A DNA stretch of 56,940 nt from Candidatus Cloacimonadota bacterium (GCA_004375965.1 SOIS01000152.1:1-56940), one strand, 5' to 3'. Counted from the stretch's first letter, positions 1-56,940 are shown. Made by a program: numbers and translations. The notes: generated from the letters alone by a model not told the origin.

Positions 1-32
1 ATAAGACATCCTTCTCTTTATAGATGTACTGT

Positions 33-428
33 TTATGGGATTAAAAGTTTCTGGCGAATCTCCTCAGGAAAGGGGACAATCTTACCTTCCCTATCGATGA
101 ACGCATGTTTTGTCATTCCCTCTGCAAGAATTTTGTCCTCTCCATTTCTAATAAAGTAATGAAACTTCATAGATGCTTTGCCAATGGATGTTACTTCTGT
201 TTCGATTCTTAACAAGTCATCATACTGCGCTGGTTTCTTATATTTTGCCCAGACCTCAAGAACAGGTAAGAGAAATCCCTCCTCTTCTATCTCCTTATAG
301 CCTTTGCCTCTTTTTCTTATATACTCTGTTCTTCCTATCTCAAAGTACTCCAGATATTTTGCATAATAGACATATCCCATATTATCTGTTTCCGCATATC
401 TGACCCTGACTTCTATAGTATCACCCAT
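33..428 (-). CDS. acyl-CoA thioesterase, 4HBT/YbgC-like hotdog fold
   Basis: 131-aa ORF. The N-terminus VRVRYAETDNMGYVYYAKYLEYFEIGRTEY matches the YbgC/4HBT thioesterase pattern. It starts 3 nt after the stop of the radical SAM gene. Confidence 0.8.
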   Translation of the reverse strand: MGDTIEVRVRYAETDNMGYVYYAKYLEYFEIGRTEYIRKRGKGYKEIEEEGFLLPVLEVWAKYKKPAQYDDLLRIETEVTSIGKASMKFHYFIRNGEDKILAEGMTKHAFIDREGKIVPFPEEIRQKLLIP

Positions 429-431
429 AAG

Positions 432-1766
432 CTATCCTTTCGAACAGAAAATAGCCTTATCCTTTGCCTTGTTGTAGAGTGGGCATCCATTACCACAAAG
501 ATTTAGATCCGGGCAAACCTTGCATTTTTCTTCTGCATATTCCCTGTTTCTTAAATATTGTGCAACATCGGAGTTCCAGATCTTCTCCCAGAAATCATTC
601 AAGATATTTCCCATGGTCTCAAAATAGCTCTGGCATGGAATGACATCTCCATTTGGCTCTATAGCAATGTTATATTTTGCAGCAGAGCACTGTTTCAAAC
701 CTACACCCGCTACACAGGGGTCAAAAACACAGTAGTGTGTTGGCGTGTACCATATGAAATCCAATTTATGTTCCTCTGCTTTTTCTTTTATTCTCCTGAC
801 ATATTTACCTATCTTCTCTTCTTCAATACCTGTTCCAACCGCGCATCCATTTCCTGAATAGATGAGGCTATTGTATGCAAACTTCTCAATTCCTATATGC
901 TTAAGAAATGCGATATGCTCTTCTATCTCATTACAATTATCCGTTGTGAGTGTTGTATTTGTGAGGACATAAAGAGGAGAATTGAGACTGTTTTTTATCC
1001 CTTCCAGTGTTTCTTTCCATCCATCTGCTTTAACCATCTTGTTATGGGTCTTTTCTCTATGTGATTCAATTGTAATCTGAATATGGTCAAGTCCAGCACT
1101 TACAAGTTCACTTACCAGTTCTTGAGTGAGTAGTCTTCCATTGGTGATTACTCCTGTAACGAGTCCAATCTCCTCTGCATACGAAACGAGTTCTGGTAGG
1201 TCTTTCCTCAAGGTTGGTTCTCCTCCTGTAAATGTAATGTGTGGAATACCAATGTCCCAGAGTCTTCTTATTACATTTTTCCAACTCTCTTTTTCCATTT
1301 CCGGAAAAGGTTTTTGCCTTCCTACATAACAGTGTTCACAGTTATTATTACATCGGTATGTTAGAACAATATCCGACCTGTAAGGTACAGAGATGGGTTT
1401 TGTGAATGCATCAATTCTATCCATTCCAAGGAAGAGTTCAGGTACAATTCTATCCGATGTCGCAATTTCGAAAATCGTATTTTTTAGTTTCATATAATCA
1501 TATTCTGCTTTCCTTCTCTTAACCCTGTATTTTGAACAGATTTCTTCTACAACCTCTCTATCTTCCTTTTCATCTATAATATACTTTGCAAACTCTGTTG
1601 CCGTTCTATTCAAATGTAATACCCTTGATGCGTTTATTACAAGTAATCCTCTTCCATCCTCGTCCACCCTGAGATGTATCCGATAACCCTGATATCTCCC
1701 ACTCTTACCTCTCTTATGATACAATCCCTTCCGAATCGGTTTTGCTGCTTTCTTAAAAAATCCCAT
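432..1766 (-). CDS. radical SAM/SPASM-domain enzyme with N-terminal PqqD-like (RRE-like) region; putative peptide/protein-modifying maturase
   Basis: 444-aa ORF with a CX3CX2C motif in VLTYRCNNNCEHCYVG and a GGEPTL motif. C-terminal Cys-rich SPASM-type block: CVAGVGLKQC...GDVIPC...CKVCPDLNLCGNGCP. The first ~100 aa (LLVINASRVLHLNRTATEFAKYII...VVEEICSKYRV) resemble PqqD/RiPP-recognition elements. Confidence 0.85.
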   Translation of the reverse strand: MGFFKKAAKPIRKGLYHKRGKSGRYQGYRIHLRVDEDGRGLLVINASRVLHLNRTATEFAKYIIDEKEDREVVEEICSKYRVKRRKAEYDYMKLKNTIFEIATSDRIVPELFLGMDRIDAFTKPISVPYRSDIVLTYRCNNNCEHCYVGRQKPFPEMEKESWKNVIRRLWDIGIPHITFTGGEPTLRKDLPELVSYAEEIGLVTGVITNGRLLTQELVSELVSAGLDHIQITIESHREKTHNKMVKADGWKETLEGIKNSLNSPLYVLTNTTLTTDNCNEIEEHIAFLKHIGIEKFAYNSLIYSGNGCAVGTGIEEEKIGKYVRRIKEKAEEHKLDFIWYTPTHYCVFDPCVAGVGLKQCSAAKYNIAIEPNGDVIPCQSYFETMGNILNDFWEKIWNSDVAQYLRNREYAEEKCKVCPDLNLCGNGCPLYNKAKDKAIFCSKG

Positions 1767-1824
1767 AGCCTATTTTATTCGGTTTATTCTCCGTGTCATT
1801 ACGAGCTCCAAAGTCCCTTCTATT

Positions 1825-1871
1825 AAATCCCCCTCAATCCCCCTTTTTCAAAGGGGGAAACAGGGGGATTT
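1825..1871 (-). terminator. GC-rich nested stem-loop between the Cys-Ala-tail gene and the radical SAM gene (possible partial terminator/attenuator)
   Basis: Outer stem aaatccccc (1825-1833) pairs with gggggattt (1863-1871). Inner stem tccccctt (1838-1845) pairs with aaggggga (1851-1858) around a 5-nt loop. It lies 4 nt downstream of the stop at 1875-1877. There is no long U-tract afterwards. Confidence 0.45.
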
Positions 1872-1874
1872 TGG

Positions 1875-3527
1875 CTACCTTCCTCCTCCAGCACAGGCAC
1901 AGGCACAGCCAGCACAGGCGCAAGCGCAGGCACAACCACCACCACTTGATGACCAGCCTCCTGAACGTGAACTAACCGGGACGGGATTTGTAACCTTTGT
2001 AACAGCACTCTGAAAACCTGTTATGTTACTTACTATTCTATTGGAAAAACTTTCTATCCCGGTTACTATAGAGTTTGCAAAATGGGAACCTGGAAGTTGT
2101 GGCATTGATAGACCTGGTACTTTAATACCAGGGGTGGGAGAGATGGCAGCGGTCGGTCTTGCAAATCCGGGATGATAATATCCCCACCAGAGAGGTGCTA
2201 TTATGGTGGTATCTCTGAACGAGGTATTCATTTTTTCTTCATAATCCTTATCCATCAAGAGCCATTCAAGGTTTTTATCAAATGCCTTGGATAATAACTC
2301 TGGGGTATTTGCTTCCTTCATTTCTGTCCAAGCTCTGTTAAGGATTCCTCTATAATATTCCCTTGTTTTCTTTCTTGAGAACCCTTTTGTCTTCTTATTT
2401 ACTGACTTTATTAAATTTATGAATGTTGTCCTCAAAATCCTCTGTTTGATTATACCATCTTTACCTATTGTTTTTAGGAAATCTTTCTCATAATCGTGGA
2501 GCTTTTGCTTTTTTTCTTTCTCTTCTACTATTTCGAGAAGAAGTGGTTCCTTTGTCTTCACCTTTATAACTCTCTTTTTGATTAATCCGAAGAGTATCAA
2601 TGTTGCTACCTTATTGAGAGGGAGTTCTAAAAGGGTTGCTGACTCTACTGCGGTAAGTCCTCTTTTTATTCCCACACCTTCAATTGAAAGGGTTGGAGGA
2701 AGATATCCCATTTTTCTTTTCGAAGAATTGATAGCACCAATGACGGCAATAAAGATAAAAAAGCCAATGATAATACAGGGACAAGAACTTCCTATAAGAC
2801 CGAAGATGGCAGAAAAGAAAGAACCAATGACTTTCCCTAAAGAAAATTTCCTTGGCGGTTTTGTTACAATTGCTTCATCAGGAATATATTGTTTAGGAAA
2901 GGAAGCACCAAATATATACTGTTCGGATGGAGATGCATAGAGAATAGAAAACTTGTACCACACACGACCAGAAGAATCGACAGCTGCTTCCGTAAACTTA
3001 ACTGCGTGGTATTTCTGTTCCTCAGGCTTTACACCAGGGGGAAAAATAAAGTAACAGACAAGGTCAGTTGTTCCATGGGTAAATTGGCTTCCAAACCAGG
3101 TGGGTGAAAAGACTACGGAAGCGTATGTTTCATCCTCTGTGTCCGGAAATATCATATACTTTGTGTTGATTGAGAACAGTAGTGTTCCTGTCTCTCCAGG
3201 AGAAATCTCATGTGTACCAAGATGGACCTCAACACCTGGATGAACATATTTAGAAGGTTGTATTTTATTCAGTTTAATACCATCTATCTCTGCAAAGGCC
3301 GATTTTAGATCATACCACTCATTTGGCATTCCTATATCAACAGTATCTATGGAATGTGCGTATTCATCACAGGTAAATTGAATCTCATAACTTATTGTGC
3401 AGGTTCCATCACTATTGATATAGAGTGCGGAATAGTTTTTATCTACTGTAAAACTATAATCCTGACAGAAGATGCTTGCTGCGGTGAAGAAAAGAAAGAA
3501 AAGGAGTAGCATTAGTCTTTTTACCAT
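1875..3527 (-). CDS. DUF2207-like membrane protein with C-terminal Gly/Ser-rich segment and (Cys-Ala)n tail
   Basis: 550-aa ORF. Signal peptide MVKRLMLLLFFLFFTAASIFC, N-terminal ectodomain, and hydrophobic block VIGSFFSAIFGLIGSSCPCIIIGFFIFIAVIGAI. The C-terminus is ...SGGWSSSGGGCACACACAGCACACAGGGR. Its start overlaps the upstream stop (ATGGTAA). The DUF2207 assignment rests on architecture only. Confidence 0.8.
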   Translation of the reverse strand: MVKRLMLLLFFLFFTAASIFCQDYSFTVDKNYSALYINSDGTCTISYEIQFTCDEYAHSIDTVDIGMPNEWYDLKSAFAEIDGIKLNKIQPSKYVHPGVEVHLGTHEISPGETGTLLFSINTKYMIFPDTEDETYASVVFSPTWFGSQFTHGTTDLVCYFIFPPGVKPEEQKYHAVKFTEAAVDSSGRVWYKFSILYASPSEQYIFGASFPKQYIPDEAIVTKPPRKFSLGKVIGSFFSAIFGLIGSSCPCIIIGFFIFIAVIGAINSSKRKMGYLPPTLSIEGVGIKRGLTAVESATLLELPLNKVATLILFGLIKKRVIKVKTKEPLLLEIVEEKEKKQKLHDYEKDFLKTIGKDGIIKQRILRTTFINLIKSVNKKTKGFSRKKTREYYRGILNRAWTEMKEANTPELLSKAFDKNLEWLLMDKDYEEKMNTSFRDTTIIAPLWWGYYHPGFARPTAAISPTPGIKVPGLSMPQLPGSHFANSIVTGIESFSNRIVSNITGFQSAVTKVTNPVPVSSRSGGWSSSGGGCACACACAGCACACAGGGR

Positions 3528-3949
3528 TTGGGGGCCTCCTCTATTTCATAAACAGAACCACAATATTGGCAGGAAGCAATAATTGCTCCTTCCTTTAGTG
3601 TTATACTATTCTTATCAATATGAGCACCACATTTCTGACATTTCAATGTCTCCATTTTAACATCGCCTGAAAGGTCAATTTTCTGGGTAATCTCTATCTT
3701 TTGTTCCTTTGGATGGAGCCTTCTGTAAATGAAAACGGTAATACCAATTGTTATAGCTATAAAGACAAGACCGATGACAATAAGAATGATTCCAGTTGAA
3801 AGTCGTGCACCACTATCAACACCGGGGGCACCTGCAGACCAGATAAACAATACACCGAAAAAGAGAAAGCTAAGTGAGAAAAACCCACCGAGAAAAAGAA
3901 TTGCTAATTGGATACAACCAAGCCCCTTTTTTTCTTTATTATTCGTCAT
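3521..3949 (-). CDS. small membrane protein with C-terminal zinc-ribbon
   Basis: 142-aa ORF with two or three hydrophobic helices, then CQKCGAHIDKNSITLKEGAIIASCQYCG (CxxC...CxxC). RBS gaggaaagga lies upstream. It is translationally coupled to the next gene. Confidence 0.7.
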   Translation of the reverse strand: MTNNKEKKGLGCIQLAILFLGGFFSLSFLFFGVLFIWSAGAPGVDSGARLSTGIILIVIGLVFIAITIGITVFIYRRLHPKEQKIEITQKIDLSGDVKMETLKCQKCGAHIDKNSITLKEGAIIASCQYCGSVYEIEEAPKW

Positions 3950-4422
3950 TTTCCTTTCCTCATTTTAACACAAAGTCATTGAGTAATTAAGTAATTAGGT
4001 TATTCCAGAGCTTCCACTATCTGGCGTCTCTTCACTATAATTTATTTCCCATCCGCTATTTTGCTTTTTACTTTACACTTGTAATTTCTTCCTTCTCCTT
4101 ACTCCCTGCTCCCCTCTTTTACCCTGCTAATTTATGGCTTCTATGAAGTTCCTTATGGGAAGGTTTTCCTACACTCTTTTTTTTACTGAAGATCGAGAAT
4201 ATGAAACTAAAAATTGGGAGTGTTATGACAAATGAGAAGAAAATATTCTTTATAACATCTCTCCTATTCAATTTCTTTATTTTTTTCAACATTTTCTCCT
4301 TATTTTTTATTCTTTACTACCTGCTACTTACGCTTTACGCTTTTCTTCCCCTGCTCGTAGGCTAAAGCCTGCGACTACTTTCCCTCCCTACTCCTTACTG
4401 TTTACTCCATACTATCATTTCT

Positions 4423-5319
4423 TTAGAGGTAACCGATGCTTCTGAGTATTGTTGCATTTTGCCTCCATTTTTTTCTTGTCTTCACGAAAAGTTCAAGGAA
4501 AACAGGTCTGTTAAGGAAGGGTTCGATATTTTTCCTTGCAGCTATTCCAAGATTCTTTATTGCTTCCCCCTTTTTACCTATTATGATTTTCTTTTGACTA
4601 TCTCTTTCAACTAAAATTACTACCTTTATGTAATCCTTTTTCCTTTCATTGGCTTCACGAAACTCTTCTATATATACTGCTGTGCAGTATGGAATCTCTT
4701 CACCATACTGGAGAAATATCTGTTCTTTTATTATTTCAGCAACAAAAAATCTTTCTGGTTGTGAAGAGATTGTATCCCTTGGGAAAAGAGGAGGGCCTGG
4801 AGGAAGATATTCTTTTAAGGTTTTAAGGATGTCATCCGTATTTATACCTTTTAAAGCAGAGATTGGTATGATTTCCTTAAAGAGAAGCGATTCATTTGCC
4901 TCGTCTATTAAGGGTAAAAGTGAATTCTTGTTTACTAAGTCAATCTTATTTATTATGAGAAAAACAGGTTTTTTTATTTTTTTCATTGTTTCAAGTATAT
5001 AGAAATCCAATTCTTTCTGCTTTATATCAATCATATAGAGGATAATCTCTGCTTCTCCTATTGTTTGCATTGCAATTCTCACCATGATTTTCTGGAGTTC
5101 ATAGTTTGGTTCAAAGATTCCTGGGGTATCAAGAAAGATAATCTGGGAATTGGAATCGTTGTAAATTGCTATAACCTTTTTTCTTGTTGTTTGTGGTTTA
5201 TGCGTAACAGCAGAGATTTTTGTTGCAAGAAGCGTATTAAGAAGTGTTGATTTACCCACATTGGGTTTTCCAATAATAGCTGCATATCCACATCTAAAAC
5301 CATTATCCTTAGTATCCAT
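4423..5319 (-). CDS. era: GTPase Era
   Basis: 298 aa. G1 motif GKPNVGKSTLLN, DTPG, NKID, and a C-terminal KH-type region. Confidence 0.95.
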   Translation of the reverse strand: MDTKDNGFRCGYAAIIGKPNVGKSTLLNTLLATKISAVTHKPQTTRKKVIAIYNDSNSQIIFLDTPGIFEPNYELQKIMVRIAMQTIGEAEIILYMIDIKQKELDFYILETMKKIKKPVFLIINKIDLVNKNSLLPLIDEANESLLFKEIIPISALKGINTDDILKTLKEYLPPGPPLFPRDTISSQPERFFVAEIIKEQIFLQYGEEIPYCTAVYIEEFREANERKKDYIKVVILVERDSQKKIIIGKKGEAIKNLGIAARKNIEPFLNRPVFLELFVKTRKKWRQNATILRSIGYL

Positions 5320-5330
5320 TTTTTCTCTGG

Positions 5331-5359
5331 ATGATAAGGCAAAACAAGTGGTTTGTCAA
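5331..5359 (-). promoter_or_regulatory. sigma70-type promoter of era
   Basis: Reverse complement reads TTGACA, a 17-nt spacer, then TATCAT. Only 11 nt (ccagagaaaaa, no SD) separate the -10 from the ATG. Confidence 0.55.
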
Positions 5360-5445
5360 CTGGATTTTTGGCGATCTATGAAAAAGCTATTCAAAGAACT
5401 CCCATATTTTAATCAAAGTAATATGGTCTTTAATCTGTGAAATCA

Positions 5446-5472
5446 GAGATTTCTAACTTTTTTAGAAATCTC
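5446..5472. promoter_or_regulatory. perfect 11-bp inverted repeat (candidate operator or hairpin) in the era/thi4 divergent spacer
   Basis: gagatttctaa cTTTt ttagaaatctc: 11-bp arms with a 5-nt loop. It ends 13 nt upstream of the thi4 -35 element. Confidence 0.4.
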
Positions 5473-5484
5473 AAAAAATTCCTG

Positions 5485-5513
5485 TTGACAAAGTTGTTAA
5501 CTTGCGTTAAATC
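5485..5513 (+). promoter_or_regulatory. candidate sigma70-type promoter of thi4
   Basis: TTGACA at 5485-5490. The -10 is weaker: TTAAAT or TAAATC at about 5507-5513. Confidence 0.4.
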
Positions 5514-5611
5514 ATACTTATGAGTTACTCGAGAAATTTCATCTTGTAATTTAATCTGTGTAGTCTTTTTTAGATGTAATCAGATGTATGAATAATGTAT
5601 CAGGAGGAGAG

Positions 5612-6394
5612 ATGAAGAAGATTTTTTCAAAGGTTGGCGAGAAGGAAGTAACGAGAGCTATCGTTGAAGAATTCGCAAAGCAGTTTCTTGATTATGTGGA
5701 GTCAGATTGTATTATTGTTGGTGGAGGTCCTTCTGGACTTATGGCAGGGAGTGTCATTTCTAAGAAGGGGAATAAGGTTTTAATTATTGAAAGAAATAAC
5801 TATCTTGGCGGAGGGTTCTGGCTTGGTGGTTATCTTATGAATATGATAACAGTACGAGACCCTGCACAGAAGATGCTTGACAAAATTGGCGTTCCATACA
5901 GAGAATCGTCAAAGTCCTTATATGTTGCTGATGGACCCCATGCCTGTTCAAAACTTATTGCTTATGCCTGTGATAGAGGTGTGAAATTTGCAAATATGAC
6001 CATGGTTAATGATGTAGTTTTAAGAGAAAAAAACAGGGTATGTGGTGTTGTTATAAACTGGACACCCGTTGAGGAACTTCCCAGAGGATTAGCCTGTGTT
6101 GACCCTGTTGCATTAGAGACAAAGATCGTAATAGATGCCACAGGTCATGATGCAACTGTTGTAAAGAAATTGGAAGAAAGAGGAATTATTAAATTAAAGG
6201 GAGAAGGTGCAATGTGGATAGAGCAATCAGAGGATTTGGTTGTCGAATATACATCAGAGGTGCATCCAGGGCTTATTGTCTGTGGTATGTCGGTCTCTGC
6301 AACCTTTGGTTTGCCAAGAATGGGACCAACATTTGGATCAATGCTTCTCTCGGGAGAAAAGGCAGGGAATCTTGTTCTTGAAAAGTTGAAGTAA
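5612..6394 (+). CDS. thi4: thiazole synthase Thi4 family (archaeal/eukaryotic-type thiamine thiazole biosynthesis)
   Basis: FAD dinucleotide motif IIVGGGPSGL, and IDATGHDA. I prefer the internal ATG at 5612 because AGGAGG sits at 5602-5607. The ORF is open from 5588. Confidence 0.85.
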   Translation: MKKIFSKVGEKEVTRAIVEEFAKQFLDYVESDCIIVGGGPSGLMAGSVISKKGNKVLIIERNNYLGGGFWLGGYLMNMITVRDPAQKMLDKIGVPYRESSKSLYVADGPHACSKLIAYACDRGVKFANMTMVNDVVLREKNRVCGVVINWTPVEELPRGLACVDPVALETKIVIDATGHDATVVKKLEERGIIKLKGEGAMWIEQSEDLVVEYTSEVHPGLIVCGMSVSATFGLPRMGPTFGSMLLSGEKAGNLVLEKLK

Positions 6395-6447
6395 ATAAAA
6401 ACTTATTTAAACGCAGGTTTACACCCAAAACAAATCCCTAATTACCC

Positions 6448-6663
6448 TTATTTCTTTTCTTTTGCTTCTTTAAGAGCTTCCATTAAACATTTCTGGAGAT
6501 ATGGACCAGGTTTATATTTGAATTCTGTATTAAGTCTTTCAAGCGCTTCAATTGCTTCGTTTGAAATTATGATAGAATACTCGCAATGACGTTTGTTCCT
6601 TGAATATGAATTAAAAGGTGGTTCATATTTCAAAATATGAAATTTGCTTTTTTTTGATTTCAT
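6448..6663 (-). CDS. small hypothetical protein, possibly ribbon-helix-helix-like
   Basis: 71-aa ORF overlapping the 3' end of the upstream ATPase gene by 41 nt. The pattern YSIIISNEAIEALERL...PGPYLQKCLMEALKEA could be strand-helix-helix. There is no clear SD. Confidence 0.35.
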   Translation of the reverse strand: MKSKKSKFHILKYEPPFNSYSRNKRHCEYSIIISNEAIEALERLNTEFKYKPGPYLQKCLMEALKEAKEKK

Positions 6664-8929
6664 CTTTAAGGCAATCTTTTATCTCGTCCTTTGCCGTGAA
6701 GTACAGAAATTGCCACCCTGTTTTGCTGAGTTCTTGCAAAATAAAAAGTTGACTTTTTAATCTGTCAATATCTGATTTCACAAATGGGTCGTCCATTATA
6801 AAGAATCCCTTTTCGCCCTTCAGGATTTTTTCTCCGAGAGCGAGCCGAATAGAAAGATACAACTGGTCGTAGGCACCACTAGAGAGTTTTTCTGCGCTCA
6901 AGAGTTCACCGTTTTCTGATAAAACCTCCACTCTCCTATTCTCGGTATTATATCCAACATGCTTATACATTCCTTCGGTTATCTTCATAAAATGTGCTGA
7001 AACTGGGCTATTCTTTCCGAAGAGGCTGGTGACCTTTTCCGCTTCTTCTTTCTCTATCTCCTCAAAAATTTCCATAACATTCATGACGGTTTCCCTTTTC
7101 CGTTTGTTTTCTTCGATAAAGGAATTAAGCCTTTCTTTTATTGCATTCAGGTCAACAGTCGTTTTGCAATGCAAATAATCCTCTTCAGATGGAATTATAT
7201 TACTCGTTCTTTTTTCAACTTCCTTTAATTCATCCATAAAGTTGCTCATTCTTTTTTTAATTTCTTTTTCCTCTTCGATGAGAGAGTTCTTTTCGTTCTT
7301 CAAACGAGAAATAGTTTTTTCATCATAATTTATGTCTGTAGCTTTGTCCTTATATACCTCATATTCATCAATCCTCGCATTCCAGTATTGCATTCTCTCT
7401 TCCTCAGTTTTTCTATCAATTCCAAAATAACTTTTCAATATTCCTATCTCTCTATCCCTTACCTTTTCCTGTTCGCTTTTTCTTTGGAGTTTTTCGTTGT
7501 ATTCTTCCTTTGTTTCTACTAATGATTTTCTTTTTATCTTCTCTATACTCTTCTCACCTTTGTTGATTTTACTATGCAAGTCTGGAATCTCCTCTTTAAT
7601 CTTTTTAATCTCCCTTTCCACTATCTCTAAATCGTTTTTAATACTATTACGCTCATTTTCCATTTTTGAGAACTCTTCCTGAAATCTGCTGATATTGAAG
7701 ACTATATCATCGATAGTTTTGCTTGAAAGCCCCAATTTTGCAGACATTAATTTTATTTTTTCAAGCGTTCCTGCAAGCCCTGCTTTTTTCCTCAAGAAGA
7801 ATAAGAGTACAATAAGTAAAGCTATTGCAATTGTTCCAAAGATTGCTATTGAAGACCCAAGAAGAGAAGAATGACTCAGGATATATCCAATAATAGAGAT
7901 ACCGCACAGGAACCCAAATAGTATGTCTAAAATTGTTAAAGTTTTAAGAATTCCCTTTCCTTTCGCAATCTCCCGACTTGCTTTTTCATAATTCTTTATT
8001 TCAGGATTTATGTCTTCATCCAGTCTTTTCTTTCTATCTATGTAGACAGGAAAATCTCGTTCTTTCTTTCCAAGTTCTTTCTTCTTCTCCTTAAACTCAA
8101 CCTCTTTATTGACCAGTTCATTTTCGAATTTGCATTTCTCTTCTATATATTTTTTAATGTCCCGTTCGGTGTCCCTCCAAAGTTCTTCCTCCTCATCATT
8201 GTAAATTTCTAAGTTTTTGATTTCCCTCCCTGCTGTCTTCAGTGAATTCAATGCAGTATTACATTTCTCGTATGTTTCTCTTTGCCGTGCATTTTCGTAA
8301 TCATTAAGTTTCCCATCAATCGTCTCAATACTCCTTTTCTTATTGTATGATTCCTCTTCTAAACTTTCAAATCCTTCCTTTTCAATCTCTTTCTTTAGCC
8401 TTTCAATCTTTTCTATCAGTTTTTCAGCATTTATCAATTTTGTTTTTAATTTCTCATCCTTTTTGTCCCGAAAATCCCCCTCCTTTGGTGTTAATTTACC
8501 GATATCCAGAAGATGGTTTTGGATACGTTTAATCTCATCTGTTCTAAGTCCTGTTAATCTGTTCTGAACATTTCTATAGAAAACGTTCTCTTTATCTATT
8601 GAGAGGTCGCTGCTCCTTATTATAAAAATATCCCTGTATTCCCTTACACTTAATCCTGTATTCTCTGTTAGCTCGCCCTTTTCAGGGAATTTAATCGTTT
8701 TTCCATCTTCCATCTCCATGATAAGATAACCTTCAGGTGTTTCGTCTACCCTGTCAATCTTATCAAAAATCTTTTTCACTCTTTTGAAAAGGAAACGAAC
8801 AATGCTGTCTATCAAGAGGGTTTTCCCCTCTTCGTTTCTTCCAAAGAAGAGGTTGAAATCTTTTAAATAGAAGCGTCCAAGGTCAACAAGTGGTCCATAT
8901 CTTGTGACTATAAATTCCTTGATTCTCAA
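6623..8929 (-). CDS. SMC/SbcC-like AAA ATPase with long coiled coil and central transmembrane hairpin (YhaN-like)
   Basis: 768 aa. Walker A GRNEEGKTLLIDS, ABC-signature-like LSSGAYDQ, Walker B FFIMDDPF. Central TM pair ILFGFLCGISIIGYIL...IAIFGTIAIALLIVLLFFL sits within E/K-rich coiled coil. Confidence 0.8.
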   Translation of the reverse strand: MRIKEFIVTRYGPLVDLGRFYLKDFNLFFGRNEEGKTLLIDSIVRFLFKRVKKIFDKIDRVDETPEGYLIMEMEDGKTIKFPEKGELTENTGLSVREYRDIFIIRSSDLSIDKENVFYRNVQNRLTGLRTDEIKRIQNHLLDIGKLTPKEGDFRDKKDEKLKTKLINAEKLIEKIERLKKEIEKEGFESLEEESYNKKRSIETIDGKLNDYENARQRETYEKCNTALNSLKTAGREIKNLEIYNDEEEELWRDTERDIKKYIEEKCKFENELVNKEVEFKEKKKELGKKERDFPVYIDRKKRLDEDINPEIKNYEKASREIAKGKGILKTLTILDILFGFLCGISIIGYILSHSSLLGSSIAIFGTIAIALLIVLLFFLRKKAGLAGTLEKIKLMSAKLGLSSKTIDDIVFNISRFQEEFSKMENERNSIKNDLEIVEREIKKIKEEIPDLHSKINKGEKSIEKIKRKSLVETKEEYNEKLQRKSEQEKVRDREIGILKSYFGIDRKTEEERMQYWNARIDEYEVYKDKATDINYDEKTISRLKNEKNSLIEEEKEIKKRMSNFMDELKEVEKRTSNIIPSEEDYLHCKTTVDLNAIKERLNSFIEENKRKRETVMNVMEIFEEIEKEEAEKVTSLFGKNSPVSAHFMKITEGMYKHVGYNTENRRVEVLSENGELLSAEKLSSGAYDQLYLSIRLALGEKILKGEKGFFIMDDPFVKSDIDRLKSQLFILQELSKTGWQFLYFTAKDEIKDCLKDEIKKKQISYFEI

Positions 8930-9984
8930 GACATCTCCTCCATCATTGCTCTAATTGCTATATTTCGCATCTCTTTTTGCATCGTACCGTCATAATCTTT
9001 TCCATTAAGTTTTTTCAGGAATTCTTTGAAGAGATCGTCCTCAAGAATAGTTTGGATATCCCTGAACTCTAATACAGGTTCTCCTCCAGATCTATCAATA
9101 CAGATTTCTTTAATTTTCTCGATTAACGTTGTTTCATTCAATCCGATACTTCTGGCGTTGTAATATCCTTTAACCTTTAGTAAAATCTTTGCATTCTTTG
9201 GTAAAGTTTTAAGTTCTTCTTTTAATTTTTCAATCGGTTTCTCATCTTTGAAGGGGTCGAGTTCAATTTCCACATCTTCAAAATAGGGTGTATCAAGATG
9301 ATATTCACTTGGAGGGTGGTCAACCTCGAAGATATTTATCATCCTTCTTCCTGTTTCCCTTTTCGTGATGGAGATGGGAGAACCAGGGTAAACGAAATAA
9401 CAGCCGTTCTTGAGTTCACGCACATCAAAGTTGGTGTGGAAATGGCCTGCTAGTATATAATCTATGTTTAAATCCTCGAAATATTTTAGCCTGACAGGCA
9501 TATATCGTTTGTCACCCTCTTCGCCGAAGTCAGTTCTCGAATAAAAGGTATCAAGGAGTTCGCCGTGAAAAATGAGTATATTCTTTCCATCTTTTCTAAG
9601 TTTCGTTTTTAAGGAATTGATCTTTTCTAAAATATCCTCGCCTCCTATTTCCTCAAAGGGAAGACCTATTATTCTTATTGTCTCAATATCACATGGTTCT
9701 TGTCTTAAGATTTTTACATCGTTCCCAAAGTTGAGACCGTGTTTATAAGCATCCTTATCATGATTTCCCGGTAGTAGATAAATCTTGAAAACTAAATTTG
9801 AAAATAAACCTCGTATTTTCCCCCGCAGGTGTTCAGCACTTACCCCTTTGTCAAAAAGGTCTCCTGCAATGATGAAAATATCTACTCTTTCCTTTTTCCC
9901 TATATCTATCAATGACTTGAGGGCTTTCCACCGTTCATCTTCATATTCCCTTAAATGTATATCACCTGTATGAAGTATCTTCAT
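8926..9984 (-). CDS. metallophosphoesterase, SbcD/YhaO-like DNA exonuclease subunit
   Basis: 352 aa. Motifs HTGDIHL, IIAGDLFD, GNHD and GHFH. A 4-nt overlap joins it to the downstream ATPase gene. Confidence 0.85.
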   Translation of the reverse strand: MKILHTGDIHLREYEDERWKALKSLIDIGKKERVDIFIIAGDLFDKGVSAEHLRGKIRGLFSNLVFKIYLLPGNHDKDAYKHGLNFGNDVKILRQEPCDIETIRIIGLPFEEIGGEDILEKINSLKTKLRKDGKNILIFHGELLDTFYSRTDFGEEGDKRYMPVRLKYFEDLNIDYILAGHFHTNFDVRELKNGCYFVYPGSPISITKRETGRRMINIFEVDHPPSEYHLDTPYFEDVEIELDPFKDEKPIEKLKEELKTLPKNAKILLKVKGYYNARSIGLNETTLIEKIKEICIDRSGGEPVLEFRDIQTILEDDLFKEFLKKLNGKDYDGTMQKEMRNIAIRAMMEEMS

Positions 9985-10037
9985 AAATCTTTTCTCTCCT
10001 TTTCTATTACTTCTTCAGCAATGTTTTGTTACTTATA

Positions 10038-10066
10038 TCTATAGCAGGTAAATAAAAGAAAGTCAA
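10038..10066 (-). promoter_or_regulatory. sigma70-type promoter of the SbcD/YhaN-like operon
   Basis: Reverse complement reads TTGACT, 17 nt, TATAGA. RBS aaggagag precedes the ATG at 9984. Confidence 0.5.
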
Positions 10067-10147
10067 TAGTTTTGCTTGTTTTTACATACTGACATATCTA
10101 CTTTGTATTTCCTAATACTTCGTGTGTCCGCTGTTTAAATCTTTTCC

Positions 10148-10176
10148 TTGACAATTAATTAAACATTTGGTATAAA
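10148..10176 (+). promoter_or_regulatory. sigma70-type promoter placed for a leaderless DUF4321 mRNA
   Basis: TTGACA (10148-10153), 17-nt spacer, TATAAA (10171-10176). The ATG at 10182 begins 6 nt after the -10. Confidence 0.55.
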
Positions 10177-10181
10177 AAATT

Positions 10182-10454
10182 ATGCCATTAAGGAGAAAGA
10201 AACCTTGGATTTTTATTTTTATCATTATTCTAGGTGCAATTGTTGGAAGCGCATTTGGTCAAATACTCGGAATAATCTTGCCTGAAGGGGCAGTTAAAAA
10301 GGTGTTCCTTGAATCGCTCTCCGTTGGAATACCAGAGTTTCATCTAAATCTCGCAATAATCAGTCTCACATTTGGTTTGACATTGAAGGTAAATCTTGTG
10401 GCGATTATCGTCATTATTCTTATGGCATACCTTCTTAGATGGTTCTACTGGTAG
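10182..10454 (+). CDS. DUF4321-like small membrane protein
   Basis: 90 aa. Basic N-terminus MPLRRKKPW, then IFIFIIILGAIVGSAFGQILG, and a second hydrophobic segment near the C-terminus. Confidence 0.7.
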   Translation: MPLRRKKPWIFIFIIILGAIVGSAFGQILGIILPEGAVKKVFLESLSVGIPEFHLNLAIISLTFGLTLKVNLVAIIVIILMAYLLRWFYW

Positions 10455-10490
10455 ACTTACAAGGATAAAGGAAAAAGGAAAAAGGGTTTA

Positions 10491-10970
10491 TTACTCTTTA
10501 TCAACTTTCCATATTCTCTTCAATTCTTCTGTGATTTTTTTTCCCTCTTTACTACGGGGATCGGGTTTATCCTTATCAGTTCTCTCTTTTTTTTCGGTTA
10601 AATTTTTAAAAAATTCAATAATAGAAAGTGTTGAACAACCTAACAGTTTGATCTTCTCCTTCACTTCTCTGTCATCTGTAACTACAATGATTTCACCTTG
10701 TTTTCTCTCTTTTTTTACCATTCTTACTATCGTATCATCTGCTGTTTCATTCTTTGAAAAGATAACATCAATTGGAGGAAAAGGTCGGCGTTTATCGTTA
10801 ATCACATCTTTGCTTCCATCAAATACTATTGAAACCCTGTTTTTAATACTGCCAAATGGTCTAGTAACCATTATGTATTGAATAAATCCATCCCTTGTTT
10901 GATACGATTTTTTCAGTAAGGGTTTTATCTTGAATAGTGCGTTATAACCATCTATGATGTAATGTTTCAT
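10491..10970 (-). CDS. NYN/PIN-like domain protein, YacP/Rae1 family
   Basis: 159 aa. N-terminus MKHYIIDGYNAL and the VVTDD motif are typical of YacP-type NYN ribonucleases. Confidence 0.7.
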   Translation of the reverse strand: MKHYIIDGYNALFKIKPLLKKSYQTRDGFIQYIMVTRPFGSIKNRVSIVFDGSKDVINDKRRPFPPIDVIFSKNETADDTIVRMVKKERKQGEIIVVTDDREVKEKIKLLGCSTLSIIEFFKNLTEKKERTDKDKPDPRSKEGKKITEELKRIWKVDKE

Positions 10971-11098
10971 TTAAATCCATTCAGTGATGATTTCCGGTCT
11001 TGGGTTTGGTATGACAGTCTTATTTATTAAAAGTCCTTTTCTACCAATTACTTCTATCCCTGCTTCCTTTACCTTATCTATTATTTCCCTTCTCTCTT

Positions 11099-13084
11099 CT
11101 ACCTACTACTTACTCCCAACAATTTTTTCACTTCCCGTGTGAGGGATGAACTATCTATTCCCATAGTAAGATATAATGTTTCAGTAGAACCGGAGGGTGC
11201 AAAATCCTTAACCCCAATCTTTTTAAATATTGTTCCCATCCCTGTCTCTGCAATGAGATTACCTACAATGATTCCAATGCCCGAATAGACAAGGTGATCC
11301 TCAAATGTAAATATTGGCCCCTTAAATACTGCCTTCTCTATATCTTCCAGTGAGAGTGCAAGGGGAGCAGAGACATTCCAGATATCGAGGTCAATACCTT
11401 CGTCTTTCAATTCCTCCCATGAATGAATAGCCTCTTTGAGGGATGAACCGTATGTCATAATCACACCCTTTTCTCCTTCACGAACTACTTCCACCTTGCC
11501 ATAACTAAAGGTGTAATCTCCACCAAATAATGGCTTCCCAGTTGTATCAGTAATAACAGGATTTTTTGATCTTCCCATAACAACAAGGAAATTGCCTTCT
11601 TCCTTTGAGATATATCTGATTACACGGTCTGTTTGATTTGGATCGGCAGGGATAATAACCCTGAATCCGGGAAGGTTTCGTGCAAGCCCTAAAAAATCGA
11701 TGCAGTGATGTGTTTTTCCATCCTTCCCAACATTAACACCAGAATGGGTTATGATCACCTTCAGGTTTGTATGATTTATTGCATTTAACCTCTGCTGGTT
11801 GTAAACCTCATCTATTCCGAAAACACCAAAACCTGCAAAGAAAGTAAGTATTCCCTCTATTGATAGAACACCAGCTATCGTGGCTGTATTATGTTCCTGG
11901 ACACCCCCTTCAATAAACCATTCAGGTGCAATTTTCTCAAAGAAAAGGGTTCTCACCGATTCCTTAAGGTCACAATCGAGAGCAACTATAGGGCTTGATT
12001 TTTTCAATCCTTTATTAATCACTGCAATATTTTCAAGCGCTTTTCCAAATGCATCCCTGTTTCCCATCTTATCAGTAATGTTGCAATCGAATGGCTTCCC
12101 CGTTTCAATAACAGATGGTCTATAATAAACCCTCTTCTTTGCTTCGGGGGGTGGTGAATTCTCTCTCCTTTTTTTATAGAAACTAATTCTGTCCTCAATT
12201 CCTATCTCTTTGAGCGCCTTATGACATTCATCAGGAGTCAGTGGTCTACCGTGATAATACTCAGCCGCATTTTCCATGAAAGAGACAGATTTCCCCATAA
12301 TTGTATGGCAGAGTATAGCGTATGGCGATGAGGAATCATTGATACTTTTTCTAATTGCATTATAGATCTCTTCATAGTTGTGTCCATCTATCTCAATTAC
12401 CTTCCATCCATCTGAAAGATAATTCTCCTTTATGTTTACATTCATTATTTCATGAACAGAACCGCTTATTTGTAGTTCATTGTAGTCAATGAGGACAATT
12501 ACGTTGTTAAGGTTGAATTTTCTGGCAAATCTCCTTGCCTCGCCGACCTGTCCCTTTGCCTGCTCAGCATCGCTCATTAATACAAATACATTGTAATCCT
12601 GTTTGTGAATTTTTGATGCAAGAGCAAAACCACATCCAGCTGAAAGTCCCTGTCCTAAATTTCCTGTTGACCACTCGCAACCGGGAACTTCCCTCTCCAC
12701 ATGACCTTCAAAGATTGACCCACATCTCCTGAAATGTGTAAGAGCATCTTCTATAGTAAAAAATCCCAATCTTCCAAGCGTTGAATAACAACCAGCTGAT
12801 GTATGACCATGGCTTATTACAATCCTATCCCTCGATGGATTGTCAATCTTTGATGGATGAATATTCGCAAGACTGTATACTACAATATAGATATCAGCGG
12901 AAGACATTGGGCCACCTGGATGACCTGAAGCTGCAACAGTTGTCATTGTGAGAATATCTCCACGAATGACCTTTCCAAGTTCTATAAATCTTTCCTTTGT
13001 GGGTAAAGAAAGGGTTTTATTCTTAAAAAGAGAGTCTGGTTGTTCTATAAACCAGTCTTTTAGCATAACGTTTTCTTTTTTCAT
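11099..13084 (-). CDS. tkt: transketolase (full-length, N- and C-terminal halves fused)
   Basis: GHPGGPMSSADIY TPP-binding region, plus pyrimidine-binding and C-terminal domains. I prefer the start MKKENV at 13084 because ggaagga precedes it. The ORF is open to 13138. Confidence 0.9.
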   Translation of the reverse strand: MKKENVMLKDWFIEQPDSLFKNKTLSLPTKERFIELGKVIRGDILTMTTVAASGHPGGPMSSADIYIVVYSLANIHPSKIDNPSRDRIVISHGHTSAGCYSTLGRLGFFTIEDALTHFRRCGSIFEGHVEREVPGCEWSTGNLGQGLSAGCGFALASKIHKQDYNVFVLMSDAEQAKGQVGEARRFARKFNLNNVIVLIDYNELQISGSVHEIMNVNIKENYLSDGWKVIEIDGHNYEEIYNAIRKSINDSSSPYAILCHTIMGKSVSFMENAAEYYHGRPLTPDECHKALKEIGIEDRISFYKKRRENSPPPEAKKRVYYRPSVIETGKPFDCNITDKMGNRDAFGKALENIAVINKGLKKSSPIVALDCDLKESVRTLFFEKIAPEWFIEGGVQEHNTATIAGVLSIEGILTFFAGFGVFGIDEVYNQQRLNAINHTNLKVIITHSGVNVGKDGKTHHCIDFLGLARNLPGFRVIIPADPNQTDRVIRYISKEEGNFLVVMGRSKNPVITDTTGKPLFGGDYTFSYGKVEVVREGEKGVIMTYGSSLKEAIHSWEELKDEGIDLDIWNVSAPLALSLEDIEKAVFKGPIFTFEDHLVYSGIGIIVGNLIAETGMGTIFKKIGVKDFAPSGSTETLYLTMGIDSSSLTREVKKLLGVSSR

Positions 13085-13187
13085 TTGACTCCTTCCGATT
13101 AAAACGATTTCTGAAAAACCAGAAATTAGTGTAATCAAGGTCGTTGAATCTTGTTTTCAGCGACCTATTAGTAGCTTATTGACTTTC

Positions 13188-13216
13188 CTTATACAATATT
13201 TTTTAGTATGTGTCAA
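13188..13216 (-). promoter_or_regulatory. sigma70-type promoter of tkt
   Basis: Reverse complement reads TTGACA, 17 nt, TATAAG. This gives a leader of about 100 nt containing a 7-bp hairpin (13107-13126). Confidence 0.5.
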
Positions 13217-13272
13217 ACAATTTCAAAGAGATTTAGGAAAAAATAGATGAATTTAGTTGTTGTTAATATTTC

Positions 13273-13301
13273 TTGACATTGGTTGAAAATTATATTATAA
13301 A
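13273..13301 (+). promoter_or_regulatory. sigma70-type promoter of the M23 peptidase operon
   Basis: TTGACA (13273-13278), 17 nt, TATAAA (13296-13301). Confidence 0.55.
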
Positions 13302-13342
13302 AGGTTATGTCTAACCTTAACCATTAAAAACATGGGGGTAAA

Positions 13343-14407
13343 ATGAAGAAGAAAAGGTATAAATCATATCATCTAATTATTATTCCACATGACAAAACAC
13401 AGTCAAAGAGCTTTATCTTTACAGTAAAAACATTAAAACTCTTAACCTTGGTGACAATAATACTAATAGTAACTTTCTCCACTCTGATAACGCTCCATAC
13501 AAGAAATTTCTGTAGAATTCGAATTGCGCTATTACCAACACTTGATAAGAATACCATTTTGAGAAAAGAGAACAGAGAAATAAAAGAAGAAAACAAAAGC
13601 CTTGAGTTAATGATAGATAGCCTCGCAACTCAGCTCCTTTCAGAAAGAGCAGTTCACCGTGAGAGACTTAAATCTCTAAATGTGCAGGTGAAAAGGGTAA
13701 AAAGGTTTGCTGAGAACCTAAGGATAATGGCAGGATTTAAACTTGAGCCCAAAGAGGCACAACCCCCTGGTCTGGGAGGACCTATTTCCAAAGATAAAGA
13801 TGCTACTTTTCTTTTAACAGCAGATGTGGAGAAGGAAGAGATTCTTTTAGCATTCAGTGCTGCTGAGAGGTCACTATTTAAGAAGGTTTACTCCTCTAAG
13901 AGAAAATTGCAATTTCTTTGGGACTATTTTGAAAACAAGAACTCTTTAATAGAAGGGACACCTGAAATAAAACCTGTCCCTGGGAAAATACTATCAGGAT
14001 TTGGTTATAGAATTGGTCCATTTACTGGAAGAACGGAGTTTCATGGTGGTGTTGATATTCCAGCACCGACAGGAACGAAGATTAAGGCTCCTACTGATGG
14101 CGTTGTTATATTCATTGGTAGAAGGGAAGGGTATGGAAAAGTTATTGAGATTGACCATGGCAATAACTATAAGACAGTGTATGGACATCTCCACACATTT
14201 GATGTAGAAGTCGGGGACAGGGTAAGAAAAGGTGATTTTATTGGTGAGGTTGGTAACACAGGAAGGAGCACAGGATCTCATTTACACTATGAGGTGAGGT
14301 TAAATAATGTTGCTGTTGATCCTGTTACATATTTCAAGAGTGTGGAGGAAAGAAGAGAAGAATTTGAGTCGGAGGAAGAGAGTGTAAGTGAAACAGGGGG
14401 TGAATAG
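13343..14407 (+). CDS. M23 family metallopeptidase (LytM/EnvC-like) with N-terminal TM helix and coiled coil
   Basis: 354 aa. Motifs HGGVDI, GNTGRSTGSHLHYEV, and an N-terminal membrane anchor. Confidence 0.9.
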   Translation: MKKKRYKSYHLIIIPHDKTQSKSFIFTVKTLKLLTLVTIILIVTFSTLITLHTRNFCRIRIALLPTLDKNTILRKENREIKEENKSLELMIDSLATQLLSERAVHRERLKSLNVQVKRVKRFAENLRIMAGFKLEPKEAQPPGLGGPISKDKDATFLLTADVEKEEILLAFSAAERSLFKKVYSSKRKLQFLWDYFENKNSLIEGTPEIKPVPGKILSGFGYRIGPFTGRTEFHGGVDIPAPTGTKIKAPTDGVVIFIGRREGYGKVIEIDHGNNYKTVYGHLHTFDVEVGDRVRKGDFIGEVGNTGRSTGSHLHYEVRLNNVAVDPVTYFKSVEERREEFESEEESVSETGGE

Positions 14408-14416
14408 GATAATTTT

Positions 14417-15160
14417 ATGGTGAAGAAAATATATAAAGATATTGCAACCTATTATGATCGGTTAATGGAGGGCATTAACTATGAAGGGTGGATAGAATAC
14501 ATAAAAAACATATGTGTCCTTAATCAATTGAATCCAAAAACTGTCCTTGACCTGGGATGTGGAACAGGGACTCCTACTCTGTACCTCTTTGAAGAGGGCT
14601 ATAGAGTAATTGGTGTTGACGGGTCCATTGAGATGCTAAAGGTTGCAAAGAAGAAACTGAGTCCATTTAATCCAGTCTTAATCCTGAGTAAATTTGAAAA
14701 TTTCACAATTAAGAAAAAGGTCGACCTTTTGATTTCGCTTTTTGATAGTCTGAACAATATCCTTATTGAAGATGAACTTCTTCGAACATTTATCTGTGCA
14801 GAGAATTGTTTAAGAAAAGGAGGACTTTTCGTTTTTGATTTGAATACCATTTACGGACTTTCACTCATGAACAGTTCCTCAACATTTACAAAAGAGAGCA
14901 GAGGTGTCTACAGTATCTGGAAAAGTAAATTTGATCGAAAGAGATTACAAACAACACTTTCTATTACACTTTTCGTATCTGAAAATGGGAATTATCGAAG
15001 AATAGAGGAAACTCATATGGAAAAGGGATATTCCTTTTATACACTTAAGAGACTCTTGAGAAAGAGTGGGTTTACGAAAATTACCTTCTATGAACATCTC
15101 ACGTTTAGAAGACCACGTTTAAAAACAAAAAGGGTAATGGTTGTAGCAAAGAAGGACTAA
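14417..15160 (+). CDS. class I SAM-dependent methyltransferase
   Basis: 247 aa. SAM motif I VLDLGCGTG. Substrate unknown. Confidence 0.8.
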   Translation: MVKKIYKDIATYYDRLMEGINYEGWIEYIKNICVLNQLNPKTVLDLGCGTGTPTLYLFEEGYRVIGVDGSIEMLKVAKKKLSPFNPVLILSKFENFTIKKKVDLLISLFDSLNNILIEDELLRTFICAENCLRKGGLFVFDLNTIYGLSLMNSSSTFTKESRGVYSIWKSKFDRKRLQTTLSITLFVSENGNYRRIEETHMEKGYSFYTLKRLLRKSGFTKITFYEHLTFRRPRLKTKRVMVVAKKD

Positions 15161-16387
15161 ATGAAATTTTTCGCAGACCTTCATATACATTCAAAATATA
15201 GCAGGGCAACAAGTAGTCAAATGGACCTTGAGGGTATAAGTGAAATGGCAAAACTTAAAGGAATTAAACTTATGGGGACAGGTGATTTTACTCATCCTAT
15301 CTGGTTCGCTACCCTAAAAGAGAACATTTCTACTATTGGTAATGGTCTTTTTATGTTCAATAATATATACTTTATACTCACCTGTGAAGTCAGCAATATC
15401 TATGTGAAAAATGGTAAGCTTAGGAAGATCCACAATATAATTATTACTCCCAGTCTTGATAGTGCAGAAAAGGTCGCAGATTTTCTATCGCGGTACGGTA
15501 AGACTGAGTCAGATGGAAGACCTATCATTTCCCTTGATTCAGATAGGATGTTTGAGAGAATAATGGAAATAGATGAGAGGAATTATCTTATTGCTGCACA
15601 TGTATGGACGCCCTGGTTCTCTCTTTTTGGTTCCAAATCCGGATTTGACTCGATAGAGGAATGTTTTGGAGAACATTCCCAGAAAATTTTAGCACTGGAG
15701 ACAGGGCTTTCGAGTGACCCTGAGATGAACTGGATGTGGAGCAAGATTGATAATTTTACCCTTGTCTCCAATTCTGATGCCCATTCTCCTGCAAATATTG
15801 GAAGGGAAGCAAACTGCTTTGACTGCGAAATGGATTATGATACAATAACGCACGTGATAAAGGAAGGAAATACTGATAAATTCCTTTTTACCATTGAGTT
15901 TTTTCCAGAAGAGGGGAAGTACCACTTTGATGGACACAGAAAGTGTGATATAAGTATGCATCCTAATGAGGCAAAAAGCAAGGAAAATATCTGCCCTCGA
16001 TGTGGTAGACCTTTAACAATAGGTGTTCTTCACAGGGTAATGGAATTATCTGACAGAGATTTTGGATATAAACCAGAAGGGAAAATTCCCTTCAAAAAAG
16101 TTGTTCCTCTGATGGAGATAATTGCATTAGCGGTGGAACATGGCAAAGGAACAAAGACAGTTGAAAGAAAATACAGAGAACTTATTTCCCGCCTGGGTAC
16201 AGAGTTTGAGATACTTCTTGATGTTGAATATGAGGATATAAAAAAGGTTACAGATAGGAGTATTGCAGATGGGATATTGAAGGTTAGAAAAGGCGAGGTC
16301 GAAGTAAAAGCGGGTTACGATGGGGTTTTTGGCGATGTAAGTATCTTGGGAAGTAAAGAGGAGAAAGAACAACTTGAATTATTCTGA
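15161..16387 (+). CDS. endonuclease Q (EndoQ)-family PHP-domain nuclease
   Basis: 408 aa. N-terminus FADLHIHSKYSRATS, then NSDAHSP and GKYHFDGH. Zn-finger CPRCGRPLTIGVLHRV matches my recollection of archaeal EndoQ. The ATG directly abuts the upstream TAA. Confidence 0.7.
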   Translation: MKFFADLHIHSKYSRATSSQMDLEGISEMAKLKGIKLMGTGDFTHPIWFATLKENISTIGNGLFMFNNIYFILTCEVSNIYVKNGKLRKIHNIIITPSLDSAEKVADFLSRYGKTESDGRPIISLDSDRMFERIMEIDERNYLIAAHVWTPWFSLFGSKSGFDSIEECFGEHSQKILALETGLSSDPEMNWMWSKIDNFTLVSNSDAHSPANIGREANCFDCEMDYDTITHVIKEGNTDKFLFTIEFFPEEGKYHFDGHRKCDISMHPNEAKSKENICPRCGRPLTIGVLHRVMELSDRDFGYKPEGKIPFKKVVPLMEIIALAVEHGKGTKTVERKYRELISRLGTEFEILLDVEYEDIKKVTDRSIADGILKVRKGEVEVKAGYDGVFGDVSILGSKEEKEQLELF

Positions 16388-16449
16388 AAAGATAATCGTT
16401 TGTATAAGATCCCAGACAGAAAGTACGATAAATATTTAGGGAGTGGTTA

Positions 16450-16938
16450 ATGGAGAAAATCTGGGCGCCCTGGCGTAGTAAGTATATTTTTAATAAGGAA
16501 GAGGAAGAAGGTTGTATACTCTGCAACAGGTTAAAAAAGGAGAAGGATGAGGAGAATTACATTCTTTGCAGGAGAGAAAAAACATTCATAATCATGAATA
16601 TTTTCCCTTACAACAATGGACATCTAATGGTAGCACCATATAAACATACCGCACTTCTTGAAGATCTTGATGAGGAAGGAGGTAAGGAGCTCTTTACAAC
16701 CATTGCCCTAGGTGTAAAAATTCTTAAAACTTCTCTAAAACCAGATGGTTTTAATCTTGGAATGAATCTTGGAAGGGTTGCTGGTGCAGGGATAGAGGAT
16801 CATCTTCATATCCATATTGTTCCGAGATGGAATGGTGATACAAATTTTATGCCCGTTCTTGCTGATACTAAAATACTATCTGTTTCACTCGATGAAGTAT
16901 ACAGACTATTAAGAAAAACATTAGACAACCTATTATGA
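16450..16938 (+). CDS. HIT family nucleotide hydrolase/transferase
   Basis: 162 aa. Histidine triad HLHIHIVPR. Confidence 0.85.
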   Translation: MEKIWAPWRSKYIFNKEEEEGCILCNRLKKEKDEENYILCRREKTFIIMNIFPYNNGHLMVAPYKHTALLEDLDEEGGKELFTTIALGVKILKTSLKPDGFNLGMNLGRVAGAGIEDHLHIHIVPRWNGDTNFMPVLADTKILSVSLDEVYRLLRKTLDNLL

Positions 16939-17348
16939 TTGAGTGGACATCAATCCCCTGTAGGATCGGAGGGAAGAAAAATATTATTGCCATTGTTATA
17001 CCTATTATTGTCTGGACCTTAATTCTTCTTTTCTGGGGAGTAGGTTGGTTCATTCTTTCACTTATCCTTGTGGGTTGTTCCATTCTTCCCTATTTTCTAC
17101 CAACAAGGTATATACTTACAAGGGATACCATTGTAGTAAAATCATTTTTCACAAAGCAGAAAAAGAGGTGGGAAGATTACAGAAGTTTTTATGTAGATAA
17201 AAATGGAGTCCTTCTAAGCCCCTTCAAGAAACATTCGAGACTTGAAAATTTCAGGGGCATTTATATTCGCTTCCACAAGAACAATGATGAGGTTGTCAAA
17301 TTCATCAAGGATATAATGGAGAAAGAGAATGAGACGGAAGACGTTTAG
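16935..17348 (+). CDS. hypothetical membrane protein
   Basis: 137 aa. Two N-terminal TM helices and a basic soluble C-terminal half. A 4-nt ATGA overlap joins it to the HIT gene. Confidence 0.6.
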   Translation: MIEWTSIPCRIGGKKNIIAIVIPIIVWTLILLFWGVGWFILSLILVGCSILPYFLPTRYILTRDTIVVKSFFTKQKKRWEDYRSFYVDKNGVLLSPFKKHSRLENFRGIYIRFHKNNDEVVKFIKDIMEKENETEDV

Positions 17349-18834
17349 TGATATTGAGTTCCTCTCGGAGATAGTTGAGTCAATCTTTTCATCAGTTGAA
17401 CTTCAGCGTACACTCAATATCATAGTAGAGAAAGCGGCTACAGTTTTGGGTGCTGATGCCTCTTCAATACTATTGATTGAGGAGGGGACAAGAGAATTAA
17501 GAATTAAAGCAAGTCACAACGTGAGCCCAGAATATGTTGAAGTATTAAAGGCTAAGGTTGGAGGGGAACTATCGGGTAATGTCGTTGCAGATAGGAAACC
17601 ATTATATATACCTGATGCCATAAAATACTTTACTGAAAGAAAAGATAAATCATCTCTTAGGTGGATAAGAAAAGAAGGACTCGTATCCATAATCTCCTTT
17701 CCAATATCTTCGAACCGAGGGGATATTGGTACGATTAATATATATTTCAGAGAACCTCATAGTTTTACAGAAGAGGAGAAAAAGGTTATTTCTATCTTTG
17801 CGGGTTTTTCCAGTATTGCCATATCTAACGCCTATTTTTCTGAGGTTGGAATGAGAAAGATAAGAGCATTAGAAGCATTAAATCTTATAGGTCAAAAAAT
17901 TTCATCTATTTCTGACTTTGAAAGCCTTGTTGAAGTTGTATATGGTGAGACATCAAAAATAATGAAAACAGAAAATTTCTATCTTGCTCTTTACAATATG
18001 AATGAGAATGAAGTACAGTTCATAATCTATGTTGAAGAAGGAAAGAGAAAAAAAACAGGTAAAAGAAAATTGCAAAATGGATTAACAGAATATATAATTA
18101 GAACAAAGAACCCCCTTCTTTTACTTAATAATGTAAATGAAAAATTAAAGGAATTAGAAATAAACGCAATTGGAAGACCTGCAAAGTGCTGGCTTGGTGT
18201 TCCCATTCTTTATGGAACGAAGGTTCTTGGCGTTATTGGAGTACAGGACTTTGAAAAAGAGGATGTTTATGATGAAGACGATATGAATGTTCTTTTTACA
18301 GTAGCTAGCCAGACAGCTGTAGCAATTGAGAAAAGCCGACTCTACGAAGAGACCCTCAGGATGGCAGTTACGGATCCTATGACAGGACTTTATAATATTA
18401 GACAATTTTACAAAGTACTTAAACTTGAGGTGGAACGCTCTAAGAGATATAACCTGAGTTTTTCCATTTTGATTATTGATATAGACAATTTCAAGGAGTG
18501 TAATGACAAATATGGGCATCTCCTCGGAGATAAACTTCTCAAATTATATGGACAATTTCTTGTTAATAACTCGAGAAACGTAGATACTGTTGCGAGATAT
18601 GGTGGTGATGAGTTTGTTATCGTTTTACCTCAAACAGACAAATCTAATGCTGTACATCTATCTCAAAGGATAAGCAACAAGCTAAAAGAGTATACATTTA
18701 ACGTAAATACTAAGAAGATTTCTTTGACGGTAACAATAGGAAAGGCATCTTTCCCTCAAGATGGCAAAACATATGTAGAAGTAATGAGAAAAGCAGACAA
18801 AAACCTCCTTAAGAGAAAGAAGGAAAAAGAATAA
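17329..18834 (+). CDS. diguanylate cyclase with two GAF-like sensor domains (GAF-GAF-GGDEF)
   Basis: 501 aa. C-terminal GGDEF domain with RYGGDEFVIVLP. Upstream GAF-like repeats. Confidence 0.85.
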   Translation: MRRKTFSDIEFLSEIVESIFSSVELQRTLNIIVEKAATVLGADASSILLIEEGTRELRIKASHNVSPEYVEVLKAKVGGELSGNVVADRKPLYIPDAIKYFTERKDKSSLRWIRKEGLVSIISFPISSNRGDIGTINIYFREPHSFTEEEKKVISIFAGFSSIAISNAYFSEVGMRKIRALEALNLIGQKISSISDFESLVEVVYGETSKIMKTENFYLALYNMNENEVQFIIYVEEGKRKKTGKRKLQNGLTEYIIRTKNPLLLLNNVNEKLKELEINAIGRPAKCWLGVPILYGTKVLGVIGVQDFEKEDVYDEDDMNVLFTVASQTAVAIEKSRLYEETLRMAVTDPMTGLYNIRQFYKVLKLEVERSKRYNLSFSILIIDIDNFKECNDKYGHLLGDKLLKLYGQFLVNNSRNVDTVARYGGDEFVIVLPQTDKSNAVHLSQRISNKLKEYTFNVNTKKISLTVTIGKASFPQDGKTYVEVMRKADKNLLKRKKEKE

Positions 18835-18871
18835 CTTCTTATATTCCCTTCTTATATCTTTAAACATTCAT

Positions 18872-19390
18872 TTACCCTTTATTGTTGAACTTTGTGCTAT
18901 TCTGCCCTTTTCCATTTATCCTTGCACTGTGTTGTTTGGGCTTTGGGTTACGTCGTTTGTTTGGGATTCGCCATTTGGGATGTGGAGGGTCGGATAGTTT
19001 ATAACCTTTGTCCTTTACCCACTTCACTTTATAATATGTATTGAGATAATCCCAAGCCCAGGGATTGCATCTTTGAAGACGATCAATTGCCATAAGAGAA
19101 CCCTTTATAACACCCCATTTTTTTATTGCCTCATACGCATAATGCGAACATGATGGAGTAAAGTTGCATGCATCCCCTTGCTGGTCAGAAAGAATGAGTT
19201 GATATACTTTGATTGTACCAAGAAGGGAAACCTTCCCTGCTAAAAATTTCTTTTCTTTTTCTTCTATGGGTGTTCTCTTTGAGAAATCCCACATCTCATT
19301 TTCATTTGGGTGTAGATAATTACAAATGGTGATCAAAAAGAGGAAGCAAATGATTATTTTTGCTCTTACAATTGTTTTTTTATTTCCCAT
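18872..19390 (-). CDS. yidD: YidD-family membrane protein insertion efficiency factor, extended form
   Basis: 172 aa. Core CNFTPSCSHYAYEAIKKWGVIKGSLMAIDRLQRCNPW, plus an N-terminal TM segment and a basic Pro/Lys/Asn-rich tail. Confidence 0.75.
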   Translation of the reverse strand: MGNKKTIVRAKIIICFLFLITICNYLHPNENEMWDFSKRTPIEEKEKKFLAGKVSLLGTIKVYQLILSDQQGDACNFTPSCSHYAYEAIKKWGVIKGSLMAIDRLQRCNPWAWDYLNTYYKVKWVKDKGYKLSDPPHPKWRIPNKRRNPKPKQHSARINGKGQNSTKFNNKG

Positions 19391-19426
19391 TGTTATGGTC
19401 TCTGTCTAAGGTTTTCGTTTAATAAT

Positions 19427-21112
19427 TCACATTGGTTCATTGAATAAAGATGGTCTTGTATCAGCAATTGTTGGGACTCCCGCACTATTTATAAAATAAA
19501 CAATGTCAAGGGTTACAGGCTTTCCATCAAGACCAACCCAGGTTTGATAATCACTTTTCATTTCAATTCTTTTCGATTCGCCTGTTTCAGGATTTACATA
19601 CGTATATACACCTTTAAATAGCGATACATTCTGAGCAAGAAAAAGTGGAGGAGAATTACCAGAACCAAAGGGTGAAAGAAGAGTAATTTCATCCTTTACC
19701 TTTTTAGTAAGCTTTTCAAGTGGTAAAATATCTACTATTCGCATCTCTCTACTTTTTTCATCTTCATCCGACATTTCAGGAAAATCCTGGATAAGGAGTT
19801 TCCTTAGGGTATCCAGATTTTCGCGTTTCATTTTAAACCCGCAGGCAGGCTTATGACCTCCAAAGGAAAGAAACAGGTGGCTTTGTTTTGAAAGAATTTT
19901 ATGAATGTTAAATCCCTGTGGAGCCCGTGCTTCGCCAATTGTATAATTATCTTTATCCCCTGTAATAATAACTGGTCTGTTGAACCTCTCTTTTAATCGA
20001 GATGCACAGAAACCAAGATAATCAAATGGGACATTAGGTTCATAAACAAAAATTATTCTTTCTTTTGTATTCTCGTCTATGGAGGTAAAAATCCTCCTGA
20101 AATTTTCATTGGCGATAGAATGCCATTCTTCGCTTTGTTGTATGAGTTGAGAAATCGTTTTATTAAGATAATCTTCATTTTTTTCCGTAAGTATTCTGAA
20201 ACCAACATTTTCTCCCCATCCTTTTGTCTTTGCCGTAGAGAGCACTGAAATCATTCTCTGTATCATTTCTTCATCGCAGTTGGTTTCTTTGCATAACATT
20301 TCAGTTAGAATTCTGATTCCCATCCTCTCTGTTTTGCGAAGTGATTTGTAACCAAGGTTTGAGAGAATCCAGTTTTCGTCCTTTAAAGGAACCCTATCTG
20401 CATAGGTTCCAAGAAAAATAAGTGGATACCAATCCTTTACAACACTTTCCCATTCTTTATTGTTTAATGCAAGCAACTCTTTTGTGATGAACCAACCTAA
20501 CTTAAAAGCAACGGTTACGCCTGCTATATTGCGGTAAGGGTATGATGAATCATTTCTTTTTGGGTTTATGAGCGGAAAATCTTTTTTACCTTCCATTAGC
20601 ACTTCATGATGGTCTGTAACAACAACATCAATACCCGTTTTTTTTGCTACCATAATTTTGTCCCAATCAGATGATGAGCAATCAACCGTTATAATCAATG
20701 TGCACCCCATCTTGTGTGCCTTTTTTATGCCAGGGATGTTCAGTCCAATTCCTTCATCCCTCCTGCTTGGTATGTGATAGAAAACCCTGGCATTCAGATT
20801 TCTAAGAAGTTCAAATAAAAAAACAGTTGCAGTTATACCATCTGTATCCTCATCACCCCATATAAGTATTCTTTCTCCATCTTTTATTGCTTTACGTATT
20901 CTTTCAAAACCAGTTTCTATGTCAGGAAGTAGCGAAGCCGGATGAAGGTAATCAATCCCTGGAGAAAGGAGTTTTTTTATCTCTCCTTCAGTTTCAATTC
21001 CCATTTCGACAAGAACCTTTGAGAAGTTTAGAGAGAAATTGTATTTTTTCTGAATTTCTTCAACTCTCTTTTTATCTAAACTAACTATATGCCATTTCTG
21101 TAGAGGTGTCAT
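19427..21112 (-). CDS. recJ: single-stranded-DNA-specific exonuclease RecJ
   Basis: 561 aa. DHH motifs (GDEDTDGITA, TDHH) and DHHA1 GGHKPACG. Confidence 0.9.
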   Translation of the reverse strand: MTPLQKWHIVSLDKKRVEEIQKKYNFSLNFSKVLVEMGIETEGEIKKLLSPGIDYLHPASLLPDIETGFERIRKAIKDGERILIWGDEDTDGITATVFLFELLRNLNARVFYHIPSRRDEGIGLNIPGIKKAHKMGCTLIITVDCSSSDWDKIMVAKKTGIDVVVTDHHEVLMEGKKDFPLINPKRNDSSYPYRNIAGVTVAFKLGWFITKELLALNNKEWESVVKDWYPLIFLGTYADRVPLKDENWILSNLGYKSLRKTERMGIRILTEMLCKETNCDEEMIQRMISVLSTAKTKGWGENVGFRILTEKNEDYLNKTISQLIQQSEEWHSIANENFRRIFTSIDENTKERIIFVYEPNVPFDYLGFCASRLKERFNRPVIITGDKDNYTIGEARAPQGFNIHKILSKQSHLFLSFGGHKPACGFKMKRENLDTLRKLLIQDFPEMSDEDEKSREMRIVDILPLEKLTKKVKDEITLLSPFGSGNSPPLFLAQNVSLFKGVYTYVNPETGESKRIEMKSDYQTWVGLDGKPVTLDIVYFINSAGVPTIADTRPSLFNEPM

Positions 21113-21797
21113 AAAGTTTTATCCTCCCAAATCTTTTTCTCTGAATAATTCTTATTTTTTGTATTTTAACAAGTTCCAGGACTGCAATAAAGGTTACTAT
21201 AATCTCTTCTATCTCTTTTTTCTCTATCAATTCACTAAAAAATAGTACTCTCTTTTCGGTAATCTTTATTATAATATATTCCATTTTCTCTTTTATATCA
21301 AACTTTGTTCCTATGATAGAATATACAGGTCTAATCCTAGTTCTTTTCAGTATATCTAAGAGGATGCTATTTATTTCCTTATATGTTAAGGTATTTAGTC
21401 CACTAATATGTATTCTTCGTTCACAAGTGATTCCCCTTGGGAAGCATCGTATCGCTTTACTCTCTTTCTCTTTTAAAAAAAGCGATATATTTTTGAATTT
21501 CTCATACTCCTTTAGTTTTCTAACAAGGATTTCAGCTTCATCTTTCGTCTCCTCTATTTCTGTAAAATCATGATGGGGGAGGATGGACCTGACTTTTATC
21601 TTTATCAGCGTGGCAGCCATTACTATGTATTCACCTGCAATATTAAGGTCTATCTCTTGAAGCATTGTAAGATACTCAAGATACTCGCGAGTTATCTGTG
21701 CTAAGGAGATTGTTTTTATGTCCAGTTCATTCTTTCTGATGAGATAAAGAAGAAGATCGAGTGGACCCTCAAAATTTGGCAGTTTTAATCTTAACAT
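21081..21797 (-). CDS. scpA: segregation and condensation protein A (kleisin)
   Basis: 238 aa. N-terminus LKLPNFEGPLDLLLYLIRKNELDI. Confidence 0.9.
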   Translation of the reverse strand: MLRLKLPNFEGPLDLLLYLIRKNELDIKTISLAQITREYLEYLTMLQEIDLNIAGEYIVMAATLIKIKVRSILPHHDFTEIEETKDEAEILVRKLKEYEKFKNISLFLKEKESKAIRCFPRGITCERRIHISGLNTLTYKEINSILLDILKRTRIRPVYSIIGTKFDIKEKMEYIIIKITEKRVLFFSELIEKKEIEEIIVTFIAVLELVKIQKIRIIQRKRFGRIKLYDTSTEMAYS

Positions 21798-23788
21798 TAT
21801 TCTTTGCTCCCGACTAATTCAAAAAGACGAACTTTTTGTTTTTTACCTCTTACCTTTACTTCTCCGATCTCAACTACTTTAGCCTTTTCCTTGATTCTCT
21901 CATATACAGATTCAGTGATAAGAATATGTGTGTTGAACTCCTTGTTCAGTGGTTCAATTCTTGCTCCAAGATTAACAATATCACCTATTGCAGTATATTC
22001 TGTCCTTCGCACCGAGCCGATGTTTCCAACAATAGCAACTCCTGAACTTATACCGACCCCTATGTCGAAGGTATGTTTACCTTCCTTTTCCCACTTTTCC
22101 CACAATTTCTTTAGGGCTTCTCTCATCCCGAGTGCTGCTTTTGCTGCTCTATAAGCATGGTCTTCATATGGAATGGGTGCACCGAAAACAGCCATTATAG
22201 CATCACCTATAAATTTATCAATTGTTCCTCCCCAAGAAAGAATAATGTCTGTCATTGCTGCCAGGTAATCGTTGAGTATACTTACAACTGCTTCGGGCTC
22301 CATCGATTCTGACATACTTGTAAAACCTCTAATATCGGAGAAAAGGACTGTAATATCTTTCCTTTCTCCACCAAGTTTTAATTGGAGAGGGTTGGAGATA
22401 ATTTCCTCAACTATTTCCGTCGAAACATAACGGTCAAACATTCTTCTTAATTCTCTCTTACTCCTTTCAATGATGGTATATCTATACCCTATTGCGACAA
22501 TATAGGAGAAAACCAGTGCATAGGACGGCCTTACAATTTCAAACCAGATATTTTTTATATCAAAAAGAATATCACATGTGACAAGGAAACTGATAAAAAC
22601 TATTATTGTTAGGATTAAGCTTAACCAGGGTTTTAATTTAAATGCAAGATATGTAGTTATGATTGAAAGGGTCAATACTAATAGCAATGTTACAGGAATT
22701 GTAGGATAATGTATGAAGCATCTATTCATAAGGGTGTATAGTGCATTCGCATGGATTTCAACACCTGGCATCATGTTTCTTGAGGCAGGTGTAGGTTTCA
22801 AGTCACTGAGAGCAACTGCAGAGGAACCAATGAGAACAATTTTTCCCTTGAAGAATCCTTTTCCAACACGTCTCTTTAACACATCATAGAATGAGATATA
22901 ACGGAAACTGAAAGGTTTACCAAGAAAATTGATGAGCATCCGTGCTTCCTCATCTACAGGGATTTTACAGTTATCGAGCTTAGCATATTTACCTGGAATG
23001 ATCTCTATCTTCTTTTTTCCAAGTCTTGAAGCATGTAAGAAGATTACGAAAGAAAATGATGGATATGTATCTCTCTTAAATCGGTAGAAAAGTGGGATTC
23101 TTCTAATTATGCCATCAATATCACTATCTGTGTTTACAACACCTATATCCCTTACACCTTGTATTAAGGTCTTTGTTGGTACTGCAATACCAGCACCTTG
23201 AGGCAGTGAACTTCGAATTTTATAAGGGAATTTGTAAGAAAATTCTTTTGCATTTCGAAAGTCACCTTCCACAACATCGGAAGATTTGATAATTGCTAAA
23301 GGGAGAACTACCCTCCTTGATTTTTTTATTGAATGCATAAATTCCTCGTCAAAGCCAAGATTGCTGAGTACAATATCTATGATTTCCCTACTGTTTGCGT
23401 GAATACCTCTATTTTGAAGTTCTTTTTTTATCTGTTTTTCTTTTTTCTCTTGATAAATGCTTATTAAAGAATCTGAAATTGTATCTGGTTCAGGTAAAAG
23501 TATATCTACTCCTATTACCTTTACCTTCTCGGTGGTGAGATAATCAACAACTGATGCATAATACCATCGTGGCCAATCTCGAAACCTTCCGAGTTTTTCA
23601 ATACTGTAATCATCAATATCTACAATGATCAGATTATCAAAATCATATTTCTTTGTTCTTAAAAAAACGCGCAGGTCATATGTTTTAAGTTCAAGAGGAA
23701 AATAGAGATAGAGGAAAACGGTAGTTACGACAAAAATGAAAAGTCCGCAGAAGATTGCAAGTAAAAGAGTAATAAATATCCTCTTCAT
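21797..23788 (-). CDS. CHASE2-domain membrane adenylate/guanylate cyclase (class III)
   Basis: 663 aa. N-terminal TM helix, a periplasmic CHASE2-like region, three TM helices, and a cyclase domain (FSDIRGFTSMSE, KFIGDAIMAVFG). Confidence 0.85.
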   Translation of the reverse strand: MKRIFITLLLAIFCGLFIFVVTTVFLYLYFPLELKTYDLRVFLRTKKYDFDNLIIVDIDDYSIEKLGRFRDWPRWYYASVVDYLTTEKVKVIGVDILLPEPDTISDSLISIYQEKKEKQIKKELQNRGIHANSREIIDIVLSNLGFDEEFMHSIKKSRRVVLPLAIIKSSDVVEGDFRNAKEFSYKFPYKIRSSLPQGAGIAVPTKTLIQGVRDIGVVNTDSDIDGIIRRIPLFYRFKRDTYPSFSFVIFLHASRLGKKKIEIIPGKYAKLDNCKIPVDEEARMLINFLGKPFSFRYISFYDVLKRRVGKGFFKGKIVLIGSSAVALSDLKPTPASRNMMPGVEIHANALYTLMNRCFIHYPTIPVTLLLVLTLSIITTYLAFKLKPWLSLILTIIVFISFLVTCDILFDIKNIWFEIVRPSYALVFSYIVAIGYRYTIIERSKRELRRMFDRYVSTEIVEEIISNPLQLKLGGERKDITVLFSDIRGFTSMSESMEPEAVVSILNDYLAAMTDIILSWGGTIDKFIGDAIMAVFGAPIPYEDHAYRAAKAALGMREALKKLWEKWEKEGKHTFDIGVGISSGVAIVGNIGSVRRTEYTAIGDIVNLGARIEPLNKEFNTHILITESVYERIKEKAKVVEIGEVKVRGKKQKVRLFELVGSKE

Positions 23789-24699
23789 TGAAGAACTACC
23801 CCCTCAAGGAGAGATGCAACAAATGTGTCTGGCTCAAACTCAATAAGATCATCGACATCTTCTCCAATTCCGATATACCGTATTGGAATGCCAAGTTCAA
23901 GCGAAATAGCGAATACGATACCACCTTTTGCAGTTCCGTCAATTTTAGTGAGGATTGTTCCTGTTACATCTAATACATCTTTGAAAATCTTTGCCTGAGA
24001 GAGGGCGTTCTGACCTGTGGTTGCGTCCAGAATGAGAAAAATCTCCTGAGGTAGGTCTTCTCTTTTTTTGCTCAGGACATTTTTCATCTTTTTTAATTCC
24101 TCCATTAAATTCTTCTTTGTATGTAACCTCCCTGCAGTATCGATAAGAACTACCGTATATTCTTTCGTAAAAGCTGATTCGATTGCATCGAAAGCAATAG
24201 AAGCAGGGTCCTGTCCTATCTGTGATTTTAAGATATCAACACCAATATTCCTTCCCCAGAGATATAATTGTTCAACACCTGCAGCTCGATATGTGTCTGC
24301 AGCCACGAGAAGCACATGTTCACCTTTATCCTTAAAGTGCTTTGCAAGTTTAGCAAGAGTAGTGGTTTTTCCCGTCCCATTTACCCCCACCGTAAGTATT
24401 GTATAAGGATGAATAATTTCTTCCTCCTTTTTTTCAGAACTAATAAGTAGATTGATAAGGATTTGAGATAAAAGAGGTATTACATCTTCTCTTTTTTCAT
24501 GCTCTTTTCTTCTTTCTTTTAAGCGCGCTATAATCTCATTTGTTGCCTTTACACCAACGTCTGAGGATAGTAAAATCTCCTCGAATACTGGGATGCTGCT
24601 TTCAAAATCTTTATCAAAGAAGATACCAGTAGAAAGGAAAGCTTCGTGTATTTTTTCTCTTGTCTTACTTAATCCCATCCGTATTTTCTCAAGAAGCAT
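23785..24699 (-). CDS. ftsY: signal recognition particle receptor FtsY
   Basis: 304 aa. NG domain with GVNGTGKTTTLAKLA, DTAGR and TKIDG. An alternative start is MGLSKT at 24678. Confidence 0.95.
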   Translation of the reverse strand: MLLEKIRMGLSKTREKIHEAFLSTGIFFDKDFESSIPVFEEILLSSDVGVKATNEIIARLKERRKEHEKREDVIPLLSQILINLLISSEKKEEEIIHPYTILTVGVNGTGKTTTLAKLAKHFKDKGEHVLLVAADTYRAAGVEQLYLWGRNIGVDILKSQIGQDPASIAFDAIESAFTKEYTVVLIDTAGRLHTKKNLMEELKKMKNVLSKKREDLPQEIFLILDATTGQNALSQAKIFKDVLDVTGTILTKIDGTAKGGIVFAISLELGIPIRYIGIGEDVDDLIEFEPDTFVASLLEGVVLQ

Positions 24700-24782
24700 T
24701 GTATTTGTAATCAGATATTTTTGAGCAAGTAACTGCTTTTTACAGATGTAGAGGCGTTCAATTGAACACCCCTACCGATCTC

Positions 24783-27700
24783 TTACGATATTTTAACAGA
24801 TGCAACTGTCGATACGTTAGGTTCGGTCATTGTAATACCGTAAAGATAGTCAGCAGCTTCCATGGTTATCTTATTATGTGTTATTATAATTAATTGACTT
24901 TTCTTCTTAAACTCCTGAAGGAGCATGATGAATCTTTTAATATTGGCATCGTCTAAGGGAGCATCTATTTCATCAAGAACACAAATAGGAGAAGGTTTTA
25001 CTAGATAGAAGGAAAAAAGCAAGGCGATGGCGATGAGGGTTCTTTCGCCCGTTGAAAGAGCAGCAAGGCTTTCAAGTTTCTTATGTCTTGGTTTTGCCAG
25101 TATTGTTATTTCTGCTTCTAAAGGATCGCCTTCAGCAAGCAGAAGATCGCAATCTCCACTTTCAAAAAGTCTTCTGAAGAGAATTTTGAAATTATCCCGG
25201 ATCCCATTGAATGTAGAGAGAAACTTTTCTTTTGCTATACTATCAATATGTTCTATTGTTTTTAAAAGGTCTTTCTGGGCTTCCTGGAGATCGGTTTTTT
25301 GTGTAACTATTTCTTCTTTCCTTTTTTCAATTCTTACCAAGTCCTCCTCTGCCATTAGATTTACAGGACCAAACTTTCTTATCCTCTCTTCAATAATCTC
25401 TAATTCTTCTTGCAGTCTTTCTCTGGAAGATAATGTCACCTCTTCGTCAAAGGTTTTTAGGTCTAAATCGTATTCTTCTTTAAGCTTCTCTGATAGATTA
25501 CTCTTTTTTGTTTCTATTCTTACCTTCTCCAGATTCAAATTTGAAATTTGCTCATATAGATTTTTTTCCTTTTCGGTAACCCCCCTCTCTTTTGTTTTGA
25601 GTTCCTCTATTTCCTTTTCCGTTTTATTTCTTTTTTCAATAATTTCATTGAGAGTGGTTTCTATGTTATTAAGTTTTCCTATTGTAGTCGAACGCTCTTC
25701 TCTAAGAACTTTCGACTTCTCATCTAATCTACTCATCTCTTCTTCAAATGACTTTATTCTCTCGATGTTTGTCTTTTTCTTCACATTAATACCATCAAGT
25801 TCTTTCTCTCTTGATTTTAATGCTTCCTCTTTCGCTCTCAACTCTCCTTTTAATCTCGTAAGTAATATCACATTATCATTCTCTTCATTTCTAAATGAAC
25901 GAAGTTGTTCTTCTACTTCATTAAATGCCAATTCTTTCGAGTGTGTTTCTTGCTCTATCGAACTAAACATTTCGTTTTCGTCTCTAAACAATCTTTCATT
26001 GGTAACAATATTATTCCTTAATTCTGCAAAACCCTTATTTGTTTTCTCTATTTCTTTTTTTATCTTTTTTATTCTTTTCTCGTTTGTAGTTTTTTCAAAA
26101 AGCTTTTTTTCGTATGAAATTTCATCCTCTCTTAGATCTACTACTATAGCTGAAAAATCTGTATTGAGTTGTTCTAACCTCCTTGCTATTATCCTTTCCT
26201 CTTTTTCTATTTTTGCCTTTTCTTTTTCTATTTCATTTATCATATTCTTTGTGGTTTCCATTTCTTCGGTATTTGTTTTGATTTTTCCATTGATTCCAAC
26301 CAATTCTCTGTGTGATCCTTTACCAGTGAAAAGAATACCGTTTGATAAAACATCGCCATTTTTTGTCACAAACGTGTATTGATTAAATTTTTTCTGAAGT
26401 TCTATTGCATCATTCATTGTCTCTACAAGGAGATACCTTGAGAAATAGGATAATATACTATCCTTGATTTTATCCTCTTTTTTAACATCAAGAAAATTTG
26501 ATAGAGAACCCTTTATTCTTTTATCAGAAGGGGTTTTAAGTTGCGGGTTATTAAGAAATGTGAGAAATATCCCTACCCTCATTCTTTTCTTCTCTGCAAT
26601 ATCTATTATTTCTGAGAGTTTTGTTGGCTCAGAGAGTATTACGGTTTGGATAAAACTTTCTAAAACACCGAGGAGAGCTTCATTTTTATCAGGTGAAATG
26701 TCCAGTATATCAGGAAGAATAGATAGCGAAAATTCTTTATTAAAAAACTTCACTAGTTCGTTATACCCTTCTTTCTCCTTTCTGAAAATTTTCAGTAACT
26801 CTGCTTCGTTTCTCAAAATATTTTTCATCTCATTATACTGTACTAATTTACTCCCTTTCTTCTTCTTTCTTTCCTCGAGAACCTTATATATATCTCTCTC
26901 TTTTTCAAGTTTCTTTTTTATCTCTTTCTCTTTTCCCCTTTTTTTTACAATCTCATCTTTGAGTTGAGCAATACCTTTTTCAACACATTTGTTTTCTTCT
27001 TTTAGTTCATCCAGATCTGAAAGAAGTAACATTCTTAATTCTTCTCTATTTTTTAAATCAGCAGTATGCGAAATCTGTTTCTCCTGCACCGCTTTTATCT
27101 TCTCTTCTATGCTTTTCGCTTCTCGAAGTGCGTTCTCATACTCATCTCTTTTTAACACGTATTCTTGTTCAAGCGTCCCTATTTTTCTCCTCAACTCATT
27201 ATTCCTTTTTTCTTTTTTCTCAATTTCCTTTATGGTACTATTCTTTTCTTCTTTTATCTCATCAATCAATTCAATAATTTCTGGAGTTTTCTCATCTAAG
27301 GAATTATTTTCGCTTTCTAAGTATTCTTTCTGAGAAATGGTATTTTTCTTCCTCTCGTTAATTACGATGATGTGCTCATTAGTTTGACTTTTTTCACCTT
27401 GTATCTTATTTTCTTCTATTCTTAGTTGAGAAATAGTATCATTAATCTTTTTTATTTTGGCTTGCTTCTCTGCAAGCTGGACTTCAATCGATTCAAGTGA
27501 ACTTAGTAAATTTTCCCTTCTTTTTTCAAATGATTCAAGCTCACCTGTTATATGAGAAAGATCTTTTGCAAGTTCAGTGTGGTCTATATTTGCTAACACT
27601 ATTCTTTTCTTTTTTATCTCTTTCTTTATTTCCTGGTATCTTTTCGCCCGTCTTACCTGTCTTTTTAATGACCTCCATTGGCGATCTACCTCTTCAAAAA

Positions 27701-28277
27701 TGTCGTTTACCCTTACTAAATCAATGTTTGTTAACTCCAGTTTATCAAATGCAATCTTCTTTCGGTTTTTATACTTCGCAATTTCAGCAGCCTCTTCGAA
27801 AAGAGTTCTTCTTGTTTTTGAATTGGAGCTGAGAATGGATTCTATCATTTCTCTCCTGAAAATAGAATATGCTTCGGCTTTTAAACCTGTATTGAGAAAG
27901 AGGCTTACAATATCTTTAAGTCTGACATTTACACGGTTGATAAAATATTCGCTTTCTCCCGATCTGTAAAACCTGCGGGTTATTGCGACTTCCTGATAAG
28001 ATATAGGAAGTGTGCCGTCATTCTCAATAACAGCTGTAACCTCTGCAAAATTAAGTGGTTTGTGGGAAAGTGAACCTTTAAAGATGAAGTCTTCCATCTT
28101 CTCCCCACGTAGTTTATAAGGATTTTGTTCACCTAGCACCCATTCAATGGCATCAAGTATATTAGTTTTTCCACACCCATTTGGTCCAACAATTGCAACT
28201 ATTCCTGTATCAAATTCAAATAGAGTCTTTTTAGGGAAGGACTTAAAACCCAATATCTCAAGCCTGTTTAACTTCAC
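24783..28277 (-). CDS. smc: chromosome segregation protein SMC
   Basis: 1164 aa. N-terminal GPNGCGKTNILDAI, long coiled coils and a hinge. C-terminal LSTGERTLIAIALLF and VLDEIDAPLD. GTG start. Confidence 0.95.
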   Translation of the reverse strand: MKLNRLEILGFKSFPKKTLFEFDTGIVAIVGPNGCGKTNILDAIEWVLGEQNPYKLRGEKMEDFIFKGSLSHKPLNFAEVTAVIENDGTLPISYQEVAITRRFYRSGESEYFINRVNVRLKDIVSLFLNTGLKAEAYSIFRREMIESILSSNSKTRRTLFEEAAEIAKYKNRKKIAFDKLELTNIDLVRVNDIFEEVDRQWRSLKRQVRRAKRYQEIKKEIKKKRIVLANIDHTELAKDLSHITGELESFEKRRENLLSSLESIEVQLAEKQAKIKKINDTISQLRIEENKIQGEKSQTNEHIIVINERKKNTISQKEYLESENNSLDEKTPEIIELIDEIKEEKNSTIKEIEKKEKRNNELRRKIGTLEQEYVLKRDEYENALREAKSIEEKIKAVQEKQISHTADLKNREELRMLLLSDLDELKEENKCVEKGIAQLKDEIVKKRGKEKEIKKKLEKERDIYKVLEERKKKKGSKLVQYNEMKNILRNEAELLKIFRKEKEGYNELVKFFNKEFSLSILPDILDISPDKNEALLGVLESFIQTVILSEPTKLSEIIDIAEKKRMRVGIFLTFLNNPQLKTPSDKRIKGSLSNFLDVKKEDKIKDSILSYFSRYLLVETMNDAIELQKKFNQYTFVTKNGDVLSNGILFTGKGSHRELVGINGKIKTNTEEMETTKNMINEIEKEKAKIEKEERIIARRLEQLNTDFSAIVVDLREDEISYEKKLFEKTTNEKRIKKIKKEIEKTNKGFAELRNNIVTNERLFRDENEMFSSIEQETHSKELAFNEVEEQLRSFRNEENDNVILLTRLKGELRAKEEALKSREKELDGINVKKKTNIERIKSFEEEMSRLDEKSKVLREERSTTIGKLNNIETTLNEIIEKRNKTEKEIEELKTKERGVTEKEKNLYEQISNLNLEKVRIETKKSNLSEKLKEEYDLDLKTFDEEVTLSSRERLQEELEIIEERIRKFGPVNLMAEEDLVRIEKRKEEIVTQKTDLQEAQKDLLKTIEHIDSIAKEKFLSTFNGIRDNFKILFRRLFESGDCDLLLAEGDPLEAEITILAKPRHKKLESLAALSTGERTLIAIALLFSFYLVKPSPICVLDEIDAPLDDANIKRFIMLLQEFKKKSQLIIITHNKITMEAADYLYGITMTEPNVSTVASVKIS

Positions 28278-28283
28278 ATATTG

Positions 28284-28312
28284 AGTATAACATAAAGAAG
28301 CGGATTGGTCAA
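28284..28312 (-). promoter_or_regulatory. sigma70-type promoter immediately upstream of smc (leaderless geometry)
   Basis: Reverse complement reads TTGACC, 17 nt, TATACT. Only 6 nt (caatat) lie between the -10 and the GTG start at 28277. Confidence 0.45.
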
Positions 28313-28328
28313 ATAAAAAATGAGGAGT

Positions 28329-28405
28329 TGGTAGCGGGGGAAGGATTTGAACCTTCGTCCTCTGGGTTATGAGCCCAACGAGCTACCAGACTGCTCCACC
28401 CCGCG
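28329..28405 (-). tRNA. initiator tRNA-Met (anticodon CAT), CCA encoded
   Basis: 77-nt cloverleaf: CGCGGGG-TG-GAGC-AGTCTGGTA-GCTC-G-TTGGG-CTCATAA-CCCAG-AGGAC-GAAGG-TTCAAAT-CCTTC-CCCCGCT-A-CCA. The C1/U72 mismatch and three G-C pairs closing the anticodon stem are initiator hallmarks. Confidence 0.95.
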
Positions 28406-28429
28406 ATCCAGTATATATTATATGCTATT

Positions 28430-28458
28430 TATATACTATAAAATTTTAATTTTGTCAA
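28430..28458 (-). promoter_or_regulatory. sigma70-type promoter of the tRNA-Met gene
   Basis: Reverse complement reads TTGACA, 17 nt, TATATA, about 24 nt upstream of the mature tRNA 5' end. Confidence 0.55.
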
Positions 28459-28528
28459 CCCTTTTTTTGGGGTTTCTGAGAAAGAAATCAGAGTATTCGA
28501 AAAAAACCAGAAAATAACGAAAAATTTC

Positions 28529-28557
28529 TTGACTATTGTATTAAAATATTATATTAT
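28529..28557 (+). promoter_or_regulatory. sigma70-type promoter of hutI
   Basis: TTGACT (28529-28534), 17 nt, TATTAT (28552-28557). Confidence 0.55.
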
Positions 28558-28594
28558 GAAGTGTTATATTAAGTTATATAAATAAAGAATAGGA

Positions 28595-29872
28595 ATGATG
28601 AAAACTGTGGAATGTGACATTTTGATTAAAAATATTGGTCAGCTCCTTACCATTCCATCAAAGAACGGTCCAGTTATAAATACCAATCGTGAATCACTTG
28701 GAATTATAGAGAATGCTTATGTCTCCATTGAGGATGGAAAAATTAAGGATATAGGAAGGGGCAGCAAAGAAATTGCTGCCAAAAAAATTATAGATGCTGA
28801 AGATTGTATCGCTTTGCCTGGTTTTATCGATCCGCACACCCATCTTATATTTTCAGGTACGAGGGAGAAAGAATTCTCAATGAGAATTAGGGGGAAGGAT
28901 TATCTCACTATTATGCAGGAAGGCGGTGGCATTAAATCCACTGTTAAGGCAACAAGGTTAGCATCCAAGGAGGAACTTTTCAGTGTCTCTGCTAAACGGC
29001 TTGATACTGCACTGTCCTGGGGAACAACAACCTGTGAGGTGAAATCTGGATATGGACTTTCCACCGCTGATGAGATAAAGATGCTCGAAGTTGCTTCCTT
29101 GCTTCAGAGAAATCATACTGTGAGTATTGCCCCAACGTTCCTTGGGGCACATGAAGTTCCTGAAGAATTCAATGGAAACAAGAGGGGGTATGTGGATCTT
29201 ATTATTCACGAGATGATACCTGAAATATCAAAGAGGAAACTTGCAAGATTCTGTGATGTTTTTTGTGAAAAAGAGGTGTTCAACAGGAAGGAAACGGAAA
29301 AGATACTTAATGAGGGTTTGAAACACGGATTTCATGCAAAGATACATACTGATGAATTTTATAATATTGGTGGAACTGAACTTGCAGAAAAAGTAAACGC
29401 AGTATCATGTGACCATCTCATTTGTACGAACGATAAAGGTCTTTCATCAATGAAGAAAGCTGGGTCTATTGCTGTTCTCCTCCCAGGAACAAATCTTTTC
29501 TTGATGAAAAAGGAAATTCCTCCTGTAGATAAGATGAGAGAACTAACGGTCCCGATAGCAATTGGTTCTGACTTTAATCCTGGAAGTTCCCCTATTATTG
29601 CGATGCCAGTTATTATGAGCCTTTCTTGTTTGCTTTATGGATTAACGCCCGAGGAGGCAATAGTTGGTGCAACAATAAATGCGGCTTATGCAATAAAGGA
29701 GGAAGGGGTTATTGGAAGTTTGGAAGAGGGTAAATTAGCTGACATCGTTATCATAGATTCCAAGAATTACGAAGAAATTCCGTACTGGTTTGCACAAAAT
29801 CGTATTGTTTATGTTATAAAAGGAGGGAGGGTAGTCGCAGGAAAGAAGAAGTTTCAGACTACAGAGGACTGA
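28595..29872 (+). CDS. hutI: imidazolonepropionase (amidohydrolase superfamily)
   Basis: 425 aa. GFIDPHTHLIFSGTREKEF, and later H/D metal ligands typical of HutI. Confidence 0.85.
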   Translation: MMKTVECDILIKNIGQLLTIPSKNGPVINTNRESLGIIENAYVSIEDGKIKDIGRGSKEIAAKKIIDAEDCIALPGFIDPHTHLIFSGTREKEFSMRIRGKDYLTIMQEGGGIKSTVKATRLASKEELFSVSAKRLDTALSWGTTTCEVKSGYGLSTADEIKMLEVASLLQRNHTVSIAPTFLGAHEVPEEFNGNKRGYVDLIIHEMIPEISKRKLARFCDVFCEKEVFNRKETEKILNEGLKHGFHAKIHTDEFYNIGGTELAEKVNAVSCDHLICTNDKGLSSMKKAGSIAVLLPGTNLFLMKKEIPPVDKMRELTVPIAIGSDFNPGSSPIIAMPVIMSLSCLLYGLTPEEAIVGATINAAYAIKEEGVIGSLEEGKLADIVIIDSKNYEEIPYWFAQNRIVYVIKGGRVVAGKKKFQTTED

Positions 29873-29951
29873 GTGCATGAAAGCAAAAAAGGGATAAATG
29901 TGGTTACATCTTTAACTTTGTATATTACTAAACAAAGGGAGGGAGAATAAA

Positions 29952-31226
29952 TTGAACAGTGAGTATGAAGATGGGCTCAATGCTTTAAGAGAGAGAGATT
30001 ATAAGAAGTCAAAGGAAATATTCTTAATACTACTCGGCAAAAAGCCAGAGAGTGTAAATTCACATCTCGGACTTAGTTTCTCTCTCTTTGAACTTGGTAA
30101 CATTACTGATGCAGAGAAACACCTTAATGCCTGCCTAAGTTTTTTTGAATCACAACATAAATTATCAGAAGCATATGTTTCAGTGCGGGAGTTATTTAAA
30201 ATGAAACCAGGAATGGTTAAATATACCTTTGACCTTCTGAGGATATACCTCAAGCTTAAATTTATGAAGTCTTTTGCTGAAGTTTTACTTGAAACAATGG
30301 ACAACAGAGAGATATTGGAAGAAGTACTCAAAGATAATATAAGGTTACTTGTCCCTTTTATAAAGGATAAAGATATAAAATCAATCCTTAGTTTCAGAGC
30401 GAAGGTAGCAGAAGATGAAAAGTTAAATCCTTTCGAAAATCTCGAACTCGCAAATTTACTGTTCGAAATTGGTTCAACAGACGAAGCAAAGACTGAGTTT
30501 TATAAGAGCGCACGTGCTTTTCTCAATAGGGATTTAAAGGATAAGGCACAGGCTTTATATGTAAAGATAAAGGAGATGTACCCTGAAGATAATGGACTTG
30601 AATTACTCAAAAAGGAAATAGATGGTTATGGTACTGAAAAAAAACCTATAGACCTCAATGAGAGAAGGAAGAAACTTGAAGAGGTACTATCTTCTTTAAG
30701 GAATGAAAATGAGGCAAGGGTAAGATATTCCGTTGCTGTTGTTTACAAAGAATATGCGCGGTTCGAGGAGGCGAAAGAAGAGCTTTATAAAGCTCTTAGT
30801 CAACCGAAGTCACCCGAAAAGACAAAAGCGTATGTATTACTTAGCCAGATTTATATCGATGAAAAAGATAATAGGAAAGCAATAGAGATTCTTGAGAATG
30901 TGATAGAAAAAGATGAGTTAAGTGGAAGTGAACTTGTACCACTTGAGTATAAACTTGGAACAATATATGAAAGAATTGGAAAACTTCCTGAAGCATTACA
31001 TATTTATGAGATAGCGATGGATAAAGACTCTGATTACCTTGATCTTGTAGAAAAAATCAGGCAAGTAAGAGAACTAATTGAGAAGCAAAAAGTTGTGGTT
31101 CCAGAGGAGGCCGTTGAAGAATTAATTGCACTTGATGAAATGAAGGGTAATGAACTGATAGAAGAAAAAGTAGAAAAAGAGGCGAAGAAAAAAACAGAGT
31201 TGAGAGAGAGAATCCTTTATATATAA
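29952..31226 (+). CDS. TPR-repeat protein (module 1)
   Basis: 424 aa. TTG start after gggaggga. TPR-like helical repeats. C-terminal IEKQKVVVPEE and final residues RILYI. Confidence 0.75.
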   Translation: MNSEYEDGLNALRERDYKKSKEIFLILLGKKPESVNSHLGLSFSLFELGNITDAEKHLNACLSFFESQHKLSEAYVSVRELFKMKPGMVKYTFDLLRIYLKLKFMKSFAEVLLETMDNREILEEVLKDNIRLLVPFIKDKDIKSILSFRAKVAEDEKLNPFENLELANLLFEIGSTDEAKTEFYKSARAFLNRDLKDKAQALYVKIKEMYPEDNGLELLKKEIDGYGTEKKPIDLNERRKKLEEVLSSLRNENEARVRYSVAVVYKEYARFEEAKEELYKALSQPKSPEKTKAYVLLSQIYIDEKDNRKAIEILENVIEKDELSGSELVPLEYKLGTIYERIGKLPEALHIYEIAMDKDSDYLDLVEKIRQVRELIEKQKVVVPEEAVEELIALDEMKGNELIEEKVEKEAKKKTELRERILYI

Positions 31227-31235
31227 GGAGAAGAA

Positions 31236-32066
31236 ATGGAATACGAATCTTTTTTTAATTTCGAGAATGAACCTTTTTCAAATGCTCCTGACCCGCGATT
31301 CTTCTTTAATGGTCCTGAACACGCAAAACCATTCTTAAGATTAATGTATTCAGCCCAGAGAATGAAGGGACTTGTTGTGCTCACTGGTGTGGTAGGGACA
31401 GGGAAAACAACACTCGCAAGGAAAATTCTTTCCTCACTACTGAAAGATAAGGAATATATCCCAGGAATGCTTGTTCTCACAAGGGATGAATATCCATCAT
31501 TCTGGCTCACATCAAAGATTGCACAACTTTTACAGATAAAGGATAACAATACTGATATTAATAAAATCCAACTAATTTCCAAACGGCTATTTGAGATTAA
31601 AAAAGCGGGAAGAAAACCTGTTGTTATTATAGATGAAGCGAATAAATTAAAGACTGATGCAAACCTTGAAGAATTAAGGAGCATATTGAATATTGAAGAT
31701 GAAGAGAGGAGACTCATAACTTTTATCCTCTGCGGCATGCCAGAGTTAAAAGATCTATTAAATAAAAATGAATCATTGCGACAAAGAATAGCTTATCTTA
31801 TAACCCTCGCAGCATTAACAGAGAATTCTACTGAAGAGTATGTTAGGTTTAGATTAAAGGTAGCAGGAGCACAGGATGAAATCTTTACCCAGCACGCATT
31901 TGAAGAAATATACAAATGGAGTAAAGGTAGACCCCGGCTCATTAATTCCATCTGTGATAATGCACTTCTTGAAGGTGTCCTGTTGCAGAAAAAGCCAATA
32001 ACAGGAGAAATAGTTGGTCTCGCGTCTGAATCATTAGGGCTAAAATCTCAACCAGAAATTAAATAA
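31236..32066 (+). CDS. ExeA/GspA/MshM-like AAA ATPase (module 1)
   Basis: 276 aa. N-terminus FFNFENEPFSNAPDPRFFF, Walker A TGVVGTGKTTLAR, Walker B VVIIDEAN. Confidence 0.85.
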   Translation: MEYESFFNFENEPFSNAPDPRFFFNGPEHAKPFLRLMYSAQRMKGLVVLTGVVGTGKTTLARKILSSLLKDKEYIPGMLVLTRDEYPSFWLTSKIAQLLQIKDNNTDINKIQLISKRLFEIKKAGRKPVVIIDEANKLKTDANLEELRSILNIEDEERRLITFILCGMPELKDLLNKNESLRQRIAYLITLAALTENSTEEYVRFRLKVAGAQDEIFTQHAFEEIYKWSKGRPRLINSICDNALLEGVLLQKKPITGEIVGLASESLGLKSQPEIK

Positions 32067-33961
32067 TGGCTAATATTTATGCATTAAAAAGTCAAGCAGC
32101 AAAATTGGTCGTAAAAGGCAATTATGCAAAAGCACATGCAATTTACCAGAAGGTAAAGGAGATAGATCCTGAGGAACCTGGAACGTACAACCTTATTGGC
32201 GATGTTTATCTAAAAATGAGGGAAAGAGAAAAGGCAGTCTCCGAGTTTAAACAGGCGCTTGAACTGTACAAGAAAGTTCAGTACTATCCAAATGCTATTG
32301 CAGTCTGTAAAAAGATATTAAGAACAGATAAAGATCAGACAGAGGTATACAATGATCTTGCTGATCTTTATGTTGAGAGGGGTTTTATCGGTGAAGCGGT
32401 CATTAACTACCTTGAATATGCTTCACGGATGAGAAAAGAGGGAGATAAAAAGAAGGAGATAGAGGCTTATAAAAAGGTTATAGAACTTGGTCCTCTCAAA
32501 ATTGATATCAGAAATAGACTCGTTGACCTTTACATAGCTGAGGGGGAAAGGGAAGCAGCAATTGAAGAACTGGAAAGGATAGAAGAATTACTCATACAGC
32601 AGGGTAACCAGGCAAAGTTACCAGAAATTGAGGAAAAACTTGCCGCTTTAAGAATTGGTGAGCCACCTACATCTAAAAAAGAAAAGAGAGAAGAGTATAC
32701 TGTCAGACACGGTTTCACGGTGGAAGATATGATGGGAGAGGGGGCTAAGCTTGGAGCGGAAGTTGAAGAAGAGATTGAAGAGGAAGTAAGGGAAAATATC
32801 TCTGGTGAAGAAGATGTTTCTATTGAGCAGGAGATAGCAAAACTACATGAAAATACTGTAATTCCCAAAACTGAACCTGTAACGGTTGAAAATCTTCCAC
32901 CGCCTGGCAAATCAGAATTACAAGTGGCTCCAACAGAATGGACAAATTTTGAGGAGTTAGCTGAACTTTGTCTATCTGTCAATTCAAAGAGCGATGCTAT
33001 AGATTACCTTTACAAAGCTGGACAGATGTATTTGGAAGAAAATAATTATGAAAAGGCAATTAAAGCATTTAAAAGGATTATTAACATTAGACCCATTGAG
33101 CTGCGTCCAAGACAGAAGTTAATAGAGATTTCACTTAAAAGAGAGGATATGGAGAGTGCAGCAGAATGGAATCTTGATCTGGGAAAATGTCTTTATCAAA
33201 AGGGAGCAATTGCTGAAGCAGATAAAGCATTTAAACGTGCCTTGAAACTCTCTTCCAGTAAAGAAAAAATAAGAAAAAGTGTTCAAAAGATAAAAGGAAA
33301 GAAGAAAGAAGTAAAAAAGGTTGAGATTGAGCTCCCATCTATCTCACTGGTTGAACTTCTTGAAGAAGAGGAGGGGAAAGCAGTAAAATTCAAGGTGGCA
33401 GAGGAAAAGGAAGTTGAGGAGCCGGTTACGTTCGAAGATCTCCTTGAGGAATTCAAAGAAGGAGTTTTGGAGTATATAGAAGATAAAGATTTTGATAGTC
33501 ATTATGATCTCGGAATTACATATAAAGAGATGGAGCTCATCGATGAAGCAATTCTCGAATTTAAAAAAGCATCAAAAGGAGAAGAGATAAAATTGAAATC
33601 CATTGAAATGCTTGCCCTCTGTTTGATTGAAAAAGGAGATCTTGATGAAGCAGAGAAGATAATAAAAGAAGCAATATCAATAGATGGTCATAAGGAAGTA
33701 GAGTTTCTTGGCTTGAAATATAATTTAGCGCAGATATACGAACATACCAACAAAAATGAAGAGGCTGCTCAATTGTTCAGAGAAATACTTAATGACGATA
33801 CAGAATTTAAGGAGGCAGCTGTTAAATTGAAAGAATTGGAAGAAAGGATTGAAAAACAAAAGGTTGTTCCAGAAAAGAAAGTCGAGGTTAAGAAGAAGAA
33901 AGGAGCCATACCAAAGAAGAAGGTTACGACTAAAAGAAAGAAGAAGATTTCTTATATTTAG
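32066..33961 (+). CDS. TPR-repeat protein with acidic central region (module 2)
   Basis: 631 aa. TPR repeats at both ends. C-terminal IEKQKVVPEKK, a Lys-rich tail and final residues KISYI. The start overlaps the stop of the upstream ATPase gene. Confidence 0.8.
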   Translation: MANIYALKSQAAKLVVKGNYAKAHAIYQKVKEIDPEEPGTYNLIGDVYLKMREREKAVSEFKQALELYKKVQYYPNAIAVCKKILRTDKDQTEVYNDLADLYVERGFIGEAVINYLEYASRMRKEGDKKKEIEAYKKVIELGPLKIDIRNRLVDLYIAEGEREAAIEELERIEELLIQQGNQAKLPEIEEKLAALRIGEPPTSKKEKREEYTVRHGFTVEDMMGEGAKLGAEVEEEIEEEVRENISGEEDVSIEQEIAKLHENTVIPKTEPVTVENLPPPGKSELQVAPTEWTNFEELAELCLSVNSKSDAIDYLYKAGQMYLEENNYEKAIKAFKRIINIRPIELRPRQKLIEISLKREDMESAAEWNLDLGKCLYQKGAIAEADKAFKRALKLSSSKEKIRKSVQKIKGKKKEVKKVEIELPSISLVELLEEEEGKAVKFKVAEEKEVEEPVTFEDLLEEFKEGVLEYIEDKDFDSHYDLGITYKEMELIDEAILEFKKASKGEEIKLKSIEMLALCLIEKGDLDEAEKIIKEAISIDGHKEVEFLGLKYNLAQIYEHTNKNEEAAQLFREILNDDTEFKEAAVKLKELEERIEKQKVVPEKKVEVKKKKGAIPKKKVTTKRKKKISYI

Positions 33962-33992
33962 ATTCTTCAGAATTTGATGAAGGGAGAAAAAT

Positions 33993-34811
33993 GTGGATTA
34001 TGAAAGTTTCTATAAATTAAAATTACATCCATTTTCCAGTTCTCCAGACGATAGGTTTTATTATAATAGTCCGAAGCATTCAAAAGCAATACTTAAATTA
34101 ACCCATTCAGCTGAGACAATGTTAGGGTTGGCTATATTAGTAGGTGATATTGGAACGGGAAAAACTACACTTTCACGAATATTACTTGATAACCTTTCTT
34201 CAACAGATGAATTTGAAGTGGCGCTCCTTGTAATGATTCATTCAGAAATTACACCTATCTGGATGTTAAAGAAGATCGGAAACCAGTTTGGTGTGGAGTT
34301 AGAAACTGACGATAAAGTTGAGATTATATCGAGTATTTATCAACAACTTATGAAACTTAAGGAAGAAGGGAAAAAAGCAGTTGTCTTAATAGACGAAGCA
34401 AATATGCTTCAAAATAAAGACATTATGGAAGAATTACGAGGACTTCTTAATATACAATTTGAAGAGGGACATCTTATTACATTTATCCTTTTTGGTCTTC
34501 CAGAAATGGAGGATTATCTTAAACTTGATAAACCTCTCTACCAGAGGGTATCTATGAGGATACTTCTTGGAGCCCTTTCCCCAGAGTCGACAAATGCATA
34601 CATTAACCACAGACTTTCTGTAGCAGGCAGGGAAAATCCACTTTTTACTATTGAGGCAATGGATGTGATTCATAAATTTTCAAAAGGAAAACCAAGAATG
34701 ATAAATACAATCTGCGATAATGTCTTGCTTGAAGGTTATCTTCTTAAAAAACCCCTTATAGATGAACTCTTAGTTAGAGAAGTTGTTCAGGATCTTGGTC
34801 TTTCAGAATAA
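33993..34811 (+). CDS. ExeA/GspA/MshM-like AAA ATPase (module 2)
   Basis: 272 aa. GTG start after agggag. MDYESFYKLKLHPFSSSPDDRFYY, GDIGTGKTTLSR, VVLIDEAN. A clear paralog of 31236-32066. Confidence 0.85.
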   Translation: MDYESFYKLKLHPFSSSPDDRFYYNSPKHSKAILKLTHSAETMLGLAILVGDIGTGKTTLSRILLDNLSSTDEFEVALLVMIHSEITPIWMLKKIGNQFGVELETDDKVEIISSIYQQLMKLKEEGKKAVVLIDEANMLQNKDIMEELRGLLNIQFEEGHLITFILFGLPEMEDYLKLDKPLYQRVSMRILLGALSPESTNAYINHRLSVAGRENPLFTIEAMDVIHKFSKGKPRMINTICDNVLLEGYLLKKPLIDELLVREVVQDLGLSE

Positions 34812-34812
34812 A

Positions 34813-35637
34813 ATGGGTTTCTGTGACCTCCATATACATTCCTGCTACTCAGATGGGACCTTTACCCCAACTGAGATTGTTGAAAAAGCAAAAGAAAAAA
34901 ATCTGTGTGCAATATCAATAACAGACCATGATGAAATATATGCGATTGGAATTGCCAAATCCTACGGGGAGAAGAATGATATTTTAGTTATCTCCGGTAT
35001 TGAACTTAGTGCAATGTATAATGATACTGAGATACATATTTTAGGGTATCTCTTTGACGAAGATGACAAAAAGTTTAGTGAAAAACTTAAAGAGATCAGG
35101 GAATATAGAGAAGAGAGGGCGAAGAAAATCTTAAGAAAACTTGAGGATTATGGTTTCCACATAAATTTTAATTTTGTAAAAAATCTTGCTGGTCAAGGAG
35201 CAATTGGAAGACCTCATGTAGCTCAGGCATTGCTTGAAAACAAAAATATAAACGAGTATAAAGATGCATTTGTTAAATATATAGGAAACGGAAAACCATG
35301 CAATGTTCCAAAATACAGACTTAATCCAAAAGAAGCAATTGAGTTGATAACAGACGCTGGTGGCATTCCTGTTTTGGCTCACCCAGGTAACATTAGGGAT
35401 GATGGAGTTGTTGATGAAATTCTTAGATTCCCTTTTGGAGGGCTCGAAGTCTGGCATCCGGATCACACATCCAGACAGATAAAACATTATCTATCAATTG
35501 CAGAAGAAAGGTCTCTTCTTACAACTGGTGGCTCAGATAATCATGGGCATAGGCCAACAAAAGCACCAATAGGCGGAATTGTAGTCGATTTTTCTGCTGT
35601 TGAATCTTTAATAAATTACAAGGATACTCACCTGTGA
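34813..35637 (+). CDS. PHP-domain phosphoesterase (TrpH/YciV-like)
   Basis: CDLHIHSCYSDG and ITDHD motifs. I prefer the ATG at 34813, 1 nt after the upstream stop. The ORF is open from 34783. Confidence 0.8.
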   Translation: MGFCDLHIHSCYSDGTFTPTEIVEKAKEKNLCAISITDHDEIYAIGIAKSYGEKNDILVISGIELSAMYNDTEIHILGYLFDEDDKKFSEKLKEIREYREERAKKILRKLEDYGFHINFNFVKNLAGQGAIGRPHVAQALLENKNINEYKDAFVKYIGNGKPCNVPKYRLNPKEAIELITDAGGIPVLAHPGNIRDDGVVDEILRFPFGGLEVWHPDHTSRQIKHYLSIAEERSLLTTGGSDNHGHRPTKAPIGGIVVDFSAVESLINYKDTHL

Positions 35638-36759
35638 AGAAATGCTCTTTTCTTTGATAAGTTCCCTGTCTCCAAAAAATGCTATATCAACACAAAATCG
35701 TGAAAGAGAATATCCAAAACCTAAGGAATAGACAACGTCTTCTTTTATTTTAAGATCATCTAATCGTGCCCCAAAACGGAGAAAACCACCACCCAAAGGT
35801 TTATGATCCTCCTTAGATTGTCCTATGTTTAATTTCTTTTTCTCTTTTTTTTTCTCGAAAAACCTGGATTCGACACCTGTATAAAGCCCTGTTTTTTTAA
35901 GTCCACTGTCGTAACGTAAATCAGTAGATAGTATCCATCGTTCAAGAAAAAAAGTAGAAAATCCAGCACCTATTTTTGTGTGGATTCTATCACTCTCATA
36001 ATCTGTCCAGTAAACCTTTGAAAAGATATCCTTGACTGCGAAACCAAATAAAAAGGGACCCTTGACGTAAGCAAATCCAAGGTCTATTCCAAAACCATTG
36101 CCTGTATCAATGTTACTTGATGCATCAACAGGAGTTGTTTTGGATTTCTTAACCTCCGATACTGCAAGATTAGCTTTATAATATTTTATATTAATTCCGA
36201 AAAGTGGCACGCCGGCCAGGCTTCCAAGCATCTCACTTGATAGGGTTGTCAGGGTTAGGTAAAACTCATCTGTTCTGTATTCAATTTTAGATTCTACACT
36301 CAATGTTTCTTGAAGTTCATCAGAGAAAAGGGTTGTTATCTCTTCAACCCTCATGCTTGCGAGGGGATGCCATGTTAGTCCTCCAGATGGGTTGACAATG
36401 GAGATAAAATCTATAGCTATTCCGGCAAATTCAGGAAGTGAATGGTTTTCCAAGGAGTTTCTTCTCATATCCAGGAAGTCAAAAAGAAGATAATTATTTT
36501 TTATAAAACAGACTGCTGCTGGATTGTAGAAAGAAACAAAGGGGTCACCTGGAAGTGCAATGCCTACATTTCCCATTGCAAGGGAACGTGCCCCCGGAGA
36601 AAACCCGGTAAAATCTCTCTCAGTTACAGGCGAACCTGTAATTGGAGAGAAGAGCAAGAGAACCAGAGACAATATAATCAAGAAAATAAGTATATATGAT
36701 AATTCCGGTATTCCCTTAAGCATCAGTTGTACTATAAACCCTGTTTGATTGGATGTCAA
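35608..36759 (-). CDS. putative outer-membrane beta-barrel protein (PorV/PorQ/UPF0164-like)
   Basis: 383 aa. N-terminal hydrophobic signal, then GARSLAMGNVGIALPGDPFVSFYNPAA, typical of these barrels. Alternating beta-strand pattern and an aromatic C-terminal end. Confidence 0.5.
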   Translation of the reverse strand: MTSNQTGFIVQLMLKGIPELSYILIFLIILSLVLLLFSPITGSPVTERDFTGFSPGARSLAMGNVGIALPGDPFVSFYNPAAVCFIKNNYLLFDFLDMRRNSLENHSLPEFAGIAIDFISIVNPSGGLTWHPLASMRVEEITTLFSDELQETLSVESKIEYRTDEFYLTLTTLSSEMLGSLAGVPLFGINIKYYKANLAVSEVKKSKTTPVDASSNIDTGNGFGIDLGFAYVKGPFLFGFAVKDIFSKVYWTDYESDRIHTKIGAGFSTFFLERWILSTDLRYDSGLKKTGLYTGVESRFFEKKKEKKKLNIGQSKEDHKPLGGGFLRFGARLDDLKIKEDVVYSLGFGYSLSRFCVDIAFFGDRELIKEKSISSQVSILVIY

Positions 36760-36831
36760 GAATTATTTAATTGAGAATTAGAAATTGGGATTTTTTCCCC
36801 CCTCATTCGGATTTTTTGTGCGAGATTCTGG

Positions 36832-36859
36832 TTGACATTACTAGAAAAACTGCTATATT
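36832..36859 (+). promoter_or_regulatory. sigma70-type promoter of the M1 peptidase gene
   Basis: TTGACA (36832-36837), 16 nt, TATATT (36854-36859). Confidence 0.5.
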
Positions 36860-36893
36860 ATTTTTATGTTCATTAAAAAACAAAGGAGGTCAT

Positions 36894-39767
36894 ATGTTTA
36901 ATATTATTCTTTCTCTCTTTTTTCTTTTTACTCTTGATGTACCAACACCTCCTTCCCACATCAGGGATATAATCCGTAAGGATATACGACCTCAAATTGT
37001 TGATATTGACTCTGTCCACTCATATGATGTTCTTTCGTATAAAATTAATCTGATTCTTGATCCGGGTGCTCAATTTATTGATGGCTTTACCGAGATTTCC
37101 TGCAAGGTTGTTTATCCTTCGATTGATACAATTACCATGGATTTTGAAGATATGGTGGTAGAGTCAGTTCTTGTAGATGGAATCGAAACAGGTTACACTT
37201 ACGGAGGAGGATACTTAAATGTGATACTCTCATCGGCAGCATCAGCAGGCGAAACATTGACTGTTCATGTTGCATACAATGGATATCCACAATTGCATTC
37301 AACACCTTTCTGGCCGGAGGGTATCTTTTTCTTAGACAATGTTGTTTATACCCTTCAGTGCCCCGAAGGTTCGCGATACTGGTATCCTTCATGGGATAAG
37401 CCATTTGATAAAGCAACAATTGAAATGATCTTCACTGTCCCGGACACGCTCTTTCTCTGTTCAAACGGTGTGCTTGTGGATTCCTCTAATACTGGTGGTG
37501 GAACTATTACCTATTCCTGGAGACATGATTATCCAGCAGCAACATATCTTCATTTATTCGCTGCTTCTAAGTATGTTCAGTTAATAGATACCACTAGCAC
37601 GATAGTTCCAATAATTCATTATGTTTACCATGAGGATTCAGCTAACGCACTTTTAGATTTTATAAGGATTCCCGAAGCAATTGATTTATACTCAACTCTG
37701 TTTGGCCCATATCCATTTGAGAAATTTGGATTCAATGAGAGTGAAGTAGGTGGTGGAATGGAACATCAAACGAATGTATCTCTTGGAAGTTTTTTAATTA
37801 ATGGAACAGGTTCATACGAATTGATTTTCGTTCATGAGCTAGCACATCAGTGGTGGGGTGATATGGTCACACTTGTTGACTGGCGTCACTGCTGGTTAAA
37901 TGAGGGGTTTGCAACATATTCTGAGGCGTTATGGTGGGAATACCTTTATGGGATACAAGGTTTGAAAACGTATGTTATAGTCCTTCAAAATCAATATATA
38001 AGCTGGGAGGCTGGTGGTCATTTGTACCCAATCTTTGACCCCCCCCTGCAGTATCTTTTTTCAACCACCACATACGAAAAGGCAGCATGTGTTCTCCATA
38101 TGCTAAGGTTTCTTGTTGGAGACAGCCTTTTCTTTTCAACACTTAATTCGTATGGGCAAACATACAAATATAAAAATGCAAGTTCGGATGATTTTAAGAA
38201 TATAGCTGAGATGGTCAGTGGGGAAGAACTCGGCTGGTTCTTTGATGAATGGATATATGGTGGCGGTTCACCAAAATTCCTTTACACCGTCTTCTATGAT
38301 ACAAATTCAGATTCATTTTCCCTTCTCACAGCAAGTGAGTCAAACACTGAAACTCAATACGAGATGGATTGTGAGGTGATGTTTATTTCTGGAACAGATA
38401 CGCTTGTTGATACGGTTATGATAAAACCTTATCTAAAGGAGGTTTCATATATACTTTCAGGATCATTGGATAGTATCATTTTTGATGAATTTAAGTGGAT
38501 ACTTACACGGGGATTTGTGAATACGCTCCCGGAGCTTTCCAATGCAATACCTGGAGATGGAAAGGTGGACCTATTCTGGCACCCTTTCTATGATACGACC
38601 TTGTATACTTACAATGTTTTCTATTCAACCGATTCAACAGGTGGATGGCTAACGTCTAATACAACCCCATTTGATTCAACCCATTATACTGTTTCAGGAC
38701 TTCAGAATAGTCAGATTTATTATTTTAAGATAAATGCCACGAACAGTAAGGATTACGAGAGCGATTCCTCAAACATCCTTTCTGCAAAACCTATTGGGTT
38801 TCCTATGGATAGGGGACTCCTCGTTGTTGATGAGACTGTGGATGGTAGCGGTGGCTCACCAATCCTTCCAACAGATGAACAGGTCGATTCTTTCTATGAT
38901 TATTGTATAGCCCCTATTTCATACACGCAATGGGATTGTGCAGATAAGGGACTTCCTCCAATTGATACCCTTGCACACTATAAACAGGTACTCTGGCACG
39001 ATGATGATATGGGTTATAGTACGATAAATGAATGTGCAGATGAGCTTATTACATACTGTTATAATGGCGGCGGTTTTGTTCTAAGCGGATGGAGGACCAT
39101 GAAGTCCTTTACTTCTTCTATGCTTGACTTTTATGGAATTACAGATGAAGGTGAAATCACTGTCCCGAAGTTCAAGGGTGTTTATGGAATGAATGGGTAT
39201 ACAGATGTAGCGGTTGATTCAGCGAAAATGGTTGCTTCTTGGAATTGGATGCTTAACTACGGGTGGCATTTTGATCGGAGCAAAGGTGACACCATTGCAC
39301 TTATTGAATCTCCGGATACCCTCTACGACAGTCTCATAACAGGGATGAGAAACATTGGCGGTACCAATAAATATATTATACTCGGTTTCCCACTCTATTT
39401 TATGGAGGGTGAGGATGCAAAGACATTCTTGCAGAAGGCGCTTATAGATATAGGCACGGGAGTAAGTGAAGATGAGAAAGGAACGATTAAAAGAGTCAGT
39501 ATTGGAAAGCCGTATCCTGAGCCATTTTCAATGAGAACACATTTCTCTATTTCTCTTCCACATGTTGTGCCTGTTAATATTAGCATCTTTGATGTTTCTG
39601 GACGGATGGTCCGAGCCATTCATAGTGGAAGGTTGGACAAAGGAAGACATACTTTTACATGGAATGGAAGGGATAGCCAAGGAAAATATGTTGCAAGTTC
39701 GGTCTATTTTATTGTGATAGATGCAGGAAAAAACCGAATAACAAGGAAAGTGATTTTATTGAAGTGA
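36894..39767 (+). CDS. secreted M1-family aminopeptidase with FN3-like domain and T9SS-type (FlgD-Ig-like) C-terminal sorting domain
   Basis: GGMEHQ, HELAHQWWGD plus WLNEGFATY zinc site. The C-terminal ~80 aa (ISIFDVSGRMVRAI...YFIVIDAGKNRITRKVILLK) fit the T9SS CTD pattern. I prefer the start MFNIILSLFF after aaaggagg. The ORF is open from 36771. Confidence 0.85.
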   Translation: MFNIILSLFFLFTLDVPTPPSHIRDIIRKDIRPQIVDIDSVHSYDVLSYKINLILDPGAQFIDGFTEISCKVVYPSIDTITMDFEDMVVESVLVDGIETGYTYGGGYLNVILSSAASAGETLTVHVAYNGYPQLHSTPFWPEGIFFLDNVVYTLQCPEGSRYWYPSWDKPFDKATIEMIFTVPDTLFLCSNGVLVDSSNTGGGTITYSWRHDYPAATYLHLFAASKYVQLIDTTSTIVPIIHYVYHEDSANALLDFIRIPEAIDLYSTLFGPYPFEKFGFNESEVGGGMEHQTNVSLGSFLINGTGSYELIFVHELAHQWWGDMVTLVDWRHCWLNEGFATYSEALWWEYLYGIQGLKTYVIVLQNQYISWEAGGHLYPIFDPPLQYLFSTTTYEKAACVLHMLRFLVGDSLFFSTLNSYGQTYKYKNASSDDFKNIAEMVSGEELGWFFDEWIYGGGSPKFLYTVFYDTNSDSFSLLTASESNTETQYEMDCEVMFISGTDTLVDTVMIKPYLKEVSYILSGSLDSIIFDEFKWILTRGFVNTLPELSNAIPGDGKVDLFWHPFYDTTLYTYNVFYSTDSTGGWLTSNTTPFDSTHYTVSGLQNSQIYYFKINATNSKDYESDSSNILSAKPIGFPMDRGLLVVDETVDGSGGSPILPTDEQVDSFYDYCIAPISYTQWDCADKGLPPIDTLAHYKQVLWHDDDMGYSTINECADELITYCYNGGGFVLSGWRTMKSFTSSMLDFYGITDEGEITVPKFKGVYGMNGYTDVAVDSAKMVASWNWMLNYGWHFDRSKGDTIALIESPDTLYDSLITGMRNIGGTNKYIILGFPLYFMEGEDAKTFLQKALIDIGTGVSEDEKGTIKRVSIGKPYPEPFSMRTHFSISLPHVVPVNISIFDVSGRMVRAIHSGRLDKGRHTFTWNGRDSQGKYVASSVYFIVIDAGKNRITRKVILLK

Positions 39768-39916
39768 AAATACGGAACTTGGCTCGTCACAACATTTACG
39801 CAGGCTAAACCTTCGATTCCACTCAGGTCAGGAGCCTGCAGCTACCCTAAACATCAAAAAATGCAACAAGGGGACTTGTCGCACTCCAAAAATATTGGTT
39901 TCCGAAATATTAAAAA

Positions 39917-39936
39917 AAATCTGTGTAAATCTGTGG
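39917..39936. repeat. tandem 10-mer aaatctgtgt/aaatctgtgg
   Basis: Two adjacent copies in the convergent spacer between the M1 peptidase gene and atpD. Confidence 0.7.
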
Positions 39937-39992
39937 CAGGAAGACAGTAGGTAGTAAAGAGTAAGTAGTAGAGAGAAGAAAAGAACTTAATA

Positions 39993-40019
39993 ACCTTTGC
40001 GTTCTCTGCGTTCTTTGCG
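39993..40019. repeat. three tandem 9-mers acctttgcg-ttctctgcg-ttctttgcg
   Basis: Direct reading of the sequence. It lies 10 nt downstream of the atpD stop. Confidence 0.75.
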
Positions 40020-40028
40020 GTGAGAAAA

Positions 40029-40649
40029 TCAACGAGAGCGGACAATGTCCTTTACCTTCATCAACCGTGTAAGGTTACTTCTCTCCATTTCGGAGAGTTT
40101 CATTGTGATATACTTTATGGTGTCTTCAAGATTTGGTATGAGGATGTATTCAAGTGCATTTACCCTTCTTCTTGTCTTCTCTATTTCCTCTGCCATTAGT
40201 TGAAGCTTCTTTTCCTTCTCTGCAAGGTGAATAAGTTCTTCAACTACCCTTTCAATTGCAAGAAGTGATGAATCGAGTTCACCTGTTGTATGAGCAAAAC
40301 CATAGTTTTGAATACTGCCCTCTGTTTGAACCTTGAAGATGGGTGTTTTAACACCCATTGTAGATTTCTCTTCTATGGTAAGTTCGATCCTTATGCCAGG
40401 AATGAGCATAGCACTTTCGAGGAACTCAATTCCCATTCCTGCTTTGGCAAAGAGGTATCTTCCCGTTGCCTTGGCAAGTTCCCTGTCCACCTTTTTCCTC
40501 AGTTCCTTCACCTTATCCACAAGTTCAAGAAGTTGTTTCATTAGTTCGTCTTGCTTATCCTTAAGCAATTTATGACCTCTTTTTGCAAGCACACGTCTTT
40601 TTTTCAATCTTAAAAGTTCCATTCTGTTCGGATTTGTATCAAGGATCAT
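40029..40649 (-). CDS. atpD: A/V-type ATP synthase subunit D
   Basis: 206 aa. N-terminus NPNRMELLRLKKRRVLAKRGHKLLKDKQDEL. Confidence 0.9.
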   Translation of the reverse strand: MILDTNPNRMELLRLKKRRVLAKRGHKLLKDKQDELMKQLLELVDKVKELRKKVDRELAKATGRYLFAKAGMGIEFLESAMLIPGIRIELTIEEKSTMGVKTPIFKVQTEGSIQNYGFAHTTGELDSSLLAIERVVEELIHLAEKEKKLQLMAEEIEKTRRRVNALEYILIPNLEDTIKYITMKLSEMERSNLTRLMKVKDIVRSR

Positions 40650-40657
40650 GAGACCCC

Positions 40658-42073
40658 CTATTCTTTATATTCGCTTTTCTCACTCGTATCATCTTCTTTT
40701 TTGAATTTCTTAAAATATTTTTCTATATATTCGTCACGAACCCTTTTCATCTCTTCCTTTGGGAAAACACTTAGAAGTTTCCATCCCAAATCGAGTGTTT
40801 CTTCTATTGATCTGTTTTCATACTCACCTTGAGTAACATAGTTAGTTTCAAATGAGTCTGCAAAATCAAAATAGACCTTATCAATCTCTGAGAGCGATGC
40901 CTCTCCGAGAATGACCGCGAGTTCCTGTGCTTCTTTACCCTTTGCATATGCAGCGTACAGTTGATTGAGGAGGTCAGCATGGTCTTCTCTTGTCTTTCCT
41001 TTTCCAATGCCTTTGTCCTTCAACCTTGATAATGAGGGTAGCACATCGACTGGGGGTGAAACCTTTTTCCTATGGAGTGCTCTTGAAAGTATAATCTGAC
41101 CTTCTGTTATATATCCTGTAAGGTCTGGTATTGGGTGTGTCTTATCATCCTCCGGCATGGAGAGGATGGGAATTAGAGTTATTGAGCCTGTCTTCCCTTT
41201 TATCCTTCCTGCTCTTTCATATATGGTTGAAAGGTCAGTGTAAAGATAACCTGGATATCCTCGTCTTCCTGGTATTTCCTTCCGAGCAGCGGATACCTCT
41301 CTTAATGCCTCACAATAGTTTGTCATATCTGTCAGTATCACGAGCACATGCATATCTCTTTTAAATGCAAGGTATTCAGCAGCTGTAAATACAACCCTTG
41401 GTGTTGCAATTCTTTCAATTGCAGGATTATCGGCAAGGTTCAGAAAAAGTACTGCCCTCTCCATTGCTCCTGTCCTCTTGAAATCGTCAATAAAAAACTG
41501 AGCCTCTTCAAATGTAATCCCCATAGCACCAAAAACAACAGCAAACTCTTCCTCTTTTCCGAGTACCTTTGACTGTCTTGCGATCTGAGCTGCAAGTCTA
41601 TTATGTGGAAGCCCTGAACCTGAGAAAAGTGGGAGTTTCTGGCCTCTTACAAGTGGATTTAGTCCATCAATTGTGGAAACACCTGTCTGTATAAACTCGT
41701 TTGGATAGTTCCTTGCAGTTGGATTTATGGGTGAACCACTTATGTCCACCCTCTCATCGGGTATTATCGATGGTCCACCATCGATTGGTGAACCTAATCC
41801 ATCAAAAACCCTTCCGAGCATATCCATGGAAACACTAAGTTCTATCTCTCTACCAAGAAATCGAACCTTACTTTCTTCTACATCTATGCCTGATGTTCCT
41901 TCAAAAACCTGTATTAATGCAGTATTTCTATTTACCTCAAGAACTTGTCCCCTCCTTTTACAACCATCAGTGAGGAATATCTCCACAAGTTCTCCGAATT
42001 TTATATCCTTTACTTTGTCAACAATGAGAAGTGGTCCTGAAACATCAGTTATTGTTAGATAGTCTTTATACAT
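40658..42073 (-). CDS. atpB: A/V-type ATP synthase subunit B
   Basis: 471 aa. Non-catalytic nucleotide-binding subunit pattern ([22 protein letters not shown]). Confidence 0.95.
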
Positions 42074-42095
42074 TCAACCTCCTAAACTGCATCTC

Positions 42096-43868
<1,773 letters not shown>

Positions 43869-43889
43869 AAACAGCTCCTTCCAAGTATG

Positions 43890-43918
43890 TTACTATAATC
43901 TATTTAGTGTTTTGTCAA
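43890..43918 (-). promoter_or_regulatory. candidate internal promoter upstream of atpA
   Basis: Reverse complement reads TTGACA, then TATAGT (15-nt spacer) or TAGTAA (17-nt spacer). It lies in the 165-nt gap after etfB. Confidence 0.4.
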
Positions 43919-44033
43919 TTAAGGTACAATCTATTTTTAAATATTAAGAGGTGCTACATCTTTCTCCACAGTGTCTGTGTTAAGACTGAAAGCCTCACCT
44001 ATTAGAATCTCACCTGTTAAAACTAAATCCATT

Positions 44034-44828
44034 TTACTTGATATGTTCCAGTATCTCTTTCAATGCATCTGCAACTTTATTAACCGAACTCTCCAGATCA
44101 CCTTTGAATATTTTACTGTCCTTTTTTATCTCAGGTGAAAAGATCTTGATGACCAACGTTGCAGAGCCAGAAAGTCCAATCCTATCTGAATCGGTTCTAA
44201 TATCATGATGTGTTAGAATAGGTATTTCCACCTTTTTTGAGATCAATTTTCCTCTCAAAGTAGGTAATCTTGGAATATTAATATCTTTTACAACAGTAAG
44301 AAGTGCGGGGAGAGGAGTTTCAATTATTTCATATCCATCTTCTGTTATTCTCTGTACCATTACAGATGTTTTGTCAATCTTTTCTATCTTTCTCACATAA
44401 GCTATCTGAGGAATGTCAAGATGTCCTGCAAGTCCAGGACCAACTTGTGCTGTGTCACCATCTATTGCCTGCTTTCCACATATAATAAGATCAAAATCAG
44501 CTATTTTTCTTATAGCCATGGATAGGGTATAGGATGTTGCAAGGGTATCTGCACCTGCAAATTCAGTATCTGATAGTAGGTATGCCTTATCAACACCCAT
44601 TGCAATTGTCTCTTTGAGTGCATCCTTTGCCTGTGGCGGTCCCATTGAGATGGCAATTACTTCCCCACTTCCAACATTTTCCTTTATTTTTAATGCTTCT
44701 TCAACAGCGTGAAGGTCAAATGGATTTACAATTGATTCTACACCCTCTCTTATAAGGGTGTTGGTTTCAGGATTTATCTTTACCTCTGTTGTATCAGGTA
44801 CCTGTTTTACACATACGATTATTCTCAT
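44034..44828 (-). CDS. etfB: electron transfer flavoprotein beta subunit
   Basis: 264 aa. N-terminus MRIIVCVKQVPDTTEVKINPETNTLIREGV. Confidence 0.9.
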   Translation of the reverse strand: MRIIVCVKQVPDTTEVKINPETNTLIREGVESIVNPFDLHAVEEALKIKENVGSGEVIAISMGPPQAKDALKETIAMGVDKAYLLSDTEFAGADTLATSYTLSMAIRKIADFDLIICGKQAIDGDTAQVGPGLAGHLDIPQIAYVRKIEKIDKTSVMVQRITEDGYEIIETPLPALLTVVKDINIPRLPTLRGKLISKKVEIPILTHHDIRTDSDRIGLSGSATLVIKIFSPEIKKDSKIFKGDLESSVNKVADALKEILEHIK

Positions 44829-44831
44829 TTT

Positions 44832-45494
44832 TTATTCCCTGCATTCTGCCAGCAGTGCTTCGACTGCATTTTTTGCTGCAACCTCTTCCGCCTCCTTTTT
44901 GTTTCGTCCCTTTCCATATCCGAGAATCTTCCCATTAATTTTTACATGTACCTCAAAGAGACTATCATTACCATCAATTATCTCCTGAATAATTGAATAT
45001 TCTGGAAGGCCAAAATCCTTGGATAATGTAAGTTCCTGTAATTTTCCCTTAATGTTCCAGTCTTCCATCTCAATTTCTTCAGGAATAATATTTCTTTCTA
45101 TAAAGTTTTCAGTATTCTTGTACCCATAATCAAGATAAATTGCTCCTAAAAGAGCCTCAACTGCTTCAGCTAGGATAGTCTCTTTTGCTTCACCGCCTGT
45201 TTGCCTTTCTCCCTTTCCGAGTTTCAGAAGTTCATTCAGTTTCCATTCTTTTGCCTTCTTGGAAAGAAAACGCGAGTTTACAATTGATGCCCTCTTTTCT
45301 GTCATCTCACCTACTGAAAGTTGTGGATATTTTCGAAGGATATACAAACTTACTGAAAGTTCAAGAATAACATCACCAAGAAATGCGAGTTTTTTGTTGT
45401 TTAATTCCCATTCACAGGAACTATGGGTCATTGCCTCTTCAAACCTTGTTATCTTTTCGAGTTCGAGCCCGAGTCTTTTATTTAGTTGCACCAT
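44832..45494 (-). CDS. rnc: ribonuclease III
   Basis: 220 aa. Signature KLAFLGDVILEL, and a C-terminal dsRNA-binding domain (GKGRNKKEAEEVAAKNA). Confidence 0.9.
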   Translation of the reverse strand: MVQLNKRLGLELEKITRFEEAMTHSSCEWELNNKKLAFLGDVILELSVSLYILRKYPQLSVGEMTEKRASIVNSRFLSKKAKEWKLNELLKLGKGERQTGGEAKETILAEAVEALLGAIYLDYGYKNTENFIERNIIPEEIEMEDWNIKGKLQELTLSKDFGLPEYSIIQEIIDGNDSLFEVHVKINGKILGYGKGRNKKEAEEVAAKNAVEALLAECRE

Positions 45495-45574
45495 TATGTA
45501 AAAAACATAGAGACGCTGAGAAGACAGAAACCAGAAATCAGAAGTAAGAGTTAAAATAATAATCCGAATACCCT

Positions 45575-45599
45575 ATCATCTGTTCTCTGTTTCTCCGTG
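45575..45599. repeat. degenerate tandem units atcatctgt-tctctgt-ttctccgtg
   Basis: Located in the fabF-rnc spacer. Same word family as 53351-53368. Confidence 0.5.
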
Positions 45600-45687
45600 T
45601 TTTACCCCTACATCAACGTGTTGATATTGGAGTGGTGTTTATCTTGAATTATTTATTCCACATAATGCTCTAACACTGCAAGTGGCA

Positions 45688-46929
45688 TCATCCAGTAAAT
45701 CTATTAAGTGTAAGTGTTACATTGTGACCGCCGAAACCGAATGAATTAGAGATAGCCACATTAACTACTTTTTCTCGTGCTTGATTTGGCACATAATCAA
45801 GGTCACATTCCGGGTCCGGGAATTCGTAGTTTATTGTTGGTGGGATAACATTATTTTTAATTGTTAGAATAGTTGCAATAAGTTCACTGGCAGAAGAAGC
45901 TCCAAGCATATGACCGAACATAGATTTATTAGAACTCACAACCAATTTTTTTGCATGGTCCTTAAAGAGGAATTTTATTGCTTTTGTCTCTGTCTTATCG
46001 TTGAGTGGCGTAGAGGTGCCATGAGCATTAATGTAATCAATCTCTTCAAGGTTGAGTTTTGCGTCCTCGATGGCGTTTTTCATAGACAATTCTGCTCCTT
46101 TCCCTCCCTCATCAGGTGCGGTTATATGAAATGCGTCATCAGATGCACCATAGCCTATAAGTTCGCTGTAGATGTTCGCACCCCGTGCTTTTGCATGTTC
46201 CAGTTCCTCAAGAACAATTATTCCAGCACCCTCAGACATAACAAAGCCATCCCTTTCTTTATCAAAAGGTCTTGATGCTCTTTCGGGTTCATCATTTCTT
46301 GTAGATAGTGCTCTCATTACACAGAAACCTGCAAGGGCAATTGGAGTAATTGTTGCTTCTGAACCGCCTGTCAGCATTATATCTGCTCTTCCTGTTTTAA
46401 TTGTCAGGTATGCCTCCCCAATGGCATGACCCGCTGAAGCACAGGCAGAAGAGACAGAAAAGTTAGGACCCTTAAAGCCAAATCTAATTGCTATTGAGCC
46501 TGCTGCTGTATTCACAATCATTGATGGGATAAAGAAGGGGCTTACCCTTGAAGGACCTTTTTCAAGTAACCTACTGTGTTGCTCCTCCCAGGTTGTAAGA
46601 CCTCCTATACCGGATGCAACGATTACACCAATTCTCTCTAAATTTTCCTTCTCTAACTCTATTCCAGAATCCTCGATTGCTTGTATTGCACAGGCAACTC
46701 CATACTGACAGAAAGGGTCCATTCTCTTTGCTTCTTTTTTCTCAATATATGCGAGTGCGTCAAAGTCCTTAATCTCACCAGCAATCCTTGTTGGAAAAGC
46801 AGAGGTATCAAAGTGTGTAATTGAAGTTATCCCACTTTTCCCGGCAGTAAGATTTTCCCAGAATGTTTTTTTGTCGTTTCCAATAGGTGTTAGAACTCCA
46901 AATCCTGTAATGACTGTTCGTCTATCCAT
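45688..46929 (-). CDS. fabF: beta-ketoacyl-ACP synthase II
   Basis: 413 aa. Active-site region [12 protein letters not shown], and the His-His pair ([14 protein letters not shown]). Confidence 0.95.
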
Positions 46930-47021
46930 TTGTTTTCCTTCCGGCGTTACGTTTTTATAAAATTTCTGAAAAAGCCAAAAATCCTTAGATGGCTATAAGT
47001 AGTTTTTCAGAGATATCTTTA

Positions 47022-47264
47022 TTATCCTTTCTCAGCAAGTTTCTTTTCAAGATACTCCACAGCTGTCCCAACCTTTGTTAGTTTTTCAGCCTCTTCATCT
47101 GGAATTTCAATATCAAACTTATCCTCAAAAGCCATTATGAGTTCAACAGTATCAAGAGAATCGGCACCGAGGTCCTCTATAAAACGGGCTTCTGGTGTTA
47201 CAGCATTCTCTTCGACACCAAGTTGTTCGCAGATTATCTTTTTGACATCCTCAAACTTTGACAC
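47022..47264 (-). CDS. acpP: acyl carrier protein
   Basis: 80 aa. [16 protein letters not shown] phosphopantetheine site. GTG start after agaggagg. Confidence 0.95.
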
Positions 47265-47309
47265 TTAGACCTCCTCTTTTAGTTATAATTTTATCTGGTA
47301 TAAAAAATA

Positions 47310-48038
47310 TTACATAACCAATCCACCATCAACATTGATGACCTGACCTGTTATGTATGAAGCATATTCTGAAACGAGGAATGCGGCAATGTTTGCAATA
47401 TCGATAGGTTTACCCATTCTTTGAACAGGAATTTGTTTTTGATATGCCTCCTTTACTTCATCGGGAAGTGAAAGAGTCATATCTGTCTCTATAAACCCTG
47501 GTGCTATTGTATTTGCCGTTATGTTTCTTTTTGCCACCTCCTTTGCTACACTTTTTGTAAAAGCTATTATTCCAGCCTTTGATGCAGCATAGTTTGATTG
47601 ACCTGGATTTCCGGTTATTCCAACAACAGAGGAAATGTTAATAATTCTTCCCCATCTCTGAGCAATCATTGTTTTTAGCACTGCTTTTGTACAGTTAAAA
47701 CATCCTGTTAGATTAACATTTAAAACACTATGCCATTCCTCTGGTTTCATTCTTAACAGTAAACCATCACGGGTAATCCCGGCATTGTTGACTATTATAT
47801 GTATTTTTTTAAAATCGTCAAGCACTTTTTTTACCGCATCAACAACCTCGTTATAGTTTGAGACATCAACTTTGTAAAACCTTGCAGTTACTTTGTGGGT
47901 AGAAGAAACTTCTCTCGCACTCTCGTCTCCTTCATCTATTATATCCCATAGTGCAATATCAATATTTAGTGATGCGAGTTTAAGCCCAATTGCTTTCCCA
48001 ATACCCTTTGCTCCACCTGTTATTATTGCCACCTTCAT
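47310..48038 (-). CDS. fabG: 3-oxoacyl-ACP reductase
   Basis: SDR motifs TGGAKGIG, NNAG and YAASKAG. I prefer the second ATG (MKVAIITGG), which is preceded by gggggaag. The ORF is open to 48050. Confidence 0.9.
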   Translation of the reverse strand: MKVAIITGGAKGIGKAIGLKLASLNIDIALWDIIDEGDESAREVSSTHKVTARFYKVDVSNYNEVVDAVKKVLDDFKKIHIIVNNAGITRDGLLLRMKPEEWHSVLNVNLTGCFNCTKAVLKTMIAQRWGRIINISSVVGITGNPGQSNYAASKAGIIAFTKSVAKEVAKRNITANTIAPGFIETDMTLSLPDEVKEAYQKQIPVQRMGKPIDIANIAAFLVSEYASYITGQVINVDGGLVM

Positions 48039-48114
48039 CTCTTCCCCCATTTTATTTCAGTTATTAGTCATTGTTCAGGCATTTGTCATTGCGAGTAAAC
48101 TTTCATATTCCCTT

Positions 48115-49047
48115 TCATCCTTTAACTTTTTTCTTAAAGTTATTGAGTGAGTCTGAATCATCAATGTTGTATACAGTAGCGTCCTTTATTGTTCTTTTGA
48201 CCAGTCCAGATAGGACCTTCCCAGGTCCTATCTCTACAAATGTGTTAACGCCAGCTGTTTCTAATGTAAATAGGGTTTTTACCCATTGGACAGGGTTTAA
48301 TATCTGTTCTGTAATAGCATTTCTTATGTCTCTCTCATCCTTAACAGTATCACCTGTTACATTCATAACTATGGGTATTCTGGGAGTATTAAATTCCTGT
48401 TTCAGAAGAACCTTCTTGAATGGAAGGAAAGCATCCTCCATAAGCTTTGAATGGAAAGCGCCACTTACATTCAATTCTATTATCCTTTTTGCTCCTTTTT
48501 CCTTGGCAATTTTCATTGCCTTATGAACTATAGGTATCTCACCTGTTATTACTGTCTGAATTAAGGAATTATAGTTTGCAGGGTTAATAACACCTTCTTC
48601 TTCAAGTCCAATGCAGATACTTTTGACTTCCTCTGTTGATAGCCCAATAATAGCAGCCATTGTACCAGGTGACTTTTCTCCCGCATGTGACATTAGCTCA
48701 CCTCTCAGTCTTGTAAGATGGAGTGCATCAGTAAAGTTAATGGCTCCAGCTACGACAAGTGCTGTATACTCTCCGAGACTGTGTCCTGCCACAATGTCTG
48801 GTTCAATGGATGGCAGAAGAATTGAGTAAAGAATATAACTATGAACAAGTATTGCAACTTGTGCGTTCTTTGACTCTGTAAGTTCTTCCTCCGGTCCTTC
48901 GAATGAAATCCTTTTTAGTGGAATACCGAGAACCTTCTCTGCCTGGTTGTACATTTCCTTTGCTGTATTATAATCATCAAATATGGATTTTCCCATGCCG
49001 ACATATTGTGAACCCTGACCCGGAAAAATAAAAGCAACCTTACCCAT
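48115..49047 (-). CDS. fabD: malonyl-CoA:ACP transacylase
   Basis: 310 aa. FPGQGSQYVGMG, GHSLGEY. Confidence 0.95.
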   Translation of the reverse strand: MGKVAFIFPGQGSQYVGMGKSIFDDYNTAKEMYNQAEKVLGIPLKRISFEGPEEELTESKNAQVAILVHSYILYSILLPSIEPDIVAGHSLGEYTALVVAGAINFTDALHLTRLRGELMSHAGEKSPGTMAAIIGLSTEEVKSICIGLEEEGVINPANYNSLIQTVITGEIPIVHKAMKIAKEKGAKRIIELNVSGAFHSKLMEDAFLPFKKVLLKQEFNTPRIPIVMNVTGDTVKDERDIRNAITEQILNPVQWVKTLFTLETAGVNTFVEIGPGKVLSGLVKRTIKDATVYNIDDSDSLNNFKKKVKG

Positions 49048-50056
49048 TTCTACCCTCTTTGCTTGTTTCCTTTAGTTTTTCACGTATTATTTCATTTATT
49101 TTTTCTTCCGCAACCTTCTTCGCTGTCAGTATAGCATTTTTTATTGCCTTTGAGCTTGACCTTCCATGAGAAACAATTGTGATACCATTGACTCCAAGAA
49201 GAACAGCGCCACCATATGCCTCATAGCTCATTTTATTAAAAAGGCCCTTTATTGCAGGGCGGAGAAGAAATCCACCAATCTTATATCGAAATCTTACCTT
49301 TACAGCATTCCTGATTGTGTTTCCAATAATGTGGACAATACTCTCCCCGAACTTGAGTATGGCATTTCCTACAAAACCCTCCATTACAACTACATCTGCT
49401 TTCCCATGGAGAATATCATTCCCTTCAATATTCCCTATGAAGTTTAACGTGCTTTTTTCAAGGAGGTGAAATGCCTCATATGTGATATCTTTTCCTTTTG
49501 TGCTCTCTTCTCCAATGCTCAAAAGTCCTACAGTAGGATTTTTTGTGCCAAGGATTTTTTCAAAATAGATGGAAGCCATGACGGCAAACTGAAGAAGGTT
49601 GGCCGCCTTAGTGTCTGAAGTAGCCCCTACATCTAGGGCGAGGGTACAACCTGATTGTGTCGGGAAAAATGTTGCAAGCGCTGGTCTTAAGACTCCCTTT
49701 AATCTCCCGAGAGTAAATATGGAGAAGGCAACTACTGCACCTGTATTTCCAGCACTAACAAATGCATCGACCTCTTTATCTTTTAACAACTTTATACCGA
49801 GTGCTATGGACGAGTCCTTTTTCTTTCTGAATGCATCCACTGGTTTTTCATGAGGTTCCACAACCTGAGGAGCGTTTACGATATCAAAATCTTTGTAAGG
49901 AACATTCAGTTCGTTAAAGCAGTCCTTAATGGTTTTTTCTCTTCCTGTAAGAACCACCCTGAGGTCGCTTGCTTGTTTGACTGCTTCAATGGAACCCAAA
50001 ACGTTTACAAGAGGCGCTTTGTCTCCGCCCATTGCATCAATTGCGATACGAGTCAT
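49040..50056 (-). CDS. plsX: phosphate acyltransferase PlsX
   Basis: 338 aa. N-terminus RIAIDAMGGDKAP. An 8-nt overlap joins it to fabD. Confidence 0.95.
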   Translation of the reverse strand: MTRIAIDAMGGDKAPLVNVLGSIEAVKQASDLRVVLTGREKTIKDCFNELNVPYKDFDIVNAPQVVEPHEKPVDAFRKKKDSSIALGIKLLKDKEVDAFVSAGNTGAVVAFSIFTLGRLKGVLRPALATFFPTQSGCTLALDVGATSDTKAANLLQFAVMASIYFEKILGTKNPTVGLLSIGEESTKGKDITYEAFHLLEKSTLNFIGNIEGNDILHGKADVVVMEGFVGNAILKFGESIVHIIGNTIRNAVKVRFRYKIGGFLLRPAIKGLFNKMSYEAYGGAVLLGVNGITIVSHGRSSSKAIKNAILTAKKVAEEKINEIIREKLKETSKEGRNG

Positions 50057-50235
50057 TTCTCTTTTATCTTAATTATCTCTTTTCCTTTATAGTATCCGCA
50101 GTTTCGGCATACCCTGTGTGGCAGTTTTAAACTATGGCAGTGTGGGCACATAATCAGTCCTGGAAAGGATAATTTCCAGTGCGTCCTCCTTTTTTTTCCT
50201 CTTGTTTTTGATTGCTTTTGCTTTGGTAAAGCCAC
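50053..50235 (-). CDS. rpmF: 50S ribosomal protein L32
   Basis: I prefer the GTG start at 50235, preceded by AGGAGG, giving (M)ALPKQKQSKTRGKKRRTHWKL. Zn-ribbon CPHC...CRNC. The long ORF to 50280 would overlap yceD. Confidence 0.85.
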   Translation of the reverse strand: MALPKQKQSKTRGKKRRTHWKLSFPGLIMCPHCHSLKLPHRVCRNCGYYKGKEIIKIKEK

Positions 50236-50243
50236 AATTCCTC

Positions 50244-50774
50244 CTATTTTTTTTTCAAAAATTTCTTCAGAGGTTCCCACCGTGGATCAATTTTCTCTCG
50301 TTCACAGCTACACTGATTGCGATTAAGATTGGTTCCACAGATAGGACATAAACCTTTACAATTATCTCTACATAGCGGTTTAATTGGAATGGCGAGATTG
50401 ACCGAGTCGCAAAGCATCGGTGCCAAATTGATTATATCATTTTCGTAATATTCTGTTATAACATCGGTTGGCGATAAACTTTCTTTTTCCCCCATGAGAG
50501 ATGTTTCACTTGCGATAAAATATGAGGACAAGTTTTTACTCTTATCAAGAGTAAATCTTTCAAAGCATCTTGCACATTCCAATACAAGGGAAAAAGAGAT
50601 TACTCCCAGAAGGGAAACCTTGGATCCATTCCTCTTTAAGACAATATCACATTCTATCGTTTTTTTAACAGTGTTACTGTTGATGCCAAGGTCTTCGGGT
50701 TTCAAGGAGAGATGAAGTCTATTCTCTCCCTCCTTTAATGAATGTAGACTCCACTCTAATGGGCTCGGTTTCAT
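50244..50774 (-). CDS. yceD: YceD/DUF177 family protein (large-subunit rRNA accumulation)
   Basis: 176 aa. C-terminal CRDNCKGLCPICGTNLN...CSC, and the conserved position upstream of rpmF-plsX. Confidence 0.8.
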   Translation of the reverse strand: MKPSPLEWSLHSLKEGENRLHLSLKPEDLGINSNTVKKTIECDIVLKRNGSKVSLLGVISFSLVLECARCFERFTLDKSKNLSSYFIASETSLMGEKESLSPTDVITEYYENDIINLAPMLCDSVNLAIPIKPLCRDNCKGLCPICGTNLNRNQCSCEREKIDPRWEPLKKFLKKK

Positions 50775-51991
50775 TTCTTTAATGCCTCCTTTAGTTTCTT
50801 CGTAAGAGGAGGTACAATATCGAAGAGGTCGCCAACAATACCATAATCACAAATTTTGAAGATGGGGGCATCTGAATCTTTGTTTATAGCAACTATTATT
50901 TCAGATGATTGCATTCCAGCAAGATGTTGAACAGAACCTGAGATACCAATAGCAATGTAGAGTTTGGGAGAAACGGTCTTTCCTGTCTGTCCGACCTGAT
51001 GTGAAAATGGAATCCATCCATCATCAACCACAGGTCTTGATGCACCAACCGCACCACAAAAAACATCTGCAAGTGATTGAACGAGCTTAAAATTTTCAGG
51101 ACAACCAAGACCTCTTCCTCCTGATACAATGATATCCGCTTCTGTCAGTTTAACCTGCTGTGAAAGATCTTCCACGAATTCAATGAATTTAGTACTTGAG
51201 CTGAGGATTTCTCTGGAGAAATTTTTCCTTACAACCTTACCTCTTCTTGATTTATTTAATGAGAGTTCTTTCATTACCTTGTGACGAACTGTTGCCATCT
51301 GGGGTCTTGTATTAGGAGTAATAATAGTTGCCATTATGTTACCCCCAAATGCAGGTCTTGTTTGTATTAACTTATTATCCTCTTTATCTATGTCCAGTTC
51401 TGTACAGTCTGCGGTTAATCCTGTAGAAAGACTCACAGCAAGCCTTCCAAATAGAGAACGTCCAATAGTTGTTGAACCTGCTAAAATAATCTCTGGTTTA
51501 TATTCAAGAGAGAGCTCTTTCAGTACCTTTGTGTAAGGTTCCGGAAGGTAGTTTGCAAGTTCAGGTTCATCTATAAGGATAACCGTGTCAGACCCTTTTT
51601 GTATCAACTTCTCTGCCTCTTCTTCAATAGTAAACCCAAGAAGAACTGCGGAGAGGTTACAGTTTAACTTATCTGCAAGTTCCCTGCCTTTACCAAGTAA
51701 TTCGTAAACAACAGGTTCCACCTTTCCTCTTTTCTGTTCAGCAAAAACCCAGACATCTTTATATTCTTCAAGTTTGGAAGTAATCTTTTTTTCACTCTCT
51801 ATAATGATCGCCCCTTCCGTGCAGATTGGTACACATATACCACAGAGTGTACAGAGTGTCTTGTCTATAACTAATATACCATCTTCCTCTATTATTGCAG
51901 TAACAGGGCAGGAGTCGATACAGATACCGCACAGTGTGCATTTCTCCTCAATGATCCTGATAGGTAGACTATTGGTAGGTTTCTGATTCAT
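50771..51991 (-). CDS. etfA: electron transfer flavoprotein alpha subunit with N-terminal 2x[4Fe-4S] ferredoxin domain
   Basis: 406 aa. CTLCGICIDSCP and CTLCGICVPICT, then an EtfA body with the FAD-binding C-terminal part (GISGSVQHLAGM). Confidence 0.9.
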   Translation of the reverse strand: MNQKPTNSLPIRIIEEKCTLCGICIDSCPVTAIIEEDGILVIDKTLCTLCGICVPICTEGAIIIESEKKITSKLEEYKDVWVFAEQKRGKVEPVVYELLGKGRELADKLNCNLSAVLLGFTIEEEAEKLIQKGSDTVILIDEPELANYLPEPYTKVLKELSLEYKPEIILAGSTTIGRSLFGRLAVSLSTGLTADCTELDIDKEDNKLIQTRPAFGGNIMATIITPNTRPQMATVRHKVMKELSLNKSRRGKVVRKNFSREILSSSTKFIEFVEDLSQQVKLTEADIIVSGGRGLGCPENFKLVQSLADVFCGAVGASRPVVDDGWIPFSHQVGQTGKTVSPKLYIAIGISGSVQHLAGMQSSEIIVAINKDSDAPIFKICDYGIVGDLFDIVPPLTKKLKEALKK

Positions 51992-52308
51992 TATTCTTCC
52001 TTTAATATATCGGTTCCAACTGCTTTTTTTATTATCTCCCTCAATCTTCTATAGGCAAAACCCTTGCTCTTGCCCTTCCCGGGAATGGGAACAATACTTG
52101 GCATAGGTCTAAGTGAAAGTTTCAAAAAAAGCGATTCTATGCTTTCTATACTGTCTTCTCCAATGAGAATAATAGAATAACCTTTATTTACAATATTTAA
52201 AAGTACATCTTTAACATTCTCTTTCGTCACAGGGTATATATCAATACCGGCCATCTTTAAGGGTTCGATAATGTCCTGTTCTCCAATAGCTGCTATCCTA
52301 CTTGTCAT
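51991..52308 (-). CDS. atpF: A/V-type ATP synthase subunit F
   Basis: 105 aa. IAAIGEQDIIEPLKMAGIDIYPV. Its stop overlaps the etfA start (TAATG). Confidence 0.85.
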   Translation of the reverse strand: MTSRIAAIGEQDIIEPLKMAGIDIYPVTKENVKDVLLNIVNKGYSIILIGEDSIESIESLFLKLSLRPMPSIVPIPGKGKSKGFAYRRLREIIKKAVGTDILKEE

Positions 52309-52312
52309 CTTT

Positions 52313-53332
52313 TTAATTAAAGGTTATCGGAATTCTCTGTCTGATTTCTTCGGTTGGTATTTCGTTTAGTTTTCCTACAAGTATCATCTTTATGATATTA
52401 AGGTCCTGTTCTCTTGATACAAAATATGCCACTATCGGTTCTATGCCAAAGGTAACATAACGGCTGAGCTTCATATAATTCATAATGTAATTTTCACTTT
52501 CCTTATCAAAGATTGAGAAGGAACCGTCCTCTATGATTTTTCTAACACCTTCCTCAATAAGATATAAGTATGGATTATTGCTAAAGAATGAAGGCAATGA
52601 TTCAGGGGATTCACTTATTAATTGCAGAAAAAATCTAAGTTGCAGATTTCCTCCCTCAATCAAGGCTTCCTCTACGTTATCCTTTGTATTAAAATATTTA
52701 ATCCTTAAGAATGTTGATATATTAGTCAGGTCAATCTTTATCTTAACATAGGTAACGAGAAACGGTATGTTGGTCTTTTTTGAAAGAAATAGAAGATGGT
52801 TATACTCCAGATTATCAATAAGAAATTCCATAGACTTAAGGTTTTTTTTAAGGTAATGTTGCGCCAGTGCCTGTCCAATAACTTCCCTCATAAACTCAGG
52901 TAGAAGGTGAAAATTGTCTGTCTCAAAAGCTGTTTTCATTACCTCAGCAGGGATGGTTCCGAAATCGCTGAGAACAATTGATGTAGCCACTTCGCTTAGT
53001 CTCCTTTTAAGCAGTACCTTTAGATTGTGAAAGTCATAAGGTATTCGGAATAGATGTTTGACATCAGGATCGAGTATCAATCTTTCCATGAGGTCGAATG
53101 AGATAAGTCTCTCTATCTTTACAAATTCTCCGTATTTCCCCGGGTCTTTCATTTCACCTACTGTATCATCGTAAGCAGTATCCTCAAGGTAGATAAGTAC
53201 ATCACTAATAGAGCGACTGTTGATCATCTTTTCTACTTTTGATGAAGAAAGGAGCTTGGTCTCAAGCACCCTTATCCTTCCCGTTGCGTATGTATATTTT
53301 AAATCAGGCTTAAATTCAACTGTTTGATTCAA
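52313..53332 (-). CDS. atpC: A/V-type ATP synthase subunit C (V0 d-like)
   Basis: I prefer the TTG start at 53332, 7 nt after GGAG, giving MNQTVEFKPDLKYTYATGRIRVLE. The ORF is open to 53395, but that extension would translate the 9-mer repeat (HREHRE) and overlap atpE. Confidence 0.8.
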   Translation of the reverse strand: MNQTVEFKPDLKYTYATGRIRVLETKLLSSSKVEKMINSRSISDVLIYLEDTAYDDTVGEMKDPGKYGEFVKIERLISFDLMERLILDPDVKHLFRIPYDFHNLKVLLKRRLSEVATSIVLSDFGTIPAEVMKTAFETDNFHLLPEFMREVIGQALAQHYLKKNLKSMEFLIDNLEYNHLLFLSKKTNIPFLVTYVKIKIDLTNISTFLRIKYFNTKDNVEEALIEGGNLQLRFFLQLISESPESLPSFFSNNPYLYLIEEGVRKIIEDGSFSIFDKESENYIMNYMKLSRYVTFGIEPIVAYFVSREQDLNIIKMILVGKLNEIPTEEIRQRIPITFN

Positions 53333-53350
53333 GGTTTTTCTCCATAAGAT

Positions 53351-53368
53351 TTCTCTGTGTTCTCTGTG
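53351..53368. repeat. perfect tandem 9-mer ttctctgtg x2
   Basis: Direct reading of the sequence. It lies in the atpE-atpC spacer (CACAGAGAA x2 on the coding strand). Confidence 0.8.
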
Positions 53369-53372
53369 GTTT

Positions 53373-53954
53373 TCAGGCAAAGAGGGTTTTTGCAAGTTCG
53401 CTTTCGAGTCGTTCCTTTATTCTACCAAGGATTGTATCAATTGTCGCATTAAATTCGTATTTATCTTTCTTCAGTATGCATCCACCATCAAAATCACCTT
53501 TTTCAAATGGTATAGTTTCCTTAAAATGTAGTTTCTCGAGTATTTCTTTGAAAACTTCTTTGCCAAATCTATTAACATCTCCTTTTGCAAGAATAAACAC
53601 AAAATTGTCTCCTTTTACCTCCTTTTTAATAATATTGGCTATAAAACTGATGTATTCTGACTTCTTTAGTGAGAGTAATCTCTTTTTTGCTTCATCAAAA
53701 ACCGAGTCAATGATTCTTCGCTTCTCTTGAAGAAGTTTTTTTCTGTTTTGCATCCTTGCTTCTGATAACCTTCTTTCCAGTTCCTTTCTTTTTGCATCCT
53801 TTGCGATTACTCCTGTTTCCTTCTCTATTTCACCAGCCCTATTAGTCGCTTGTTTGAGTATCTCATCTGCCCTAAATTTTGCTTCTTGAAGGATCTTGTC
53901 TGCTTCAGTTTTTGCGTCACTTAAAATTTTTGCTCTAATTTTGGTATCAGTCAA
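53373..53954 (-). CDS. atpE: A/V-type ATP synthase subunit E
   Basis: 193 aa. Coiled-coil N-terminus KILSDAKTEADKILQEAKFRADEIL and a globular C-terminal half. Confidence 0.85.
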   Translation of the reverse strand: MTDTKIRAKILSDAKTEADKILQEAKFRADEILKQATNRAGEIEKETGVIAKDAKRKELERRLSEARMQNRKKLLQEKRRIIDSVFDEAKKRLLSLKKSEYISFIANIIKKEVKGDNFVFILAKGDVNRFGKEVFKEILEKLHFKETIPFEKGDFDGGCILKKDKYEFNATIDTILGRIKERLESELAKTLFA

Positions 53955-54043
53955 ATTAATTCCTCCTTAGTTGATGTTTTATTCGCATGAATGTATTATC
54001 CATTTTTAAGAAAATTATGTTATTTTATATGCGAAATTGCTTT

Positions 54044-54502
<459 letters not shown>

Positions 54503-54561
54503 TTAAATTTCCTAATTTCCATTTTCCTATTACGCAGTTTCGTTTTTCAACATTATTAAAA

Positions 54562-56556
54562 TTATGCTTCTTTAAGAATTATGTATTTTTCGTTTCTTCT
54601 TAAAGGATTAAAGGTTTTACCACCTCCGGTGAAGAATTTCTGGAAGAATTCAACATACTGCAGCCTTAAAGTATGCACAAAACCACCAAGGGTATTTATC
54701 CCCAAATTGAAGAGATGACCACAGACAAGGATAATAACAAAAATGACAATCCCTACAATGGGAATACCAAGTGTCATTCTTGCGATATCATTAATAGCTC
54801 CTGCAATTCCTGCAGTTACAAGTCCGAGAGCCATTAACCTGATATAAGAAAGAAAGTCACCAAGATATGAGAAAATACCACCAAGAATGAAGAACCTAAG
54901 ACCGCCTAGGAAAAGTCTGAAAAAGGGATTCTTTTCGTTCCGTGCACCAAAGATGAAAACTAATAATGCACTAACACAGAAAATAATCCCTGAGGGCAAG
55001 AGGTAAGTTTCTGGTAGTAATTTTTTTGGTGTTAAATTGAGTTGAATACAGAAATCAGTTGAGAAAAGCATTAAAAGGAGAGAGGTAATTATCGCTATCC
55101 AGACGATTCCTTCAAAGAATGCATCTGTAAATCTTTTGTCTTTTATATATTCATACAGTTTTATAAAAAGTCCCCAATAAATCTGTATGCATCCAAGGAA
55201 AAGAGCCAATCTGTAAAAGACAAAGTAGGATTTCATCGGATCAAAGAGCATTATCTCTTTTGTTATTTTGTCTAAAAAACTGCCCCTAAATAAGTCGCCA
55301 AACCACCCCCCGAGAAGAGCGCCTTCAATTATAGCAAAAATGGCTCCAATGAAGATAAGCCAGAGAAACTTCCTTCCCGTGGGAATCTTCTTCATGAGAA
55401 ATAGTGCTAAGAGGGCAAGGACAATACCATATCCAGCATCGGTAATGCACATACCGAAGAAGACAGCAAAAAAGACAGCAAGAAGAGGACTTGGATCAAG
55501 TTCCTTGTAATTTGGTGTGCCGTAGAGGTTGGTAACGATTTCAAAAGGCTGAAAGATTGTTTTATTGACCAATTTCACCGGAGGCTTTTCATCTTCTTCA
55601 GGTTCAATGTCAAGCATCATGGCTGCTTCATACGAATTGACAAGATTTTTTAATGTTTCCTTCCTTTTTGTTTCCACCCATCCCTCGATAATATAAGTAG
55701 TCTTTGTTCTCGTTGCATCCTGAATTGCATGTAACCTTGTTATCTCATTTAATGTATGTTCGTATATTATTAGAAGTTCCTGGTAAAAACCTACAAATTC
55801 CTTCCCTTGTTCAATAAGATTTTCTGTCTCATCTTCTACCATCTGTATCCTGGTTTGTATCTCCCTTAATATGTCGGATGGTTTTCCCTCAAAACCTCTG
55901 AAATCCTCTACTGAGAAGTTTATTTCGTCAAGAAAACTCCGAGCTTTTTCCTCATTACTTTTGTGAAAAATGACAATAAGGTATACCTCGTTTTTTGATT
56001 CATCAATTTTCTCAATCTCAATTCCAGCTTCCTCTGTTTTTTTTACCGTCTCGTCCTTGAAATATCTTTTATTTACTGTTCCTGCAAGTACTAATGAAGT
56101 AGCAGTAGTTTTAAGTAATTCCACAGGTGTAGAAAGACCAAGCCAGGGTTCGATTATTTCCTTATTTGATGATAGATGATCTTTCTCTGCTCTAAGTTTA
56201 GATAGTTGGATGTTTAAGATTTTAATTCTTTCTGTTATCTTTTCAAATTCAAAATTCTTAACTGTATCGATGAATTTTTCCTCTGAAACCGGAACTCTTT
56301 GTGGAATAAGCCCCTCGAGAAAACCACCTTTTTTGATAAAGTTTTGTAGGAATTTTCTTGTATCGTCAAGATGGTTTAGCTGTGACTCTAAGTGTCTTAT
56401 TCTTTCACCATCGGAAGTTTCATACTCGTTCTCTGCCGACTCTTCTTTTATTTTTGTAATATGGAGTGCGGATTCATCCTGGAGGTGTTTTAATAGTTCT
56501 TCCTTGTGAGAGGAATGAAGAGCAATTGAAACCTTTGTCATTCGAGCTATTGCCAT
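54562..56556 (-). CDS. atpI: A/V-type ATP synthase subunit I (a-subunit)
   Basis: 664 aa. Soluble coiled-coil N-terminal half and a polytopic C-terminal half containing LRLQYVEFF. Confidence 0.9.
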   Translation of the reverse strand: MAIARMTKVSIALHSSHKEELLKHLQDESALHITKIKEESAENEYETSDGERIRHLESQLNHLDDTRKFLQNFIKKGGFLEGLIPQRVPVSEEKFIDTVKNFEFEKITERIKILNIQLSKLRAEKDHLSSNKEIIEPWLGLSTPVELLKTTATSLVLAGTVNKRYFKDETVKKTEEAGIEIEKIDESKNEVYLIVIFHKSNEEKARSFLDEINFSVEDFRGFEGKPSDILREIQTRIQMVEDETENLIEQGKEFVGFYQELLIIYEHTLNEITRLHAIQDATRTKTTYIIEGWVETKRKETLKNLVNSYEAAMMLDIEPEEDEKPPVKLVNKTIFQPFEIVTNLYGTPNYKELDPSPLLAVFFAVFFGMCITDAGYGIVLALLALFLMKKIPTGRKFLWLIFIGAIFAIIEGALLGGWFGDLFRGSFLDKITKEIMLFDPMKSYFVFYRLALFLGCIQIYWGLFIKLYEYIKDKRFTDAFFEGIVWIAIITSLLLMLFSTDFCIQLNLTPKKLLPETYLLPSGIIFCVSALLVFIFGARNEKNPFFRLFLGGLRFFILGGIFSYLGDFLSYIRLMALGLVTAGIAGAINDIARMTLGIPIVGIVIFVIILVCGHLFNLGINTLGGFVHTLRLQYVEFFQKFFTGGGKTFNPLRRNEKYIILKEA

Positions 56557-56861
56557 TAGCCCAAAATCTCCTTTAGTACCCTCTTTACAGCTGCTTCAAA
56601 GCCCTTTTTTGACTTTGAAAGAGTTTCCTGTTTATCCTTTTCCATTTTGGCTTTTATCTTAACGAGCTCTTTTTCTGCTTCCTTTTTTGCTTCTTTTAAA
56701 GCAACCTCTATTTCACCTTCTCTTTTTGCCATTGCATCATTAATGGTTTTTCGAGCCTTATTTCTGGCTTCTTCAATTACTTTTTCTGCCTTTACCTCTG
56801 CGTTTTTCTTAATTGTATCTGCTTCCTTTTCAGTTTTTAAGATTGTATTTACAAGATCCAT
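56556..56861 (-). CDS. A/V-type ATP synthase small peripheral-stalk subunit (G/H-like)
   Basis: 101 aa. An entirely Lys/Glu/Ala-rich helix. It is the first gene of the operon, and its stop overlaps the atpI start by 1 nt. Confidence 0.7.
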   Translation of the reverse strand: MDLVNTILKTEKEADTIKKNAEVKAEKVIEEARNKARKTINDAMAKREGEIEVALKEAKKEAEKELVKIKAKMEKDKQETLSKSKKGFEAAVKRVLKEILG

Positions 56862-56892
56862 ATTTACTTAACCTCCCTGTTTAATGTGTGTT

Positions 56893-56921
56893 TTTTTAAC
56901 ATAGTTTACTATATATGTCAA
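56893..56921 (-). promoter_or_regulatory. sigma70-type promoter of the A/V-ATPase operon
   Basis: Reverse complement reads TTGACA, 17 nt, TAAAAA. RBS gggaggt precedes the ATG at 56861. Confidence 0.45.
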
Positions 56922-56940
56922 GGAAAAAAGAAAACCTGTA

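Follow-up and report, generated by a model that had tools for sequence, protein, structure and literature searches.

The pairing of a membrane protein ending in a Cys-Ala tail (MEM) with an RRE-radical SAM-SPASM enzyme (rSAM1) suggests a so far undescribed system for the chemical modification of the protein's own tail, since this tail is almost unchanged across bacteria and archaea and nearly always lies beside rSAM1. No description of a system combining these two proteins with the Zn-ribbon membrane protein ZNR was found in the literature searched. We consider it fairly probable that an RRE-docked rSAM1 modifies the Cys-Ala tail of MEM in place. Such a protein-tail modification had been proposed from the DNA of this locus, and it is consistent with all the available evidence. 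Of the conditions named as refuting it, the two open to computation, a lack of co-occurrence and a lack of a PqqD-like fold, were both contradicted, by the two-way linkage of the genes and by the RRE fold of the enzyme.

Gene order and the conserved module

ORF calling in the window (the whole 56,940-nt stretch of DNA analysed) identified four co-directional ORFs, all on the minus strand and in agreement with the coordinates given in the sequence-only reading:

3521-3949, minus strand: ZNR, Zn-ribbon membrane protein (ORF, 142 aa)
1875-3527, minus strand: MEM, tailed membrane protein (ORF, 550 aa)
about 1825-1871, minus strand: nested C5/G5 hairpin, directly 3' of the MEM stop codon
432-1766, minus strand: rSAM1, RRE-radical SAM-SPASM enzyme (444 aa), the proposed tail maturase
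33-428, minus strand: YbgC/4HBT acyl-CoA thioesterase (Pfam and NCBIfam matches)

The two tight junctions noted earlier were both confirmed: ZNR and MEM overlap by 7 nt at 3521-3527, where start and stop codons share ATGGTAA, and a gap of 3 nt (TAG-ctt-ATG) separates rSAM1 from the thioesterase. ZNR, the first gene of the core module, encodes two N-terminal hydrophobic helices followed by a C-terminal zinc ribbon (CxxCG...CxYCG...EEAPKW) and matched no curated family in Pfam or NCBIfam. Of the 77 tail-seeded loci, 59 have a ZNR homolog upstream of the MEM gene, as do most enzyme-seeded loci having room for it, and its motif (C..CG / CPYCG / EEPKW) is kept across 100 sequences.

Linkage between MEM and the enzyme holds in both directions. 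Among the 48 tail-seeded loci that extend far enough in both directions, 44 contain an rSAM1 ortholog (42 orthologs of at least 270 bits and two frameshift-split copies), and of the 47 enzyme-seeded loci whose upstream side covers 2 kb or more, 46 encode the tailed protein. Three loci carry an intact tail and no rSAM within 10 kb (L035, L050 and L074), and in one enzyme locus (L094) the 6 kb upstream encode no tailed protein. Across bacteria and archaea, the two genes lie side by side in more than 100 independent loci; Ornatilinea apprima P3M-1 is one of the carriers. The linkage ranges over Chloroflexota, Cloacimonadota, Planctomycetota, Acidobacteriota, Methanomassiliicoccales, Heimdallarchaeota and others. 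The co-occurrence of radical SAM orthologs with Cys-tailed proteins, on which the sequence-only reading depended, is thus seen in bacteria and archaea alike.

Clustering of 4,722 flanking ORFs revealed ZNR, MEM, rSAM1/2 and a class-I methyltransferase as the only widely conserved genes, with no conserved protease or exporter among the clusters. The window carries this conserved module in its smallest form, with the three genes ZNR, MEM and rSAM1. In other lineages it is extended by a radical SAM paralog without cluster cysteines (rSAM2) and by the class-I methyltransferase, both absent from the window. rSAM2 keeps the RRE (PqqD, 28.4 bits versus a cutoff of 23.4) while its cluster cysteines were found in 0 of 70 sequences, as expected for a substrate-binding helper. 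The methyltransferase co-occurs in 79 loci; it is not a core component, since neither the window nor any part of the CV/VS-type clade has it. The thioesterase, assigned by its 4HBT_2 match (E 7.9e-19, Pfam search), had been counted with the system, and this did not hold up: no homolog occurs in any of the 77 tail-seeded loci, and synteny with the module was seen only in one Cloacimonadota relative. It is a Cloacimonadota-specific neighbour outside the conserved module.

The GC-rich hairpin reported after the membrane-protein gene is real. Located in the 108-nt spacer between MEM and rSAM1, it folds with a free energy of -40.9 kcal/mol (z = -3.6), is unique within the window and was not called as an intrinsic terminator; different hairpins occupy the equivalent place after MEM in one relative. 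As this strong hairpin separates the two genes in the window, their co-transcription is not assured. The element could possibly act as an attenuator or an mRNA-stabilising structure setting the substrate:enzyme ratio.

The radical SAM enzyme

Profile searches assigned rSAM1 to the radical SAM (Pfam Radical_SAM, 4.5e-29) and SPASM (4.1e-11) families, and the following features were located in its gene:

1458-1727, minus strand: N-terminal PqqD-like RRE, aa 14-103 (profile and model)
1329-1352, minus strand: CNNNCEHC [4Fe-4S] cluster motif with C139, C143 and C146, invariant in alignments
444-731, minus strand: SPASM region, with C346, C360, C378, C415-x2-C418-x5-C424-x3-C428 and C441

The cluster motif and the SPASM-type Cys block named in the earlier reading are both present. 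In the window the motif stands in the context RCNNNCEHCY, and CxxxCxxC was found in 145 of 148 rSAM1-class ORFs. The cysteines of the SPASM auxiliary clusters are invariant in the ortholog alignments, CX2CX5CX3C being kept in 117 of 117 rSAM1 orthologs, with three to four further Cys upstream. The PqqD/RRE-like N-terminus was likewise borne out. PqqD is sub-threshold in the window enzyme itself (Pfam, E 0.011) and matched in 37 of 38 orthologs at E <= 0.01 (best 1.9e-8), and positions 34-104 of the rSAM1 profile match the lasso RRE TfuB1 (3.9e-4). In the AlphaFold model (pTM 0.79) this region forms beta-strands at 29-52 followed by three helices at 54-103, and its invariant residues are R29, H31, L32, N45, A46, H51, N53 and A56. 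rSAM1 is thus a genuine RRE-radical SAM-SPASM protein and shares its architecture with peptide maturases.

SkfB is the protein closest to rSAM1 in both sequence and structure (8e-29 in PDB profile searches, 6e-16 with Foldseek on the model). PqqE follows in the profile searches (2e-28), whose matches also include anSME and the radical SAM epimerase YydG. With Foldseek, SuiB, which performs the Lys-Trp cross-linking of streptide, aligned over the full length including the N-terminal RRE (436-458 columns, TM about 0.6) at 15% identity. None of the NCBIfam equivalogs (PqqE, SkfB, AlbA, NirJ2, AhbD, MftC, PapB, GeoRSP, ACGX, ScmE) was matched at cutoff. The best score was that of NirJ2 (126 bits versus a cutoff of 500), and the tetrapyrrole-modifying NirJ2 and AhbD score as weakly as the peptide maturases do; archaeal orthologs also fall far below all equivalog cutoffs. 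The second-best NCBIfam match, which recurs among the rSAM2 matches, is TIGR04347, named 'pseudo-SAM/SPASM' of Halobacteria in NCBIfam. The name suggests a radical SAM/SPASM homolog devoid of cluster cysteines, as rSAM2 is; at 40-125 bits against a cutoff of 525, it represents a different family.

The membrane protein and its tail

MEM is a type-I membrane protein. Its parts were assigned from alignments, the AlphaFold model (pLDDT 80.7), Foldseek, and hydropathy and K+R analysis:

aa 1-22 (gene on the minus strand): signal peptide
aa 26-211 (same strand): extracytoplasmic beta-sandwich
within aa 233-270 (same strand): single TM
aa 290-440 (same strand): cytoplasmic winged-helix and helical bundle
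aa 480-513 (same strand): amphipathic helices, followed by the disordered tail
1977-2102, minus strand: conserved pre-tail segment, aa 476-517 (LPGxxFA...V.G...F(T/Q)..VT.VTNPxP)
1935-1976, minus strand: variable Ser/Gly-rich linker between pre-tail segment and tail, aa 518-531
1878-1934, minus strand: invariant C-terminal tail CACACACAGCACACAGGGR, aa 532-550, the proposed substrate or core

No Pfam or NCBIfam model matched the MEM family, which comprises 1,228 clusters at 50% identity from many bacterial phyla and archaea, including Heimdallarchaeota. The label 'DUF2207-like' given to MEM earlier was not retained. The window protein has no Pfam match to DUF2207 (PF09972 / PF20990) at the gathering threshold, and among 60 members only sub-threshold matches were obtained, nine for DUF2207_C (best E 0.0044) and one for the DUF2207 N-domain (E 0.074). 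Since the 550-aa protein also has no NCBIfam match to TIGR04222 at E <= 0.1, membership of either family was rejected for lack of any model match above threshold. DUF2207 and TIGR04222 membrane proteins carry Gly- or Gly/Cys-rich tails, and they share with MEM a signal peptide, a beta-sandwich ectodomain, a TM and a low-complexity C-terminal tail; the resemblance to DUF2207 is at most remote and architectural, and we know of no radical SAM linkage for these families. By Foldseek, the N-domain resembles ribophorin-I/Ost1 and the M1 aminopeptidase N-domain. From the AlphaFold model, hydropathy and K+R distribution, the tail is predicted to lie in the cytoplasm, on the same side as the Fe-S enzyme.

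The C-terminus of MEM reads SGGWSSSGGGCACACACAGCACACAGGGR and holds 7 Cys within 15 residues, as had been counted before. The form (Cys-Ala)n...CACACAGGGR closes essentially every complete member of the family, and the 19-residue tail is identical in nearly all of the best 120 homologs, although these are only about 43% identical elsewhere. In an unbiased set of 146 MEM representatives, 130 bear the tail and the remaining 16 are truncated fragments. At the DNA level, 88 identical tails are encoded by 86 different versions, with 1, 0 and 19 variable sites at the first, second and third codon positions. As the DNA versions vary almost only at third positions, the tail peptide is under strong selection, and its conservation lies far beyond chance.

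The tail is disordered in the AlphaFold model and follows the linker, whose length and sequence vary between two conserved flanks. The pre-tail segment, (near-)invariant at P476, P479, G480, A484, F505, T510, T513, N514, P515 and P517, is found alongside the tail even where the gene is a short fragment; one compact variant (L076) lacks this proposed docking segment. A disordered tail after a conserved segment and a variable linker amounts to a leader-core-like layout, in which the pre-tail segment is a candidate leader-like recognition sequence for the RRE. The earlier statement that no small precursor ORF exists was also borne out, since no Cys-rich mini-ORF was found in the window and a tail-only search for stand-alone precursors returned just C-terminal fragments of the MEM family.

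Proposed modification of the tail and alternative explanations

Modification of the cytoplasmic tail in place by rSAM1 is the most likely reading. We infer that the tail is the substrate of rSAM1, given the two-way adjacency and the lack of any other substrate candidate in our searches. The RRE would dock the enzyme onto the conserved pre-tail segment, an internal 'leader' for which the tail would be the 'core', and the enzyme would modify the Cys-Ala repeat by 5'-deoxyadenosyl radical chemistry with the assistance of the SPASM auxiliary clusters. The products would most likely be thioether cross-links that join Cys to carbon atoms of adjacent Ala or Gly residues, of the sactionine or ranthionine type, an assignment made solely by analogy with known Cys-modifying SPASM enzymes. 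The modified tail would stay on the membrane protein with neither cleavage nor export, making it closer to a protein-derived prosthetic structure than to an antibiotic RiPP. In other lineages, the RRE-bearing, cluster-less paralog probably helps to hold the substrate, and the class-I methyltransferase may add a further step.

A different chemistry on the same tail is an unlikely but serious option: conversion of Cys into formylglycine or dehydroalanine, of Ala into D-Ala, or C-/S-methylation with the methyltransferase. The structural neighbourhood of anSME, which forms formylglycine from Cys in full-length proteins, the presence of the epimerase YydG among the PDB matches and the methyltransferase of 79 loci all speak for it. 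However, the C/S-x-P/A-x-R sulfatase motif that anSME needs is absent from CACACACAGCACACAGGGR, anSME modifies a single site and to our knowledge has no RRE, and the methyltransferase is not core. Somewhat less likely again is an unmodified tail that binds metal or an Fe-S cluster in the manner of metallothionein or of the CxC motif in CopY, with MEM serving as a sensor or scaffold in the membrane. rSAM1 would then have its target elsewhere and act on a small molecule, a cofactor or a lipid, with MEM as docking platform or as electron or metal donor. Alternating CxC is a known thiolate-cluster ligand pattern, and since CxC repeats are classic soft-metal ligands, the tail could function unmodified. 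The CopY motif CxCxxxxCxC, the subject of PMC12648655, also favours metal binding. So do the tetrapyrrole enzymes NirJ2 and AhbD among the best curated-HMM matches of rSAM1, the Zn-ribbon nature of the partner ZNR and the loci that retain the tail without an adjoining enzyme. Against it, the spacer residues of metal-binding tails can usually be substituted, whereas here, in two domains of life, the Ala and the terminal GGGR are no more variable than the Cys. In addition, the peptide-binding RRE is strongly conserved in both rSAM1 and its dead paralog, and SPASM enzymes acting on small molecules are not known to have one; a neighbourhood of nearly 1:1 is also what enzyme-substrate pairs typically show.

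We regard it as distinctly improbable that the modified tail is cut off, by a protease whose gene lies at another site, to release a small redox cofactor or peptide, as in PQQ or mycofactocin. An extremely invariant short C-terminal core is characteristic of PqqA and MftA, the precursors of those cofactors, the closest relatives of rSAM1 include PqqE and MftC, and these systems likewise use a PqqD-type RRE. They differ in their small free precursors, their releasing peptidases and cores devoid of a Cys-Ala repeat, whereas our searches found only MEM-fused tails, no short stand-alone version and no conserved peptidase or exporter near the module. Moreover, the tail is carried by a large, well-conserved membrane protein of several domains, quite unlike a disposable leader. 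A translated (TGYGCN)n microsatellite beside an unrelated radical SAM gene, suggested by the repeat-like coding DNA of the tail, has a negligible probability: it is ruled out by the 86 DNA versions, which differ at synonymous sites and specify the same 19 residues, and by the recurrent linkage in two domains of life.

Modification in place by rSAM1 has its closest architectural precedents in the sactipeptide and ranthipeptide maturases (SkfB, AlbA, CteB/SCIFF, PapB), with the same RRE, radical SAM and SPASM domains and a Cys-rich substrate encoded alongside. The AlbA alignment in NCBIfam starts at residue 44, and rSAM1 scores far below the cutoffs of these equivalog models. Their precursors are peptides of 30-60 aa and RiPP cores are hypervariable, whereas the proposed substrate here is the C-terminal end of a 550-aa membrane protein, its core is invariant across bacteria and archaea, and the module has no protease or exporter. 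SuiB makes a C-C cross-link on a short peptide, and the MEM tail has neither Lys nor Trp. anSME provides a SPASM enzyme acting on Cys in a full-length protein. QhpD-QhpC, which performs thioether cross-linking in the gamma subunit of quinohemoprotein amine dehydrogenase, likewise couples a SPASM radical SAM enzyme to Cys thioethers in a polypeptide that remains a functional subunit; QhpC differs from MEM in being small and periplasmic, in having a leader and in forming its links between Cys and Asp/Glu.

Organization of the locus

The four co-directional genes proposed by the sequence-only reading were recovered as open reading frames on the minus strand:

33-428, minus strand: thioesterase, 131 aa, 4HBT/YbgC domain match
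432-1766, minus strand: rSAM1, radical SAM enzyme, 444 aa, with CNNNCEHC
1875-3527, minus strand: MEM, tailed membrane protein, 550 aa, with the C-terminal end ...SGGWSSSGGGCACACACAGCACACAGGGR
3521-3949, minus strand: ZNR, zinc-ribbon membrane protein, 142 aa, two hydrophobic helices and a CxxC...CxxC zinc ribbon

The ATGGTAA overlap described for the ZNR and MEM genes and the 3-nt gap between the rSAM1 and thioesterase genes (TAG-ctt-ATG) were both confirmed, as was the hairpin between MEM and rSAM1, whose predicted fold reaches -40.9 kcal/mol (z = -3.6). This hairpin occurs once in the window, which excludes a repeated REP-like element, and a canonical terminator was rejected given that no terminator was called at 1825-1871. 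A promoter-like site at 1799-1772 was at chance level, 11 such sites being found versus 11.1 expected. The stop codon of the MEM gene is followed by a stable hairpin in both Cloacimonadota loci (window 1825-1871 and L158:7653-7705), at a common position but unrelated in sequence, whereas the MEM and rSAM1 genes of most other phyla abut or overlap. Hairpins are commonly found 3' of RiPP precursor genes and, by analogy, the post-stop hairpin may tune the ratio of substrate to enzyme. An Rfam scan of the window returned only the tRNA at 28332-28405, with no match in the module region.

Between era and the ZNR gene, a 57-aa ORF (4119-4292, minus strand; MLKKIKKLNRRDVIKNIFF...) encodes an RR motif followed by a single hydrophobic helix. 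It shares 50% identity (E 1e-20) with a called gene of 68 aa that occupies the equivalent position in the Cloacimonadota relative (L158:5189-5395), and its product may be a lineage-specific small membrane partner. Further along the window, two overlapping large ORFs (6623-9984, minus strand) are situated downstream of a Thi4-like gene; one has 768 aa (coiled-coil/ATPase-like) and the other 352 aa.

The tailed protein and its C-terminal end

MEM has no Pfam or NCBIfam domain match. Its proposed DUF2207-like identity was not borne out, the DUF2207 HMM giving no match, nor did the NCBIfam HMM for TIGR04222; as the domain scans are empty, the protein lies outside both families by HMM. A homology search nevertheless returned more than 3,600 relatives. 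The best 120 of these, from Cloacimonadota, Edwardsbacteria and Chloroflexota, show overall identity down to about 43%, while their last 19 residues are essentially invariant. Since this first search favors shared words, an exhaustive profile search was added, which gave at least 1,228 clusters at 50% identity, of which 469 reached E <= 1e-30. A (C-x)n tail is terminal in 129 of the 146 top representatives and one carries a short CACACAGGGR; the remaining 16 are truncated, ending within internal regions that are conserved in the family. The family extends over many bacterial phyla and archaea, including Asgard lineages. An association with mobile elements was rejected, tblastn against plasmid and phage collections giving no match to the tailed protein. 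All tail variants share a terminal CACACA(G/S)GG.

Tail variants and their distribution
CACACACAGCACACAGGGR: Chloroflexota and Cloacimonadota
CACACAGCACACACAGGGR: Planctomycetota and deltaproteobacteria
CACACACACACAGGGR: Methanomassiliicoccales and Heimdallarchaeota
CVCAC..CACACACVSCACACAGGG(VG/AR): longer type

The 88 occurrences of an identical 19-residue tail are encoded by 86 different DNA sequences. Of the variable sites, 19 are third codon positions, one is a first position (Arg, CGN/AGR) and none is a second position, so the tail peptide is under purifying selection and is not a conserved DNA repeat; this codon analysis rules out a repeat artefact.

The AlphaFold model of MEM (pLDDT 80.7) displays the following regions:

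N-terminal: signal or anchor helix
aa 26-211: beta-sandwich, confident in the model
aa 233-270: hydrophobic stretch
aa 290-440: winged-helix and helical-bundle region
aa 480-513: two amphipathic helices
C-terminal: tail, disordered

At the domain level, Foldseek matched the beta-sandwich to ribophorin-I/Ost1 and to the M1 aminopeptidase N-domain; the whole chain returned domain-level matches only (TM about 0.25). Across the family, a single internal segment behaves as a membrane span, with more Lys and Arg after it than before it (K+R 3.6 versus 1.9), and about half of the members show one more hydrophobic window, which corresponds to the pair of helices ILLELPLNKVATMILFGLI in the winged-helix domain. 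The best reading is therefore a predicted N-out/C-in topology, which would place the tail in the cytoplasm together with the Fe-S enzyme. In alignments, a conserved segment, LPGxxFA...FT..VT.VTNPxP, precedes a variable Ser/Gly linker and then the tail, and this layout, resembling leader, linker and core, is retained in short gene fragments as well.

At the outer edge of the membrane span (window 2718-2831, aa 233-270), MEM harbors a cysteine cluster, SSCPC, replaced by CCCNP or CNSPLCC in relatives, where the Cys positions are variable but recurrent. A compact variant from an Oscillospiraceae MAG (L076:1406-2419) comprises a signal peptide, a beta-sandwich, a transmembrane segment and a Gly linker joined directly to CACACACACACAGGGR, after which come 31 additional residues. 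The variant lacks the winged-helix/helical domain and the TNPxP segment and adjoins a divergent radical SAM gene; it may represent a minimal form, or else the assembly may be wrong at the stop codon.

Linkage to the radical SAM enzyme and composition of the module

The proposal tied the tail to the adjacent enzyme, and the two were found to co-occur in both directions of survey. In the forward direction, one genome per GTDB species was scanned with tail patterns, giving 77 loci among the matches listed. The bacterial loci belong to Chloroflexota, Acidobacteriota, Aminicenantes, Hydrogenedentes, Planctomycetota, Polyangiaceae and Sabulitectum, the archaeal ones to Methanomassiliicoccales, Thermoplasmatota, Nanoarchaeia, Hodarchaeota and Heimdallarchaeota, including the complete chromosome of Heimdallarchaeum aukensis. 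When six-frame ORFs of the tail-seeded loci were searched with phmmer, an enzyme ortholog of at least 270 bits was found in 42 of the 48 loci with room on both sides, on the same strand and within 3.5 kb in 40 of the 42. Two further loci (L021, L033) hold enzyme copies split by a frameshift, and three with an intact tail (L035, L050, L074) gave no enzyme within 10 kb. In the reverse direction, a metagenome scan with enzyme motifs alone (FTGGEPT, WYTPTxYC) yielded 80 loci; the tailed protein is encoded in 46 of the 47 with at least 2 kb upstream, L094 having the enzyme and no tailed protein upstream.

rSAM1 matches the Pfam models Radical_SAM (4.5e-29) and SPASM (4.1e-11). The PqqD/RRE-like N-terminus attributed to it is solid at the family level, although the window protein itself is sub-threshold (PqqD, 0.011): at E <= 0.01, Pfam PqqD recognizes 37 of 38 orthologs (best 1.9e-8), and profile positions 34-104 match the lasso-peptide RRE TfuB1. 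In the AlphaFold model (pTM 0.79), strands at 29-52 and three helices at 54-103 precede the barrel. The whole chain aligns by Foldseek with SkfB (6e-16) and with the RRE-bearing SuiB (436-458 columns, TM about 0.6), followed by PqqE and anSME. Invariant residues of the N-domain are R29, H31, L32, N45, A46, H51, N53 and A56. The SPASM-type cysteine block also proved genuine, CX2CX5CX3C being present in 117/117 orthologs with three or four upstream cysteines, a sequence pattern that fits two putative auxiliary clusters.

Clustering of 4,722 flanking ORFs revealed only four widely conserved families: the radical SAM family (156 loci), the tailed protein, the zinc-ribbon protein (103 loci) and a class-I methyltransferase of about 250 aa (MT, 79 loci), which in 84 of 91 cases lies downstream in the same orientation. 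No conserved protease or exporter was found among these ORFs. Two classes separate cleanly within the radical SAM cluster, CxxxCxxC being present in 145/148 rSAM1 ORFs versus 0/70 for rSAM2. The latter (about 385 aa) retains the barrel and a PqqD domain above the Pfam threshold and has lost the SPASM cysteines (70 loci, among them L010:13127-14281 and L023:7563-8726); it resembles a dedicated pseudo-enzyme and is probably a substrate chaperone. By eye, with two rSAM2 sequences, the motif HLR..DG.G.L..NA...LHLN is common to both classes, as expected if both bind the same partner sequence.

Chloroflexota mostly carry rSAM1, rSAM2 and MT, archaea with an uninterrupted (CA)n tail rSAM1 and MT, and the CV/VS-type clade and Cloacimonadota rSAM1 only. 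HMMs built from other loci detected neither rSAM2 nor MT in the window; ORF 14408-15157 was rejected as the module methyltransferase, with just 20 bits and a generic methyltransferase match. The thioesterase was rejected as a member of the system; it has a homolog in 0/77 tail-seeded loci and is syntenic only in the Cloacimonadota relative (Era, 68-aa ORF, ZNR, MEM, spacer, rSAM, thioesterase), which makes it a lineage-specific neighbor. The strongly conserved ZNR C-terminus, C..CG...CPYCG..Y...EEPKW (window 3521-3949 and homologs), constitutes a second conserved C-terminal motif of the module. At L119:700-4102, two tandem full-length tail-bearing MEM paralogs precede a single rSAM1-rSAM2-methyltransferase set.

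The tail as candidate substrate

In the best-supported reading, which we hold to be somewhat probable, rSAM1 would dock through its RRE and then alter the tail in place. It draws on indirect evidence: the gene linkage seen from both sides in bacteria and archaea, the maturase-type enzyme, the invariance and disorder of the tail, and the absence of an alternative substrate. Regarding the latter, a hidden small precursor was rejected: intergenic DNA of window 1-4500 holds no Cys-rich ORF, in agreement with the initial claim, and a tail-only protein search with a Ser/Gly-padded query found just 16 short proteins, all C-terminal fragments of the MEM family. A tail that purely binds metal is a rival to modification by rSAM1, against which stand the invariant alanines and GGGR end. 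With no protease, exporter or free precursor, the modified product would be expected to stay on the protein. As for the chemistry, Cys-derived thioethers are, by analogy with the closest enzymes of characterised function, the leading though tentative guess, other possibilities being conversion to formylglycine or dehydroalanine, Ala epimerisation and, in loci with MT, methylation.

Radical SAM/SPASM maturases are known to modify short precursor peptides of hypervariable sequence, which undergo cleavage and export. Here, by contrast, the apparent substrate is a C-terminal tail of invariant sequence on a large membrane protein, and neither protease nor exporter accompanies it. The enzyme class is already known, but the substrate architecture, cross-domain invariance and gene set are unrepresented in Pfam, NCBIfam release 20 and the PDB, and full-text literature searches under various framings found no description of the module. 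Its degree of conservation across bacterial phyla and archaea suggests a basic cellular role in anaerobes (redox, metal handling or signalling at the membrane) and not chemical warfare. More speculatively, and with considerable doubt, the module might build a new protein-derived prosthetic structure on the cytoplasmic end of MEM, such as a thioether-laddered or metal-cluster-bearing (Cys-Ala)n hairpin, conserved from Chloroflexota/Cloacimonadota to Methanomassiliicoccales/Heimdallarchaeota. If so, it would be an ancient cofactor-like post-translational modification of anaerobes with a dedicated radical SAM maturase, and not an antibiotic-type RiPP.

Five protein families were thereby defined, each without a curated model; none reaches an NCBIfam cutoff. 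Ornatilinea apprima P3M-1, with its locus on NZ_LGCL01000045.1, is a cultured carrier of the module and, as the 19-residue substrate candidate is sharply defined, the question is directly testable.
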